Below are positions 1-64,000 of a stretch of 64,000 bases of DNA, one piece after another (position 1 is the first letter of the stretch; the number at the start of each line of letters is the position of its first letter). The stretch covers positions 2,624,001 to 2,688,000 of the forward strand of contig OZ219754.1 of assembly GCA_964291295.2 (NCBI GenBank), written 5' to 3'. The position numbers and the translations under genes were made by a program. Source of the DNA: an uncultured Candidatus Binatia bacterium (lineage in GTDB: Bacteria > Desulfobacterota > Binatia > UBA9968 > JAJDTQ01). The notes under the pieces are model-generated. The model was not told the DNA's origin, did no database searches, and worked only from the letters and a program-made list of their open reading frames with translations.

Positions 1-465
1 CGCGCTCGACGGCAGTATTTCCACGAACACCGTCAGGTCGGGGCGGAGGAGATCCACCCGCGCCCCGCTGCGGGCCTTTACCAGCGCCCCCAACTCCCGG
101 TTGATGTCGCTGGAGGTCAGCGGGAAACGCTTGTCGGTGCGCCGGGTGGCGATCCGGAAGGAATCGAAGGACTGTCCCTGAATGGCTTCCAGGACATGCG
201 CCGCCAGCGACCGCATGTCGGCATCGGTGCGGTCCACCGGGGAGAAATTGGCGATGCCGAAGACCCGGCCGAGCCGGTCGGCGAGTTCGTCCGGCGGAAC
301 GTCGTGATTGAAGTTCAGCAGCAGCCTCGAAGAGGCGTTGCGGATCTCCTTGAGACCCATTCCTCGAAGGGCCGTGCTCAGGTTCTTCTTGAGGTGCTCG
401 ACGAAGTAGGCGCGGTTGCCCTTCTTGAGGGCGATCTCGTGGTAGCGGACCAAGGCCGAGCGCAT
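1..465 (-). CDS. thiI: tRNA 4-thiouridine synthase ThiI (5' part, runs off window start)
   Basis: Manual translation from ATG at 465: MRSALVRYHEIALKKGNRAYFVEHLKKNL..., the typical ThiI N-terminus, followed by a THUMP-like segment (SFRIATRRTDKRFP). Not in the ORF track because it is truncated. Confidence 0.85.
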   Translation of the reverse strand, partial: MRSALVRYHEIALKKGNRAYFVEHLKKNLSTALRGMGLKEIRNASSRLLLNFNHDVPPDELADRLGRVFGIANFSPVDRTDADMRSLAAHVLEAIQGQSFDSFRIATRRTDKRFPLTSSDINRELGALVKARSGARVDLLRPDLTVFVEILPSSA

Positions 466-547
466 GGCGCGACGATAGCAGATTCACGGAACTTTTGCAT
501 GGAAAGCCCGCTGTGATACCATGAACGCTTGGTCTTGGAGGTCTTGA

Positions 548-874
548 ATGGAAAGGTTCAGGAGTGTTCCGGAGATCGCTCGATTCTCCCCGGAGAAGAT
601 GAGGAAGAACGGGGTCTTCGAGACGGAGCGGCTTTTTTGCGACGTCTACTGCTTCGAGGCCGGACAGGCGCAGCGCGTGCATGCCCATGAAGGCTCGGAC
701 AAGGTCTACTTCGTACTGGAAGGGGAGGGGCTGTTCCGCATCGGTGCGGAACAGCGTCAACTCGGCAAGGACGAGGTGGCGCTGGCGCCGTCGGGAGAGC
801 CTCACGGCGTGGAGAATCCCGGACCCGGGCGGTTGAAGCTGCTGGTGCTCATGGCGCCGCGTCCGGGCCATTGA
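548..874 (+). CDS. cupin domain protein
   Basis: HAH...DKVYFVLEGEG and GEPHGVEN cupin motifs. Confidence 0.8.
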   Translation: MERFRSVPEIARFSPEKMRKNGVFETERLFCDVYCFEAGQAQRVHAHEGSDKVYFVLEGEGLFRIGAEQRQLGKDEVALAPSGEPHGVENPGPGRLKLLVLMAPRPGH

Positions 875-889
875 GGAGCGGGCGGGCCC

Positions 890-1306
890 ATGACGGCGGA
901 CGACCCCGTGAACGACGTCAACCGGCGCTTCTACGAAGCGTTCGAGAGTCTCGACCTCACCCGCATGAAGGGCATCTGGCTGCGCGAGGACTACATCAGG
1001 TGCGTCCATCCGGGATGGGCCTTGCTGTCCGGTTGGGACGCCGTCATGGAGAGCTGGCGGCGGATCTTCGAGAACACGCGGCAGATGCGCTTTGCCCTCA
1101 CCGGCTTGACCGCGCGGACCCAGGGTTCCTTCGCCTGGGTGACACTCTACGAGAACCTGCACTCGACGCTGCCGGGGCGGACCAGCGCGGCGGTGGTGCT
1201 CGCCACCAACATCTATGAACAGCGCGCCGATGGCTGGTACATGATCCATCACCACGGCTCGCCGGTGATGATGGCCGAGCCCGACCCCGGCTCCACGGTT
1301 CAGTGA
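890..1306 (+). CDS. SnoaL/NTF2-like (DUF4440-type) protein
   Basis: NRRFYEAFESLD, CVHPGW and ATNIYE...WYMIHHHGSP pattern. Confidence 0.75.
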   Translation: MTADDPVNDVNRRFYEAFESLDLTRMKGIWLREDYIRCVHPGWALLSGWDAVMESWRRIFENTRQMRFALTGLTARTQGSFAWVTLYENLHSTLPGRTSAAVVLATNIYEQRADGWYMIHHHGSPVMMAEPDPGSTVQ

Positions 1307-2022
1307 AGCCGCTTCAGGACAAGGTCTGCATCATCACCGGCGCGGGCAGGGGCATTGGCCGCGCCATCGCGCTTCGGGCCGCCGAGGAAGGCTGCCGCGC
1401 CATGCTGGCGTCGAGAAGTGCGGACCAGCTCGATATGGTCCGGGCCGAGATCGCGGCCCGGGGCGGGCAGGCCGCGTGGCAGCGCGCCGACCTGTCGCGG
1501 CAGGAGGATCTGGAAGCACTGGTGGAGCGGACCCTGGATCGTTTCGGCGCCATTGATTTCCTGGTCAACAATGCCGGATGGGGCATCAAGGCCAAGGTCG
1601 CCGATGCGAGGATCCAGGACTGGGAAGAGACCTTTCGGGTCAATCTGCTGGCGCCCATGATCCTGGCCCAGCTGGTGCTGCCCGCGCTCATGGCCCGGCC
1701 GGACGGGGCCATCGTCAACATCGCTTCGATATCAGGGCGGGCAGGGCAGGCGGGTGCGGCAGCCTATGCCGCCTCCAAGGCCGGGCTCACGGCCTTCAGC
1801 CAGTCCCTGTTCGAGGAGGTTCGGGAACACGCCATCAAGGTGGCAGCGGTCATTCCCGGTTTCGTGGACACGGAGATGATCCCGCCCGTGAGACATCTCG
1901 ACCGTGCCCGAATGATCCAGCCCGACGACGTGGCTCAGGCGGTGTTGTTCGTTCTCACCGCGCCCGCCACCGCCTGTCCGGTGGAGGTCACCGTCCGTCC
2001 GCAGCGCACGCCGTACCTGTAG
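1303..2022 (+). CDS. short-chain dehydrogenase/reductase
   Basis: TGAGRGIG, NNAG and YAASK motifs; GTG start overlaps upstream stop. Confidence 0.9.
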   Translation: MKPLQDKVCIITGAGRGIGRAIALRAAEEGCRAMLASRSADQLDMVRAEIAARGGQAAWQRADLSRQEDLEALVERTLDRFGAIDFLVNNAGWGIKAKVADARIQDWEETFRVNLLAPMILAQLVLPALMARPDGAIVNIASISGRAGQAGAAAYAASKAGLTAFSQSLFEEVREHAIKVAAVIPGFVDTEMIPPVRHLDRARMIQPDDVAQAVLFVLTAPATACPVEVTVRPQRTPYL

Positions 2023-2024
2023 CC

Positions 2025-3197
2025 TCAGGCCGCTCCCTGAAGGTTGCAGAACTCCTCGTAGTCGATGAGTTCGTGGATGGTGGGCTTCTCTCCGCACATG
2101 GGACACTCGGGGTCCCGGCGCAGGCGGAGCGTGTTGATCTCCATGGTCAGCGTGTTGAAGTGGAGCAGCCTCCCGGCCAGCGAGTCGCCCTTGCCCAGGA
2201 TGAGCTTGATGGTCTCCACCGCCTGGATCGTGCCGATGAGTCCGGGAAGGACTCCCAGCACCCCGGCCTCGGCGCAACTTGGCGCCATGCCGGGAGGAGG
2301 CGGTTCGGGATAGAGGCAGCGGTAGCACGGGCCGTTGCCGGGGTGGAACACCGACACCTGCCCTTCGAACTGGAAGATGCTGCCGTGAACATTGGGCTTG
2401 CCGGTCATCACGCAGGCGTCATTGACCAGATACCGGGTGGGGAAGTTGTCGCAGCCGTCCACCACGATGTCGTAGTCCTTGATGATCTCCATGATGTTGT
2501 CGGAGTTCAGCCGCTCCGGTATGGCGATCACGTTGACGTCCGGGTTCAGTCCCTGGATGGTCTGGCGCGCCGACTCGGTCTTGGGCTCGCCGATGCGATC
2601 GTTGGTGTGGAGGATCTGGCGCTGCAGGTTGGACAGGTCCACCACGTCATGGTCGACGATGCCCAGGGTGCCAACCCCGGCCGCCGCCAGGTAGTAGGCG
2701 GATGGCGACCCCAGGCCGCCGGCCCCCACCATCAACACCCGGGCGTCCAGCAGCCTCGCCTGTCCCTCTTCGCCCACCTCGGGAAGCAGGAAATGGCGGC
2801 TGTAGCGGGTGAGTTGTTCCTGCGTGAACTGCCGATCCTGCACGAAGGGATAGCCCTCGTTCTTCCAGGCGGTGTATCCCCCGGACATGGAGGTGACGTC
2901 CTGATAGCCCATTTCCCGCATCACCTTGCCCGCCAGCAGCGACCTCACGCCGCCGGCGCAGTAGGCGATGATGGGAGTGGACTTGTCCGGTATCTCGGCG
3001 TCCACCTTCATCTCGAGAAAACCCCGGGGTACCGACACCGCATTCTCCAGGTGTCCTTCCCGGTATTCCTCCTTCTCGCGGACGTCCAGGAGCGCGTGGT
3101 TGCCGTCGTGCCGCAGCAACTCGCGTACCTGTTGGGGTGCCAACTCCTTTACGGTGTCGCGCGCCTCGTCCATCAACTGCTGGAATGTCTTGGCCAT
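2025..3197 (-). CDS. moeB: rhodanese + MoeB/ThiF adenylyltransferase fusion (MoeZ-like)
   Basis: Start MAKTFQQ at 3197; N-terminal rhodanese with YCAGGVRS; RYSRH, GAGGLGS, DLSNLQRQ, and CYRC and CPMC Zn motifs. Confidence 0.85.
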   Translation of the reverse strand: MAKTFQQLMDEARDTVKELAPQQVRELLRHDGNHALLDVREKEEYREGHLENAVSVPRGFLEMKVDAEIPDKSTPIIAYCAGGVRSLLAGKVMREMGYQDVTSMSGGYTAWKNEGYPFVQDRQFTQEQLTRYSRHFLLPEVGEEGQARLLDARVLMVGAGGLGSPSAYYLAAAGVGTLGIVDHDVVDLSNLQRQILHTNDRIGEPKTESARQTIQGLNPDVNVIAIPERLNSDNIMEIIKDYDIVVDGCDNFPTRYLVNDACVMTGKPNVHGSIFQFEGQVSVFHPGNGPCYRCLYPEPPPPGMAPSCAEAGVLGVLPGLIGTIQAVETIKLILGKGDSLAGRLLHFNTLTMEINTLRLRRDPECPMCGEKPTIHELIDYEEFCNLQGAA

Positions 3198-3421
3198 GAC
3201 ATGTCCCCCGGGAAATTTCCGACTTGGCGTTGGCTTCAACCTGGAGTTCCGACCTGGAGTTTCGACATGAAGTCTACGTGGATGGCAAACCGAAACAGAG
3301 GCCGGAATACAAGCCGTAACAAGGGTCGAACGCACGCTTCGAACGATTCGGACGCTTCGAAATACAAGCCGGAATGGAAGGAAAGTATCATGATTATTAC
3401 TACAGGTTATCGGCCGTCCTG

Positions 3422-4483
3422 TCAATCGAGCCGGTAGAAACGGTTGGCGTTGTCGGCCAGGATCTTCCGCTTGGCGGTATCCGAAACGTCCTCCCGTGCG
3501 CACAGCTCGGGAATATCCTTGAGGTACTCCTCGCGCGGACGCTCGTGGGGATAGTCGGACGCGAAGAAGATGCAGTCCTCGCCGAAGAGCTCAAGGACGC
3601 AAGGCAGTGTGCGCTCCTCGGACTCCACCGAGACGTAGACGCTGCCGCTCCTGATGTAGTGGCTGGGCGCATGCTTCAGCCGGGGGGCCCATTTCCTGCC
3701 GCGCCGTTCGTAACCCTCGTCCAGCCGGTCCATCATGAACGGCACCCAGCCCGCCCCCGCCTCCAGATAGGCGACGCGAAGGTCGGGAAACAGCTCGTAG
3801 ACGCCCTGGAATACCATGTTGGTCAGGTGGATCAGCAGCGGAATGGGGTGCTCCAGCGCATGGACCTCGGCGAAGCTGTCCAGATAGTCGAAGCCGAGGC
3901 CCCGGCTTGGCGCCCCGTGGATGGCCAGCGCCATGTCCAGCCGGCAGGCCTCCTCGTATATCGGGAAGAAGGTCTCGTGGCCGTACCCCTTGCCCAGCGC
4001 GTTCACCGAGGGCAGCACGGCGGCCGGCATGCCCAGTTCCTCCCTGGCGTGGCGCATCTCCCTGACGGCGTCGTCGATACTATGAATCGGGATCAGGGCG
4101 GCGCCGAGGATCCTCGGTGTGTGTTTCATGTAGTAGCCGTGGAGCCAGGCGTTGTAGGCGTGGGCGATGTTGACGGAATAGGCCGGGTCCTGGATCAGGC
4201 CGAACCCGAGACCGGCGGTGGGATAGACGATGGTGCGGTTGATGCCGCAGTCGTCCAGGAACGATAACCAGATATCGCGGTCGGGATAGTCCCGGAGCCC
4301 TGAGGAACTCATGTTGGACAACCGGGTCCATCCGTCCAGCGACGGGAACAGCGAGTACATGCGGGCCCAGGCGGGCTGGCCGTCGCTGCCCGCGTATTTC
4401 TCGCCCATGAAGGGCATGATCTCGCTGGCGTTCTCCATGATGTGTCCGTCGCCGTCCACCACCGGATAGGCGTTCTCGCGCAT
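3422..4483 (-). CDS. amidohydrolase family protein (amidohydro_2)
   Basis: Start MRENAYPVVDGDGH; YPT, LEAGAGW and FASDYPH motifs. Confidence 0.85.
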   Translation of the reverse strand: MRENAYPVVDGDGHIMENASEIMPFMGEKYAGSDGQPAWARMYSLFPSLDGWTRLSNMSSSGLRDYPDRDIWLSFLDDCGINRTIVYPTAGLGFGLIQDPAYSVNIAHAYNAWLHGYYMKHTPRILGAALIPIHSIDDAVREMRHAREELGMPAAVLPSVNALGKGYGHETFFPIYEEACRLDMALAIHGAPSRGLGFDYLDSFAEVHALEHPIPLLIHLTNMVFQGVYELFPDLRVAYLEAGAGWVPFMMDRLDEGYERRGRKWAPRLKHAPSHYIRSGSVYVSVESEERTLPCVLELFGEDCIFFASDYPHERPREEYLKDIPELCAREDVSDTAKRKILADNANRFYRLD

Positions 4484-4529
4484 GGGATGCTCCTTTCTCT
4501 TGGGAAACGGGGGAGGGGCAGCGGCGCGG

Positions 4530-5627
4530 CTACGCCTCCGCGATCCCGTAGAACCGCCTGGCGTTGTCGCCCAGCATCTTGTCGGCCACCCGCTCCGGGA
4601 CATCCTCCCGGCCGCGCAGGGTGGCGGTCAGTCGGGGCTCGAAAGAGGGATCCTGGTGGCCGTAGTCCGAGCCGATGAGGAGATGGTCCTCGCCGATATG
4701 GTTCGCCAGGTAGGGGATGTCCTCGTCGGCCTCGCAGGCGACGAACAGGCGGTAGTCCTCGAACAGACCTCGGTCCGACTTGTGTTTCCAGTCGCTCTTG
4801 AGCAGCCGCTTGAGGACGTGCAGCACGAACGGCACCCAACCGGCGGAGGCCTCGATGAAGCCGATGCGCAGGCCCGGGAACTCTTCGGGTATGCGGTTCG
4901 CCACCAGGTCGCGGAAGGCGAACACCGGCAGGATACGCCCCTGTGCGAAGGAGAAGTTCCGCTCGAAGCTGAACAGGTTGATGATCGACGGCGCGCCCAT
5001 GCCGGTATGGATGCAGATGGGCAGATCCAGCCTGGCGGCTTCTTCGTAGACCGGGAAGAAATATGGATCGTCCAGGGTGCGGTCTCCCTCCATGCCGCGG
5101 AAGAAGACGCCCACGGCTCCATGTTCCCTGGCCAGCCGCATTTCGTCGATGGCGGCGTGGATGGACTGCAACGGCAGCACGGCGGTCCACAGCAGGCGGT
5201 TGCGGCCGGTGCGGTGCACCTCCCACATGTAGCGGTTGTAGGCGCGGCACAGCGCCACCTCCAGTTCCGCATCCCGGGTGAGGTAGACCAGGAACAGCGT
5301 TGGATAGATGATCTGGACGTCGATGCCGAGCCGGTCCATGTCCGCCAGCCGAACCTCGGGCCGGGTGATCTCGCGGCTGGCGATGAGGCTGTCGCTGCGG
5401 GACGACTCGAGCTTCGTGGCGGACGGCGTCACCAGACGATAACTCCCCTTGCCGTTGGGCTTGGGCACGATATTGCCGTCGATGAGCCAGAAGGCGTTGC
5501 GGGGGCCGTAGAGGGTATCCTCGGGCACCGAGGCCAGCACCGGCCGGCGCGCGTACATGCCCGCGTCCATGTGTTTCCACATGGCTTCGGGTTCGGCGAT
5601 ATGAGTGTCGGAATCGATGATCGTCAT
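4530..5627 (-). CDS. amidohydrolase family protein
   Basis: IIDSDTH, IYPT, CIHTG, EASAGW and GSDYGH motifs. Confidence 0.85.
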   Translation of the reverse strand: MTIIDSDTHIAEPEAMWKHMDAGMYARRPVLASVPEDTLYGPRNAFWLIDGNIVPKPNGKGSYRLVTPSATKLESSRSDSLIASREITRPEVRLADMDRLGIDVQIIYPTLFLVYLTRDAELEVALCRAYNRYMWEVHRTGRNRLLWTAVLPLQSIHAAIDEMRLAREHGAVGVFFRGMEGDRTLDDPYFFPVYEEAARLDLPICIHTGMGAPSIINLFSFERNFSFAQGRILPVFAFRDLVANRIPEEFPGLRIGFIEASAGWVPFVLHVLKRLLKSDWKHKSDRGLFEDYRLFVACEADEDIPYLANHIGEDHLLIGSDYGHQDPSFEPRLTATLRGREDVPERVADKMLGDNARRFYGIAEA

Positions 5628-5654
5628 CGGACGGGCCTGGTGCGGCGCGGCGCC

Positions 5655-6746
5655 TCAGAGGTTGTAGAGCCGCCTCGGGTTTTCGCGCAGTATCTTGTCG
5701 GCGACCTCAGGGGACAGGTCTTCCCGGGACCGGATGGTCCGGGCCAGCTCCGGCTCGAACGAAGGATCGTTGTGGCCGTAGTCCGAGCCGATGACGATGT
5801 TGTCCTCGCCCATGTACCGGATCAGATACGGGATGTCCTCGTCGGCCTCGCAGGCCACGAACAGCCGGTATTGCCGGAACAGTTCGGCACTGGAATCGAA
5901 CCTGAACTGCTGCTTCAGCAGGCGCCGCAGGATGTGCAGCAGGAACGGCACCCAGCCCGCCGAGGCCTCGATGAACCCGAACCGCAGCTTGGGGAACAGC
6001 TCCGGAATCCGGTTGTGAATGAGGTCCCGGAAGGCGAAGATCGGCAGCACCCGGCCGTGGGCGAAGGTGTGGTTGCGCTCCAGGTTGAACATCCGGGTGA
6101 GGGCGGGGCAGCCCGACCCCGTGTGGATGCAGATGGGCAGTTCCAGCGAATTGGCTTCCTCGTACACCGGAAAGAAGTAGGGGTCGTCCAGGGTTCGTTC
6201 CCCTTCCATGCCGCGAAAGAAGAGTCCCACCGCGCCGTGCTCCTTCGCGAGCCGCATCTCCTTCACCGATTCGTCGACGGAGCCCAGGGGAAGGATGGCG
6301 TTCCAGCGCAGCCTCTTCCCTCCTTTCTCTTCGACCTCCCACATGTAGCGGTTGTAGGCCTTGCACAGCGCGACCTCGAGGTCGACGTCGTCGGTGAGAT
6401 GGATGAGGAAGAGCGTCGGGTAGATCACTTGGGTGTCGACGCCGAGGCGGTCCATGTCCTTCAACCGCAGATTCACGTCGGTGATCTCGCGGCTGGCCAC
6501 GAGGCTGTCGTTCCGTTCCGTTTCCAGGGTGGACGCCGCCGGAGTTACCAGCCTGAAGCCGCCCTTGCCCGAGGGCTTTGGAAAAATGTTGCCGTCGATG
6601 AGCCAGAATCTGTTGCGGGCACCGTAGAGCGTGTCGTCGGTGATGGAGGTCAGCACCGGCCGGCGCGGATACATGTCTTTGTCGAAGAGCTTCCACATTG
6701 CCTCGGGCTCGGCGATATGCGTATCCGCATCGATGATTCCTGCCAT
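5655..6746 (-). CDS. amidohydrolase family protein (close paralog of 4530-5627)
   Basis: IIDADTH, CIHTG, EASAGW and GSDYGH; long identical stretches shared with the neighbour. Confidence 0.85.
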   Translation of the reverse strand: MAGIIDADTHIAEPEAMWKLFDKDMYPRRPVLTSITDDTLYGARNRFWLIDGNIFPKPSGKGGFRLVTPAASTLETERNDSLVASREITDVNLRLKDMDRLGVDTQVIYPTLFLIHLTDDVDLEVALCKAYNRYMWEVEEKGGKRLRWNAILPLGSVDESVKEMRLAKEHGAVGLFFRGMEGERTLDDPYFFPVYEEANSLELPICIHTGSGCPALTRMFNLERNHTFAHGRVLPIFAFRDLIHNRIPELFPKLRFGFIEASAGWVPFLLHILRRLLKQQFRFDSSAELFRQYRLFVACEADEDIPYLIRYMGEDNIVIGSDYGHNDPSFEPELARTIRSREDLSPEVADKILRENPRRLYNL

Positions 6747-6907
6747 GTCGGCCTCCCTGGAGAAGCGGCACCGCGGTGGTATCGTGCGGAAGCACGGACG
6801 GTGCGCCTGCCCGTTTGTACTGCCGGTGCCGAGGGCTTGTCAAACGAGGCGGAACCGCCGCGAATGCGTCATTCCATCGGACAAGAAGATGAGCCTATGC
6901 AGTAGGG

Positions 6908-7145
6908 AGGGACTGCGTCTTCGGCGAGGACGCCTGCCTGACCCGCATCGGACACGGAACGGCCAACCGTGCCAGTCACAACCGCATCGCGCTCGCGGTG
7001 ATCTTCACCCACCGACGCGACTCCGAGAGCTTCGCCGAAACCCGCCGACGGCTGCAACTCGACCGCAGCCAAGTCATCGCCGCCCTGACCCGGCCCTCAT
7101 CCCTCGACGTTACCCCTACACCGACAACCGCATTGGAAGGCACCC
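6908..7145 (+). mobile_element. ISAs1-family transposase C-terminal remnant
   Basis: Frame from 6908 reads RDCVFGEDACLTRIGHGTANRASHNRIALAVIF...FAETRRR, resembling the ISAs1 C-terminal RDxxFxEDxxxxRxGxxxxNxA motif. In-frame stop at 6890 and no start, so a fragment. Confidence 0.6.
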
Positions 7146-7213
7146 TCCACCCCTCCCTCATCCCGATACAACCCACAGCATGGGAAAGTCCTGGCATTGG
7201 ACAAGACTGTGGT

Positions 7214-7241
7214 TTGACATTTGTGGGGCAGAAGGTAAGAT
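7214..7241 (+). promoter_or_regulatory. putative sigma70 promoter upstream of T1SS genes
   Basis: TTGACA (7214-7219), 16 bp spacer, TAAGAT (7236-7241) in a locally AT-richer stretch. Confidence 0.4.
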
Positions 7242-7543
7242 GGCCGACAGACAATCTGTTTGAAGGGGGCAACGAAGGTAAGCGGCGCTGCTGTGACCCG
7301 ACCGGTTTCGACGGAAGCGTTTTCGAGGGAAGCGTGATTGAACCGCCGCTGCCGAATGAGCCTCCGCGGACTGTCCGGTGCGTCCTCGAGGCGTCCGCGG
7401 ATGGTCCATTTCAATACCCGGCCGTGTACGCTGTGGCCATGCCCTGTCCATCTTCCCGAACTTCACCCCGAACCCTCTCTTCCCCGAGCGGTGCCGCCCC
7501 GACCGTCGTGAAGCATGGGTTTTGCCGAGGCATGTGATCTCCG

Positions 7544-9301
7544 TTGCTTTCTGAACCTTCCTCCCGTCCGGATCCGCAGCCCCGCGCGGTCCTTGCCCGG
7601 TATCGCGGCGCATTGATCGTGGTGGGTCTGCTGAGCGCCGCGGTGAATCTCCTGCTGCTCACCGGGCCACTTTTCATGCTGCAGGTCTACGACCGGGTGC
7701 TGGCCAGCCGGGCGGAGGCGACGCTGGTCGTGCTGTTTGCCATCGTGGTCTACCTCTACGGATTGAAGGGCCTGCTTGATGCCCTGCGCGGGCGCATCCT
7801 GGGGCGGGTCGGGGCGGGATTCCAGAGTGCGCTCGACGAGCGGGTATTCGATGCATCGCTCCGGGCGGAGCGCGAGCGCCCGGGGCAGGCGCTTCAGGAG
7901 CTTGAGATGGTGCGTATGTTCCTGGCCTCCCCGGCGCCGGGGATGATCCTGGATCTGCCCTGGATGCCGTTCTTCGTCGCCATCATCTTCATCTTCCATC
8001 CACTGCTGGGGTGGCTGGCCGTGGCGGGTGCGCTGGTGCTGGTGGCGCTGGCGCTGGTCAACCGGTGGGCGACGCGCAAGTCGCAGCAGCAGGCCGCCCA
8101 GCTGTCCGTGGACGCGAACCTCCGCGCCGTGGAGGCGCACCGCGAGATGGAGACGGTGCGGAGCCTGGGCATGACCGGCCCGTTGCGCGCGCGTTGGAAG
8201 GCGGTGCGCGAGACAGCGATGGACTGGGGGATGCAGGCCTCGGACGTCGGCGGTGGCTACACGGCGGCGAGCCGGGCGTTCCGTCTGCTGCTGCAGTCGG
8301 GGATGCTGGGGCTCGGCGCGTGGCTGGTGCTGGAGGGCGAATTGACGGCGGGGGCGATGATCGCGGCCTCGATCCTGCTCGGTCGGGCAATGCAGCCGCT
8401 GGAGGGGGTGATTTCGCAATGGCCGATGATCCAGCGGGCGCGGGCGGGCTGGTCCTCGGTCTCGCGGCTGCTGGCGCAAGCGCCGCCGACGGTGCCGTCG
8501 ATGGCGCTGCCGCGGCCTGCATCGCATCTGCTGGCGAGCAATGTGACGGTGTTGTCGCCGGACCGTCGGGATGTGCTGCTGCGCGGCGTGAGCTTCGATG
8601 TGGTGCCGGGTGAGGCGGTGGCGGTGGTGGGTGCGAGCGGCGCGGGCAAGTCGACGCTGGCAAAGGCGCTCGTCGGACTGTGGCCGCTCGCGCAGGGCGA
8701 GGTGCGTCTGGGCGGGGCGGAACTTTTGGCTTGGGGGGAGGCGCTGTGGCGCGAGCATCTGGGTTATCTGCCGCAGGACGTGGCGCTCTTCACCGGCAGC
8801 GTGGCGGAGAACATTGCGCGCTTCGACCCCGAAGCCAACGAGGATGGGGTGGTCCGGGCGGCGATGGCGGCCGGGGCGCATGAGATGATCCTGTCGCTGC
8901 CCGACGCCTACGACACGGTGCTCAAGAACGGCAGCGGAGTTTCGGGCGGGCAGCGCCAGCGCATCGGCCTTGCGCGGGCGCTCTACGGCAATCCGGTGCT
9001 GTTGGTGCTGGACGAGCCGGACGCGAGCCTGGACGACGTCGGCGCGCAGGCGCTGAACCGGGCCATCGCCGAGGCGAAGAAGGCCGGGAAGGCGGTGGTG
9101 GTCATGGCGCACCGGAGTTCGGTGCTTGCGGAATGTGAGCGGATCGCGGTGCTGGAGGGCGGGCGGCTGCGGATATTCGGACCAAGTTCGAAGGTGCTGG
9201 CACGCCTTTCGGGTGCCCGGCCGCGACTGGCCGCGGAGGGAGGGCGCAGGGCAATCGCGACGGGTGCCGCGGCCCCGGAAGCGCCGTCGGACGATGACTG
9301 A
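7544..9301 (+). CDS. prtD: type I secretion ABC permease/ATPase, PrtD/AprD family
   Basis: LFMLQVYDRVL N-terminal signature, DLPW, GAMIAASIL, Walker A GASGAGKST, SGGQRQR, LVLDEP; no C39 domain. Confidence 0.9.
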   Translation: MLSEPSSRPDPQPRAVLARYRGALIVVGLLSAAVNLLLLTGPLFMLQVYDRVLASRAEATLVVLFAIVVYLYGLKGLLDALRGRILGRVGAGFQSALDERVFDASLRAERERPGQALQELEMVRMFLASPAPGMILDLPWMPFFVAIIFIFHPLLGWLAVAGALVLVALALVNRWATRKSQQQAAQLSVDANLRAVEAHREMETVRSLGMTGPLRARWKAVRETAMDWGMQASDVGGGYTAASRAFRLLLQSGMLGLGAWLVLEGELTAGAMIAASILLGRAMQPLEGVISQWPMIQRARAGWSSVSRLLAQAPPTVPSMALPRPASHLLASNVTVLSPDRRDVLLRGVSFDVVPGEAVAVVGASGAGKSTLAKALVGLWPLAQGEVRLGGAELLAWGEALWREHLGYLPQDVALFTGSVAENIARFDPEANEDGVVRAAMAAGAHEMILSLPDAYDTVLKNGSGVSGGQRQRIGLARALYGNPVLLVLDEPDASLDDVGAQALNRAIAEAKKAGKAVVVMAHRSSVLAECERIAVLEGGRLRIFGPSSKVLARLSGARPRLAAEGGRRAIATGAAAPEAPSDDD

Positions 9302-10595
9302 GCCCAAGCGCAAGACCTGGTCGGTGGGCGGTCCGATGCGGCTGGGCCTGCTGCTGCTCGTGGTGGGGTTCGTCGGCGTGCTGGCCTGGGCCTCGGCGGT
9401 GCAGATCCACGGCGCGGTGATCGCGCCGGGAAGTGTCGAGGTGGAATCACGGCGCCAGGCCGTCCAGCATCCCGACGGCGGGATCGTGGCGGCGCTTCCG
9501 GTGCGCGAAGGCGCGCGCGTCGAGGCGGGGGCGGCCATCCTGGAACTCGACGCCACCGACTTGGCCTCCGAAAAGGCGCTTCTGATGCGGCAGTTGCAGG
9601 AAGTGCGGGCACGTATCGACCGTCTCTCGGCCGAGGCCCGGGCCAGTGAAAAGGTCGTGTTCCGAGATGCGGCCGCGGCGGTGAACGACCCGGTGCTCGC
9701 GACGCTGCTGGCTGACGAGCGGACCCTGTTCGAGACCGGCCGCGAGTCGCTGCTGCAGACCGTCAAGCAGATCAGCCAGCGCAAGGCCTCCACCGTGGCC
9801 TTCATCGAAGGGCTGCGGCTGCAGCTGGAGGCGGCCCGGGATCAGCAGGCTCTGGTCGGTTTGGAAGCCCGCGCCAAGGAGAAACTGCTGGAGAGGGATC
9901 TGATCCCCAAGCCGGAGGTTTGGCGACTGCTCCGGGACGAGGCTGAGTTCAAGGGCGCCCTCGGCAAGCTGAATGCCGAGGTTGCACAGGGCCGGAGCAT
10001 GATCGCCTCCTACGAAATCGAACGGCTGCGCATCCTGGCGGAGCGGCGCGAAAAGGCCCAGGGCGAGTTGCGCGAGCTGCAGCCGCGCGAGGCCGAGCTT
10101 GCCGAGCGTCTCCGGGTGGTGGAGACTCGCCTGTCGCGGCTCGTGCTGCGCGCGCCGATGGCGGGGGTGGTGCACGGGCTCAGGGTGTTCACCGTGGGCG
10201 GGGTGATCCCGGCGGGTGCGGAGGTGGCGACGATCGTGCCCGAAGGGGTGCCGCTGGTGCCCAGGGTACGGGTTGATGCGAGTCAGATCGATGAAGTTCG
10301 GGCCGGGCAGGACGTGACCGTGCGGTTCCCGGCGTTCAACTCCCGCACCACACCGGAGTTTACCGGGCAGGTGCGCACCGTGTCGGCCGACGCGCTGGTG
10401 GACGAGGCCAGCGGCGTCCGCTACTACACTGCGGAGATTACGTTGAGCGGAGAATCGGAAGCGGAGGTCCGCGCGCGCGGCATCGTACCCGGCATGCCGG
10501 TCGAGGCGTTTATCCGCACGCGCGCCCGCACACCGCTCGCCTTCCTGCTCAATCCCTTCACCGACTATATTCGCCACGCCTTCCGCGAGGAGTGA
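9294..10595 (+). CDS. prtE: HlyD/PrtE-family type I secretion membrane fusion protein
   Basis: Start MTEPKRK overlapping the prtD stop; TM helix, VQHPDGGIV, coiled coil, LRAPMAGVV, PGMPVEAFIRT...FREE. Confidence 0.9.
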   Translation: MTEPKRKTWSVGGPMRLGLLLLVVGFVGVLAWASAVQIHGAVIAPGSVEVESRRQAVQHPDGGIVAALPVREGARVEAGAAILELDATDLASEKALLMRQLQEVRARIDRLSAEARASEKVVFRDAAAAVNDPVLATLLADERTLFETGRESLLQTVKQISQRKASTVAFIEGLRLQLEAARDQQALVGLEARAKEKLLERDLIPKPEVWRLLRDEAEFKGALGKLNAEVAQGRSMIASYEIERLRILAERREKAQGELRELQPREAELAERLRVVETRLSRLVLRAPMAGVVHGLRVFTVGGVIPAGAEVATIVPEGVPLVPRVRVDASQIDEVRAGQDVTVRFPAFNSRTTPEFTGQVRTVSADALVDEASGVRYYTAEITLSGESEAEVRARGIVPGMPVEAFIRTRARTPLAFLLNPFTDYIRHAFREE

Positions 10596-11047
10596 GAAGC
10601 CCTGCGGGAATCAGTACGGGTAGTCAAGGTGCAGGTGACGCCGGTTCCGGGCAGGCCGCAGCACACCACCCGCACCGGACCACTGCCCTGACTGGCTTGC
10701 GGTCCATTCGAGGAGCGTTGCGAGATCGCCCTGAAGGGGCTGGCCCATATCGACCAACCATATCCATCGGTCGGCCGGGAGCGGCGTCGCGTTGCGAGAA
10801 GCCCGCGAATTCCTCGTCCGTCAGCCCGGCGCGCCAGCCGACAGCGGTTGGCAGCGCGCCCATCCCTCCGGCAGAACCGTTTGTTCCGCGCTCTTGGGCG
10901 ACCGGGGGTGTGCGCTGTGGAGCGGCCGAAACGCGCTGCTCCCCTCAGGCAGTCCGACCGTCCTGACGCCGCTGTTTTGGCCGCGGCCGGTGACTTTGGC
11001 TATCCTTCCGCGGCATGCCCGTCTTTTCCCGACGTCGATTCGCCGTC

Positions 11048-11791
11048 ATGCACCTCGAAACCCTGCTGATCATCTTCGTGGCCCTGGCCGCCGGAGCGTT
11101 CTCGAAAGGGGCCACCGGCATGGGTCTTCCGCTCATTGCCGTACCCATCATGGCGGGTTTCCTGGGCGCACAGCAGACGGTCATCGTCATCACGGTCCCC
11201 AATCTGGTAAGCAACTTCTGGATCATCTGGTCCTACCGGTCCAGGTTCCACACCGTGCCGAGACTCGTCTCCTCCACCTTGGCGGGCGCCTTGGGGGTGG
11301 CCGCCGGCACCTGGTTCCTGGCGACATCCGACGAGCGCCTGCTCACCCTGGTGCTGGCGGTTTGCGTAGGCTCCTATCTGGTTCTTCTGGCTTTCAGGAT
11401 CGACCTGCGCTTCTCCGGCCGGCCCGGCCGCATGCTCTCCCTCCTCCTTGCCGCCGCGGCCGGTGTATCCCAAGGGGCCACCGGCATGTCCAGCGCGGTG
11501 GTGGTGGCGTGGGCACGGGCGTTCGGCCTGGAGAAGGAAGGGCTCATCCTCGCGGCGTCGACCCTGTTCCTGGGTCTCACCACGACGCACTTTCTTTTTG
11601 TGCTGGCCGCAGGGCTGTTCGACCGGCAGCTTCTCGGCCAAGCATTCCTTGCGGTGGTTCCCATCGCGGCGTTCCTGCCCCTGGGCATGCGCGTGACCCC
11701 CTACATCAGCAGGCATTGGTTCAACCGGATCATCGTGACCCTGATCGTGGTGATGGAGGTCAGGCTGATCTGGCGGGGGGTCATGGAGTAG
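11048..11791 (+). CDS. TSUP (TauE/SafE) family transporter
   Basis: AGAFSKGATGMG repeated in the second half (AGVSQGATGM); about 8 hydrophobic segments. Confidence 0.75.
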   Translation: MHLETLLIIFVALAAGAFSKGATGMGLPLIAVPIMAGFLGAQQTVIVITVPNLVSNFWIIWSYRSRFHTVPRLVSSTLAGALGVAAGTWFLATSDERLLTLVLAVCVGSYLVLLAFRIDLRFSGRPGRMLSLLLAAAAGVSQGATGMSSAVVVAWARAFGLEKEGLILAASTLFLGLTTTHFLFVLAAGLFDRQLLGQAFLAVVPIAAFLPLGMRVTPYISRHWFNRIIVTLIVVMEVRLIWRGVME

Positions 11792-11894
11792 CATGAGGCA
11801 GGAACGCGCCGGCCTCCTTGCGGGTGTGCGGTTCGCACCGGAGTTGCCGGGGTTCCGAGCCGGGCATGCTGTTCCGAGCCACAGGTTTTGCCGG

Positions 11895-11910
11895 TCCCGC
11901 GAAAGCGGGA
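11895..11910. terminator. hairpin between TSUP gene and the original argC 3' end
   Basis: TCCCGC-GAAA-GCGGGA stem-loop between convergent stops (11791 and 11930). Confidence 0.4.
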
Positions 11911-11929
11911 AGCCGGAAGCGGCTCGGGG

Positions 11930-11958
11930 TCAGCCGGGCAGGTGAGCGGTCTCGGGGA
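11930..11958 (-). other. displaced original 3' end of argC (PETAHLPG*) including left target duplication
   Basis: Joining 15685 to 11950 restores in-frame ...NLMLGLPE-TAHLPG-TGA; left copy CTCGGGGA at 11951-11958. Confidence 0.75.
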
Positions 11959-11982
11959 GAGGATTATATACGATAGTGCCGG
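11959..11982. repeat. terminal inverted repeat (left end) of IS1595-like element
   Basis: Core ATATACGATAG shared in inverted orientation with 15667-15677, at the same offset from the target duplication. Confidence 0.8.
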
Positions 11983-11991
11983 GATCGCCTG

Positions 11992-12150
11992 TCAGGATGG
12001 GCGGTCCTTCCACTTGATGTTGACGGGATTCAGCACGGCGCGCGCCAAGTTCTTCGGGGGCGGCTTCGAGCCGTCCATTTTCCGAATGTCGATTTCTTCC
12101 TTCATGTCCGCCTTGCTCGGCTGGCAGGACGAGCGAACCCGGATGACGGA
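11992..12150 (-). pseudogene. small ORF remnant next to the element end
   Basis: Reads VRSSCQPSKADMKEEIDIRKMDGSKPPPKNLARAVLNPVNIKWKDRPS*; protein-like composition but no clear start. Confidence 0.35.
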
Positions 12151-12159
12151 GCGAGGCCG

Positions 12160-12620
12160 TGCGACCGAATTTTGCGGTTGGCCATTCCATGATCTCCCGT
12201 TGATCGGCTTCGATGCCCGACGCACTTGCGCTTTCAGCGAGATTCGGCCCGGAGGCTCCTGCACGATGTTCTTTGCACCTTGATTGCAGATTGCAGATAC
12301 TGCACGAGGCGCGCAGGTTATCGACGCTATCACTCCCGCCTTGGGCCTTGTCCACGATGTGGCCGACATGAAGGCGCGCGGGACGCCCGGACCGATCATC
12401 GGGGTCGCCTGCCGCGATACCGCACATTCTGCAAGTGTATCCGTTTCGCTTACGAACCTCTGCCAGCGTCCTGGAACTGATATTCCGGGCAAACTGCATC
12501 GGCGGTTTTGACGGCGGCCATGTCACAAGCCGGTACTCCCCGGCTTGAGGTCGGCAGAATCGTCGTGCGACTGGATCGGCCAGCCTTCTTCATCGCGCAG
12601 TTCCCGCAAGCGGCGGCGGC
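12160..12620 (-). pseudogene. HNH endonuclease (restriction-type), frameshifted
   Basis: Pieces in three frames: RRLRELRDEEGWPIQSHDDSADLKPG / RNGYTCRMCGIAAGD...LHVGHIVDKAQGGSDSVDNLRASCSICN / QGAKNIVQEPP. A 7-bp duplication TTGCAGA at 12284-12297 breaks the frame. Confidence 0.75.
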
Positions 12621-13170
12621 AGTGCATTGTCGATCTGGCGGCACTGTTGCGTCTTGCCACCGTAGAACGCCCAGTCATCGGGGAAGCTCTGTATGCGGGC
12701 GACCATGCGTGCCATGAGCCTGAGAACGCCGTCGAATCCTGGGGAGAGGGGGATTCGCCATGCCGAGGCCGTCAACGCCAAGCGCCGCCCAAGCCTCGCG
12801 CGCGCGAGGGATCGAGATCAGAGCCGCCATGCTTCTTTGGCCCGCCAACAATGGTCGGGGCCACCCTGTTGGCGCGCGCGGCCCATGCCGCCGCACCCTG
12901 CCAGCCGTTGGCCGCCGTCAAATCGCCCAGCGTCTCACCGCGCGTCCAAGGTCGGGAACGGCCACTCCAGCGCGCCGGTAGTGCCTTCCCGAAGCGCGAT
13001 CAGGAACACACGGGAGCGCGTTTGCGGTGTGCCGAAGTCGGCAGCGTTGAGCGTCGCCCAGCAAGACGTGAAGCCCATTGTCTGCAAAGCCGAGTCAACT
13101 CGCGCCCGCACACCGTCGAACTTGGCGTGAAGCAGGCCGCGCGCATTCTCGACCAGCACGGCGCGCGGGC
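12590..13170 (-). pseudogene. DNA (cytosine-5) methyltransferase fragments
   Basis: Motif VI VLVENARGL, motif VIII NAADFGTPQTRSRVFLIALR, TRD APTIVGGPKKHGG, motifs IX-X RMVARIQSFPDDW...RQIDNALPPP. Motifs I-IV absent; several frameshifts. Confidence 0.8.
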
Positions 13171-13448
13171 TGTTCTGCGCACTTGATGCCGACCGGGCCA
13201 GCCACTACTGGCGCACGCCCGAGGCGGGCGGCACGGTGGACAAGGACAAGCCGCCCCCGGTCGGCCGGGCCCTGATCTTCTCCGCCTGCGGCAATACCTG
13301 CCGCAGGCGGAGCGGGCGGGCCGGCAAGCCGGTGCCGCTGGTCGCCGAGGCCCGGAAGGCGGCGTCTGCCTGATGGAGTTGCAGGAACAGGGCTGGACTA
13401 CATCCGGCCATGGCACCCGCCGCCGGAGCTCCCGGCCGCACCAAGGCA

Positions 13449-14501
13449 CTAGACAAATATGAAATCGCCTTCGGTGAGCGAGTCCGCCGCTACATCCAGC
13501 AGCGTCACCGTGTCGCCGGCGCCGCCGTAGGCGACCACGGCGTTGCCGTCGTCGTTGTCCGCGATCGTCAGCCCGCTGAAATCGTGGCCGACCTCGATCA
13601 GGCGGATCGTGTCGCCGTCCCCGAAGTCGCGGACCGTATCGGCGCCGTCGCCCTTGCGAAAGGCGAAGGTGTCGTCGCCCTTGCCGCCGCGCAGCGTATC
13701 GGCGCCGGTGCCGCCATAAAGGGTGTCGTCGCCCTTGCCGCCGCCCAGCATGTCGTCGCCGACACCACCGAACAGGACATCGTCGCCCTTCTTGCCCCAG
13801 AGAGTGTCGTCGCCGTCCTCGCCATACAGCAGGTCGTCTTCGCCGTGGCCCCTGATGGTGTCGTCGCCGGCGCCGCCGTAGATCGTGTCGCGGCCGAAGG
13901 CGCCGTGGAGCGTATTGTCGCCGTCGCCGCCGCGGATGGTGAAGCCGATGCCGGAGGCCTTGAATTCGGCCAGACTCCACCCGTCGAGCTGGACGGTGCC
14001 GCCGCCGTCGCCGCTGGCCCTGTCAAGGTCATACCAGGAGATGGGAGAACTCAGGTAGTCGGCGAAATAGCTGTGAATGGTGCCGTCGTCCGTCCCGCCG
14101 TCGCCGTAGACGATGACGACATAGCCGTCGCGTCCGAGGAAATGGCCGTCGCGTTCGACGATCCGGAAGCGGCCGACCTTCGCGTCGCCAAAGATGAACT
14201 CGATCGTGTCGCGCGCCTCCAGGTCGTGGATGAGGTCGAAGCCGTCGCCGAGGCGGAAGACGAAGGTGTCGTGGCCCTGGTAGAAGTGGCCGCTTCTCTT
14301 CCAGTCGCCCTGGAGCCAGTCGTTGCCCTTGCCGCCGTCGAGAGTGTCGTCCTGACTGCCGCCTACCAACATGTCGGGGCCGCCCCGGCCGTAGAGCTTG
14401 TCCCTGCCCCCGGTGCCGCCATAGAGAAAGTCTGCGCCTTCGGTGCCGTGGAGCGTATTGTCGATCCAGGATCCGATGATTCTTTTATAACCCACCGTCA
14501 T
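13449..14501 (-). CDS. RTX / hemolysin-type calcium-binding repeat protein
   Basis: Many GGxGxDxLx nonapeptides in two blocks; C-terminus ...ADSLTEGDFIFV resembles a T1SS secretion signal; GGAG RBS upstream. Confidence 0.85.
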   Translation of the reverse strand: MTVGYKRIIGSWIDNTLHGTEGADFLYGGTGGRDKLYGRGGPDMLVGGSQDDTLDGGKGNDWLQGDWKRSGHFYQGHDTFVFRLGDGFDLIHDLEARDTIEFIFGDAKVGRFRIVERDGHFLGRDGYVVIVYGDGGTDDGTIHSYFADYLSSPISWYDLDRASGDGGGTVQLDGWSLAEFKASGIGFTIRGGDGDNTLHGAFGRDTIYGGAGDDTIRGHGEDDLLYGEDGDDTLWGKKGDDVLFGGVGDDMLGGGKGDDTLYGGTGADTLRGGKGDDTFAFRKGDGADTVRDFGDGDTIRLIEVGHDFSGLTIADNDDGNAVVAYGGAGDTVTLLDVAADSLTEGDFIFV

Positions 14502-15065
14502 TCCTCCGTTGGAACAGGCCGCCTCGGCCGCTGCCGCGGGCGGCCATGGTATGGGAGCCGTCCTCCCCCAGGTATCGAAATGGCATGGACGGTGTCGTCG
14601 TCCGTGCCGCCGTCGCCGTAGATGATGACTCCATAGTCGTCGCGCTTGATGAACCGGAAGCGGCCGACGTCCTCGTCGCCCCAGATGAACTCGATGGTGT
14701 CGTGCATCTCCAGACCGGAAATGTAGTCTTGGCCGTCGCCGCGGCGGAAGATGCAGGTGTCGGCGTCCTCGCTGCCCCTGAGCCAGTCGTTGCCCTTGCC
14801 GCTGTCAAGAGTATCTTTGCCCCCATCGCCGTCCAGAAGGTCATGGCCGTCCTCGCCTGACAGCATGTCGTCGCCCCCTGTTGCCAACGAGCCAGTCCTT
14901 GCTTCCGCCGCCGTAGATACGGCCGTGTCCAGTCAGGCCATTGAGATAGTCGTGGCCGTCCTCGCCATGCATTGCGTCGTTCCACCAAGGTCCGCGCCGT
15001 CCCTTGAAATCGGTCTTTGCCGCCTCCCGCAAAGATCTCGGTTCAGGTCTCGGTTTGCACGTCAC
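14498..15065 (-). pseudogene. degenerate RTX protein paralog
   Basis: GEDGHDYLNG / GGDDMLSGEDGHDLLDGDGGKDTLDSGKGND repeats split over frames; shares the DTIEF..GD..VGRFR...YGDGGTDD block with 13449-14501. Confidence 0.7.
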
Positions 15066-15099
15066 GGTGGATTATACCGGAACGCCGGCGCCCTGCAAG

Positions 15100-15595
15100 G
15101 GCCGGCAACGCAGCCTTCCGCTTGGAGCGCGGCAGATTCTTCCGCTTCCTGCCGATGCAGGTTCGAGCACCTCGACCGGCCCGGCAAAGGACGCATCCTC
15201 ACACTTCCACGATTCCCGAATGCCATGCGCCAGATGCTACGCCGCCTTCTGCGTGATCTTCGGATCGCGGTGCCGCTTCATGCTGCTGAGGCCCTTCCGG
15301 TTCGCCGCCAACAGGTAGAAGGTGATGGCCCAGACCTGGTATCCGAGATTCGACGCCTGCATGGCCGCGCCGGTGCGAACGCTGAACCGCTTGCCGATCC
15401 CCTTTCGCGGCATCGGTGCGTCATGGTCTTGTGCGTGATCGGGTGCTGGACATTCACCGAACCGCAGTGCGCGCCGTCCGGCCAGCGCCGCTTGATGAAC
15501 CATGCTTCGGCGGTCGCATCGTCCGGGAACCGGCGCATGGTCGCGATAGGCGGGATTACCTGCCTTCGATGCTTGCCCGGTGCGTTGTGTGCCAT
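15100..15595 (-). pseudogene. IS1595-family (ISXO2-like) transposase remnant
   Basis: MAHNAPGKH...FPDDATAEAWFIKRRWPDG..HCGS (Zn ribbon), KRFSVRTGAAMQASNLGYQVWAI...KGLSSMK.HRD..ITQKAA*HLAHGIRE...FAGPVEV. Frameshifts, a W-to-stop change, and the remaining DDE domain is missing. Confidence 0.85.
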
Positions 15596-15660
15596 TCCTC
15601 TATCTTCTTGCTTGCAAAAGAAAATACAGGAAGAGGCCGGGGGAAGGGGGCAGTGTCGAT

Positions 15661-15684
15661 TCGGCGCTATCGTATATGACTCCC
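15661..15684. repeat. terminal inverted repeat (transposase-proximal end) of IS1595-like element
   Basis: TCGGCGCTATCGTATATGACTCCC, inverted match to 11959-11982; followed by duplication CTCGGGAA at 15685-15692. Confidence 0.8.
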
Positions 15685-16620
15685 CTCGGGAAGGCCGAGC
15701 ATGAGGTTCAGGTTCTGGATGGCGACGCCGCTGGCGCCCTTGCCGAGGTTGTCGAGGAGTGCCACCAGCAAGGTGTGTCCCGAGGGGTGGGGAAGCACGT
15801 GAAGCTCCACGCGGTTGGTGTCGTTGCACGCCCGCGGGTCGAGGCTGCGCTCATGGGCCGCGCGCGGGTCCGGATGGGGCACCACCCGCACGAAGGGCTC
15901 GCCCGCATAGCGGTCCCGCAGGCACTCCAGGATGGCCGAGCTGGTGCCGCCCGCGGGCAGCAGACCCAGGGGAATCGGCACCTCCACCCGCATGCCGCAG
16001 CGGAAGGGTCCCACCGCCGGCACGAACTGCGGCTCCAGAGTGAGTCTGCCGTAAGCCATCATCTCGGGGATGTGCTTGTGGCGCGCTCCCAGAGCATAGG
16101 GGGCTTCGTAGGGCAATGAGCCCAGCCCGCGCTCCGGGCTCTCCCATTTCTCGATCAGTCCGCGCCCACCGCCGGAATAGCCCGACAGCGCATGAATGGA
16201 CACCGGGGTGTCCTGAGGCAGGAGCCCGGCGTCCACCAGCGGTCGGGTCAACAGGATGACGGCCGAGGGATAACAGCCGGGGTTGGCCACGAATCGGGCT
16301 TCGCGGATGGCGTCCCGCTGCCCGGCATCCAGTTCCGGCAGCCCGTAGGTCCACCCATGGGCGACCCGGTGGGCGGTGCTGGCGTCGATGACCCGGGTGC
16401 CCTCCGCAGCGGCCCATCGGGCAGCCTCCGGCGCCGCGTCGTCCGGCAGGCACAGCACGGTCACGTCCGCCGCCGCGATGGCGTCATGGCGCGCCGCGCC
16501 GTCCTTGCGCCGCCCTTCGTCCAGCGTGGACAGATCGATATCCTGGCGTCCCGCGAGCCAGTCGCGTATGCGCAGCCCGGTGGTGCCCGCATGGCCGTCT
16601 ATGTAGATTCTGGGCGGCAC
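15667..16620 (-). CDS. argC: N-acetyl-gamma-glutamyl-phosphate reductase (type 2 ArgC)
   Basis: IYIDGHAGTTGL, DASTAHR, ANPGCY, SGYSGGG, DNLGKGASG motifs; last 5 residues are encoded by the IS inverted repeat. Confidence 0.92.
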   Translation of the reverse strand: MPPRIYIDGHAGTTGLRIRDWLAGRQDIDLSTLDEGRRKDGAARHDAIAAADVTVLCLPDDAAPEAARWAAAEGTRVIDASTAHRVAHGWTYGLPELDAGQRDAIREARFVANPGCYPSAVILLTRPLVDAGLLPQDTPVSIHALSGYSGGGRGLIEKWESPERGLGSLPYEAPYALGARHKHIPEMMAYGRLTLEPQFVPAVGPFRCGMRVEVPIPLGLLPAGGTSSAILECLRDRYAGEPFVRVVPHPDPRAAHERSLDPRACNDTNRVELHVLPHPSGHTLLVALLDNLGKGASGVAIQNLNLMLGLPEGSHIR

Positions 16621-16816
16621 GGAATCGTCCGGACCCCGCCGCGGTGCGCGGCAGGGGCAGAGAGATGAACCTGCCGGAACAACTTATCAGAAAACCCCAC
16701 CTGTTGACATGCGGCTTTACGACGCCGCGGGGAATTGCTAGTTCTTGCTTCCAGTTCGCCGCCTGCGCGCGCATGGCGACGGCGGGGCCAGTTCAGCGAC
16801 CGCCAAGGAGGAAAGA

Positions 16817-17320
16817 ATGGATGCCGATGCCAAGAAGACCGCGCTCCGCATGATTCCGTATGGACTGTACGTATTGACCAGTGAGGCCGGGGACGGCCGG
16901 GTGGCCGCGGCCACGGTGAACTGGGTGACCCAGGCATCCTTCGCGCCCCCTCTGGTGGTGGTGGGAGTGAAGGCGGATTCGGGGGCTCACGAGATCATCA
17001 AGGAATCCGGAAACTTCGCCCTGAACGTCCTGGGCAAGGGGCAACAGGGTCAGGCCTTTACGTTCTTCAAGTCGCTGGAGCGGGAAGGTGATACGATCGG
17101 CGGCGAAGTGTTTGCCGCCGGGGCGACCGGTGCTCCCGTGCTGGCCAGCGCGCCGGCCTTCGTCGAGTGCAGGCTGGTGGACACGGTGGAGAAGGGCGAT
17201 CATTCCGTGTTTGTCGGCGAAGTGGTGGAGGCCGGCGTGCGGGGGGAGGTCTCCGGTCGGGCGGATGACGCCACCCTGCTTCTCAAGGACCTGGGCGAGA
17301 AGACCTTCTACGGCGGTTGA
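16817..17320 (+). CDS. flavin reductase-like protein
   Basis: LRMIPYGLYVLT, WVTQASFAPP, GDHSVFVGEV; AGGAGG RBS. Confidence 0.85.
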   Translation: MDADAKKTALRMIPYGLYVLTSEAGDGRVAAATVNWVTQASFAPPLVVVGVKADSGAHEIIKESGNFALNVLGKGQQGQAFTFFKSLEREGDTIGGEVFAAGATGAPVLASAPAFVECRLVDTVEKGDHSVFVGEVVEAGVRGEVSGRADDATLLLKDLGEKTFYGG

Positions 17321-17470
17321 TCTCCGCAACGGAGAGTTCCCGGCCGGGGCGGTGCCGCAGGCGGGGTCGCCTTGCGGCGGCAGGGCCATTCGGGGCATCT
17401 CTCGCGTCGCGGATGCCGGGGCGCTTCGGGCCGCGGCCCGTGCCAGCGGGGTCCATGGAGACGGACATCG

Positions 17471-18853
17471 ATGAGGACAAGGGGGGCCATCTGGAAACCT
17501 CCGGCGGAGGTCTCGCGCGAGGAGTGCCTGGCGGACTCCCGTGCGGTGCTGGCGATGCCGGACATTCCGCTCAAGGAGCATGAGGATCTGATCCGTATCC
17601 ACGCCGTGGGAATGGATTGGGACATCGGCGCGCAGGTCTACGAGCCGCGGGACCCCGGGCGGGTGGTTGTGGGTGCGGACGGACGCAAGGCCGGCGCCTT
17701 CCTCCTGTCGGGAGGCGACGGCGACTTCAAGACCATGGCGCCGGTGGCCCGGCTCCTGGCGGGCAAGTTCGGATTCAAGGTCGCCACCATGACCTATCCG
17801 GGCCGGCTCTATCTGGACGATCCCTCCCGGGACTGGCCCGGCGACACCATCGACCCGGACGGCACCATCCGGACACCCATCTGGCTTGCCGGCGAACGCA
17901 TCATGCCGGACCAGTACGAGGTGGTGAAAGACCGCTCCATCCGCGAGCGCTACGGTACCCGCACCGTACTCCACGCCAGGCCCGGCACCACCTTCTGGTA
18001 CCGCCTGGCGGGCTGGCCCCCGGCTTTCGAGGAGGGCGGCAGGCAGGTGATGGCGCGAAATTTCCCGCAGGACGAATACTCCGTCTACGTGCACGGCCAC
18101 TCCACCGGAGGCCCGTTCGTCTTCATGCTGTCCCAGCGGGTGCCCAACATCGCCGGCGTCATGGCTGTGGAGAACTCGGCCTTCGGTTACATCAACGAAG
18201 CCAAACTCGCGGTTATCGGCTCTCTGGGGGTCATCGGCGACTTCGAGAGGCGGGTGACCGAGACCCGCCGCATCGATCCTTTCCATGAACTCTACATCCG
18301 GACCTGGCGCGACAAGGCTCGCTACATCGGCCCGGAGAAGCTGGGACAGGATGGACCCTTGGCGCTCATGCGGCTGCCGCTGGTGATCGAGGAAGTGATG
18401 GAGGCCTGGGAAGCGGCCAGGACCCAACCCCAGTTCAAGTGCGAGTATATCGTCAGCACCAACATCGAACCGTCGCTGGAGGAGGCCGCGCGGGTGACGG
18501 CCGGCCGGCTGGGCCTCGACCCGGCTGCGACCGAAGCGCTGGTGCGGCGGTATCTGGGTTATGGGAGAGAGCTTCGGGGGGACGGTGTCAAGCCGGTCCC
18601 GCCGGTTCTGTTCTGCGTCACCCGGGACAGCCGCGACCATGACGCCGCCACCTACCGGAGCCTCGTCATGCCCATGTTCGCGCGCATGGAGCCGGCTCCC
18701 AGGACCGCTCTGATGCACTTCCAGGCCGGTGTGCATTCCTACTGGACGCCGGAAACGGAGCTGCCTCTGGGGGTAGCGCCGGGCGTGGCCCGGACCTGGC
18801 ACGAAGCGATCACGGGCGGCTATTTTCTGACCGGGTGGGGCGGCGGGGGCTGA
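17471..18853 (+). CDS. hypothetical protein, alpha/beta-hydrolase-like
   Basis: Long ORF with GC3-biased codons; GHSTGG nucleophile-elbow motif and late His (GVHSY). Confidence 0.6.
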   Translation: MRTRGAIWKPPAEVSREECLADSRAVLAMPDIPLKEHEDLIRIHAVGMDWDIGAQVYEPRDPGRVVVGADGRKAGAFLLSGGDGDFKTMAPVARLLAGKFGFKVATMTYPGRLYLDDPSRDWPGDTIDPDGTIRTPIWLAGERIMPDQYEVVKDRSIRERYGTRTVLHARPGTTFWYRLAGWPPAFEEGGRQVMARNFPQDEYSVYVHGHSTGGPFVFMLSQRVPNIAGVMAVENSAFGYINEAKLAVIGSLGVIGDFERRVTETRRIDPFHELYIRTWRDKARYIGPEKLGQDGPLALMRLPLVIEEVMEAWEAARTQPQFKCEYIVSTNIEPSLEEAARVTAGRLGLDPAATEALVRRYLGYGRELRGDGVKPVPPVLFCVTRDSRDHDAATYRSLVMPMFARMEPAPRTALMHFQAGVHSYWTPETELPLGVAPGVARTWHEAITGGYFLTGWGGGG

Positions 18854-18981
18854 GGGTCGCCGGAGTTCCCTCGGCGGTGCGATTCACCGGCACCGCATGT
18901 GAGCGCCGGAAACCGGAAGACCGAGCCGGCTGTCCCGTAGACGGTGCGGCCGGCGGCTGTCGAACCAAGGCGGAGGAGCGC

Positions 18982-20088
18982 ATGAAGGACGGACTGAAAA
19001 TCATGGACTCGGACATGCATGTGCGCGAGCCTGCGGATCTCTGGGAGAAGTACATGGAACCCGAGTGGCGCGACCGGGGGCCCAGGATCCTCAGCACCAC
19101 CACGCGCAGTTCCGCCATGGTCATGCTCGACGGCAAGGTTCTCAAGGGCTACCCGCCGTCCTACCGGGGCGGCATCTTCGATGCCAGGCGCATTGATGCG
19201 GAGATCGCCGGGGCCCGCGCCCGGGGCTTCGACGGAGTCTCGCAACTCGATGCCATGGAGAGGGAAGGACTGGACCTGGCGGTCATGTACCCATCCATCG
19301 GCCTGGGCGTGATGATGCGCGACGACATGGAGCCCGGGCTTGGCGCCGCCATCGCCCGGGCCTACAACAACTGGCTTTACGATTTCTGCCAGACCGACCC
19401 GGAGCGGATGAAGGGCGCGGCCATGATCTCGCTGCACGACGTCACCGAGGCCGCCCGGGAGGCCCGGCGGGCGGTGGAGGCGCTCGGCTTCGTGGCCGTG
19501 TTCGCGCGCCCCGAGCCCCTCCGCTCCCTGCCCTGGCATTCGCGTTACTACGATCTCCTGTGGTCCACCCTGGAGGAGTTGGACATTCCCATGGGCTTCC
19601 ATTCGGCCGCCTCCGCGGGCGAGGTCCGGCAGATGGGCGACGTGTTTGGCGACGACCTCCTGTTGCGCCACATCTGCGAGCATCCCCTGTCCAACATGAT
19701 GGCCATGATCGACATCATCGGCGGCGGAGTGCTGGAGCGCCACCCCAGGCTCAAGGTGGCGTTCCTGGAGTGCTACTGCGGCTGGGTCTCCTTCATGCTC
19801 CATCGCATGGACGGGGCCGTGTCCAAGGCCCGCCACCCGAACATCTCCCAACTCAAACCCAGCGAGTTCTTCAGGCGCCAGTGCTGGATCTCCACCGAAT
19901 CCGAGCGGGAGCTTGCCATGGTGGCCCACCTCATCGGCGACGACAACATCGTCTACTCCACCGACTATCCGCATGGAGACTCGGACTTCCCCCACGCCGT
20001 GGAGGAGTTCCTGGAGGTGGAAGGCGTCTCACGGGAGACCAGGCGGAAGATCCTGTGGGACAACTGCGCACGACTGTACAATCTGTGA
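18982..20088 (+). CDS. amidohydrolase family protein
   Basis: MKDGLKIMDSDMH, YPSIGL, LECYCGW, STDYPHGD. Confidence 0.85.
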   Translation: MKDGLKIMDSDMHVREPADLWEKYMEPEWRDRGPRILSTTTRSSAMVMLDGKVLKGYPPSYRGGIFDARRIDAEIAGARARGFDGVSQLDAMEREGLDLAVMYPSIGLGVMMRDDMEPGLGAAIARAYNNWLYDFCQTDPERMKGAAMISLHDVTEAAREARRAVEALGFVAVFARPEPLRSLPWHSRYYDLLWSTLEELDIPMGFHSAASAGEVRQMGDVFGDDLLLRHICEHPLSNMMAMIDIIGGGVLERHPRLKVAFLECYCGWVSFMLHRMDGAVSKARHPNISQLKPSEFFRRQCWISTESERELAMVAHLIGDDNIVYSTDYPHGDSDFPHAVEEFLEVEGVSRETRRKILWDNCARLYNL

Positions 20089-20232
20089 AGGACGGGTCGA
20101 GGTCGCGGTGGCCGCCTGCGCGTTGATCCCGCAGGATCTGACTTTTGCGGGTCGCGTGCGTCAAGGCGTCTTTGACTCCCTTGCCACGCACCCCCTGTAA
20201 AGGACGCATCGCTCCGGCCGAAGGAGGAGGGA

Positions 20233-21414
20233 ATGGCGCAGGCGCTTGACGGCATCAGGGTACTGGACCTCAGCAGCTACATCGCCGGCCCGTTCGCGGC
20301 CATGTTGCTGGCGGACATGGGGGCGGTGGTGGTGAAGATGGAGAACACCGGCGGCGGCGACCCGTTTCGCAAGTGGGGCCGGGAACCGCGCATGTACAGT
20401 CCGCTGTTCCGCAGCTACAACCGCAACAAGCGGAGCATGACACTGAACCTGCGGGATCCGGACGGCAAGGAGATTTTTCTCAGGATGGCGGCGGCTGCCG
20501 ACGTCGTCATCGAGAACTACCGGCCCGGGGTCATGGAGCGGCTGGAACTTGGATACGAGCGCCTCAGGGATCTCAATCCGCGCCTCGTCTACTGCGGCAT
20601 ATCGGCGTTCGGGCAGTCCGGTCCGTACCGCGAGAGGCCCGGCTTCGACACTCTCGGACAGTGTCTCAGCGGCCTGTTGAGCCAGATCGTCGACCCCGGG
20701 AGGCCTCAGCCGCCCGGTCTGGCCTTCTCGGACCACATCGGCGGCCTGTTCGCCTGCTACGGCGTCCTCATCGCTCTGATGGCCCGGGAGCGATCGGGCA
20801 AGGGTCAGAAGGTCGAGACCTCCCTCATGGAGGCGTCCATGGCGTTCATCGGCCGAAGCATCGTCCAGTACTTCGCGACCGGGGAGGTTCCCGGCGTGGA
20901 GAGTCGGGGCCGCTCGGCTGGAGTGTATGCGCTGCTGGCCGGGGACGGGCTCCCGTTCGTCATCCATTTGTCCCACCTCAACAAGTTCTTTGTGAGCCTG
21001 GCGCAGGCCATCGACCGTCCGGAACTGGCGGAGGACCCCCGCTTCAAGGAGCGCGAAGACCGTCTTGCGAACTACGACGAACTCAAGGCGCTGCTGCAGG
21101 AGATCGTCGCGACTCGGCCGCGCCAGCACTGGCTGGACGCGCTGGGCCGGCACGACGTGGCCCACGCCCCCATCAATCGCCTGGACGAGGTATTCGAGGA
21201 TCCCCAGGTCCGGCACCTCGACCGGATCATGGAACTGGAACATCCGAAGCACGGCACGATCCATACCGTCCGGAGCGGCGTCAACTTGAGCGAGACGCCG
21301 TTTCGGGTATCGGCGCTGCCGCCGGAGTTGGGCGAACATACCGTCGAGATACTCCGGGAGCTGGGGTTGAGCCAGGAGCGGATCGAGCAACTGGGAGAAG
21401 CCGGAACGATATAG
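20233..21414 (+). CDS. CoA-transferase family III (CaiB/BaiF)
   Basis: LDGIRVLDLS..IAGP, NRNKRS, ADVVIENYRPG, PELGEHT. Confidence 0.9.
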   Translation: MAQALDGIRVLDLSSYIAGPFAAMLLADMGAVVVKMENTGGGDPFRKWGREPRMYSPLFRSYNRNKRSMTLNLRDPDGKEIFLRMAAAADVVIENYRPGVMERLELGYERLRDLNPRLVYCGISAFGQSGPYRERPGFDTLGQCLSGLLSQIVDPGRPQPPGLAFSDHIGGLFACYGVLIALMARERSGKGQKVETSLMEASMAFIGRSIVQYFATGEVPGVESRGRSAGVYALLAGDGLPFVIHLSHLNKFFVSLAQAIDRPELAEDPRFKEREDRLANYDELKALLQEIVATRPRQHWLDALGRHDVAHAPINRLDEVFEDPQVRHLDRIMELEHPKHGTIHTVRSGVNLSETPFRVSALPPELGEHTVEILRELGLSQERIEQLGEAGTI

Positions 21415-21440
21415 GGCGTCACGCGGAAGGAGGCCCCACC

Positions 21441-22571
21441 ATGGCGCGAGACGGTTTCAGAATCCTCGACAGCGACATGCACGTTTTCGAGCCGCATGAT
21501 CTCTATCTCAGGCACATGGATCCCCAATGGGGCGACCGGATTCCCCGCGGGGAGCCGCGGAAGCGCCATGGACAGATCCGGTTCCGCTACGGCGACGGCA
21601 CTCCGGTGCGGTTGTCCGGACTCACCGCGCGCCCCAACGTGACTCCCGGCGAGGACAGGGTGGCGCCTCGTTATGCCAAGCCCTTGGCGCGAAACTACGA
21701 CGCGGTCTCCCAGGTGGCTGCCATGGACGAAGAAGGGCTGGACGTGGCGGTGCTGTTTCGTACGTTTCCGCTGCACTGCGACGACAGCCTGGAGCCGGAG
21801 TTCGCCAATGCCTTGTGCCGCGCCTGGAACGACTGGTGTGCGGAGTTCTGCACGGAAAACCCCGAGCGGCTCAAGGCATCGGCGCTGATCACGCTGCACG
21901 ATGTGGACATGGCGGTGGACGAGACACGCCGCGCGGTGACCGAACTGGGAGCCGTCGGACTGTGCCTGGTGCCCGAACCGGCCAATGGCCGGCATATTCA
22001 CGAGCGCTGTTTCGATCCCTTGTGGCGTGAGGCGGAGCGCCTGGAGGTTCCCGTCTGCTTCCATCCCGCGGCCTCCCCGCGCATGGACCAAGTGGCACAA
22101 CGGTTCAACGGGCTTCCCAACGAGGGCCTGCTCGTCAATGCGTACCGGAATCCGGTGGAACTCATGCTGGCCGTGGGGAGCTTTTGCGGCGGCGGCGTGC
22201 TGGAGCGGTTCCCGCGCCTCAAGGTGGCGTTCCTGGAGGGAAACTGCAGTTGGCTGCCGTGGTTGCTTTATCGCCTCGACGAACGCTGGGAACTGCGCAG
22301 GGATCTGTGTGACGAGCCGCTGTCGCTGAATCCGAGCGAATACTTCATGCGTCAATGCGTGGTGGCCACGGACGTGGAGGAAGAGCTGGTGGCCGATGTG
22401 GTCGAGCGGCTCGGGGACGACAACATCGTGATCTCCACGGACTACCCGCATGCCGACTCGCGGTGGCCCAAGGCCGTGGAGAGCTTTCTCGGGATCGGCG
22501 CGATCCGGGAGGAGTCGAAACGCAAGATCTTCTGGGACAACAGCGCGAAGCTCTACAACCTGTCACGGTAG
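21441..22571 (+). CDS. amidohydrolase family protein
   Basis: MARDGFRILDSDMH, LEGNCSW, STDYPHAD; AGGAGG RBS. Confidence 0.85.
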   Translation: MARDGFRILDSDMHVFEPHDLYLRHMDPQWGDRIPRGEPRKRHGQIRFRYGDGTPVRLSGLTARPNVTPGEDRVAPRYAKPLARNYDAVSQVAAMDEEGLDVAVLFRTFPLHCDDSLEPEFANALCRAWNDWCAEFCTENPERLKASALITLHDVDMAVDETRRAVTELGAVGLCLVPEPANGRHIHERCFDPLWREAERLEVPVCFHPAASPRMDQVAQRFNGLPNEGLLVNAYRNPVELMLAVGSFCGGGVLERFPRLKVAFLEGNCSWLPWLLYRLDERWELRRDLCDEPLSLNPSEYFMRQCVVATDVEEELVADVVERLGDDNIVISTDYPHADSRWPKAVESFLGIGAIREESKRKIFWDNSAKLYNLSR

Positions 22572-22653
22572 GGAGGGCGCGGGAGACTCCCGCCCCTCGG
22601 CCGGCGAGCCGCGGGGCCGGAGCCGCCCTGTCCGCTCCATGCGGCAAGAGGCG

Positions 22654-23358
22654 TCAGACCGCCTGTCTGAGGGAATGCTCCTGGAAGTGTTCTTTCACTT
22701 CCGCCAGCTTCATGACGTCGGCGTACTTGTGATGCAGGTCGAACAGATTCACCTTGTGGGAGATGATGCTGCGGTCGAAGACGCATTCCTCGACGATGGA
22801 AACGTGGTAACCGTTGGAGTAGGCGTCCACCGCGCTGGCCCGGACGCAGCCGCTGGTGCTTTCCCCGCACACGATGAGTGAATTGATGCCGAGTCTCGTC
22901 AGGTGGGCGATGAGCGGCGTTCCGTAGAAGCCGCTGGCCCTTTCCTTGTAGATGATGATGTCGTCGGGCTCGGGTGCGAACTCCTTGTATATCTCGTAAT
23001 CATCGGGCGCCATCCTGGTTATCTGCCGGTTGGTGGCGTGCACCGAGGCCGGCTGCACCTCTTTTCGCGTTTCGCTTGTGGTGTAGATGACCTGCAGGCC
23101 TCGGGAACGGGCCAGGGCGAAGAGCTCCTTGGTCGGTTCGATGGCCTCGTAGGCGTTTATGCCGCAAGAGCTCTTGTGTTCCTTGACGACTTCATGCACC
23201 GGCCTGGGGCCGCCTCTGTACGCGAGGTTGTAGAGGTCGATGGCCAGCAGCGCTGGTCGCTGACCGACGAAAATGTCCCTGCGGTAGGGCTTGTAGATGG
23301 CGATGATCTCCTGGGTGATGATGTCCTGCCAGCAGTGATCTTCGAACTTGTCAATCAT
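22654..23358 (-). CDS. isochorismatase-family cysteine hydrolase
   Basis: PALLAID, K.RASGFYGT, GESTSGCVRASAVDA (D-K-C triad). Confidence 0.85.
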   Translation of the reverse strand: MIDKFEDHCWQDIITQEIIAIYKPYRRDIFVGQRPALLAIDLYNLAYRGGPRPVHEVVKEHKSSCGINAYEAIEPTKELFALARSRGLQVIYTTSETRKEVQPASVHATNRQITRMAPDDYEIYKEFAPEPDDIIIYKERASGFYGTPLIAHLTRLGINSLIVCGESTSGCVRASAVDAYSNGYHVSIVEECVFDRSIISHKVNLFDLHHKYADVMKLAEVKEHFQEHSLRQAV

Positions 23359-23526
23359 CGGGGTCTCCCTTCGAGTTGGTTGCGTCGTTGATAACGCTTC
23401 GCGCTCCGAAGTGTCAACTTGGCCGGCCTGGCCCCTGCCACGCCGCCGCGGTGGGCCGGGAACGCCGTGGGCTTGTGAGCCGCCGCGTTGGCGTTCCGGT
23501 TCCGCAGCCGATAGCCTTTCCTGCCC

Positions 23527-24390
23527 ATGTGGTTCGTACTGGCGCTCCTCTCCGCCCTGTTCCAGGTGCTGCGGAACGTTTCCATGAAGCGTCTGGGGCA
23601 CGAACTCGATGACACTATCAACGTCTGGGGACGGTTCACGTTCCTGCTGCCGTTCATGGCCCTGTTATCGGCCTGGCACGGCATGCCGGAGTTGAAGGAC
23701 GGGTTCTGGCCCTGCGCCGTCGGTTTCGGGGTGACTCAGTCCATCGCCACGCTGAGCCTGTCCAGAGCCCTCAAGCTGTCTGGCATCGCCATCGTCACCT
23801 CGCTGTGGAAGCTGAGTCTTCTGTTCCTGGTGGCCTTCGCCTGGATCACCCTGGGTGAGGTGCCGTCGGCCGTCGGGCTGGCGGGCATATCGTTGAGCGC
23901 CGCCGGCGTCTATCTCCTGAACCTGCAGAAGAGCTGCCTCTCGGTCTGGGCGCCGCTGCGCCAGTTGCTGGTGGAGCCGGGCCTCCGGTACACCTTGGCG
24001 GCGGCCTTCTTCTATGCCCCGTCGGTGGTGTTCATCAAGTTGCTGATCCTTCGTTCGGACGTCTATTTCGCCAACCTGGCTGGCTATCTCGCGGCCTCCC
24101 TGATGGTGCTGCCCCTGGCGCTGCACCGCTCAGGCCCCCATTTCCGCGCGGTTCCGCATCACGGGCCGGCGTTCGCCGCCATGGGGCTGTGTGCCGCCCT
24201 TGCGAGCATCTGCCATGGCCTGGCCTACGAGTTGACCCTGACGTCCTACGTCGAAGCGGTCAAGCAGGCCGAGATCCTCCTTGCGCTGGCCGCGGGCTGG
24301 CTGCTTTTCCACGAGCGCACCCAGGTGCGCCGGATCCTGCCCGGAAGCCTGACCATCATGGCGGGCATGGTACTGCTGCGGCTGAGTTGA
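23527..24390 (+). CDS. EamA/DMT family transporter
   Basis: About 10 TM segments in two repeats, LGE and FHE motifs. Confidence 0.75.
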   Translation: MWFVLALLSALFQVLRNVSMKRLGHELDDTINVWGRFTFLLPFMALLSAWHGMPELKDGFWPCAVGFGVTQSIATLSLSRALKLSGIAIVTSLWKLSLLFLVAFAWITLGEVPSAVGLAGISLSAAGVYLLNLQKSCLSVWAPLRQLLVEPGLRYTLAAAFFYAPSVVFIKLLILRSDVYFANLAGYLAASLMVLPLALHRSGPHFRAVPHHGPAFAAMGLCAALASICHGLAYELTLTSYVEAVKQAEILLALAAGWLLFHERTQVRRILPGSLTIMAGMVLLRLS

Positions 24391-24407
24391 GCCGGTCCCC
24401 GGCGCCT

Positions 24408-25082
24408 TCACCCGGCATTGGGAATGGAGCCGGTGGCGTCGTCCGCGTCGATCATGGAGATTCGATTCCAGGTCCACAGGGACCGTTCGCGGTAGAGCAC
24501 ATCGACGTCCTCCGGCACTTGGGTGCCGCTGCCCTGGAGACGGCGCACGATGGGCCGCAACGGCATGCCCACCGCGGCAAGATAGTCGCCGCGGAGACTC
24601 TCGATCAGGCGGTGGCCTTCGCCCTGGATGGAATAGGCGCCCGCCTTGTCCATGGATTCGCCACAGGCCACATAGTCGGCGATCTCGGCGTCGCTGGAGT
24701 GCCGCATGCGCACGTCGACCCGTTCCAGGTGGGTGAACTCCCTGCCCGTGGCGGCGTCGATGAGCGCGACTCCGGTGAGGATGCGATGGGTTCGCCCTGA
24801 GAGGCGACGGAGAATGCGCACGGCATCCTCCCCGTCCCGGGGCTTGCCGATCTTCTCGTCGCCCAGGGCGATCAAGGTGTCGCCTCCCACCACCAGGGCA
24901 TCGACTTCGCCGGAGGCTACCGAACGGGCCTTGCCCAGAGCGAACTCCAGCGCTTCCGCCTCGGGCGTCAGGTCTTCGCGGGTGGTTTCCCGGAATTCGG
25001 GATGCCGAACGTCGAAAGCGACGCCGAGAAGGGTCAGGATGGTGCGTCGACGAGGCGAGGTCGACGCCAGGACGATGCGCAT
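24408..25082 (-). CDS. maf: Maf-family nucleoside triphosphate pyrophosphatase
   Basis: MRIVLASTSPRR, GGDT, GKP, DKAGAYSIQG. Confidence 0.88.
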   Translation of the reverse strand: MRIVLASTSPRRRTILTLLGVAFDVRHPEFRETTREDLTPEAEALEFALGKARSVASGEVDALVVGGDTLIALGDEKIGKPRDGEDAVRILRRLSGRTHRILTGVALIDAATGREFTHLERVDVRMRHSSDAEIADYVACGESMDKAGAYSIQGEGHRLIESLRGDYLAAVGMPLRPIVRRLQGSGTQVPEDVDVLYRERSLWTWNRISMIDADDATGSIPNAG

Positions 25083-25086
25083 CGGG

Positions 25087-26328
25087 TCAGCCTGGAGGAG
25101 ATCCGACGAGGGCTCCGGCATCGCTGTCGGGCAAGACGAGGCGGGCTCTGCCAAGGGAGGTTTCAGCGTCTTCCAGGGCCGCGGTAGGCGCCATGACGGG
25201 AGCTGCGGCAGGTGCCACGGCCGAAGACGCCACGACAGACGATACGATATGCGCGACGATGGACGCCACGATACGCGCCACTTCATCCGCGTTCCTGGCC
25301 CGGACCATCCGCGCACGCCACTGCGCGGCGCCGCGGAACCCCTTGCAGTACCAGGCCAGATGCTTGCGCATGGCCGGAAAGCGCCCCTCGCCCCAGAGGC
25401 CCTCGAAATGGCGGCTGTGTTCCAGCAGTACCCGGATGCGCTCCTCCAGGGCCACATCCGGCTCCACGCCGCCGGGGCTCGCGATCCCGGCCAGGGTGTC
25501 CTTGGCCCGTTGCTTGTCCCGGAACACCCAAGGGTTACCCATGGCGGCGCGTCCCAGGAGTACCCCGTCGACGCCGGTCTGCCGGATCCGTTCCAGCGCC
25601 TCCGACATGGAGCCGATATCCCCGTTTCCCAGGATCAGGGTGGGCAGACCCCGGGCCAGCTCCACCGCCCGGTGAATGGCGTCCCAGTCCGCGAATCCCT
25701 TGTACATCTGTTTCAGGGTGCGGCCGTGCAGGGAGATGGCCGCCGGCGTTTCCTCCAGCAGCACCGGAATCCATTCGTCCACGGCCACCTCGTCGTATCC
25801 TGTCCGGGTCTTGATCGACAACGGGATGTCCCGCCGGACCGCATGCCCGCACCGCATGTGCCGGACCCGCTCCACCACGTCGGTGGCCAGACCCAGATCC
25901 TCCAGGCGCTGGCCGGCCGCCCAGTCGGCGAGCCCGCGACGGGTCTCCCGGATGATGGCCACCGCCCGTTCGGGATCAAGGATGAGCCCGGCGCCGGCCC
26001 CCTTGTTGGCCACCTTTCTGGCCGGGCAGCCCATGTTGATGTCCAGGCCGTCGAAACCGAGTTCGCCGACGATGTGCGCCACCCGGTAGAAGGCCTCGGG
26101 CGTGTGGCCGTAGATCTGCGCCAGGACCGGGCGTTCGGACTCGCCGTACGCGAAGTCGCGCACGAATCCGTCGGCGCCGCCGCAGATGGCCTCGACGCTG
26201 GTGAACTCCGTCATGCACAGGTCGGGCCGCCCGTACCGGGCCACCATGAGACGGAACGAAGCATCGGTGACGCCGTCCATGGGCGAGAGGCCGATGAGGG
26301 GTTTGCGGATGCGGTGCCAGAAATGCAT
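25087..26328 (-). CDS. dus: tRNA-dihydrouridine synthase
   Basis: SPMDGVTD, DINMGCP, IKTRTG, LHGRT, GNGDI, GRAAMGNPW. Confidence 0.9.
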   Translation of the reverse strand: MHFWHRIRKPLIGLSPMDGVTDASFRLMVARYGRPDLCMTEFTSVEAICGGADGFVRDFAYGESERPVLAQIYGHTPEAFYRVAHIVGELGFDGLDINMGCPARKVANKGAGAGLILDPERAVAIIRETRRGLADWAAGQRLEDLGLATDVVERVRHMRCGHAVRRDIPLSIKTRTGYDEVAVDEWIPVLLEETPAAISLHGRTLKQMYKGFADWDAIHRAVELARGLPTLILGNGDIGSMSEALERIRQTGVDGVLLGRAAMGNPWVFRDKQRAKDTLAGIASPGGVEPDVALEERIRVLLEHSRHFEGLWGEGRFPAMRKHLAWYCKGFRGAAQWRARMVRARNADEVARIVASIVAHIVSSVVASSAVAPAAAPVMAPTAALEDAETSLGRARLVLPDSDAGALVGSPPG

Positions 26329-26353
26329 GGCGGGGAGGGGAACGGGCGATGCG

Positions 26354-27502
26354 TCACTCGGCCGCGGCCGCCCGACGGGCGATCATTGCATCCAGTTCGG
26401 CCTTGAGACGTGGCAGAATCTGGTCGTAGGGGAAGGCTCCCAGTGGTTCACCGCCACGCTTGAGGTTCACGAATTTCGGGCCGCACCACAGCCCGAGGTC
26501 GGCGTCGTCGGTCTCGCCGGGGCCGTTGACCCGGCAGCCCATGACCGCGACGGTGAGGGCGTGGCCGGCGGCGTAGGCGGTCATCTCCTTGACCTTTTGC
26601 GCCAGCTCCACGAAGTTCTCGTTCTCCACCCGCGAGCAACTCGGACAACTGATGATGTTCAGGCTGTCGCGGCCGTAATCCACGACGCTGCGCACCCGGC
26701 CCGCCGCAATATCCTCAAGGATATCGCGCCCGGCGACGACCTCCTGGTGTTTTTGTGCGTTGGGGACCGTCAGGGACACCCGGATGGTGTCGCCGATGCC
26801 CCGGCTGATGAGCTGCTCGAAGGCGACGCGGGTCTTGACGATCCCGTCCGGCGGCAGACCCGCTTCGGTGACGCCGAGATGGAGCGGGATGTCCGGACGC
26901 CGTGCCGCGAACCGCCGGTTGACCTCGATGACCCTGGCCGGGTCCGAATCCTTGAGCGAGACGCAGTAGCGCGTGTAGCCGAGGCTGTCCAGCAGTTCGC
27001 AGTGTTCCCAGGCGCTCGCCAGCATGGGCGAGACCGAGTCGTGCTCGGAGAAGTGCTCCCGCTGCGCGGGATCCACCGAGCCGCAGTTGACGCCCACGCG
27101 CATGGCGCAGTCGTTGGCCGCCGCCGCCTCCACCAGGAACTTGACCTTGTCCCGCCAGGACTTCCGCTTCTCGTGGTGGTAGAGGTGTCCGGGATTGTAG
27201 CGGATCTTGTCCACGTGGGGCGCCACCACGCTGGCGAGCCGATAGTTCTCCTGAAGGTCCACGGACAGGTTCGCTTGGGTGGCGGCGCGGATCTCCTCCA
27301 GGGCGGCGGCATCCTTCCTGCTGTCCACGGCGATGCGGACCACGTCGGCCCCGGCCCGGGTCAGGTCGTTGACCTGCTCCACGGTCGCCGCCACATCCTG
27401 GGTACGGGTGGCGCACATGCTCTGAACCGCGATGGGATGGGCGCCACCTATGACGGTGGAGCCGATGCGCACGGGACGGGTGGGATTGCGTGGCAGCTTC
27501 AT
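26354..27502 (-). CDS. ispG: HMB-PP synthase IspG
   Basis: [56 protein letters not shown]. Confidence 0.95.
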
Positions 27503-27640
27503 GGACGGCGCTCTCCGGCACACATGCAAACCATGGCTTCAAGGCTAACGTGAAAGGCCCGGGGAAGCAATGGGATCCCGTGGGGTTCGGTGGTCCTTGA
27601 TGGAGGGAAGGGCTTTGGATAGACTGACTGCAGCGGCGCC

Positions 27641-27684
27641 TTTGATGAACCCTTCTTTGATGAACCCTTCTTTGATGTACCCTC
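27641..27684. repeat. 15-bp tandem repeat (about 3 copies)
   Basis: TTTGATGAACCCTTC x2 plus TTTGATGTACCCTC in the divergent ispG/prc intergenic region. Confidence 0.85.
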
Positions 27685-27733
27685 TGATGAGCCGTATCAA
27701 GGCTCGAGGCGCCGGCGCTGTCGAGGAGCACCG

Positions 27734-29809
27734 ATGAATCACGCGCGGCTACGCTTTCTGTGCCGCTCCGTTGTGGCCCCGGTCGCCCTTTGGCTGGCCG
27801 TGGCGCAGGCTCCACGCGCGGCCGAGCCGACACTCGCGCTTCTGTCGCCGGATCACCAGCAGTCGGACATCGGAACGGAGATCCTGGGAAAGCTCATCAA
27901 GGGCCACTACCGGTCCATCGCGCTTGACGACACGGTCTCGGGAAGGATCCTCGACTCGTACCTCAGTGCCCTGGATCCCGCGCGCAGCTATTTCCGGGCC
28001 GCGGACATCGCGGAGTTCGAGGAGTTGAGAACGCGTCTCGACGACCTGCTGCGAGTCGGCGACCTGAGACACGCCTTCAGGATCTTCAACCGCTATCGGC
28101 AGCGAATGGCTGAACGACTCCGGTTCGTGATCCGCATCATTGATGAGCAGTTCGACTCCCTCGACTTCGAGAAGGACGAGAGCCTCCGGCGTCGGGATTT
28201 CGCCTGGGCCGTTTCCGTGTCCGAACTCGAGGCGCGCTGGCGCAGGCAGGTCAAGGCCGACGTGTTGAGCCGCCTGCTGGCCGGCACCCCTCGGCAAGAG
28301 GTCCGCGAGGCGCTCCGGCGCCGCTACGGCAATCAACAAAAGCGGCTGGCCCAGAGCAACAAGAGCGACGTGTTCCGCCTGTACATGAACTCATTCCTCC
28401 GGGCGGTGGACCCCCATACCGCCTATTTTCCGCCTCACCAGAGCGAAAACTTCAACATACACATGAGCTTGTCGCTGGAAGGCATCGGCGCTGTGCTGCA
28501 GGGCGACGGCGAGAGCGTCAAGGTGGTGCGGCTGGTGGCCGGCGGACCGGCTGACAAGGCCGGAGAACTGAAGCCGGGCGATCGTATCGTCGGCGTCGGG
28601 CAGGGCGAGGAAGGGGAGATGGTGGACACCTTGGGCATGCGCCTGGATGAGGTGGTCACCCGGATCCGCGGGCCCAGGGAGACGACGGTTCGCCTCGAGA
28701 TCATTCCCCACGTGAGCACGACGGAAGAGCGCAGGACCATCAGGATCGTTCGCAACAAGGTCGATCTCGAGGACCAGCGGGCCAGCAGCAGGGTGCTGGA
28801 GGTCAAGGTAGGCGAGCGCACGGAGAAGATCGGCGTCATCAGGCTGCCGACATTCTACGTGGACTTTGCCGCGCTGCGGTCCGGGGACCCCGACTTCAAG
28901 AGCACGGCGGGAGACGTGACACGACTGATCGCCGAGCTGAGCAAGGTCGGGGTCGGCGGGCTGCTCATCGATCTTCGGGACAACGGCGGCGGGGCGCTCC
29001 AGGAGGCCATCTCGCTGGTGGGTCTGTTCATCGACAAGGGTCCGGTGGTGCAGGTCCGCGATGGCCGGGGAGCCGTTCGGCAGCACTCGGATCCGGCCCC
29101 CGGCATCGTCTATCGCGGCCCCTTGGCCGTCCTGGTGAACCGTCTCAGCGCGTCGGCGTCAGAGATCTTCGCGGGAGCCGTTCAGGATTACGGCCGCGGA
29201 CTGGTGCTGGGAGGACAGACCTTCGGAAAGGGGACGGTGCAGACCCTGATCCCGATTCGCCGGGGTCACCTGAAGCTCACCCAGGCCAAGTTCTACCGCA
29301 TTTCCGGAGAGAGCACCCAGCACCGGGGCGTGATACCCGATATCGAGTTTCCGGGTGTCATCGACAAGACGGAAGTGGGCGAAAGCTCCCTGGACAACGC
29401 GCTGCCGTGGGATTCCATCGACCGGGCCCGGTATTCCAGAGCCGGAGAGCCGTCGGCCCTGGTCGAGGCGCTGGCGGCGAGGCACCGGCGGCGTGTCAAC
29501 GCGGACCCGGACCTTGTCCATCTCATGGCACGAATCGCGCGTCTTGAAAGGGAGCGGGGGGAGGCCACCCTCTCGCTGAGCGAGAAGACGCGGCGGGCGA
29601 GGCAGGAGAGCGACCAGCGCCAGGAACTGGAAAACGAAAACACCCGCCGCGTCGCCAAGGGAGAGAAGCCGTTCGCCAGCTTCGCCGAACTCGAGGCCCA
29701 CAGGATCGCCGCGGCCTCATCGTCGCAGGACGATCCCCTGCTTGACGAGGCTGCCCATATCCTCGCCGACTTCATCGACCTGAAGAGCCGCCCCACGGCG
29801 TCCCGGTGA
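27734..29809 (+). CDS. prc: tail-specific (C-terminal processing) protease, S41 family
   Basis: Signal peptide, DPHTAYF, LEGIGAVL PDZ, DLRDNGGG, SASASEIFAGA, TFGKGTVQ, GESTQHRGV. Confidence 0.9.
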   Translation: MNHARLRFLCRSVVAPVALWLAVAQAPRAAEPTLALLSPDHQQSDIGTEILGKLIKGHYRSIALDDTVSGRILDSYLSALDPARSYFRAADIAEFEELRTRLDDLLRVGDLRHAFRIFNRYRQRMAERLRFVIRIIDEQFDSLDFEKDESLRRRDFAWAVSVSELEARWRRQVKADVLSRLLAGTPRQEVREALRRRYGNQQKRLAQSNKSDVFRLYMNSFLRAVDPHTAYFPPHQSENFNIHMSLSLEGIGAVLQGDGESVKVVRLVAGGPADKAGELKPGDRIVGVGQGEEGEMVDTLGMRLDEVVTRIRGPRETTVRLEIIPHVSTTEERRTIRIVRNKVDLEDQRASSRVLEVKVGERTEKIGVIRLPTFYVDFAALRSGDPDFKSTAGDVTRLIAELSKVGVGGLLIDLRDNGGGALQEAISLVGLFIDKGPVVQVRDGRGAVRQHSDPAPGIVYRGPLAVLVNRLSASASEIFAGAVQDYGRGLVLGGQTFGKGTVQTLIPIRRGHLKLTQAKFYRISGESTQHRGVIPDIEFPGVIDKTEVGESSLDNALPWDSIDRARYSRAGEPSALVEALAARHRRRVNADPDLVHLMARIARLERERGEATLSLSEKTRRARQESDQRQELENENTRRVAKGEKPFASFAELEAHRIAAASSSQDDPLLDEAAHILADFIDLKSRPTASR

Positions 29810-29826
29810 GAAGAGCGTGAAAAGAG

Positions 29827-30615
29827 CTATTCGCCGCCGTTGACGTCCACCACCGAGCCGTTGACGAAAGAGGCCGCATCCGAGGCAAGGAACCACACGA
29901 CGCTCGCCACCTCGTCGGCCTTTCCGTGCCGTCCCAGCGCGATGTTCTCCAGACCCTCCGGTTCCATGCGCGCGAGGCTCGTGCCGCCGGGGCGGGGCGT
30001 GTCGATGATCCCCGGGGCCACCGCGTTCACGCGCACATCCGGCCCCCACTGATTGGCCATGTGGAAGGTCAGATTCATCACCGCCGCCTTGGATGTGCCG
30101 TAAGCGGCCATGTTCGGCCGTTCATGCTTGGTGGAACGGCCGGATATGGAACCGACGTTGACGATGGCGCCCTTGCCGCGCTCCTTCATGTGCGGCGCCA
30201 CCGCCCTGGAGCACAGGAACGCCGTCTTCACGTTGACGTCGTAGACGCCCATGAAGTCTTCCGGCGACAGCTCCAGCAGGGTCCCGCGCCGGAATGCCGG
30301 CATCGCCGGGTTGCGGCTGTAGGAGCCGCCGGCGACGTTCAGAAGCGCATCGATGCGGCCGAACCTCTCCAGGGTGGCGGCAACCATCTCCTGGACTCGG
30401 GTCTCTCTGGTGACGTCCACCGCGATACCGGCGGCGCCGACGCCCAAGGCCTCGACCTCCCGGACCACGGGCGGTATGGACTCCGGTGGCAGCGAGGCGA
30501 TCATGATGTTGGAGCCGGCGCGGGCGAAGGCCAGCGCGCAGGCCCGCCCGATGCCGCCGCTGCCGCCGGTGATGAGGGTGGTGCGTCCTTCCAGGGAAAA
30601 GCGTGAGAGATCCAT
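29827..30615 (-). CDS. short-chain dehydrogenase/reductase
   Basis: TGGSGGIG, YGTSK, VNAVAPG. Confidence 0.88.
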   Translation of the reverse strand: MDLSRFSLEGRTTLITGGSGGIGRACALAFARAGSNIMIASLPPESIPPVVREVEALGVGAAGIAVDVTRETRVQEMVAATLERFGRIDALLNVAGGSYSRNPAMPAFRRGTLLELSPEDFMGVYDVNVKTAFLCSRAVAPHMKERGKGAIVNVGSISGRSTKHERPNMAAYGTSKAAVMNLTFHMANQWGPDVRVNAVAPGIIDTPRPGGTSLARMEPEGLENIALGRHGKADEVASVVWFLASDAASFVNGSVVDVNGGE

Positions 30616-30636
30616 GGGTTCCTTCCGTTGGAGGGC

Positions 30637-31560
30637 TCATCCTTCCCACAGGTGGCTGAACTGCACGGCCACCACATCCTGGTAGGGAACGGGCCCGGCA
30701 AGCAATCCGATGTCCTGGGCGAACCGGTTCATGCTGGCGACCACCGGCTCCGGAATACGGGGATCGTAGTAGGGGACGTCACGTTCGATGAGGGTCGCGA
30801 TGAGTCCCGCCTCGTGGGGAGGGTACAGCGCCCGGCCCACGTCCGCCGCCCGTTGCGGGTCCTCCGCCAGCGCCCGTTGGGTCTTGACCAGCGCTCGGAC
30901 CGCGGCGGCGACGGCGTCACCGTGGTCCGTGATCATCCGGTCCGAAGTGATCAGGGCCGGGAACGTGTAGCCCCGGGCCTCGGCCGGCCCCTCGCCGCGC
31001 CGGATGTCGAGAACGACGATGCCGGCACCCTGCCGGACCGCCACCTCCGCCCCCATGCCGTTGGCCCAGAAGCCGTCGATAACGCCTTCGGCCAAGGCCT
31101 TGGCCGCGGTCACGCCGAAAGAGACACCGGGCGCGCTGGCCCCGGGCACGGGCTGAATCTGGATGCCGTCGGCCTCCGGGTCCAGTCCGGCCGCCGCCAG
31201 CATGCGCTTGAGACCCAGGTCCACGCCAGGGGCGGCGCCGATGCGAAGCCCCCGGACGGCTTCGATGTCGCCCCGCCTGACCTCCAGGTCGGACCGCAGC
31301 ACCAGGAACCAGTACATGTGCCGGGCCAACGCCGCCAGCAGCTTGGCGCCCTTCCAGTCCGGAAAGGCGGTGAGGGTCGCATGGGACGAGGCGGCGACGA
31401 AGTCGAGCCCGTGCTCCCTCAGGGTCTCGAAGGTCCGGGGCACCGGAAAGATGGTCTCCAGTTCCATCTCCAGCCCCTCGGCCTTGAAAAAGCCCAGTTC
31501 CACCGCGGCGATGGCGGGGAAGTAGGAGTTCGATACGAAGTCCGGAAGTCCCAGTCGCAT
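30637..31560 (-). CDS. ABC-type substrate-binding protein, NMT1/SsuA/TauA-like
   Basis: YFPAIAAVELGFFKAEGL N-terminal signature; no obvious signal peptide; no permease nearby. Confidence 0.7.
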   Translation of the reverse strand: MRLGLPDFVSNSYFPAIAAVELGFFKAEGLEMELETIFPVPRTFETLREHGLDFVAASSHATLTAFPDWKGAKLLAALARHMYWFLVLRSDLEVRRGDIEAVRGLRIGAAPGVDLGLKRMLAAAGLDPEADGIQIQPVPGASAPGVSFGVTAAKALAEGVIDGFWANGMGAEVAVRQGAGIVVLDIRRGEGPAEARGYTFPALITSDRMITDHGDAVAAAVRALVKTQRALAEDPQRAADVGRALYPPHEAGLIATLIERDVPYYDPRIPEPVVASMNRFAQDIGLLAGPVPYQDVVAVQFSHLWEG

Positions 31561-31635
31561 GGCGCTCCCTTCAAGGAATCGTTGGCACGGGTCCGGATGT
31601 ATCGGATTCGCCGCGCCGTTGCAAAATCGCTGGCC

Positions 31636-33080
31636 TCAACTCCAGTATGTGGTGCGGTCCACCGGGATCGCGTCCAGCACATCCCGGGGCAGGTAGTCGT
31701 GGAGACGGATGCGTTGCAACGCCTCTTCGGGACATTCGGACACGGGCGAGAAGGGGCGGTCCAGCGGCCGCGTGGCGTCGACGACCATGGCCGAGGTGCG
31801 GATGCCCTCGTCCATGGAAGGGTCGATCAGGGGTCCGCGCATCAGATCGGGGATGAGCGACACCTGCCGGTGGGCTGTACCCGGGTGGCCAGAGCCCACA
31901 GGATCTCGGTGGGATTGTAGACGTCGACATCGTCGTCGAAGATGAACACATGCTTGCACTGATCGAAGCTCAACGCCGCCGCGGCCGCCCGCCCCGGGTC
32001 TCCTTCCGACATCTTCCTCATGGCGATGAACACGTTCATGAGGGCGTGCCGGCCGTTCTTGCACACCGCCGTCACCCCGGGCACCGCCTCGCGGCAGCGG
32101 CGCAGATAGGCCCCTTCCCGGGCCAGATCCATCCAGGGCTTGTCGCCGTCGGGAGTGATGACCGACTGATGGATGGCGTCCCGGCGGCGAGTGACGGCGT
32201 GCACCTCCAGTGCGGCCGACTGCCGGAAGCCTTGGGGCCCGACATAGCCGTGGACTTCTCCGAACGGCCCCTCGACTACGCGCTTCCCGGGCACCAGCAC
32301 GCCTTCGATGACGATCTCCGCGTCCGCCGGCACCATCAGCCGATCGCCAAAGGTCTCGGACGGCGTCAGGCGCAGCGGTTCCCGCAGATAGCCGCCGATG
32401 ATCTCGAATTCGTCCGTTTCGAACGGTCCGCGGTAGCAGGCTCCGATGTTGAATGCGGGATGATGGCCGGTCACCGCCGCCACCGGGCATGCCTCCCCGT
32501 TCTCCTCATAGTCCCGGAAGATGCGCCACAGGTGTTGCAGCGACAGGTAGAACCCGGTGTGGTTCCGGTCCTTCACCTCCATGCGATGGTAGGAGACGTT
32601 GTACACGCCGGAAGTGCGGTGCCGGCCAATGCTGGGCATGTCGATGTAGGGGCCGCCATCCATCGCGTGGTGGCGCATGACCGGAAGCTCGAAGAGATCC
32701 ACCGCCGCACCGCGCCGGATGACCTGCCGCACCGGCGCCTCGTTCCCGTCCACCACCACCGGCGGGATGGGGCTGGCCTCCCGCCTCAGGCATTCCAGGG
32801 CCAGTTCGGCTCGATTCATCTCCGGCGGCACCCCGAGGGCGGTCTGGAACTTGCCCATGGAGACTTCACAGTTCATGGCGAGCCGGACCGCGGACGTGTT
32901 CCCGCGGAGATCGGCAGGCCGCTCGAAGAGCAGCACCGGGAACAGCTTGCGATCCGCCAGCTGCGCCATCAGTGCGGAAACGTCATGGCGCGCCGGATTC
33001 ACCGGCCGGGTGACCTGAACCACCTCCCCGGGCCGCCGGCGTCGAAGGTCGTCAAGAAAGGTGCGTAGACTCTTGGCCAT
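31636..33080 (-). pseudogene. UbiD-family (de)carboxylase with single frameshift near 31873
   Basis: MAKSLRTFLDDL, YNVSYHR, EGPFGE, DDDVDVYN..EILWALATRVQP, then continuation HRQVSLI...DPS...VVDATRP in another frame; one C missing in CAGCCC(C)ACCGG. Confidence 0.8.
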
Positions 33081-33109
33081 GAGCGTGCCTGCCGGCGCGC
33101 CGGCTCGGG

Positions 33110-33856
33110 TCAGTGGACGATGTCGCCACCGTCCACCACCAGGGTCTGGCCGGTGACGAAGTCGCTGTCCGGCGAGGCCAGGTAGAGCACCGCGCCGGTG
33201 AGATCCCCGGGCACCTGCCGCCGTTTGATGGACCTCACCTTCACCCGGCTCGCCGAGACCTCGGCGGGGACGGTCTGACCCTCGTGTTCTACCAGGCCGG
33301 GGGCGATGGCGTTGACGTTGATGCCCCAGCCCCCGAGCTCCCGGGCCATGGAACGGGTCATGCCGATCAGCGCCGCCTTGGAGGCGACGTAGTGAAGGAA
33401 GTTCGGCGTGCCGGCCATTGCGGTGTTGGAGGAGATGTTGATGATCTTTCCGCCGCCCTGGCCGCGCATGGACGGCAGCACCGCCCTGGCGCAGAGGAAG
33501 ACCCCCTTGATGTTCACCGCCGTGACCCGGTCCCACTCCTCGACGGAGATTTTGTGGAACGGCCGTCGGTGGATGCCCAGGTAGATGGCGGCGTTGTTGA
33601 CCAGCACGTCCACGCGCCCGAAGGCGTCGATGGTGGTTTGCGCCATGCGCAGGGTGTCGTCCTCGCGTGAGACGTCCACCGTCACCGCCACGGCCTGTCC
33701 GCCGGCTTCCTGGATGTCCCGGGCTGCGGCGGTGCCGTCCAGCATGTCCGCCACCACCACCCGGGCGCCTTCCGCGGCCAGCGCCCTGGCGTAGACCGCG
33801 CCGATGTTGCGCGCGCCGCCGGTGACGATGGCCACCTTGTCGTCAAGTCGTCCCAT
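33110..33856 (-). CDS. short-chain dehydrogenase/reductase
   Basis: TGGARNIG, NNAA, YVASK, TGQTLVVDGG. Confidence 0.9.
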   Translation of the reverse strand: MGRLDDKVAIVTGGARNIGAVYARALAAEGARVVVADMLDGTAAARDIQEAGGQAVAVTVDVSREDDTLRMAQTTIDAFGRVDVLVNNAAIYLGIHRRPFHKISVEEWDRVTAVNIKGVFLCARAVLPSMRGQGGGKIINISSNTAMAGTPNFLHYVASKAALIGMTRSMARELGGWGINVNAIAPGLVEHEGQTVPAEVSASRVKVRSIKRRQVPGDLTGAVLYLASPDSDFVTGQTLVVDGGDIVH

Positions 33857-33957
33857 GTCCGATCCACGATTCCGAAGCCGGCATCCCCGTGCTCCGGCGC
33901 TCCCCTTGTCGCTTCCGCGGCGGCGGCCGTCCGGGCGGAGTCGGCCCGCCGCGCGGC

Positions 33958-35589
33958 CTATACCGCCGCGTTCATCTCACGAAGCTGCCGCCTCAGATCC
34001 AGCGGTTCCCACCAGAGCTTCAGGTCCAGGTCGCGGGCGATGATCTGGGCCGCGTTGTACCCGGGGGCACCGGTGATGTTGCCGCCGGGATGGCACGAGG
34101 AACCGCACATGTAGAGTCCCGGCAACGGTGTGCGGTAGTGGCTCCAGCCGGGAAAGGGGCGGTTCTCCAGGGCCTGGTCGCCGGAATACTCGCCCACCAT
34201 CCAGTCACCCTCGTACATGTTGCGGTCGTGCCGCTCGATATCCAACGGCGTCGTGGAGTCCCGTGAAAGGATGTTGTCGTCGACAAGATTGGGCGCGTAC
34301 TGGCGCCATACCTCCAGTTGCCGTTCGAACCATTCCGTCCGGGCACTGTCCCAGTTGAGCGGATTGCCCCACAGGTTGTAGGGGGCCAGTTGCCACATGA
34401 ACGCGGTGGCCTTGCCCGGCGGTGCCTGGGTCGGGTCGTGATGGGAGGGCGTGGCGCCGTTCATGAAGGGTTTGCGCGGCAACTGTCCGGTGCGGCAGTC
34501 CTCGAACAGGTTGCGCAGCTCCTCATAGGTTTCCAGGCCGACGATGTGCATGAAGCTGTCGGCCACTTCCGGGTGCGCGTCCTCGGTGAGGTACCGGGGG
34601 CGTTCGTGCAGCGCCAGATTGGTGGCGAAGATCGGCGTGGTCTTCGAGAAGCGGAAGCCGCTGGCCTTGGCGTGGAACTCCGGCTCGAGGTTCTCCGATC
34701 CCACCAGCTTGATGAAGGTCTCCACCGGGTTGACGTTGGAGGCGATGAAGCGTTTCGCCTGCACCACCGTCCCGTCTTCCAGCACCACCGCGGTGGCGCG
34801 CCCCCCTTCCACCAGGATGCGTTCCACGCCCACCGCCTCGATGTAGTCGACCCCGTTGTGCGAGAGCATGTGCGCCAGGTTGTCCCCCAGGGCGTGGGAG
34901 GTGCCGCGGCAGAGCTGCGGATTGACTCCCCAGGCGATCATGGCCGGGACCAGGTAGCCGGTGTCGGGCGCGTCCAGTTCATAGCCCCGCATGACCGCCA
35001 GGAAGCCGATGAACGCCCGCACCCGGGTATGCTCGAAGTGCTCCAGAATGAACTGTTCCGGAGTGGTGCCGAAGTAGCGCAGGTACTCCCGGCCCTCGGG
35101 CAGGCGTTCGAGCAGTGGCCGCTTCTCGCTCATGGGGATGGGCGGGCAGTAGGTTTCGGGGAACACGATGTTCTTCACCACCGGCTGCCAGCGGGTCCAG
35201 ATGTCCCGGAAAGTGTCGGCGTCCCGGCGGGAGAACGGCTCGATGGTGGCGATGGTGCGCTCCACGTCGGCGAACCAGCCCAGGAAGGTACGGTCCGGGA
35301 AATGCTGCACCACGCCGGGGTCGGGCTTGTAGTAGTGGATGCCCATGCGCTCCATCTCGAGGTCCTGGAACCACGGGAGCTGCATCAGGCCGCGATGGAA
35401 CACGGAGTGGATATTGTGCCAGAACCCGGGATGGTTCCGGTCCTCGTGGGAATCCAGCCCGCCGCCCACCTCCATGTTCTTCTCGACCACGAGGATCTTC
35501 TGCCCGGACTTGCCCAAGTAGCCGGCGCAGATCATGCCGTTGTGGCCCGCGCCGATCACCACACCGTCGTAGTGCATCACTTTCGCCAC
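33958..35589 (-). CDS. phytoene desaturase-like FAD-dependent oxidoreductase (COG1233)
   Basis: IGAGHNG Rossmann motif, YRTPLPGLYMCGSSCHPGGNITGAPGYNAA. Confidence 0.85.
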   Translation of the reverse strand: MAKVMHYDGVVIGAGHNGMICAGYLGKSGQKILVVEKNMEVGGGLDSHEDRNHPGFWHNIHSVFHRGLMQLPWFQDLEMERMGIHYYKPDPGVVQHFPDRTFLGWFADVERTIATIEPFSRRDADTFRDIWTRWQPVVKNIVFPETYCPPIPMSEKRPLLERLPEGREYLRYFGTTPEQFILEHFEHTRVRAFIGFLAVMRGYELDAPDTGYLVPAMIAWGVNPQLCRGTSHALGDNLAHMLSHNGVDYIEAVGVERILVEGGRATAVVLEDGTVVQAKRFIASNVNPVETFIKLVGSENLEPEFHAKASGFRFSKTTPIFATNLALHERPRYLTEDAHPEVADSFMHIVGLETYEELRNLFEDCRTGQLPRKPFMNGATPSHHDPTQAPPGKATAFMWQLAPYNLWGNPLNWDSARTEWFERQLEVWRQYAPNLVDDNILSRDSTTPLDIERHDRNMYEGDWMVGEYSGDQALENRPFPGWSHYRTPLPGLYMCGSSCHPGGNITGAPGYNAAQIIARDLDLKLWWEPLDLRRQLREMNAAV

Positions 35590-35592
35590 GCT

Positions 35593-37179
35593 TCACCCGC
35601 CTTCCAGATTCAGGTCCTGCCGCATGACGCTCCAGGCGGCCCTGCCGGAGCCGGCCAGGACCGCGTCCGCGGGATGCGTGGCCACACCGACCTGATAGAG
35701 TCCCGCGATGGGTGTCCGGTAATGCGCGAGCTGCGGGATGGGACGGTTCTCGCCCATCTGGTCCGCAGTCTTGCGCGCCACCCACACCGAACCGCGCCGC
35801 ATGTTCTGCCAGCGCCCGGCCAGATAGTGCGGGTCCATGGGCACCTTCATGATGATGTTGTCGTCCGTCAGATTGGTGGCCGCGCCGCGGAGCGCCGCCA
35901 GCACGCGCTCCATGAGATCGCTCCTGAGTGCGCTCCAGGCCTCCGGTCGATGTCCGTCGAGCTGGTACGGGACGGGCATGAACACGGACGCCGTGTGCTT
36001 TGCCGGGGGGGCCTGCAAAGGGTCGAACCAGGTGGGACAGGTGACATGGAGGCAGGGGTGTTCCGGGAACTCGCCGGCCCGGATCTCGCGCCACATCTGC
36101 TTGAGGTCGTCGGTGGAGCAGGGGCCGCAGCTGACGTTCATGGCCTTGCCCACCGCCCCGTCGGCGGCCTCGTGAAGCGCGAACCGCAGCGGCGCCTTGA
36201 GCGCCAGATGGACCTGGAAGCAGGAGAATTCGTCCGGCTCGATGGCGCGCACCGCCTGTGTGAAGGCTTCTTCCAGATGCTCTTCGCCCACCATCTCGAC
36301 GAAGGTGCCGCAAGGGTCGACGTTGGAGACCACCGCCAGCCGGGCCTTCCATTCGCGGCCATCGCGCAGGCGCACGCCGGTGGCGCGTCCGTCCTCCACC
36401 AGGATCTTGTCCACGTGGTGGAGCGCGCGGATCTGGCCGCCGTTCCCGACATAGGCGCGCTGCAGCACTTGGGCGATGGAGTGGGAGCCGCCCCGGGCCA
36501 GCTGCGGCCGCTCGTCCCCGGCCATCAACGCCAGTATCTCCCGCCCGCCGCCCGGGTAGTCGATGGCCCAGCCGCGCGGAATGGCCATCTGCGAGAGCAC
36601 CAGGGTTCGCACCGCCTCGCTGACGAACAGGTGCTCGGCCAGATCGGCCGGGCTCATGCGGGAGAGGCGCAGGAAGTCCGCGCCCTCCGGATGGTTTTCG
36701 ATGCGTGCGTCAAGCGCGCCCCCAGCCTCGGGCGGCGCGTAACAGGAAGGTATGACGATGTCCCGGATGATATCCCGGAAGCGCCGGTGGGCGTCCTTCC
36801 AGACCGCGGCGTCGCCGGTGGAGTGGCGCGCCACGGAGGCCGCCGTTTCGGCGATCTCCTGATGGTGCGAGACCGAGGCGCCGTCGGGCAGCAGCAGCGA
36901 ACTGATGACCGGGGGGGTGACGAACTCGGCGTGGTGGCCGTTTTCCCAGTCGAGCTCTTCCCAGACCGGGGAGATCGCGCGGTTGTCCTGGAAGTAGGCC
37001 AGACTGTTGTGCCAGTAGCCGGGGAGGGTGATCTCCTCGGAGAAGAGCCGCCCGCCGTTTTCCAGCCGGCTTTCGCAGATGACGGTCTCAAGCCCCGCCA
37101 TGCCCAGATAGGTGCCCAGCGCGAAATTGTTCTGCCCCGCGCCAATGAGAATGACGTCCCAGTCCTGGTCCACGGCCAT
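35593..37179 (-). CDS. phytoene desaturase-like FAD-dependent oxidoreductase (divergent paralog)
   Basis: IGAGQNN, YRTPIAGLYQVGVATHP. Confidence 0.8.
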   Translation of the reverse strand: MAVDQDWDVILIGAGQNNFALGTYLGMAGLETVICESRLENGGRLFSEEITLPGYWHNSLAYFQDNRAISPVWEELDWENGHHAEFVTPPVISSLLLPDGASVSHHQEIAETAASVARHSTGDAAVWKDAHRRFRDIIRDIVIPSCYAPPEAGGALDARIENHPEGADFLRLSRMSPADLAEHLFVSEAVRTLVLSQMAIPRGWAIDYPGGGREILALMAGDERPQLARGGSHSIAQVLQRAYVGNGGQIRALHHVDKILVEDGRATGVRLRDGREWKARLAVVSNVDPCGTFVEMVGEEHLEEAFTQAVRAIEPDEFSCFQVHLALKAPLRFALHEAADGAVGKAMNVSCGPCSTDDLKQMWREIRAGEFPEHPCLHVTCPTWFDPLQAPPAKHTASVFMPVPYQLDGHRPEAWSALRSDLMERVLAALRGAATNLTDDNIIMKVPMDPHYLAGRWQNMRRGSVWVARKTADQMGENRPIPQLAHYRTPIAGLYQVGVATHPADAVLAGSGRAAWSVMRQDLNLEGG

Positions 37180-37215
37180 GGATGATATCCCTTCGAATGT
37201 ATTGGCGGCGCCGGT

Positions 37216-38079
37216 TCAGCCCAGTCTGGCAGCGGCCTGTTCGACGGCACGCCGCACGAACACGGCCACGAGGTCGCGCTTGTAGTCGGACGACCCGCGT
37301 ACGTCCTCGATGGGGTCGGCCGCGGCCGCGGCCGCGGCGCCCGCCTCCTCCAACCGTTCCGGTGTGAGATCCCGGCCGCGCAGGAGATCCTCGGCGGTGC
37401 GGGCGCGGAAGATGGTCGGACTCACGGAGTTCAGGGCGATGCGCACATCGTCGCATCGATGCCTCTCGCCGGTCATGGTCACGGCCACCCCCACGGTGGC
37501 GAAGTCCTCCTCGCTGCGCGGCGTGAACTTGATGTGGGACCACGCCGGTCCGGCCGGAGGTGGCACCCGGACCGAGGTGAGAACCTCGTCGGGTTCCAGC
37601 GCGGTCTCGTAGTAGTCCACAAAGAAGTCCTCGACGGACAGGGTGCGCTCGCCGCGGCTGCTGCGCAGGGTCACCTCCGCATCCAGAGCCATGAAGCTGG
37701 CGCCGGGGTCGGTCAACGGATCGCCGTGGGCAAGGTTGCCGCCCACGGTGGCCATCAGCCGAATGCGCGGTTGCGCCACCTTGCGAAAGGTCTCCCGAAG
37801 CAAGGGGTAGTGTTCCCGCACCTCGGGACACAACTCCAGATCCCGGTGTTTCACGCCCGCGCCGATGCGCAATCCGCCGGCGGGATCGCGGGCGATGCCG
37901 TCGAGGCCCGGGACGCGCTCGAGATCGACGACCACCTTGGGGCTCAGGAGACCCATGCGCAACCACATCACCAGAGCGGTGCCGCCCGCCAGGAGCTTGG
38001 CGTCGCCGGCGTGTTCCTGAATCAGTCCGCAGGCCTCGTCGAGGCTCGTCGGTACAAGATATTCGAACTTGGCCCGCAT
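37216..38079 (-). CDS. Mo-hydroxylase FAD-binding (CoxM/CutM-like) subunit
   Basis: LLAGGT, ATVGGNLAHGDP, DVRGSSDYKR. Confidence 0.88.
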   Translation of the reverse strand: MRAKFEYLVPTSLDEACGLIQEHAGDAKLLAGGTALVMWLRMGLLSPKVVVDLERVPGLDGIARDPAGGLRIGAGVKHRDLELCPEVREHYPLLRETFRKVAQPRIRLMATVGGNLAHGDPLTDPGASFMALDAEVTLRSSRGERTLSVEDFFVDYYETALEPDEVLTSVRVPPPAGPAWSHIKFTPRSEEDFATVGVAVTMTGERHRCDDVRIALNSVSPTIFRARTAEDLLRGRDLTPERLEEAGAAAAAAADPIEDVRGSSDYKRDLVAVFVRRAVEQAAARLG

Positions 38080-38082
38080 GGT

Positions 38083-40377
38083 TCAACTCCCGTTCTGCTG
38101 TCGTTTCTTCTCCTGGATGGCGCGTCGCACCTTTTCCGCGGTGATGGGGAGTGTCGTGATGCGCACCCCCACGGCGTCGTGGATGGCGTTGCTGATGATG
38201 GCCGCCACCGGGTCCATGCCAAGCTCCCCCAGCCCCTTGGCCCCGAACGGGCCAGTGGGCTCGTAGGAGTCCGCGAACTCGTGCACCAGATCGGGCATGT
38301 CACGCATGGATGCCAGCCGGTAGTCGCTGAAGTTGGGGTTGACCGGGCGGCCCTCTTCCATGCGGATGCCTTCGATGAGCGCGTAGCCCAGCCCCTGGGC
38401 GATGGAACCCTCCACCTGGCCCTCGGCGCCGACGGGATAGATCACCGTGCCGCAGTCCGACGCCACCGCGTACTGGATTACCGTCACCTGGCCGGTATCG
38501 GGATCCACCTCCACCTCCGCCGCCTGGGCGCCGAAGTTGTAGGCGCCCGACTCGTTGCCGTAGCGCAGCGCGTCCTGGCTCACGGAGTCGGCGTCGAAGC
38601 TGCCCGAGGCCACCACCGGAGCGCCGCCGCGCCGGAACTGCCGTCCCCGCACCACGTCGGCCACGCTGATGGAGCGCTGCTCCGCCCCCTTGACGAAAAT
38701 GAAGCCGTCCCGCGACACCAGGTCGGAGGGGTCGGCCTCCAGCATCTCGGAGGCGGTATCCAGCAGGATCTTCCGCACGTTGCTGGCCGCGTTCTTGACC
38801 GCGTTGCCGGCCACATAGGTGAGACGGCTGGCGTAGTTGCCGAGACAGAAGGTGGTCAGGTCGGTGTCGGCGGCGGAAATCGCCACGTCGGAAAATGGGA
38901 TGCCCAACTCCTCGGCGGCGATCTGGCACATGGCGGTCCAGTGTCCCTGGCCGGTTTCGCCCTCGCCGCTCAGGATAAAGGCCTTGCCATCCTCGTTCAT
39001 CTTGATGGTGGCCGAACTGCCGTCGTAGTCGCCGAAGTGGCGCTTGCCGCTCACGTGCACGGTGCAGCCCATGCCCAGGCCGCGATTGGCCTTGGGGTTG
39101 GCGCGTTTCTCCTTCCACCCGATCATGCGTTCGGTGCGGTCGATGCACTGCTTGAGCTCGCAGCTTATGACCCGGTTGCCGTGGGGCGAGACGTAGCCCT
39201 CTTCGGCGGCGTTGAGGCGCGCCATCTCGAAGGGATCCATGCCCAGTTCGTCGGCGGCGATGTCCATCATCTGCTCCACGGCAAACTCCGCCGACGGGTT
39301 GCCGAAGCCGCGGAAGGCGCCGGTGGGGATCTTGTTGGTGTAGACCAGATAGGCCTCGGAGCGGACGTCCGAGTATTTGTAACAGGTGTCGTGGCGCAGC
39401 GCCGCCACCCCGGTGATGGCCGGCGCCTTGCCGCTGTAGGCGCCGTTGTCGGCGATGACGCGCATGTGTTTGGCGCGGATCCGGCCGTCGCTCTTGAAGC
39501 CCATGCGCACCCACACCTTCATGTTCACCCGCGGTCGGCTGCCGGCAAGGAACTCTTCCTCCCGGGTGTTGATGATCTTCACCGGACGGCGTGCCTTGCG
39601 CGCCAGGATGGCGGCGACCATGGCGTTGTTGTCGTCACAGGACTTGCCGCCGAAGCCGCCGCCCACCGCCGTCTGAATGACGCGCACGTCGGCCTCCCGC
39701 ACTCCCAGGGCGGTGGCGAGGCGCATGCGGGCCATGAACAGCGTCTGGGTGTTCATGTACACCGTGTACTTTCCGCTGGCCGAGCATTCGGCGACGCTGC
39801 CGATGGTCTCGATGGCCGAGTGCCACTGGGGCACGCTCTCGAAGTTGTCCTCGATGACCAGGTCGGAGTCCCTGAAGGCGGCGTCGATGTCGCCCCGTTC
39901 CACGTCGATGGTGAGCGCGATGTTGCTCCCCTTCTCTTCGTGGATCAGGGGCGCGCCGTCCCGCATGGCCTCGGCGGCGTCGAACACCCCAGGCAACTCC
40001 TCCCAGTCCACGTCGATCAACTCCAGCGCCTGCTCCGCGGTGTCGCGGTCGATGGCCGCCACCGCCGCCACCTCCTCGCCCACATAGCGGGCCTTGCCCA
40101 CGGACAGCGGGTACTGGTCGGGGAAGAAGACACCCCAGCCTTTCTTGATGGTGTCTTCCGCGGTGACCACCGCCTTGACGCCGCGCAGCTTCTCCGCCCG
40201 GCTGGTGTCTATGTGGCGGATGCGGGCGTGGGGCAGGGGACTCCTGAGAATCCGGCCGGTCAACATACCGGGCAGAAAGACGTCAGCCACGTAGGCCGCG
40301 CTGCCCGTTACCTTGTCGTGCCCCTCGAAACGGTCGACATTCCGGCCCAGTACCGTGAATTTCTCTGCCTTGCTCAT
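38083..40377 (-). CDS. xanthine dehydrogenase-family molybdopterin-binding large subunit
   Basis: KVTGSAAYVAD, GGGFGGK, AFRGFG, GQVEGSIAQGLG, GAKGLGE. Confidence 0.9.
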   Translation of the reverse strand: MSKAEKFTVLGRNVDRFEGHDKVTGSAAYVADVFLPGMLTGRILRSPLPHARIRHIDTSRAEKLRGVKAVVTAEDTIKKGWGVFFPDQYPLSVGKARYVGEEVAAVAAIDRDTAEQALELIDVDWEELPGVFDAAEAMRDGAPLIHEEKGSNIALTIDVERGDIDAAFRDSDLVIEDNFESVPQWHSAIETIGSVAECSASGKYTVYMNTQTLFMARMRLATALGVREADVRVIQTAVGGGFGGKSCDDNNAMVAAILARKARRPVKIINTREEEFLAGSRPRVNMKVWVRMGFKSDGRIRAKHMRVIADNGAYSGKAPAITGVAALRHDTCYKYSDVRSEAYLVYTNKIPTGAFRGFGNPSAEFAVEQMMDIAADELGMDPFEMARLNAAEEGYVSPHGNRVISCELKQCIDRTERMIGWKEKRANPKANRGLGMGCTVHVSGKRHFGDYDGSSATIKMNEDGKAFILSGEGETGQGHWTAMCQIAAEELGIPFSDVAISAADTDLTTFCLGNYASRLTYVAGNAVKNAASNVRKILLDTASEMLEADPSDLVSRDGFIFVKGAEQRSISVADVVRGRQFRRGGAPVVASGSFDADSVSQDALRYGNESGAYNFGAQAAEVEVDPDTGQVTVIQYAVASDCGTVIYPVGAEGQVEGSIAQGLGYALIEGIRMEEGRPVNPNFSDYRLASMRDMPDLVHEFADSYEPTGPFGAKGLGELGMDPVAAIISNAIHDAVGVRITTLPITAEKVRRAIQEKKRQQNGS

Positions 40378-40435
40378 GTCGCTCCCAAGGCCGCGGCGGC
40401 GGGATGACGGCCGCGGCGGTGTCCGGCCGAGTGCG

Positions 40436-40990
40436 CTAGTCGGATGCGCTGCTCTTGTAGGTGTCGGACTGATAGAGGCTCTGAATCCTGGCTTGACGTA
40501 CCGAGCCGTCGTCCCGGTCGCGCTCCACCCTGCCTTCCACCACGGCCATGACCGATTCGAGGATCTTGTAGTAGCCGGTGCAGCGGCACAGATTGGCCGA
40601 CATCCACTCCTTGACCTCGCTGGTGGTCGGGTGTGGATTCCGGTCCAGCAAAGCCTTGGCGGCCATGATCTGACCCGGGGTGCAGATGCCGCACTGAAAG
40701 CCGCCGTACTGCACGAACGCCCGCTGGAGCGGATGCAACTCGCCCTCCGGGGCCAGCCCCTCAATGGTCTCGATCTCCTTGCCTTCGCAGGTGACGGCCA
40801 GCGTCAGGCACGCGCTCACCAGGCGGCCGTCCACGATCACGCTGCACGCCCCGCACACGCCGATGCTGCAACCTTCCTTGGTGCCGGTGAGGCCGGCATC
40901 TTCGCGCAAGGCCTCCAGCAGCAGGCGGTCGGGCTCGACCTCGATATCGTGCTCCTCGCCGTTGACGTTCAGTACCAGTTGTCTCTTCAT
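40436..40990 (-). CDS. Mo-hydroxylase 2x[2Fe-2S] small subunit (CoxS-like)
   Basis: GTKEGCSIGVCGACSV, QCGICTPG, NLCRCTGY. Confidence 0.92.
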   Translation of the reverse strand: MKRQLVLNVNGEEHDIEVEPDRLLLEALREDAGLTGTKEGCSIGVCGACSVIVDGRLVSACLTLAVTCEGKEIETIEGLAPEGELHPLQRAFVQYGGFQCGICTPGQIMAAKALLDRNPHPTTSEVKEWMSANLCRCTGYYKILESVMAVVEGRVERDRDDGSVRQARIQSLYQSDTYKSSASD

Positions 40991-41009
40991 TGCCGGCATC
41001 ACCTCACCG

Positions 41010-42665
41010 TCAGACCGCGCGGCCGGAATGGGTCTTGCCCCATTCCAGACGCATGGACTTCAACGTCTGTCCCTCGCCCACGCTGACTCGCGTGCCCTTG
41101 AGTTTCTCGCCCACCTTTTCGTACTCGCCCTCGGTGGCCAGCCGCGCCTCCTCGTCCAGTTCGTCGGGCCAGAGCCCCATGAGGTAGCCGTGCCACGGCT
41201 CCTTGAGCTGGAGCTCGGGCAGGCCGAGCTCCTGCCAGATTTCGATGGCCCGATCCATGTAGGGCTTCCTGGGCAGCGACAGAGGCGGCAGGTCGGCCTT
41301 GCGCGTGGCGTCGATCAGCAATGCCGAGTCGGTGCTGTCGTAACGGCTGGAGGGATGGCTTGCCACCATGCCGATGGGCGTGGCGCCGAAGGGCCGGTCG
41401 GGCACGATGACGACGTCCCGGTGCGGCTGGCACCGGTGCGTGATGGCCCAGGTCACCGCCACCGGATCATTGACATTGATGTCCTCGTCCACCGCGACCA
41501 CGAGCTTGCCGACCCGGTCGCCGTACTGCAGCACGGCGTCCATGACCCGCCGGGGCTCGTCGTCGTCCTCCTTTTTCATCCGCACCGCGACGTAGGGCCT
41601 CAGATTCACCAGCTCTTCCATCATGTAGACTTCCTTCACCGACGCGAAGCCCTTGCGGTTCAGGTAGCGGTGCACCAGGGTGCTCATGCCCATGGCCTTG
41701 ATCTTGGAACTCTCGCTGGGGGTGACCTGACTGATGATGGAGACCCAGATGGGGTCCTTCCGGTGCATGACGCAGGTGAGCTCCATCACCGGCCCGATGG
41801 TCCGGGGGTCGACATAGCCCATGGATTCGGCGAAGGGTCCTTCCTCTTCCAGGTAGTTCGTGGGAATGATGCCTTCGAACACCACTTCGGCCGTGGCCGG
41901 CACCTCCAGATTCACGGTCTGGCACTTCACGAGCCGGACCGGTGCCCGGGCCAGCCCTCCGGCCAGGGCCAGTTCGTCCATGTCCGGGGGCACTTTCTGG
42001 GTCGCCGTATACGAGGCCGCCGGCACCGTGCCCACGGCGATGGCCACCTCCAGGGGGATGCCCCGCTCCCGGCACTTCTCCCAGTGGCGCGACAGATCCT
42101 GGGGCGTGCCCGAGTTGGCCCCGCACCGGAGCGGCGACTTGATCAGTCCGCGGTAGTTGCCGACATTGCGCGCGCCGGTTTCCGGATCCCTGGTGATCCA
42201 GTGGCCTGCGGTGATGTAGGGTCCGTTGTCGAATCCCGGGGTGGAGATGGGAATCGGAAACCGGGCGAAGCCGCCGCTGGCGGCAAGGGCGTCGCCCTTG
42301 TGGATCACCTCCATGACCGGACCGTGGGGGACGAGTTCCGGCGGGATCGGCTGTTCCATGGCCTCCACCCACCGGTCCGCAACCTCGTCGGGGCGGCACT
42401 GAAGTCCGAGGCAGTAGATGTCGGTGGAGCCGGAGAGTCCTCCCACCAGCACCGAGCCGTCGTAGCGGTGGCCCTTGGAATCGGTCACGTTCTCGAACAG
42501 GAACGCCTTGCGGTCCTGATCCTCAAGCCCCCGGAACTGCAGCCGCACCAGCGGCTGCAACTCCGTGTCCTTGTTGATTTTCCGCCGGATGCGGCGGAGC
42601 TTGCCAGCCTCCTCGAGCACGGCCAGGAACTGGCGAAGGTCATCGTAGGGTGGTTGCTTGTCCAT
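41010..42665 (-). CDS. UbiD-family (de)carboxylase
   Basis: YDDLRQFL, RNVGNYR, EEGPFAESMGY, AVDEDINV.D...VTWAITHR.QP, LLIDATRK. Confidence 0.88.
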   Translation of the reverse strand: MDKQPPYDDLRQFLAVLEEAGKLRRIRRKINKDTELQPLVRLQFRGLEDQDRKAFLFENVTDSKGHRYDGSVLVGGLSGSTDIYCLGLQCRPDEVADRWVEAMEQPIPPELVPHGPVMEVIHKGDALAASGGFARFPIPISTPGFDNGPYITAGHWITRDPETGARNVGNYRGLIKSPLRCGANSGTPQDLSRHWEKCRERGIPLEVAIAVGTVPAASYTATQKVPPDMDELALAGGLARAPVRLVKCQTVNLEVPATAEVVFEGIIPTNYLEEEGPFAESMGYVDPRTIGPVMELTCVMHRKDPIWVSIISQVTPSESSKIKAMGMSTLVHRYLNRKGFASVKEVYMMEELVNLRPYVAVRMKKEDDDEPRRVMDAVLQYGDRVGKLVVAVDEDINVNDPVAVTWAITHRCQPHRDVVIVPDRPFGATPIGMVASHPSSRYDSTDSALLIDATRKADLPPLSLPRKPYMDRAIEIWQELGLPELQLKEPWHGYLMGLWPDELDEEARLATEGEYEKVGEKLKGTRVSVGEGQTLKSMRLEWGKTHSGRAV

Positions 42666-42775
42666 GGAGCCAGTGTGTATGCGTTTTGTCCCGTTTGCGC
42701 AACTCCTTGGCTCGGGCAAGCTCCGCCAGGGCCCGCAATTTGCAAATCCTCCCGCGTGGCGTAAGATGAAAGCGC

Positions 42776-44191
<1,416 letters not shown>

Positions 44192-44192
44192 C

Positions 44193-45572
44193 ATGATGTT
44201 TCTGCGGAACCGGTTCACGGGCATCGCGTTGATCGTTGTCCTGGCAGTGGGCGGGCTGTTCGTCTTCCGACAGTTCGAATGGTACCCGCCACGGATACAG
44301 GTCGACCTGGAACGGGCCGTCCTGGGGCGGCGTCCGTTCGTGGTCAGGGTGGACGATCGGGGCAAGGGGCTGACCCACGTCTCGGTGGCCCTGGTGGCGA
44401 ACGGCGAATCCCGCCCCATCCATTTCAGGGAGTTCGAGCCTTCGCGAGCGTTGGCGGAGATTCCGGTGCGCCTGGATCCGGAGCGGCACGAGTTGAAGGA
44501 CGGCGCCGCGGTCTTGACCATCACGGCACTCGACCGCTCTTACTGGGGCTTCTTCAGGGGCAACAAGGCCACTTTCGAGAAGACCGTGGAGATGGACTTC
44601 AGCCCTCCCGTGGTGGAGGTGGTCTCCGGGGACCGCTACGTTACTCAGGGCGGCTCCGGCCTGGTGGCTTACCGGACCTCCCCGGACACGGAACGAAGCG
44701 GGGTCCGGATCGGGCGTTACTCTTTCCGCGGCTACCGGGGGCATCTGCCGGACCGTGACGTGGCGGTGGCGTTCTTCTCCCACCCATACGACGTTCCAGC
44801 CAGCGAACGGGCCGTGATCTTCGCGCAGGATCATGCGGGCAACGAGCGGGAGTCGATGCTCGTGTACGACGTGAGGCCGCTCCGGTTTCGCCGGGTCAAG
44901 ATGCGGGTGTCCGATGATTTCATCCAGCGCAAGATCGCCCCGCTGGCGGCCCGGATCGGGGACCCCGGCGGGACCGCCCGGGAGCGTTTCCTCAAGGTCA
45001 ACCGCAATCTGCGCCGGGACAACGAGGAGACCGTCCACAAGGCCTGCCGGGCTTCGGCGACGAAGAAGCTGTGGGACGGCCGTTTCGTGCAGCTCGCCAA
45101 TTCTGCGGTTCAGGCCAACTTCGCGGACCATCGCTCCTATTACTACCGGGGCCGGAAGATCGACGAGTCGTGGCATCTGGGCTACGACCTGGCGGTGACC
45201 CGGCGTTACCCGGTGGGAGCGGCCAACAGCGGCACGGTGAAGTTTGCGGGGGAACTGGGCATCTATGGCAATACCGTCATCATCGACCACGGTCTCGGCC
45301 TGTGTACGCTGTACTCCCACCTGAGTTCGGTTGCGGTGGCGCCGGGTGATACCGTCCTGAAGGGCGCGCGGATCGGCCGCACCGGCGAGACGGGCCTGGC
45401 CCTCGGCGACCATCTCCACTATGGCGTCTATATCCAGGGCGTGGCCGTGCTGCCCCTGGAATGGTGGGATGCCAAGTGGATCCGGGACAACGTCAGCGAC
45501 AAGCTGGATGGCCTGAAAAGCGGCGCGGAGCCGTCGTCGGACGCACCGCCGCCTCATGCCTCCGCCGATTGA
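44193..45572 (+). CDS. M23 family metallopeptidase
   Basis: N-terminal TM; HLGYD, YSHL and HLHYG Zn motifs. Confidence 0.88.
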   Translation: MMFLRNRFTGIALIVVLAVGGLFVFRQFEWYPPRIQVDLERAVLGRRPFVVRVDDRGKGLTHVSVALVANGESRPIHFREFEPSRALAEIPVRLDPERHELKDGAAVLTITALDRSYWGFFRGNKATFEKTVEMDFSPPVVEVVSGDRYVTQGGSGLVAYRTSPDTERSGVRIGRYSFRGYRGHLPDRDVAVAFFSHPYDVPASERAVIFAQDHAGNERESMLVYDVRPLRFRRVKMRVSDDFIQRKIAPLAARIGDPGGTARERFLKVNRNLRRDNEETVHKACRASATKKLWDGRFVQLANSAVQANFADHRSYYYRGRKIDESWHLGYDLAVTRRYPVGAANSGTVKFAGELGIYGNTVIIDHGLGLCTLYSHLSSVAVAPGDTVLKGARIGRTGETGLALGDHLHYGVYIQGVAVLPLEWWDAKWIRDNVSDKLDGLKSGAEPSSDAPPPHASAD

Positions 45573-45574
45573 GC

Positions 45575-46012
45575 ATGGCGGTTCGCGTGGTGGCGGGGAT
45601 CCTGTCCAGGAACGGCCGGTTCCTCGTCGGCCAGCGCCGCGGCGGCGGCGCATTTCCGTACAAGTGGGAGTTCCCCGGTGGCAAGGTCGAGCCCGGCGAG
45701 GGCCGCGGTGGAGCGCTGGCCAGGGAGTTCCTGGAGGAGTTGGACATCTCGGTGAAGACGGCCCGGGAGGTTTTCCGGCACGTACACGTCTATGCCGGCG
45801 GAAACCGGGTGGAGTTGACATTCTTCGAGGTGACGGCCTGCGCGGGTGAGCCGCGGAACCGGGTCTTCCGGCGCATCGCGTGGGTGGAGGCGGAAGCGCT
45901 CGCGGAACTCGATTTTCTCGAAGGCGATCTGCCGCTGGTCCGGGAGCTTCGGAACGGCGGTCTGGAGGGGCTGCCCGAACGGTTGCGGCGACGGAAGGGA
46001 GTGTCGACATGA
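45575..46012 (+). CDS. MutT-like Nudix hydrolase
   Basis: WEFPGGKVEPGE....LAREFLEEL Nudix box. Confidence 0.85.
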   Translation: MAVRVVAGILSRNGRFLVGQRRGGGAFPYKWEFPGGKVEPGEGRGGALAREFLEELDISVKTAREVFRHVHVYAGGNRVELTFFEVTACAGEPRNRVFRRIAWVEAEALAELDFLEGDLPLVRELRNGGLEGLPERLRRRKGVST

Positions 46013-47097
46013 TCCTGGTACTGCGTCCGGAAGACATCGACGGGTTGATCACCATGAAGGAGGCCATCGGGCTGGTTCGGGACGGTTTCGCCCAGTGGCA
46101 GCGGAACCCCGATGTCAGCGTGGTGCGGCACCGCACCCACATGCCCTCCAACGTGCGCGTCAGCGTGCACCAGGGCGGGCTGCCGCAGGTCGGCGTCACC
46201 GGTCTCATGACCCATTGCGAGTGGACCACGAATCCGGTTCACGGAGAGCATTCCATCGAGGCCTTTCCGGTGCGCGGGCGGCCGACCCAGGTGCTGTTCG
46301 ACGCCGAGACCGGCGAGTTGCGCTGCATTGTCATCGGCGAGCCGAAACCCCGGGAGCTGTCCCTGAGCGGCGTGTCCGCATTGCGCACGGCGGCCAACAG
46401 CGCGGTGGGCACGGACGTGATGGCCCGGGCCGACGCCACCACGGTGGGCATGCTGGGGTCGCGGAACCAGGCCAGGTACCATCTGCTCGCACTCAAGGAG
46501 ATTCGCGATCTGACCCGCGTCAAGGTCTTCAGCCCGAATCCGGCGCACCGGAAGGAGTTCGCCGACGAGATGGGCGACCTGACCGGGCTGGACATCCGTC
46601 CGGCGGACAGCGCCAGGGAGGCGGTTCACGGCGCCGACATCGTGGTGGCCGCCACCAGTTCGAATATTCCGGTGCTGGACGGCAACTGGCTGGAACCCGG
46701 CGTTCACCTGACCTCCATCGTGGTGAGCAACATCGGCCTCAAGCGCGGCGGCTTCGTCCCGAAGATGCGCCAGGAACTGGACGACGAGAGCATGCGGCGG
46801 GCCGATGTCATCGGCGTCAACTCCCGCGAGACGCTGCGGGTGGACCAGCCCGGGGACTTCATGGAACGGCTGGAGAACGGCATCCTGTCCTGGGACCGGA
46901 TCGTCGAGGTGGGCGAGATCCTGAACGGTACCCGAGCGGGGCGCACGGACGCGAACCAGATCACGCTTTTCAAGAATACCGGCGGCGTGGGAGTATCCGA
47001 CGTGGCCATCGGCGGCAGGCTTTATGAACTGGCCCGTGAGAAGGGATTGGGCATCGAACTGCCCATCGACGGCGCTGAAGCGCGAGAGCCGCTGTAG
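46009..47097 (+). CDS. ornithine cyclodeaminase/mu-crystallin family protein
   Basis: LFDAETG, LRTAANSA, QITLFKNTGG.G..DVA. Confidence 0.85.
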   Translation: MILVLRPEDIDGLITMKEAIGLVRDGFAQWQRNPDVSVVRHRTHMPSNVRVSVHQGGLPQVGVTGLMTHCEWTTNPVHGEHSIEAFPVRGRPTQVLFDAETGELRCIVIGEPKPRELSLSGVSALRTAANSAVGTDVMARADATTVGMLGSRNQARYHLLALKEIRDLTRVKVFSPNPAHRKEFADEMGDLTGLDIRPADSAREAVHGADIVVAATSSNIPVLDGNWLEPGVHLTSIVVSNIGLKRGGFVPKMRQELDDESMRRADVIGVNSRETLRVDQPGDFMERLENGILSWDRIVEVGEILNGTRAGRTDANQITLFKNTGGVGVSDVAIGGRLYELAREKGLGIELPIDGAEAREPL

Positions 47098-47121
47098 GCG
47101 GCGCGGCAGGAGCAGGTTGCC

Positions 47122-48225
47122 ATGACCCTTATCCTGAACAACGACGACGTCCGGCAGGTACTGACCATGGAGACCACCATGGCCGCCCTGGAGAAGGCGT
47201 ATGTCGAGTTGGTGGAACAGGAAGCCGTGTGCCGGCCGCGTATCGACCTGCAGGTGCCGACTCCGGATCCGGAGAAGGTGTATCAGTGGGGCACCATGGA
47301 GGGAGGCTCCACCTCCGGGTATTTCGCCATTCGCATGAAGTCGGACGTGATCTACGAGCAGGAATACGGCGGCGCCGTCACCCAGGAGAAGTACTGTGTG
47401 CGGCCGGGGCGCTTCTGCGGTCTGATCCTGCTCACCAGCATCCACAACGGCGAGCCGCTGGCGCTGCTGAACGACGGCCATCTCCAGCACATGCGGGTCG
47501 GTGCCGACTCCGGCCTGGGCGTCAAGTACATGGCCAGGGAGGACGCCGAAGTGGTGGGCATGATCGGCTCGGGCGGCATGGCCCGCTCGCACATGGAAGC
47601 GTTCATGCAGGTGCGGCGCATCCGACGGGTCCAGGTGTACAGCCCCACCCGGGCGAACCGCGAGCAGTACGCCAGGGAGATGACCGAACGGTTCGACGTG
47701 GAGGCGGTGCCGCTGAGCGATCCCGGCGCCGTCTACCGGGGAGCCGACATCGTCGCGGGCTGCACCGATTCCGCCGTGGACATCATCGCGGGAGCCAGGG
47801 TGGAGGCGGGTACGCATATCACCTCCATCGGCGGCCGTCCGGATGCCGAAACCTTCGAGCGTATCGACGTCTCCCTGCGGTTGGGCACGGCGCCCGCGCC
47901 CTGGGGGCTTGAGGAGTTCGGCCTGCCGGACGAGTACATCACCTACGCGGCCCGGCCGGAGGACGACGCCGGCTTCAGGATGAAGCGCAAGCGCCGCCGC
48001 GCCCACGGCGTGCAGGGCGGAGACGGCAACGTCATGTTGGCGGAGCTGCTTTCGGGCGCGCGCCCGGGCAGGACGTCGGCCGCGCAGATCACCTATTCGG
48101 AGCGGGGCAACGTGCAGGGCGCCCAGTTCTATTCGGTGGCCGGCAAGGTCTACGAGTTGGCCAGGGAGCGGGGCCTGGGCAAGGAGATTCCCACGGAATG
48201 GCTGCTCCAGGACATACGGGACTGA
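47122..48225 (+). CDS. ornithine cyclodeaminase/mu-crystallin family protein
   Basis: GEPLALL, MRVGADS, IGSGGMA, VYSPTRANRE. Confidence 0.85.
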   Translation: MTLILNNDDVRQVLTMETTMAALEKAYVELVEQEAVCRPRIDLQVPTPDPEKVYQWGTMEGGSTSGYFAIRMKSDVIYEQEYGGAVTQEKYCVRPGRFCGLILLTSIHNGEPLALLNDGHLQHMRVGADSGLGVKYMAREDAEVVGMIGSGGMARSHMEAFMQVRRIRRVQVYSPTRANREQYAREMTERFDVEAVPLSDPGAVYRGADIVAGCTDSAVDIIAGARVEAGTHITSIGGRPDAETFERIDVSLRLGTAPAPWGLEEFGLPDEYITYAARPEDDAGFRMKRKRRRAHGVQGGDGNVMLAELLSGARPGRTSAAQITYSERGNVQGAQFYSVAGKVYELARERGLGKEIPTEWLLQDIRD

Positions 48226-48396
48226 CCGAGGCGTTCCGAATACGAAAACGCCCCGGCACGAATCGGGCCGTTTCGCTCCGCCTGAACTTCGCCGGGGATC
48301 ATTGCCGCGCAGGGCCGGTGTCAGCCGGTTCGGGGGTACCCGGCCCATCGCTCGCGGGCCGGCCACGGGAAGCACGGGCCGGCAGGGAGCCCTGTC

Positions 48397-49497
48397 ATGC
48401 TGATTCTGAACAATGACGAGATCGAGACGCTGCTTTCCATGGATTCGTGCATCGAGGTGTTGCACAAGGCCTATTGTCAGCTTGCCGGCGGCGAGGCCGT
48501 GAACCGCCCGCGCACCGATCTCTACCTGCCCTTTCCCGAAACTTCGGGAGTGTACGCCTTCAAGTCCATGGAGGCAGGCCTCTTCGATCCCAGGGTGGTG
48601 GCCCTGCGCCTCAACTCCGACGTGATCCGGTGGGAGGACCGCGGCGGCCGCATCGTCAAGGAAAAGCTTCCCAAGGCTCCCGGGAACAAGTGGGTGGGAC
48701 TGGTGCTGCTGTTCTCCGCCGAGACCGGAGAGCCCCTGGCGATCTTTCCGGACGGCGTGATCCAGGCCTTTCGCGTGGCCGCCTCCAGCGCGCTGGCAGC
48801 CAGGCACATGGCGCGTCAGGATGTGACGCATCTCGGCATCTTCGGCTCGGGCTGGCAGGCTCGCGCCCATGTGGAGGCCTTTTGCAAGGTGCGCCGTTTC
48901 GAGAAGGTGGTGGTGTTCAGTCCCACCCGGGCAAATCGCGAGGCCTTCGCCCGGGAGATGGCGCCGCGGGTGGAGCTCCCCGTGGTACCGTGTGCGGAGG
49001 CTGCGCAGGTGGCGGCGCAGTGCCAGGTGCTGGTGGCCGCCACCAACGCCATCACGCGCGTGATCCCGCCGGAGTGGGTGAGGCCGGGGGTGCACGTCAC
49101 TTGCGTCAAGACCTCCGAGCTCGGCGATGAGACCATCGTGCGGGCCGACCGGGTGGTGATCCATGCACGCAAGATCGCACCGGAGAACTACATCGCCGGC
49201 ATGGGGGACGAGAAGGTGGAGGCCCACGATCCCATTCACTTCCTCACCACCACGGACAGGCAGGCGGCGGCGCGGCCCGAGCCCCCGCCCTGGATAGACG
49301 CTCCCGAGTTGAAGGATGTGGTGGCGGGGAAGCGGCCCGGCCGGACCCGGCCGGACGAGTCCACCTGTTTCGTCAACAACATCGGGCTCGGAATCCAGTT
49401 CGCAGCCGTTGGCAGCGCCGTCCATGAGGACGCGAAAGCCAAGGGGCTGGGGCGGGAGATCCCGACCGAATGGTTCCTGGAGTCGGTTCACCCGTAG
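48397..49497 (+). CDS. ornithine cyclodeaminase/mu-crystallin family protein
   Basis: LFSAETGEPLA, FRVAASSA, FGSGWQA, GLGIQFAAVG. Confidence 0.85.
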   Translation: MLILNNDEIETLLSMDSCIEVLHKAYCQLAGGEAVNRPRTDLYLPFPETSGVYAFKSMEAGLFDPRVVALRLNSDVIRWEDRGGRIVKEKLPKAPGNKWVGLVLLFSAETGEPLAIFPDGVIQAFRVAASSALAARHMARQDVTHLGIFGSGWQARAHVEAFCKVRRFEKVVVFSPTRANREAFAREMAPRVELPVVPCAEAAQVAAQCQVLVAATNAITRVIPPEWVRPGVHVTCVKTSELGDETIVRADRVVIHARKIAPENYIAGMGDEKVEAHDPIHFLTTTDRQAAARPEPPPWIDAPELKDVVAGKRPGRTRPDESTCFVNNIGLGIQFAAVGSAVHEDAKAKGLGREIPTEWFLESVHP

Positions 49498-49570
49498 GCG
49501 TCTGCCCGGACAGCGGCGGCCAAGGCAGGGGAGCTGACGCCCCCTCGGGGAGCTGCCGGAGCGCCGGCTG

Positions 49571-50305
49571 CTACCGGCCGCTTCGTTCCCAGCGGCCGGT
49601 CATGTCCGTCACCGAGACCTGACGCCGGCCCTTGCGTACCTGATAGAGCATGCGGCCGGTGACTTCGAGACAACTCAGGGCGTTGCCGTAAACCAGTCCC
49701 GTATCCAGGCCGATCTTGTAGGGAAGATCGAAGAAGACTTCCTTCATGGGAGTGTGACCAAACAGGACGGTCTGGGGCAGGGTGTGCCGGTTGGCGATGA
49801 ACTCGTGCCGGATCCAGATGAGTTCCTCGCCGGTCTGTTCGTCCCAGGAGCGTGCCGGGTTGATACCCGCATGCAGGCACAGAAAGTCGTCAACGAAGTA
49901 CCAGAGGTCCAGCCCCATGTAGAACGCGACATGCTCGGGGGGCAGCGCCGCCAGGAGTCGCTGCCCGTCCCCGGCTCCCGGCGACGACCTCGCCGGGGCG
50001 GCGACGCCATAGCTCGCCAGCGTCGCAAGGCCTCCGTTCATCAGGAACGCGTCGCCGTGATTTCCCGAAAGGCCCATGTAGGAGAGCATCATGTCTTCGT
50101 GGTTGCCTCTCAGGAAGACGGTCTTCTGTTCGCCCCGCCCGCGCCAGCGGATGACGTAGTCGATGACGCCCTTGGACTCGGGCCCCCGGTCGATGTAGTC
50201 GCCGAGGAACACAACGGTGTCGCCCGGTTCCAGCGGCAGCGACTCGCTCAGCGCGGCCAACTCGGACAGACATCCGTGGACGTCGCCGATCACGTAGCAT
50301 TTCAT
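49571..50305 (-). CDS. Ser/Thr phosphatase-like metallophosphoesterase (PPP/PrpA type)
   Basis: GDVHG, GDYIDRG, LRGNHE, HAG, FGHT, LDTG motifs; an upstream in-frame ATG (~50413) is possible. Confidence 0.85.
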   Translation of the reverse strand: MKCYVIGDVHGCLSELAALSESLPLEPGDTVVFLGDYIDRGPESKGVIDYVIRWRGRGEQKTVFLRGNHEDMMLSYMGLSGNHGDAFLMNGGLATLASYGVAAPARSSPGAGDGQRLLAALPPEHVAFYMGLDLWYFVDDFLCLHAGINPARSWDEQTGEELIWIRHEFIANRHTLPQTVLFGHTPMKEVFFDLPYKIGLDTGLVYGNALSCLEVTGRMLYQVRKGRRQVSVTDMTGRWERSGR

Positions 50306-50454
50306 CGTGTGCTTGACCCTCGACGCCAGCCGGGTGAAGGCCAGTGTGGTGCGGCGAGGCGGCTTGCGGCTCGTGGGCCTTGCCTTTTCGGCGTCATCGG
50401 GATCATCCGCCATGATGGAGCCGCCGGGATCGGGAAACCGACAGGGGAGGACAC

Positions 50455-51522
50455 TCACCTGGATGGTTTCGACTTCTGGTACTTCCGGTAGTCGTATCCC
50501 GTGGCCATGGACAGCAGCAGATCTTCCATGCCGCCATCCTTCTCCCGTCTCAGAATCAGCAGGCGTTCGAAGAAATCGATGAAGGTCTTCTGAATTCGCT
50601 GCCTCTCCCCGTCCTTGCGCAGGTAGAAATCACGCAGGCTGGTGATGGCCGTTCTCAGGGCGGAGAACCGGAGCTCGTTGGGGAAGGAGTCCCACTCGGG
50701 CAGGGACAGGGGGCGCAGCCCCTCGTAGCCCAGGATCAGTTCCTCGAACCGGTCGAGGTGATAGCGGCCCCCGCAATAGCAGATCGCGTTGACTGTCGTG
50801 GCCAGGTCGAAAATGAACTTCCCGCGGCATGCCCGGTCGAGGTTCATGATCCCGACCAGACGCGAGCCCTTGAACTTCATGCTCTCCCAGGAAAGATTGC
50901 CGTGAATGACTCCCTTGGGCAGATTGTTGTCCAGATAGCCCTCGAGATAGTTGACCTCGTCATCCAGGACCCGGATGATGGTCCTGAGGTGCGCCGGCAG
51001 GCTCTTCCGGACCTCCTGATAGAGAGCCGCCACCTTCGGAAAGGACGAGCGGTTCTCGACACCCTTCTTGTAGCCCCTGCCGATGAGGTGGAGGTCGGCG
51101 AGCACGTGGCCCGCAGCTCCTACCTGCCCCAAGGTGAGGTTGCTCACCGGCACCTCGTCGCCGTCGATGTTGCGGCTGGCGGAGATGAACCGGCCGCCGG
51201 CGTGAAGGTAGTGCTGCCCGCCGCGGCTCTTCAGGGGCTGAATGCACTGAAAGCCGTGACGCCTCAGGAACAGAAGAAGGTCGATATCGTGCTTGACTTC
51301 GGCCTCGTTCTTGAGGCGGTCGATGGAAACGATGAACTTGCCTCGCCTGGTCTCCACAACGAAGAACGAATTGGCGGATTCGCGATGGAGTCCGGCGGCA
51401 GAGTAGAACTCGCCCAGTGCGAACTCCTCGGCGATGCTGGCAAGTTCCCGGGCTTTGGGTTGGGAGATCAGGCTGGCGGCAAAGGTTTTTTTCTCGGAAA
51501 GTTTGACGTCCGTGGAAAGCAT
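50455..51522 (-). CDS. type II homoserine kinase-like (APH fold) protein with degenerate catalytic motifs
   Basis: LADLH, LPKGVIHG, FDLA...N, ALR..I..L.DF typical of ThrB type II; HxD is HGN and DF is NL. Confidence 0.75.
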   Translation of the reverse strand: MLSTDVKLSEKKTFAASLISQPKARELASIAEEFALGEFYSAAGLHRESANSFFVVETRRGKFIVSIDRLKNEAEVKHDIDLLLFLRRHGFQCIQPLKSRGGQHYLHAGGRFISASRNIDGDEVPVSNLTLGQVGAAGHVLADLHLIGRGYKKGVENRSSFPKVAALYQEVRKSLPAHLRTIIRVLDDEVNYLEGYLDNNLPKGVIHGNLSWESMKFKGSRLVGIMNLDRACRGKFIFDLATTVNAICYCGGRYHLDRFEELILGYEGLRPLSLPEWDSFPNELRFSALRTAITSLRDFYLRKDGERQRIQKTFIDFFERLLILRREKDGGMEDLLLSMATGYDYRKYQKSKPSR

Positions 51523-51879
51523 GGGACTCCTCTGGTTACTCCAACCGGTTGCTGCCTGTCAACATTTTCGAGCCCGCCGTGAAGGCACATGGAAGGCACA
51601 CAGTCGTATGAGAATACTCGTGAAGAAAACGCAAGCAAGATTCGTGCCATCGCCAAAGTGTCGAATATTGCGGCCGTTTCGGCGCGCCTGGTCGACAATA
51701 TCGTCGCCGACATCGGCAGCCATGCAGTATTCCCAATAAATTCAAGGTGGTTATATGGTTCGACCATTGCGTCGACCACAGGGCTCGAAAGGCCCTCGGC
51801 CATGTCGACCACCTTCCCGCGCGTTGAAGTTCCATCTCCGGCACTGTAGGACACTACAGGATCGTGCGGCTGCGACAAA

Positions 51880-52305
51880 ATGTTGAGAGGCGGGACAATG
51901 ATTGAAGACGACGCCGGAGCTGGAGCATCCGAAGAGAATCCGGAGCGGACCGTCGCCGGAGAGCGGTCGGACTTGTACTACCACGGAATCATTCGGTGCC
52001 TTTCGTCCCGGAAGGGCACCGGGGTGGTCTGCACCGCCAGCGGCAGGGATGTGACGTTCTCGTATCAGATGGTACGGATGTCGGGTCCGGTGCGCTCACC
52101 CAAGGGGCTGAGGGCGGGTATGCGGGTGGGCTACGACCTGGGTTGGAGCGGCCACGGCCTCCGGGTCACCAGGATAAGAACCTATCCGCCGGAGGGCGAA
52201 GGGCGCCGGGGGCGTCCCGCGCCCCGGCAACGCGAGATGGCTCCGGCCCCGAAGGACAGCGCGAACCGAGGGAACGCGGACGAAGGGAACCACGAGCCGA
52301 AGTGA
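51880..52305 (+). CDS. hypothetical protein, possible cold-shock/OB-fold-like
   Basis: YYHGII...KGTGVV...GRDVTF...LRAGMRVGYD...GLRVTRI resembles the CSD strand pattern. Confidence 0.5.
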   Translation: MLRGGTMIEDDAGAGASEENPERTVAGERSDLYYHGIIRCLSSRKGTGVVCTASGRDVTFSYQMVRMSGPVRSPKGLRAGMRVGYDLGWSGHGLRVTRIRTYPPEGEGRRGRPAPRQREMAPAPKDSANRGNADEGNHEPK

Positions 52306-52340
52306 CGCCGCCGGCGCTCCGGGTGGCGCCGGCTTCTCGC

Positions 52341-53162
52341 CTACAAGGGCAGCAGCGTCAAGGCGAGGATCTGGCTGGACAGAAGCTCCCCCACGAACAC
52401 GCCGAGCAGGGCGATGTAGAACAGTCCCGTCGCCGCCATCGTGTTCCTGAACTCGGCGAGCGTCTTCCAGATCATGTACGACAGCACCAACGGCCCGAGT
52501 TGCGCGACCAGGAAGCGGGAGGCCAGCAGCATGGCATGATGGCCGAAGAGCCGCTCCAGCGTCGCTACGGTCTCGCCGGTGCCGAGCAGGTAGAGCAGGA
52601 GGGTCGCCACCATCTGCAGCCCGGTCTGAATGATGAGCATGACGACGAAGAATCGGAACACGCGAAAGAAGGGGTCGAGACTCTGACTGGTTTCAATGAG
52701 ATACCAGTGACCGATCAGCATGCCGACCGTCACCGCCCCCAGCAGCAGCGACGACACGATGAAGCTCACCGGAAGGAACACCGCCTCCACCGGGCCCGGG
52801 TCCGCCGCCGTGAAGCCGAACGAGGCGACCATCAGCCCGGCCAGACCGGTCAGTATCGCCGTGGAAAAGAAACGTGCCCGCAGGAAACCCCGCTCACCCC
52901 AGAGCGATATGAAGTAAAACACGAGGAAGAGCGTAAAAGTTACCAACAAACAAAGCTCCAGCACCTTCGCGAGGCCTTGCCTTTCGGGCAGGAGATCGAC
53001 GTGGCCCCAGACCGCCAGCACGGCGGCCACCACCAGGACGCCGGCCGTGGACTTGTAGAAGCCGCGTTCCAGGTCGTTGAAGGGCGTGACGGCAAGGCCC
53101 ACGAGTCCACCCACGGACAACTGGTAGAGAAACATCACGAAGGCGGTGGCGTAGGGATTCAC
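52341..53162 (-). CDS. multi-pass membrane protein with MLIGHWYL motif
   Basis: GTG start overlapping the menG stop; about 8 TM helices; GHWYL and NTMAATGLFY motifs. Confidence 0.7.
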   Translation of the reverse strand: MNPYATAFVMFLYQLSVGGLVGLAVTPFNDLERGFYKSTAGVLVVAAVLAVWGHVDLLPERQGLAKVLELCLLVTFTLFLVFYFISLWGERGFLRARFFSTAILTGLAGLMVASFGFTAADPGPVEAVFLPVSFIVSSLLLGAVTVGMLIGHWYLIETSQSLDPFFRVFRFFVVMLIIQTGLQMVATLLLYLLGTGETVATLERLFGHHAMLLASRFLVAQLGPLVLSYMIWKTLAEFRNTMAATGLFYIALLGVFVGELLSSQILALTLLPL

Positions 53163-53908
53163 GGGCTCGGGGCTCTTTCCACCGGTTCGGCGCTCGACCG
53201 GGGTTTGTCGGCCACTTGAAGGCAGATGGCGCCCTGGAGGTATCGCACGGTGCGGGTTTCGACAAAACCCGCGGATGCGATGATGTCCGCCACCGCACCG
53301 GGCGGGACAAAGGATCGGACCGAGTCGGAAAGATACCGGTAAGCCGCGGGATCGCCGCTCACCACGCTGCCGACCCAAGGCATGAGTCTTCCGAAATAGA
53401 GCCAGTAGAGGCGCGAAAAGAGGCCTGGAGGCGGAGGAAACATGTCCAGCGCCACCAGCCGCCCGCCGGGTTTGAGGACACGGTAGGACTCGCGGAAGAA
53501 CGACGGCAGGTCGCCGACATTACGCAGGACAAAGGCGCTCATCACCGCATCGAAGGAGCCGTCGCGCACGGGAGCGGACAGGGCGTGCGCCAGCACCCAG
53601 GCGGCCCGCGCCTCGAACCCCGCCCGGGCCGCCCGCTCCCTTGCATGATTCAACATGGGCTGCGAGAAGTCGAGGCCCACCACCCGCGCACCAGGGGCGA
53701 GCGCCCTGCACGCATCCAGGGCAAGCGCGCCGGTGCCCGTCCCCAGATCCAGCACCCGCGCCGGTCGGCCCGCGATGCCCAGGGCGGCGACGGCCTTGCG
53801 GCGCCACCAGGAGTCGAGGCGGAAGCTGATGATCCGGTTGAGCAGGTCGTAACGCCATGCGATCCTGTCGAAGATGTTCCTGACCAGGGTGTCGTGGGGA
53901 ACGGGCAT
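53159..53908 (-). CDS. menG: demethylmenaquinone/ubiquinone methyltransferase
   Basis: FDRIA.RYDLLN, LDLGTGTG, LRNV, RVLKPGG, AYRYLSDSV. Confidence 0.88.
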   Translation of the reverse strand: MPVPHDTLVRNIFDRIAWRYDLLNRIISFRLDSWWRRKAVAALGIAGRPARVLDLGTGTGALALDACRALAPGARVVGLDFSQPMLNHARERAARAGFEARAAWVLAHALSAPVRDGSFDAVMSAFVLRNVGDLPSFFRESYRVLKPGGRLVALDMFPPPPGLFSRLYWLYFGRLMPWVGSVVSGDPAAYRYLSDSVRSFVPPGAVADIIASAGFVETRTVRYLQGAICLQVADKPRSSAEPVERAPSP

Positions 53909-53939
53909 GAACCGGTCACCGGGCGCCCGCGGGCGCAGT

Positions 53940-54875
53940 TTATCTGTCGCGGTCCGTGAGCAGGCGCCCCAGGGCCTTCAGACCGTTTCGCTCCGCGGAA
54001 TCGGGCAGCCGATCGATATCGCGGGATGCCTTGAGGGCATACTTGCGGGAGAAGCTTCTGGCACGCTCGATGACCGTACCGTTGGTGATGGCGTCCAGCG
54101 CCCGCCGGATATCGTTCTCGGTCGGGGTTTCCGACTGAAAGACCCGGGATACGGTCTGGTGTCCGTCAAGCAGCGACAGGACGATGGGCAGGGAAGGGTT
54201 GCCGTCGCGCAGGTCCATGCCCGTGGACTTGCCGAGGAGATCGCGGGTACCCACCACGTCGAGCACGTCATCCATCATCTGGAAGGCGATACCCAGGTTG
54301 AGTCCTAAGTTCGCCGCCAGCTCCACGTGCCCGGGAGACGCGCCGGCAATGTAGGCGCCGAGCCTGGCCCCGGTCTGGAAGAGCGAGGCGGTCTTGCGCT
54401 CGACGATCCGGAGATAGTCCCGGGCGGTCACGGTACGGTTGCGGTTGAAGGATCCCTGCAGGATCTCGCCCTCGGTCAGGCGGGTGCAGGCATCCGCGGT
54501 CCACTGAACCACGGTCTCGTCAAACCTGCCGGCGAACTCGAAGGCCTTGATGAACAGAAAGTCTCCGGTCACCAGGGTGCGCGTCAGTCCGTAGCGCTTG
54601 TAGGCCGATTCCTTGCCGCGCCTGAATGCCGCACCGTCGATGATGTCGTCGTGAAGCAGGGTCGCCGCGTGAATCAACTCCATGGCCGTGGCGATGTCCA
54701 CTGCGTCCTCTTCCCTCGAGCCGCGAAAGGCGTTGAAGGTCAGGAGCGTCACCACCGGCCGGATGCGCTTGCCGCCGCCCCGGATCAGGTGCGCGGCGAT
54801 ATCGGTTATGGCGGACTCCCGGGAGCGGGTAGAGTCGGCGAGCTTCCGCTCGACCCAGTCCAGTTGGTCGGACAC
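53940..54875 (-). CDS. polyprenyl diphosphate synthase (IspB-like)
   Basis: GGKRIRP, LLHDDIID, GDFL, KTASLF, FQMMDDVLD; true start may be further upstream. Confidence 0.9.
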   Translation of the reverse strand: MSDQLDWVERKLADSTRSRESAITDIAAHLIRGGGKRIRPVVTLLTFNAFRGSREEDAVDIATAMELIHAATLLHDDIIDGAAFRRGKESAYKRYGLTRTLVTGDFLFIKAFEFAGRFDETVVQWTADACTRLTEGEILQGSFNRNRTVTARDYLRIVERKTASLFQTGARLGAYIAGASPGHVELAANLGLNLGIAFQMMDDVLDVVGTRDLLGKSTGMDLRDGNPSLPIVLSLLDGHQTVSRVFQSETPTENDIRRALDAITNGTVIERARSFSRKYALKASRDIDRLPDSAERNGLKALGRLLTDRDR

Positions 54876-55024
54876 AAGGCCGTAAGGATCTACCGGATCG
54901 CAGGAAGAGGTGTACTCCCCGGCAACGTCCTTCGGACAGTCCCGGGGGTTTGTCTCATGCTGTTGCGGTGGCAGAAGTGACTCCGTTCAGGCTGGGTTCT
55001 GGTCGAGATGACTCACGATCGCAT

Positions 55025-55055
55025 AAAAAAGCGGGGCGGTCAAGGTGACCGCTGG
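55025..55055 (-). terminator. rho-independent terminator after tRNA-Leu
   Basis: On the minus strand GCGGTCA-CCT-TGACCGC hairpin followed by CCCGCTTTTTT. Confidence 0.55.
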
Positions 55056-55064
55056 CGCGGATGG

Positions 55065-55152
55065 TGGTGCGAAAGGGGGGAATTGAACCCCCACGGGATT
55101 GCTCCCACAGGATCCTGAATCCTGCGCGTCTACCAAATTCCGCCACTTTCGC
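55065..55152 (-). tRNA. tRNA-Leu(CAG)
   Basis: GCGAAAG/CTTTCGC acceptor stem plus ACCA, D-loop GGCGGAATTTGGTAGACGC, anticodon arm CAGGA-TTCAGGA-TCCTG, long variable arm, GGGGG-TTCAATT-CCCCC T-arm. Confidence 0.95.
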
Positions 55153-55304
55153 ACGGCGAGGAAAGGTTCTATATGTAGCAGTGGCTGCGGCATTGTCAAG
55201 CGCGCCGCACCAAAACGCGGCACAAGACCGGGCGGCACCGGAAAAGTCGGGATCCGGAGAGTGTCGAGACCCGATGTCGTCTGCTACCATGAAACGTCGG
55301 TGAA

Positions 55305-55799
55305 ATGGCCAGCATCCTCATCATCGAAAGCCATCCCATCCTGCGCGAGGCATTGCGGCGGTTCCTGTTCCCGGAGCACCAGACCGTGGTGCGGGAGCGT
55401 TGGTCCGGCTCGTCGAATCCCGAGGGTTGCGACCTCGTGATCGTCGATCACGAGACCCTGCGGAACCAGGGCGACGCGGACGAGTTGCACCGGACGCTTC
55501 AGCGTCTGGGGATCCCCGGCGTCTGGCTTCACCAGGGGGCGCCGCCATCGCTCAAGCCCGGCGGGCTTGCGGCAACCGTGGCCAAGCCCCTGGAGGGCGC
55601 CGCCCTGGAGGCGGCCATGCAGTCCCTGCTGGAGGGGCGCCGACCGCGGACGCCCGCAGCATCGAGACCGGCACCGGACACCCCGCCGCCGGAGCAGGGG
55701 CGTCCGGGCGGCGGGACCATCGAACTCGCCGAGGTCGTCGACGAGGTGGATTCCCGGGAATCGGACGAGGCAACCCGGGAAAGGTCTGCAAAACCCTGA
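55305..55799 (+). CDS. atypical receiver-domain-like protein
   Basis: ILIIESHP...DLVIVD...AKP receiver pattern plus Pro-rich tail. Confidence 0.5.
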   Translation: MASILIIESHPILREALRRFLFPEHQTVVRERWSGSSNPEGCDLVIVDHETLRNQGDADELHRTLQRLGIPGVWLHQGAPPSLKPGGLAATVAKPLEGAALEAAMQSLLEGRRPRTPAASRPAPDTPPPEQGRPGGGTIELAEVVDEVDSRESDEATRERSAKP

Positions 55800-55946
55800 G
55801 TTCGCCGAGACTGAATCAATGAAATCAACAGGTTGCGAGCAGTTGACTATCGCGCCAGCGCCCTGACCGGACTTTCCCCGGGGACACCCGCAACCGCGTG
55901 CGGGCCACACCGGGCGCGCGGCCACACCGCATTCATTGGGAGTTCC

Positions 55947-58687
<2,741 letters not shown>

Positions 58688-58694
<7 letters not shown>

Positions 58695-59485
58695 CGGCGG
58701 CGCGGATTCGCCAGGGCCTCGGGACGAAGCGTCTGGGCCGCCGCATCGACGTCCATCCCGAGTTGGCGTCCACCAACCGCACCGCCCGTGCACTGGCGGA
58801 AGCGGGCGAGCCCGAAGGTGCCATCGTCATCGCCGAGGCCCAGACCCGGGGACAGGGCAGGATGGGGCGGCAGTGGCTTTCCCCCGCGCATCTCAACCTT
58901 TGCATCTCCTTTGTCCTGCGGCCCCGGCTCGACCCCGCGGAGTCGGCGAAGACGACGCTGCTGGCGGCGGTGGCGGTAGCGGACACCCTGACGCCGCTCG
59001 TGCCTTGCGCTCCCCGGATCAAATGGCCCAACGACGTGCTGCTGGGCGGCAGAAAGGTGGCCGGTATCCTGAGCGAGCTGGTCTGCGAACCCGGACGGAC
59101 TTCGTTCGTGATCGTCGGTATCGGCATCAACCTCAACTTCCCCAGAAATCTCATGCCCCCGGCCATCCGCGAGCGTGCCACCTCCGTGATGGAAGAGACC
59201 GGAAAGCCCGTGGACCGGGCCGCCGTCGCCCGCTCTCTGGTGCGTAACCTGGACAACCGCTATATCGAGTTCGAGGAGCGCGGTTTCGCACCCATCGCGC
59301 GAAGCTGGAATGGGTACGCGCGCATGGACGGGCAGTGGGTGCGTGCCCGTACTTCGGAGCAAGAGCGGGTGGGGCGGGTGCGGGAACTCGACGGGAACGG
59401 TTTCCTGGTACTGGAGTGGGGCGACGGCGGTACCGAGCGGGTGGTGAGCGGGGATGTTTTCCTGATGGAAGAAGGAACGCCGTAG
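58688..59485 (+). CDS. birA: biotin--protein ligase (no N-terminal HTH)
   Basis: STN, QTRGQGRMGRQW, IKWPNDV, KVAGIL, GIGIN. Confidence 0.92.
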
Positions 59486-60276
59486 TGTTGCTGGCCATCG
59501 ACATCGGAAACAGCAACATGGTGCTGGGTGTCTACCGTGGCCGGGATCTGGTGACCCACTGGCGTCTGGTGACCCAGCCGGAACGCACGGTGGACGAGTA
59601 CGGGGCGCTCATCGGCAACCTCGCCGCCACCCAGAACATTGGCCGTGACGCCATCGACGCCATCATTGTCTCCTGCGTGGTGCCGCCCATGGTGGGCATG
59701 ATCGACGAGCTGGGGCGGAAGCTCTTCGGCGTCAGGCCGTCACTCGTGGGGCCGGGCCTCAAGACCGGCATGCCGATCCTCTACGACAGCCCGCAGGACG
59801 TAGGTGCCGACCGTATCGCCAACGGCGTGGCCGCCTACGACCGCTTTCACGCCGCCTGCGTGGTCATCGACTTCGGCACCGCCACGACCTTTGACTGCGT
59901 ATCCGGGAACGGAGAATACTTGGGGGGGCTCATCGCGCCCGGTCTCGTCATCGCCCTGGAGGCGCTGTATCAACGGGCCTCCAAGCTTCCCCGGGTGGAG
60001 GTGTTGTGCCCGGCCAGCGTCATTGGCAAGTCGACGGTGCATTCGATCCAGTCCGGCATCTACTACGGCTACGTGGGGCTGGTGGACGGCATCGTGCAAC
60101 GCATTGAGCGGGAGAACCGCATCAAGGCAAGGGTGGTGGCCACCGGCGGCGTGGCATCGCTCATCGCCCACGAATCGGCGGTCATCGAGGATGTGGACGA
60201 ATTCTTGACGTTGGAAGGGTTACGACTTATCTACGAAAAGAACGCGGCACCGCCGGCCCGCAGGCGAAGGTCCTGA
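59485..60276 (+). CDS. coaX: type III pantothenate kinase
   Basis: LAIDIGNS, VGADR, DFGTATT, GGLIAPG, ATGG. Confidence 0.92.
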   Translation: MLLAIDIGNSNMVLGVYRGRDLVTHWRLVTQPERTVDEYGALIGNLAATQNIGRDAIDAIIVSCVVPPMVGMIDELGRKLFGVRPSLVGPGLKTGMPILYDSPQDVGADRIANGVAAYDRFHAACVVIDFGTATTFDCVSGNGEYLGGLIAPGLVIALEALYQRASKLPRVEVLCPASVIGKSTVHSIQSGIYYGYVGLVDGIVQRIERENRIKARVVATGGVASLIAHESAVIEDVDEFLTLEGLRLIYEKNAAPPARRRRS

Positions 60277-60332
60277 CGGAAAGGCGCGCCCGCGCCGCGG
60301 TACCTTCGGAAAGGGTCAAGGGAGGTTGATTC

Positions 60333-62402
60333 ATGGCTGCAATCGAAGCGAGCCGGTTACGGAACGTAGGGTTGCTGGGGCATCGCGGCGCGGGCAAGAC
60401 GTCGCTGGGCGAGGCCATGCTGTTCGCGGCAGGCCGCACGAACCGGCTGGGCCGGGTGGAAGACGGCACCTCGGTATTCGACCATGAGCCCGAGGAGATC
60501 AACCGGCAGGTTTCCATCTCCACCGCCTTTCACTCCCTGGAATGGAACAAGACCACGTGCATGCTGGTGGATACCCCGGGCTTCGCCACCTTCCTGCCGG
60601 AGACGGTCCACTCACTGGCGGCGTTCGGCGGGGCGGTGTTCGTGCTGCATGCCGGTGCCGGCCTGAGGGTGGAGACGGAGCGTCTTTGGGGCTACGCCGC
60701 GGAGCGCCGGATGCCGCGCATTTTCTTCGTCAACCGCATGGACCGGGAGGAGAACGATCCGGTGGCGGCGACGGATTCCATCGCGGAAGAGTTGGGCGTC
60801 AAGGCGATACACGCGCAGCTTCCCATGGGACACGGCGAGAGCTTCCGCGGCGTGATCGACCTGATCCGCATGAAGGCAGTGTGCCCGGACGGAAACGGCG
60901 GGGAGACGGAAGAGGAGATCCCCGCGGAGTTCCGGGAGCGGGCCGCCGAGATGAGAATCAATCTCATGGAGAACGTGGCCGAGACCCGGGACGACCTGCT
61001 GGAGAAGTATCTCGAAGGCCAGGAACTCACCTCCGAGGAACTGTCGGAAGGTCTCCGTGACGGCGTCCGCTCGAGTGTGCTGTTTCCGGTCCTCTACGGA
61101 TCGGCGGTGCGCGGGGCGGGCGTTGCCACGCTGCTGGACGCCATCGTGGAATGGCTCCCCTCGCCCCTTGAGGAGCCGGCGGCCGAGGGGAAGCACCCCG
61201 TCACCGGGGAGACCGAGTCCCGCTCCAGGAGCGCGGACGGTCCGTTCTCCGCGTTCGTGTTCAAGACCGTCGTCGATCCCTTTGCCGGGCGGCTGTCCAT
61301 CATGAGGGTGCTGTCGGGTTCGGTGCGCGCCGACAGCACGGTCTGCATTGCCGGCAAGGACGCCCGGGAGAAGATCGCCCACCTGTTCCGGCCCCAGGGG
61401 GCCCGGCAGGAGGAGGTGCCGGAGGCGGGTGTCGGTGAGGTCGTCGCCGTGGCGAAGCTGAAGGACGTGGCTTCCGGCGATACGCTGTGCGCGGAGTCGG
61501 CGCCCATCGAATACCCCAGGCCGATGGAATTCAGTCCGTCCATCTCCTTCGCGCTTGCGCCCAGGACCCGCGCGGACGAGGACAAGGTGCCGCAGGGTCT
61601 CCAGCGCATGATGGAAGAGGACCCGTCCATCAGGATGCACCGGGACGAGCAGACCCGGGAGTTCATCCTGTCGGGTACGGGACAGCTTCACATCGAGGTG
61701 GTGGTGGACAGGCTCAAGCGGAAGTACGGTGCCGAGGTTGAACTCAAGGCCCCCAAGGTTCCCTACCGCGAGACCATCAAGGCGGCCTCCAGCGCCCAGG
61801 GAAAGTACAAGAAACAGTCCGGAGGTCGGGGCCAGTACGGCGACACCTGGCTGAAGCTCGAGCCCCTGGAGCGGGGAAAGGGCTTCGAGTTCGTGGACAA
61901 GATCGTCGGCGGCGCCATCCCGCGAAACTACATCCCCGCGGTGGAGAAGGGCATCGTCGAGACCATGGCCGGCGGCTACCTGGCCGGCTATCCCATCATG
62001 GACGTGCGCGCGATCCTCTACGACGGCTCGTTCCACGCCGTGGACTCGTCGGACATGGCCTTCAAGATCGCCGCATCCATGGGCTTCAAGAACGCCATGG
62101 AAAAGGCCAGACCGGTGATCCTCGAACCGGTGGTATCCATGGAGGTGTCGGTGCCCGACGACTGCATGGGAGACGTCATCGGCGATCTCAACAGCCGGCG
62201 CGGCAAGGTGCTGGGCGTGGACGCCAAGGGCAGCATCCAGATCATCAAGGCCCAGGTGCCCATGGCGGAGGTACTGCGGTACGCCTCGGACCTGCGCTCC
62301 ATGACCAGCGGCCGGGGAGAGTTCCAGTCGGAGTTCTCGCACTACGAGGAGTTGCCGCCGCATCTGATGGAGAAGGTGCAGGCCGAGGCGGCCGCAGGCT
62401 AG
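60333..62402 (+). CDS. fusA: elongation factor G paralog (EF-G2/FusA-like)
   Basis: GHRGAGKT, DTPGF, NRMD, VPYRETI, KKQSGGRGQYG, DGSFHAVDSS; non-canonical switch motifs. Confidence 0.88.
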   Translation: MAAIEASRLRNVGLLGHRGAGKTSLGEAMLFAAGRTNRLGRVEDGTSVFDHEPEEINRQVSISTAFHSLEWNKTTCMLVDTPGFATFLPETVHSLAAFGGAVFVLHAGAGLRVETERLWGYAAERRMPRIFFVNRMDREENDPVAATDSIAEELGVKAIHAQLPMGHGESFRGVIDLIRMKAVCPDGNGGETEEEIPAEFRERAAEMRINLMENVAETRDDLLEKYLEGQELTSEELSEGLRDGVRSSVLFPVLYGSAVRGAGVATLLDAIVEWLPSPLEEPAAEGKHPVTGETESRSRSADGPFSAFVFKTVVDPFAGRLSIMRVLSGSVRADSTVCIAGKDAREKIAHLFRPQGARQEEVPEAGVGEVVAVAKLKDVASGDTLCAESAPIEYPRPMEFSPSISFALAPRTRADEDKVPQGLQRMMEEDPSIRMHRDEQTREFILSGTGQLHIEVVVDRLKRKYGAEVELKAPKVPYRETIKAASSAQGKYKKQSGGRGQYGDTWLKLEPLERGKGFEFVDKIVGGAIPRNYIPAVEKGIVETMAGGYLAGYPIMDVRAILYDGSFHAVDSSDMAFKIAASMGFKNAMEKARPVILEPVVSMEVSVPDDCMGDVIGDLNSRRGKVLGVDAKGSIQIIKAQVPMAEVLRYASDLRSMTSGRGEFQSEFSHYEELPPHLMEKVQAEAAAG

Positions 62403-62439
62403 CGCCGCGGCCGGCGCACAAGACCAGGGTCCATCCGTC

Positions 62440-62655
62440 ATGGAGAAGAGCTTCGAGCAGTTGTCGGCGTCGTTGCTCTACTGCGGCAAGTGCGGCAGGG
62501 CCATGCCGGTCCGCGAACGGTTGCTGCTCGTCCTGCCCGACGGCGACCTCTACGATTACAGTTGCCAGCGGTGCGGCAGCTCGGTGGGTTCCCGCACCGT
62601 AAAATCGAAGCCGGAGTCGCCGGAGGGGTTTCCGGTCATCGTGCGCGGGCTCTGA
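62440..62655 (+). CDS. small Zn-ribbon protein
   Basis: CGKC...CQRC pair, 71 aa. Confidence 0.65.
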   Translation: MEKSFEQLSASLLYCGKCGRAMPVRERLLLVLPDGDLYDYSCQRCGSSVGSRTVKSKPESPEGFPVIVRGL

Positions 62656-62679
62656 GGTCCGCACACTTCCGTAACCGGG

Positions 62680-63717
62680 ATGCGGGACATGATCATCGAT
62701 TTTCAGAGCCACATTTTCCCCGAACGTTACATGGACACCATGGGCCGGCGGGACGGCGCGGTGATCCTGGAGCCGCCGGACCCCGGCAGCGGCATGGCCT
62801 ACCTCTATGACAAGGGCTTGGGGTGCCGCATCAACACCGCCATTTTCAAGGGCCGGAATGTCGAGCAGCGGCTGGAGCACATGGACCGGCAGGGTGTGGA
62901 CGTGCAGGTGGTGAGCATCCCGGCTCCGGGGGCCGACCGTTACGACCCGGACGATGCCGTGGCCATGGCCCGGGTGGCCAACGACGAGCTGGCCGAAATG
63001 TGCGGGCGCCATCCGGACCGTTTTGTCGGGTTGGCGACCCTGCCCACGGCCTCTGTCGAGGCTTCACTGGAAGAGTTGGAGCGGGCGTATCAGGAACTCG
63101 GGCTGCGCGGTTTCGGCTGCTTCACGAACCTCAATGGGCGGCCGCTGGACGACGAGCGCTTCTTCCCCATCTACGAGAGGCTGGCCGAGTACCGGCTGCC
63201 CGTGTATCTCCATCCCACCGCACCCATCGCCACCGAGGCCGTGGGCCTCGACATCATGCCGATCCTTGTCTATGGCTGGGCCTTCGACAGCACCGTCGCC
63301 ATGACCCGGCTGGTATACGGCCGGGTCATGGAGCGGTTCCCGACGCTGACTTTCGTGGTGGCCGACGTGGGCGGGGTGCTGGCGTTTTTCGGGCAACGCG
63401 CCATCAACATCTACACCGGCCGCACCGAAGAGGTGCGTGCGCGTTACGGCCTTCAGGAGAACCCGCTGGATTCGTTCCGGCGGTTCTTCGTGGACACCGC
63501 GGACCACCAGGCCGGCACGCTCCAGTGCGTGATGGATTTCTTCGGTCCGGAACAGATGGTGTTCGGGACCAACTACCCCTATGGGCCGGAGGACGGCTGC
63601 GGCTTCATCCGGAACAGCCTCAAGGCCGTCGATGACCTGGGGCTGCCGCCGGAGGAGCGGGAGCGGATACTCGGCGGCAACGCCGCCCGCATCCTGCACA
63701 TTGAGGAGCGCCTGTAG
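62680..63717 (+). CDS. amidohydrolase family protein (ACMSD-like)
   Basis: IIDFQSH, ARVANDELA, YLHPT, FGTNYPY, ILGGNAAR. Confidence 0.85.
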   Translation: MRDMIIDFQSHIFPERYMDTMGRRDGAVILEPPDPGSGMAYLYDKGLGCRINTAIFKGRNVEQRLEHMDRQGVDVQVVSIPAPGADRYDPDDAVAMARVANDELAEMCGRHPDRFVGLATLPTASVEASLEELERAYQELGLRGFGCFTNLNGRPLDDERFFPIYERLAEYRLPVYLHPTAPIATEAVGLDIMPILVYGWAFDSTVAMTRLVYGRVMERFPTLTFVVADVGGVLAFFGQRAINIYTGRTEEVRARYGLQENPLDSFRRFFVDTADHQAGTLQCVMDFFGPEQMVFGTNYPYGPEDGCGFIRNSLKAVDDLGLPPEERERILGGNAARILHIEERL

Positions 63718-63796
63718 CAGCCAGCCCTCGGCGTCCGGTCGCGGCCGGTCACCGGTCCTCGTTTCACGGTTCCGCCAACGCGGGAGAGAAGCCGTC

Positions 63797-64000
63797 ATGT
63801 CTCATCCTCTACATGAAATCCACCATGACAAGGCGGCGCGCACCCTGATCATGGGCAGCAAGGGGGCCATTGCCGCCGGCCATCCGCTGGCATCCCTCGC
63901 CGGTCTCAGGATCATGCAGCGGGGCGGCAATGCCGTGGACGCCGCGGTGGCTGCCGGCTTCGTCCTGGCGGTGACCAAGCACGAGGCCTGCGGCCTCGGC
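63797..64000 (+). CDS. ggt: gamma-glutamyltransferase (5' part, runs off window end)
   Basis: Manual translation: ...GAIAAGHPLASLAGLRIMQRGGNAVDAAVAAGFVLAVTKHEACGLG. Confidence 0.85.
   Translation, partial: MSHPLHEIHHDKAARTLIMGSKGAIAAGHPLASLAGLRIMQRGGNAVDAAVAAGFVLAVTKHEACGLG

Follow-up and report, generated by a model that had tools for sequence, protein, structure and literature searches.

Probable relic of an IS1595-family transporter insertion sequence in argC of an uncultured Candidatus Binatia bacterium, with remnants of a restriction-modification passenger and a later RTX block

The 3,726-bp insert at positions 11959-15684 of the window (the whole 64,000-nucleotide stretch of contig OZ219754.1 analysed in this study) is probably the relic of a single insertion of an IS1595-family 'transporter IS' that carried a restriction-modification (R-M) passenger and whose middle was later replaced by a block containing RTX genes. 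Imperfect inverted repeats were found at both ends of the insert, flanked by an 8-bp target duplication (CTCGGGGA at 11951-11958 and CTCGGGAA at 15685-15692) matching at 7 of 8 positions. The coordinates of the element, both ends and the duplication had been predicted exactly from the sequence, and the IS1595-type insertion proved to be real. The following features were distinguished in the element and its surroundings:

11015..11791, plus strand: TauE/SafE-family exporter gene (Pfam PF01925, 73.7 bits), the conserved left neighbour, adjoining argC in same-genus relatives
11930..11950, minus strand: displaced original end of argC (…ETAHLPG, stop), severed from the gene, sharing its reading frame with the tail of ORF 11930-12526 and recognised from the argC C-termini of relatives
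11951..11958, no strand: left copy of the target-site duplication, CTCGGGGA, the octamer being single-copy at the junction in 13/13 relatives
11959..11982, plus strand: terminal inverted repeat, transposase-distal, recognised from the IS1595 end of a relative (L018) and the termini of the clade
12211..12690, minus strand: frameshifted remnant of an HNH restriction-nuclease gene (Pfam HNH PF01844, 33.2 bits, cut-off 21.4)
12605..13177, minus strand: 5'-truncated, frameshifted remnant of a C5 cytosine DNA methylase gene (PF00145 profile positions 107-165 and 277-315)
13164..13274, plus strand: internal fragment of an ISNCY-family transposase (tblastn to L021:2883-3989, 62% identity, E 5e-11)
13449..14501, minus strand: intact gene, an open ORF, for a 350-aa RTX repeat protein (PF00353, 133.1 bits, seven stretches)
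14498..15065, minus strand: decayed RTX paralogue, corresponding to the N-terminal half of the intact gene (ORFs 14498-14887 and 14841-15065, both matching PF00353)
15065..15595, minus strand: IS1595-family transposase remnant, N-terminal ~186 residues (tblastn; PF12760, 17.5 bits), with two frameshifts and one stop
15661..15684, minus strand: terminal inverted repeat at the end where the transposase starts, recognised by repeat search and occurrence of the core 11-mer
15685..15692, no strand: right copy of the target-site duplication, CTCGGGAA, at the boundary of the relatives' homology and identified by their octamer
15667..16620, minus strand: argC (TIGR01851, 373.9 bits, cut-off 229.85; profile positions 2-310 of 310)

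The empty site was present in all 13 same-genus relatives examined, in which the TauE gene is followed by a short spacer and the 3' end of argC with one copy of the octamer, this being the order (TSUP, then argC) proposed as a check in the original prediction. Homology of the relatives to the window begins at 15684-15686 in 20 of the 22 genus genomes with an argC match. The C-termini of the relatives' argC products read …LGLPETAHLP[D/N/E/G], followed by a stop, and are matched by 11930-11950, while the last six residues of argC in the window are swapped for five encoded by the element end (…LGLPE-GSHIR, stop). As argC is still open, the gene, which is the only close argC copy in the genome, appears to have survived the insertion. 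Both ends and both internal junctions are bridged by short-read contigs (from two runs of a single study, the source sample perhaps among them); positions 13607-14243 are covered by fragmentary contigs only. Among the read joints shown, all of which lie inside the RTX repeats, there was none corresponding to the empty site. The G+C content ranges from 59% to 71% across the element, and its parts are not separated by the G+C profile.

The two terminal repeats share 18 of 24 positions (counted by eye), or 19 of 30 over 30 nt, and the repeat search returned their core as 16-nt arms with 94% complementarity (pair I8). The length of the repeats alone is unremarkable, since 42 inverted pairs were recorded by the same search in the 6-kb stretch; the distinguishing feature of this pair is its A+T-rich core. 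Exactly two copies of the core 11-mer ATATACGATAG exist in the 3,703,023-bp genome of 66% G+C, one at each end of the element. Within the window, the two matches compare with 0.05 expected, and none of 100 shuffles reached two.

Members of the IS1595 family are recognised by an N-terminal zinc ribbon (PF12760) and a DDE domain (PF12762 or homology to NF033547). Residues 1-154 of the transposase remnant are 48-52% identical to the intact transposases of two genus relatives, L016 and L017 (tblastn, E 1e-16 to 7e-36), which score 180.5 and 178.9 bits on NF033547 (cut-off 75); the direct zinc-ribbon match of the remnant is weak (17.5 bits, cut-off 25.4). The tblastn alignment stops at residue 154, and the remnant was followed by eye to residue ~186, where it abuts the decayed RTX gene. 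Nothing aligns past this point of the ~325 residues, leaving the DDE domain incomplete; the missing catalytic domain means that the copy is dead and is no proof of a different ancestry. Transposase homology, the 8-bp duplication and the terminal repeats all agree with the IS1595 family. In addition, positions 11961-11980 of the left end match an IS1595 end in L018 at 20 of 20 positions; this relative was left out of the verified elements, having two ends 2.7 kb apart and no clean duplication. The insert has only a single IS1595 transposase remnant and a single pair of ends, which is not the make-up of a composite transposon, and one duplication encloses the whole 3,726-bp unit, as in a transporter IS. 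According to ISfinder, the ISNwi1 group has 'ggnnatTAT' ends and 8-bp repeats, and its 'ISNwi1+' class comprises elements of 1.75-4.75 kb with passengers. The ends of the window element presumably match this consensus.

To place the element among its relatives, the 80 loci most similar to four transposases from this genus were surveyed, a set that is not a random sample of the family. The relatives have termini of the type GGG[A/G]ATTATATAC, to which the window ends GAGGATTATATAC and GGGAGTCATATAC conform, and an inverted-repeat pair was located in 58 of the 80 loci. Among these 58, a perfect 8-bp duplication was detected in 42 and one with at most one mismatch in 44, compared to 0/58 in a shifted-flank control. 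The 44 verified relatives are 1249-5434 bp long; ten are bare (1249-1410 bp), and 34 of at least 1.5 kb (1.5-5.4 kb) carry cargo. Two cargo-bearing copies of 1536 bp (L055 and L058) lie in one genome within different perfect duplications, and other transposons are nested inside three verified relatives (L037, L068, and L094). The duplications of the relatives average 82% A+T, unlike the G+C-rich target octamer of the window element. Passenger carriers are common, and R-M genes are the most frequent recognisable cargo, with methylase and/or restriction-nuclease genes (NotI, BglII, Mrr, HNH, GmrSD, and REase_II domains) in 12 of the 34. These lie downstream of the transposase in the order methylase, then nuclease, as in the window. 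In 14 of the 34, the cargo had no family match. Clade relatives were also frequent in metagenome-assembled genomes of many phyla, most surveyed copies having 1-4 kb of cargo inside verified duplications; this cargo shows an enrichment of defence genes, methylases and restriction nucleases among them.

No close second copy of the element was detected in the genome by blastn and tblastn, the sole matches being a distant IS1595-like gene (C1:182919-183742) and a C-terminal fragment (C1:1184985-1185294); an intact IS1595 transposase able to act in trans was likewise not found in this genome. The C-terminal fragment was considered as the excised middle of the window element and rejected, as the genes that come after it encode an N6_N4 methylase and a BglII-type nuclease, not a C5 methylase. 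An inverted-repeat-like match in L193, located within an unrelated ORF, was discarded as a chance occurrence.

The R-M remnants were compared with an intact type II module of another genome of the phylum (G306, locus L123). The HNH remnant corresponds to residues 48-172 of the 189-aa G306 homologue, with a frame change near 12526-12541 (by eye), and the methylase remnant to residues 102-298 of the 325-aa homologue, residues 1-101 being without counterpart; three frame changes and a QIGNA motif altered to QIDNA were noted by eye in the latter. The methylase is therefore incomplete, lacking the N-terminal motifs, and its remnant starts, at residue 102 of 325, directly against the ISNCY fragment. 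Despite its frameshift, the HNH domain lies beside the methylase on the same strand and in the order of L123. The nuclease is ~48-53% and the methylase, over residues 102-298, 35% identical to the G306 proteins, and methylase is followed by HNH in both; unlike in G306, no Vsr remnant was recognised in the window, the methylase is without its first ~101 residues, and both genes are frameshifted, rendering the module non-functional. Searching the HNH fragment against 400 other genomes of the phylum yielded nine matches, and the best two (G306 and G341) have a C5 methylase beside the nuclease and no clear IS1595 context. The intact methylase-HNH-Vsr module of G306 adjoins a long ORF, putatively encoding DNA polymerase III alpha (by eye), and no IS1595-type end was detected in the 12-kb locus. 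A metagenome scan brought up 548 relatives of the nuclease; beside the 80 that most resemble the G306 protein (the ranking did not use that of the window), neither an IS1595 transposase nor an RTX gene was encountered (0/80 each). No sibling element with the same C5-methylase and HNH cargo was found in the phylum-genome and metagenome searches.

These observations bear on the possibility that a bare IS1595 element of ~1.3 kb hit argC and that everything else, including the R-M genes, entered afterwards. Ten of the 44 verified relatives are indeed bare, and the C5-methylase and HNH family is widespread without IS1595, as the metagenome loci and the G306 module demonstrate. However, both R-M remnants are collinear with the transposase, and that of the nuclease reaches the distal repeat, like the cargo of the relatives. 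R-M genes also follow the transposase in L016 and L017 and in a second remnant in this genome (L209), where an N6_N4 methylase and a BglII-type nuclease are present. Moreover, a further insertion would have had to hit the interval from the transposase stop to the repeat, which is short in the bare relatives, given their total length of 1249-1410 bp. Late entry of the R-M genes is therefore considered unlikely. The C5-methylase and HNH-nuclease pair is plausibly the original cargo; as to which inner genes were aboard at insertion, we infer the R-M pair from position, collinearity and the habit of the clade.

The remaining inner part is a 1.9-kb block of both RTX genes and a fragment of an unrelated ISNCY transposase, which leaves the IS1595 transposase cut off near residue 186 and the methylase without the part before residue 102. 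The gene content given in the original prediction stood with regard to the HNH and C5-methylase pieces, the intact and decayed RTX genes and a weak IS1595 zinc ribbon; its minus-strand 'small ORF' turned out to be the ISNCY fragment on the plus strand. This fragment covers residues 164-200 of 368 of a reference that scores 330 bits on NF033594 (L021:2883-3989) and so falls short of a complete ISNCY transposase gene; the genome has no other ISNCY-like piece. The two decayed RTX ORFs are in different frames, implying at least one frameshift, and the paralogue is 60% identical to RTX residues 29-144, with DNA repeats of 77-82% (D4 and D5) to 14074-14278. By eye, the non-RTX remnants contain at least seven disruptions in ~1.6 kb, compared to none in the 1053-bp RTX ORF; in the strain of a second sample, the HNH and ISNCY remnants have deletions of 7 nt and 4 nt. 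That the RTX ORF has stayed intact might be due to selection and not to a recent arrival. Its product has calcium-binding nonapeptide repeats (PF00353), as do RTX substrates of type I secretion, and an ABC transporter gene (7544-9301) and an HlyD-family gene (9126-10595) are located 1.4-4.4 kb upstream of the element. Unlike such substrates, the 350-aa protein is small and has no recognised enzymatic or pore-forming domain, all NCBIfam matches being far under their cut-offs. Among 300 other genomes of the class, one full-length orthologue was found (G484, 65.6% identity over 346 aa), with no IS1595, ISNCY, methylase or HNH match in 18 kb around it and none to IS1595 within 8 kb. No orthologue at E<=1e-30 was present in 27 other genomes of the genus, and the source of the block was not traced within the genome.

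The original prediction favoured a single unit moving RTX and R-M genes together, i.e., transposition of the whole 3.7-kb unit into argC as it stands, by its own transposase before that decayed or by one provided in trans. In line with this proposal, every recognisable gene apart from the ISNCY fragment is on the same strand, there are one pair of ends and one duplication, relatives reach 5.4 kb, and the nested transposons in three of them indicate that complex cargo travels. However, the block cuts both transposase and methylase, so that no self-mobile version would hold it in this form, and carriage of a nuclease that lacks its methylase would be harmful. Movement of a defective element in trans is conceivable in principle; no intact transposase for such action exists in the genome. 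Furthermore, none of the 73 cargo ORFs in the 34 cargo-bearing relatives has RTX repeats, the G484 orthologue has no IS1595 context, and the RTX ORF is intact among neighbours full of frameshifts. Joint transport is accordingly very improbable. Since the block with its ISNCY fragment cuts off the IS1595 transposase and the methylase, the RTX genes most likely came in later, as a replacement within a dead element, and the caveat in the original prediction, that they entered afterwards, is the better reading of the truncating block and the RTX-free relatives.

The history of a transporter IS with an R-M passenger may be pictured as follows. An IS1595-family DDE transposase would have cut the last codons of argC with an 8-bp stagger, where a unit of an estimated ~2.6 kb was presumably inserted, with the minus-strand order inverted repeat, transposase, C5 cytosine methylase, HNH restriction nuclease, and inverted repeat. 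The element end would have supplied five codons and a stop, so that argC stayed open. Later, the 1.9-kb block would have replaced the middle, from about transposase residue 187 to about methylase residue 101, the likely route being an ISNCY insertion followed by deletion or recombination. The remaining transposase, methylase and nuclease have decayed by frameshifts, and the element is no longer mobile. That the two repeats are unrelated (chance, ends of two insertions, or a composite transposon) and the region a junkyard is scarcely credible: the repeats are only 18/24 identical, inverted pairs abound (42 in 6 kb), and at least three mobile-element remnants are present, but the exact empty site in 13/13 relatives contradicts it, as do the break of the relatives' homology exactly at both ends, their one octamer equalling both flanking copies, the confinement of the core 11-mer to the two ends in 3.7 Mb, and the presence of only one IS1595 transposase remnant inside.

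Passenger-carrying 'transporter IS' forms of the IS1595 family are mentioned in PMC3129680, which cites Siguier, Gagnevin and Chandler 2009 (Res Microbiol) for them. The window element resembles them in its 8-bp duplication, short terminal repeats starting GG..ATTAT, one zinc-ribbon transposase, and passengers between transposase and distal repeat; it differs in being dead, with half of the transposase deleted, the rest frameshifted and foreign DNA in the middle. Transposon-like R-M units with imperfect terminal repeats and an 8-bp duplication, recognised against an empty site in a related genome, are reported by Furuta, Abe and Kobayashi 2010 (PMC2853133), including a Neisseria gonorrhoeae unit that also has a decayed gene with a transposase motif. 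These units share with the window element R-M genes inside imperfect repeats, the 8-bp duplication and the empty site in relatives, and differ in their 26-bp and 65-bp repeats and other R-M types. For the window element, by comparison, the transposase family and many active-looking relatives are identified, and the R-M pair is decayed. R-M cargo on elements of this sort has been described before in that paper. The parts available of PMC7371123 and PMC10214660 contain nothing on IS1595 passengers, and the listed titles and abstracts on ISSod11/ISNwi1, IS1595 in sponge symbionts and defence cargo offered nothing relevant. Both IS1595 elements with passengers and R-M units of transposon type flanked by 8-bp duplications have precedents in the literature, and the window element is an ordinary relic. 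The locus itself is thus of little import, being a well-documented fossil of a known mobile-element type, and the failure of RTX and R-M co-transport removes the main reason for interest in it.

The cargo pattern of the clade may merit a systematic look. Should it be borne out by a sample free of bias, small elements with a single transposase would constitute an under-counted path by which defence genes move between distant bacteria. It is possible, and in our view rather doubtful, that the GGG[A/G]ATTATATAC clade is mainly a cross-phylum shuttle for R-M and other defence genes instead of a plain IS with occasional passengers, the window element being a shuttle that lost its mobility at this site, with its shell later reused for an RTX gene near a lineage-specific type I secretion cluster. 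In the survey, 34 units carried cargo and 10 were bare; R-M, BstA-like or PDC-S05-type genes were present in at least 14 of the cargo-bearing units, and the hosts, by record titles, span many phyla.

The 3.7 kb insertion between the TauE/SafE exporter gene (11015..11791, plus strand) and argC (15667..16620, minus strand) had been described as retaining both ends and its target duplication in readable form, and the following terminal features bear this out, the two octamers differing by one substitution:

11951-11958, left target-site duplication, CTCGGGGA
11959-11982, left terminal repeat, GAGGATTATATACGATAGTGCCGG
15661-15684, right terminal repeat, imperfect inverse of GAGGATTATATACGATAGTGCCGG
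15685-15692, right target-site duplication, CTCGGGAA

The terminal repeats were identical at 18 of 24 positions as counted by eye and at 19 of 30 over a longer stretch, and an inverted-repeat search recovered their core as 16 nt at 94% (pair I8). Since the same search returned 42 inverted pairs in the 6 kb around the element, repeat length alone is no proof. The core is A+T-rich, which makes it conspicuous against the 66% G+C genome, and ATATACGATAG was found exactly twice in all 3,703,023 bases, both times at the ends of the element; 0.05 matches were expected by chance in the window, and none of 100 shuffles reached two. Elsewhere in the genome (G000:C1:1245007-1245037), a 24-nt stretch matched window 11966-11989 at 22 of 24 positions (blastn E 0.28; approximately 26/31 by eye). 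This match takes in the core of the repeat and the first internal bases, lies just upstream of an ATG, and is either a solitary end left behind by a lost sibling or a coincidence.

The empty site was sought in 41 genomes using window 11000-16700 as query. TauE gene and argC were adjacent in the genus, and homology started at query positions 4685-4687 (window 15684-15686) in 20 of the 22 genus genomes featuring an argC match and at position 4696 in the remaining two, while two incomplete genomes gave weak matches only, elsewhere. Base-by-base comparison of 13 same-genus argC loci (L002-L014) revealed that the left flank joins the right flank directly in all 13, with a single octamer, namely CTCGGGAA (three loci), CTCGGGGA (two), CTCCGGCA (six), CTCCGGAA (one), or CTCCGGTA (one). 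The predicted junction of the TauE region with argC is therefore present in relatives and, together with the flanking octamers, defines the insert as 11959-15684 (3,726 bp), flanked by a genuine 8-bp duplication in which one substitution has occurred since. The insertion also altered argC: its product ends in …LGLPETAHLP[D/N/E/G]-stop in the 12 of 13 loci read (L003 not included) and in …LGLPE-GSHIR-stop in the window, the final codons being supplied by the element's end, and the orphaned ETAHLPG-stop is still located at 11930-11950. As the window argC scored 373.9 bits over the whole TIGR01851 profile and the genome contains no other close copy, its product is probably functional.

The interior of the element comprises the following features, ordered from the right end:

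15595 down to ~15065, minus strand, IS1595 transposase remnant, running to approximately residue 186
15065-14498, minus strand, decayed RTX paralogue in two frames
14501-13449, minus strand, intact RTX gene (350 aa), its start overlapping the stop of the preceding ORF
13164-13274, plus strand, ISNCY transposase fragment, residues 164-200 (62% identity, E 5e-11)
13177-12605, minus strand, C5 methylase remnant, beginning at homologue residue 102 (of 325), three changes of frame seen by eye
up to the left repeat, minus strand, frameshifted HNH nuclease remnant, residues 48-172 of 189

The order on the minus strand is accordingly transposase, decayed RTX, RTX, C5 methylase, and HNH nuclease, with the ISNCY fragment on the opposite strand between RTX and methylase.

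Aligned with the intact transposases of genus relatives, the transposase remnant showed 48-52% identity across residues 1-154; by eye it could be followed to approximately residue 186 and is disrupted by two frameshifts and an in-frame stop. These intact proteins scored 180.5 and 178.9 bits on the NCBIfam IS1595 model and 128.8 bits on PF12762; the window's own zinc-ribbon match remained below threshold (17.5 vs. 25.4 bits). The IS1595 end at locus L018 of a genus relative was identical to the element's left end at 20 of 20 positions. In the ISfinder listing, the ISNwi1 group has 'ggnnatTAT' ends and 8-bp repeats, and one of its classes, measuring 1.75-4.75 kb, carries passengers. L018, L019, and L020 have in common a TTGACA hexamer between the proximal repeat and the transposase start codon, and behind it the inner half of the repeat recurs in part, in inverse orientation; this arrangement may represent a promoter that overlaps with a binding site for the transposase. 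L018:3418-6145 (genome G010) carries two matching ends 2.7 kb apart without a clean 8-bp duplication, enclosing a frameshifted transposase and a second ORF with weak retropepsin-like matches, all near or below the Pfam cut-offs.

An alignment of four intact IS1595 transposases (A2) was searched against the genome_contigs collection, yielding 577 relatives among 604 candidate stretches. The best 80 of the 577 (L033-L112) originated, by record titles, from metagenome-assembled genomes of many phyla, the closest being titled Candidatus Binatia. Inverted GGG[A/G]ATTATATAC ends flanked the transposase in 58 of these best 80 loci, among which 8-bp duplications were perfect in 42 and had at most one mismatch in 44, compared to 0/58 in a control with the right flank moved by 20 nt. 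The relatives' duplications were on average 82% A+T (at least 6/8 A+T in 36 of 44), so that the G+C-rich target in the window is atypical. Several genomes hold two to three copies of one unit, each with a different perfect duplication (L055/L058, 1536 bp; L070/L073/L077, 1351 bp; L063/L065, 1344 bp; L083/L103, 1410 bp), which suggests recent activity.

The 44 verified units ranged from 1249 to 5434 bp; ten were bare (<1.5 kb) and 34 contained extra DNA downstream of the transposase. All 73 cargo ORFs of these 34 units were scanned with Pfam and 61 of them with PADLOC, the 12 omitted being short ORFs, obvious nested transposases, and one duplicate. The cargo was distinguished into the following groups:

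DNA methylase domains: L035, L039, L054, L066, L071, L072, L078, L097; fragment in L087
Restriction-type nucleases: NotI (L035); HNH (L042, L066, L072, L097); REase_II (L054, E 5e-79); GmrSD_C (L059); Mrr (L071, L078); BglII (L110)
Other defence-type cargo: L069 (KilA-N/BstA), L093 (RhuM/PDC-S05), L048 (SocA antitoxin domain), L046 (SNase)
Nested unrelated transposase: L037, L068, L094

In total, 12 of the 34 units carried a methylase and/or a restriction nuclease, and 14 had no cargo family match in the Pfam and PADLOC scans. Defence-gene cargo may be clade-wide across phyla, the sample of 80 loci being biased. Among genus relatives, an N6_N4 methylase directly follows the transposase in L016 and L017, fused to an Mrr domain in the latter. 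Furthermore, the window's own genome harbours a second dead IS1595 unit (L209, G000:C1:1183552-1185294), consisting of a C-terminal piece of a transposase (residues ~224-324) and, behind it, two open ORFs, one for an N6_N4 methylase (368 aa, 177 bits) and the next for a BglII-type nuclease (204 aa, 134.6 bits); the ends of L209 were not found. An intact counterpart of the window's module in genome G306 has the order methylase, HNH nuclease, Vsr. The identification of IS copies with passenger genes, termed 'transporter ISs', is credited in PMC3129680 to the work of Siguier, Gagnevin and Chandler (2009) concerning the IS1595 family. Furuta et al. 2010 describe restriction-modification (R-M) units bounded by imperfect inverted repeats, their 8-bp duplications having been confirmed by comparison with empty sites; one of the units contains a decayed gene with a transposase motif (PMC2853133). 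Published accounts thus exist both of this kind of element and of its carriage of R-M genes.

The window insert is thus a real IS1595-type cargo element, as originally proposed, and the R-M genes are probably its cargo; the further claim that RTX protein and R-M module moved together in one unit was not supported, as the RTX genes most likely entered later. Given that the transposase ends at approximately residue 186, the methylase begins at residue 102, and an ISNCY fragment lies inside, the block 13164-15065 interrupts both genes and adds a piece of a second IS family. Without this block, and with ~140 transposase and ~101 methylase residues restored, the element would measure ~2.6 kb by our arithmetic, in the middle of the relatives' size range. 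RTX repeats were found in 0 of the 73 cargo ORFs of the 34 verified units. The ISNCY reference protein scored 330 bits on NF033594, and no ISNCY-like sequence besides 13164-13274 was detected in the genome. Just past the last aligned ISNCY residue, where the DNA loses its resemblance to the L021 ISNCY gene, lies a perfect inverted repeat of 14 bp with a 5-nt loop (13280-13312, pair I14), which may be a small palindromic insertion.

At least seven disruptions were counted by eye in ~1.6 kb of non-RTX remnants, and at this rate an undisrupted 1053-bp ORF is expected, by our estimate, approximately 1% of the time. This leaves two readings for the RTX gene: either it postdates the death of the element, or selection acts on it. 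The assembly was supported at both ends and both inner junctions by contigs from two runs of one study (X1 and X2, one possibly being the source sample), which bridged 11700-13607 and 14243-15900; cover of the RTX repeats (13607-14243) was fragmented. X1 showed zero differences. X2 represents a slightly diverged strain with the same element. It differs by substitutions at 12451, 12944, 14683, 14686, and 15606 and by two deletions, one of 7 nt in the HNH remnant (12282) and one of 4 nt in the ISNCY fragment (13262); deletions of this sort are expected in dead sequence.

The C-terminal 160 residues of the RTX protein resembled ten other places in the genome (54-60% identity), and at E<=1e-30 none of 27 other genus genomes contained a match. 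For the N-terminal half, one orthologue was detected in 300 other class genomes (G484, 65.6% identity over 346 residues), with no IS1595, ISNCY, methylase, or HNH match in its 18 kb neighbourhood. Hence the gene travels, though not visibly with the IS1595 element. A first-look search returned 70 RTX-like candidates in the window's genome versus 0-11 in the 27 others, located on C1, e.g., at 133763-134212, 498176-502066, 664-668 kb, 699-702 kb, and 3599-3601 kb. A large inverted duplication is suggested by two of the matches, 666113-666580 and 700395-700862, which lie on opposite strands and agree in all their statistics.

Window 7544-10595, immediately upstream of the TauE gene and 1.4-4.4 kb from the element, encodes an ABC transporter (PF00005 and PF00664) and an HlyD-family protein. 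Counterparts beside the TauE gene were absent in five same-genus relatives; the search of these returned two weak matches in all, both at distant loci and both to the query's ABC-transporter region. The region looks like a candidate lineage-specific type I secretion cluster near the RTX gene.
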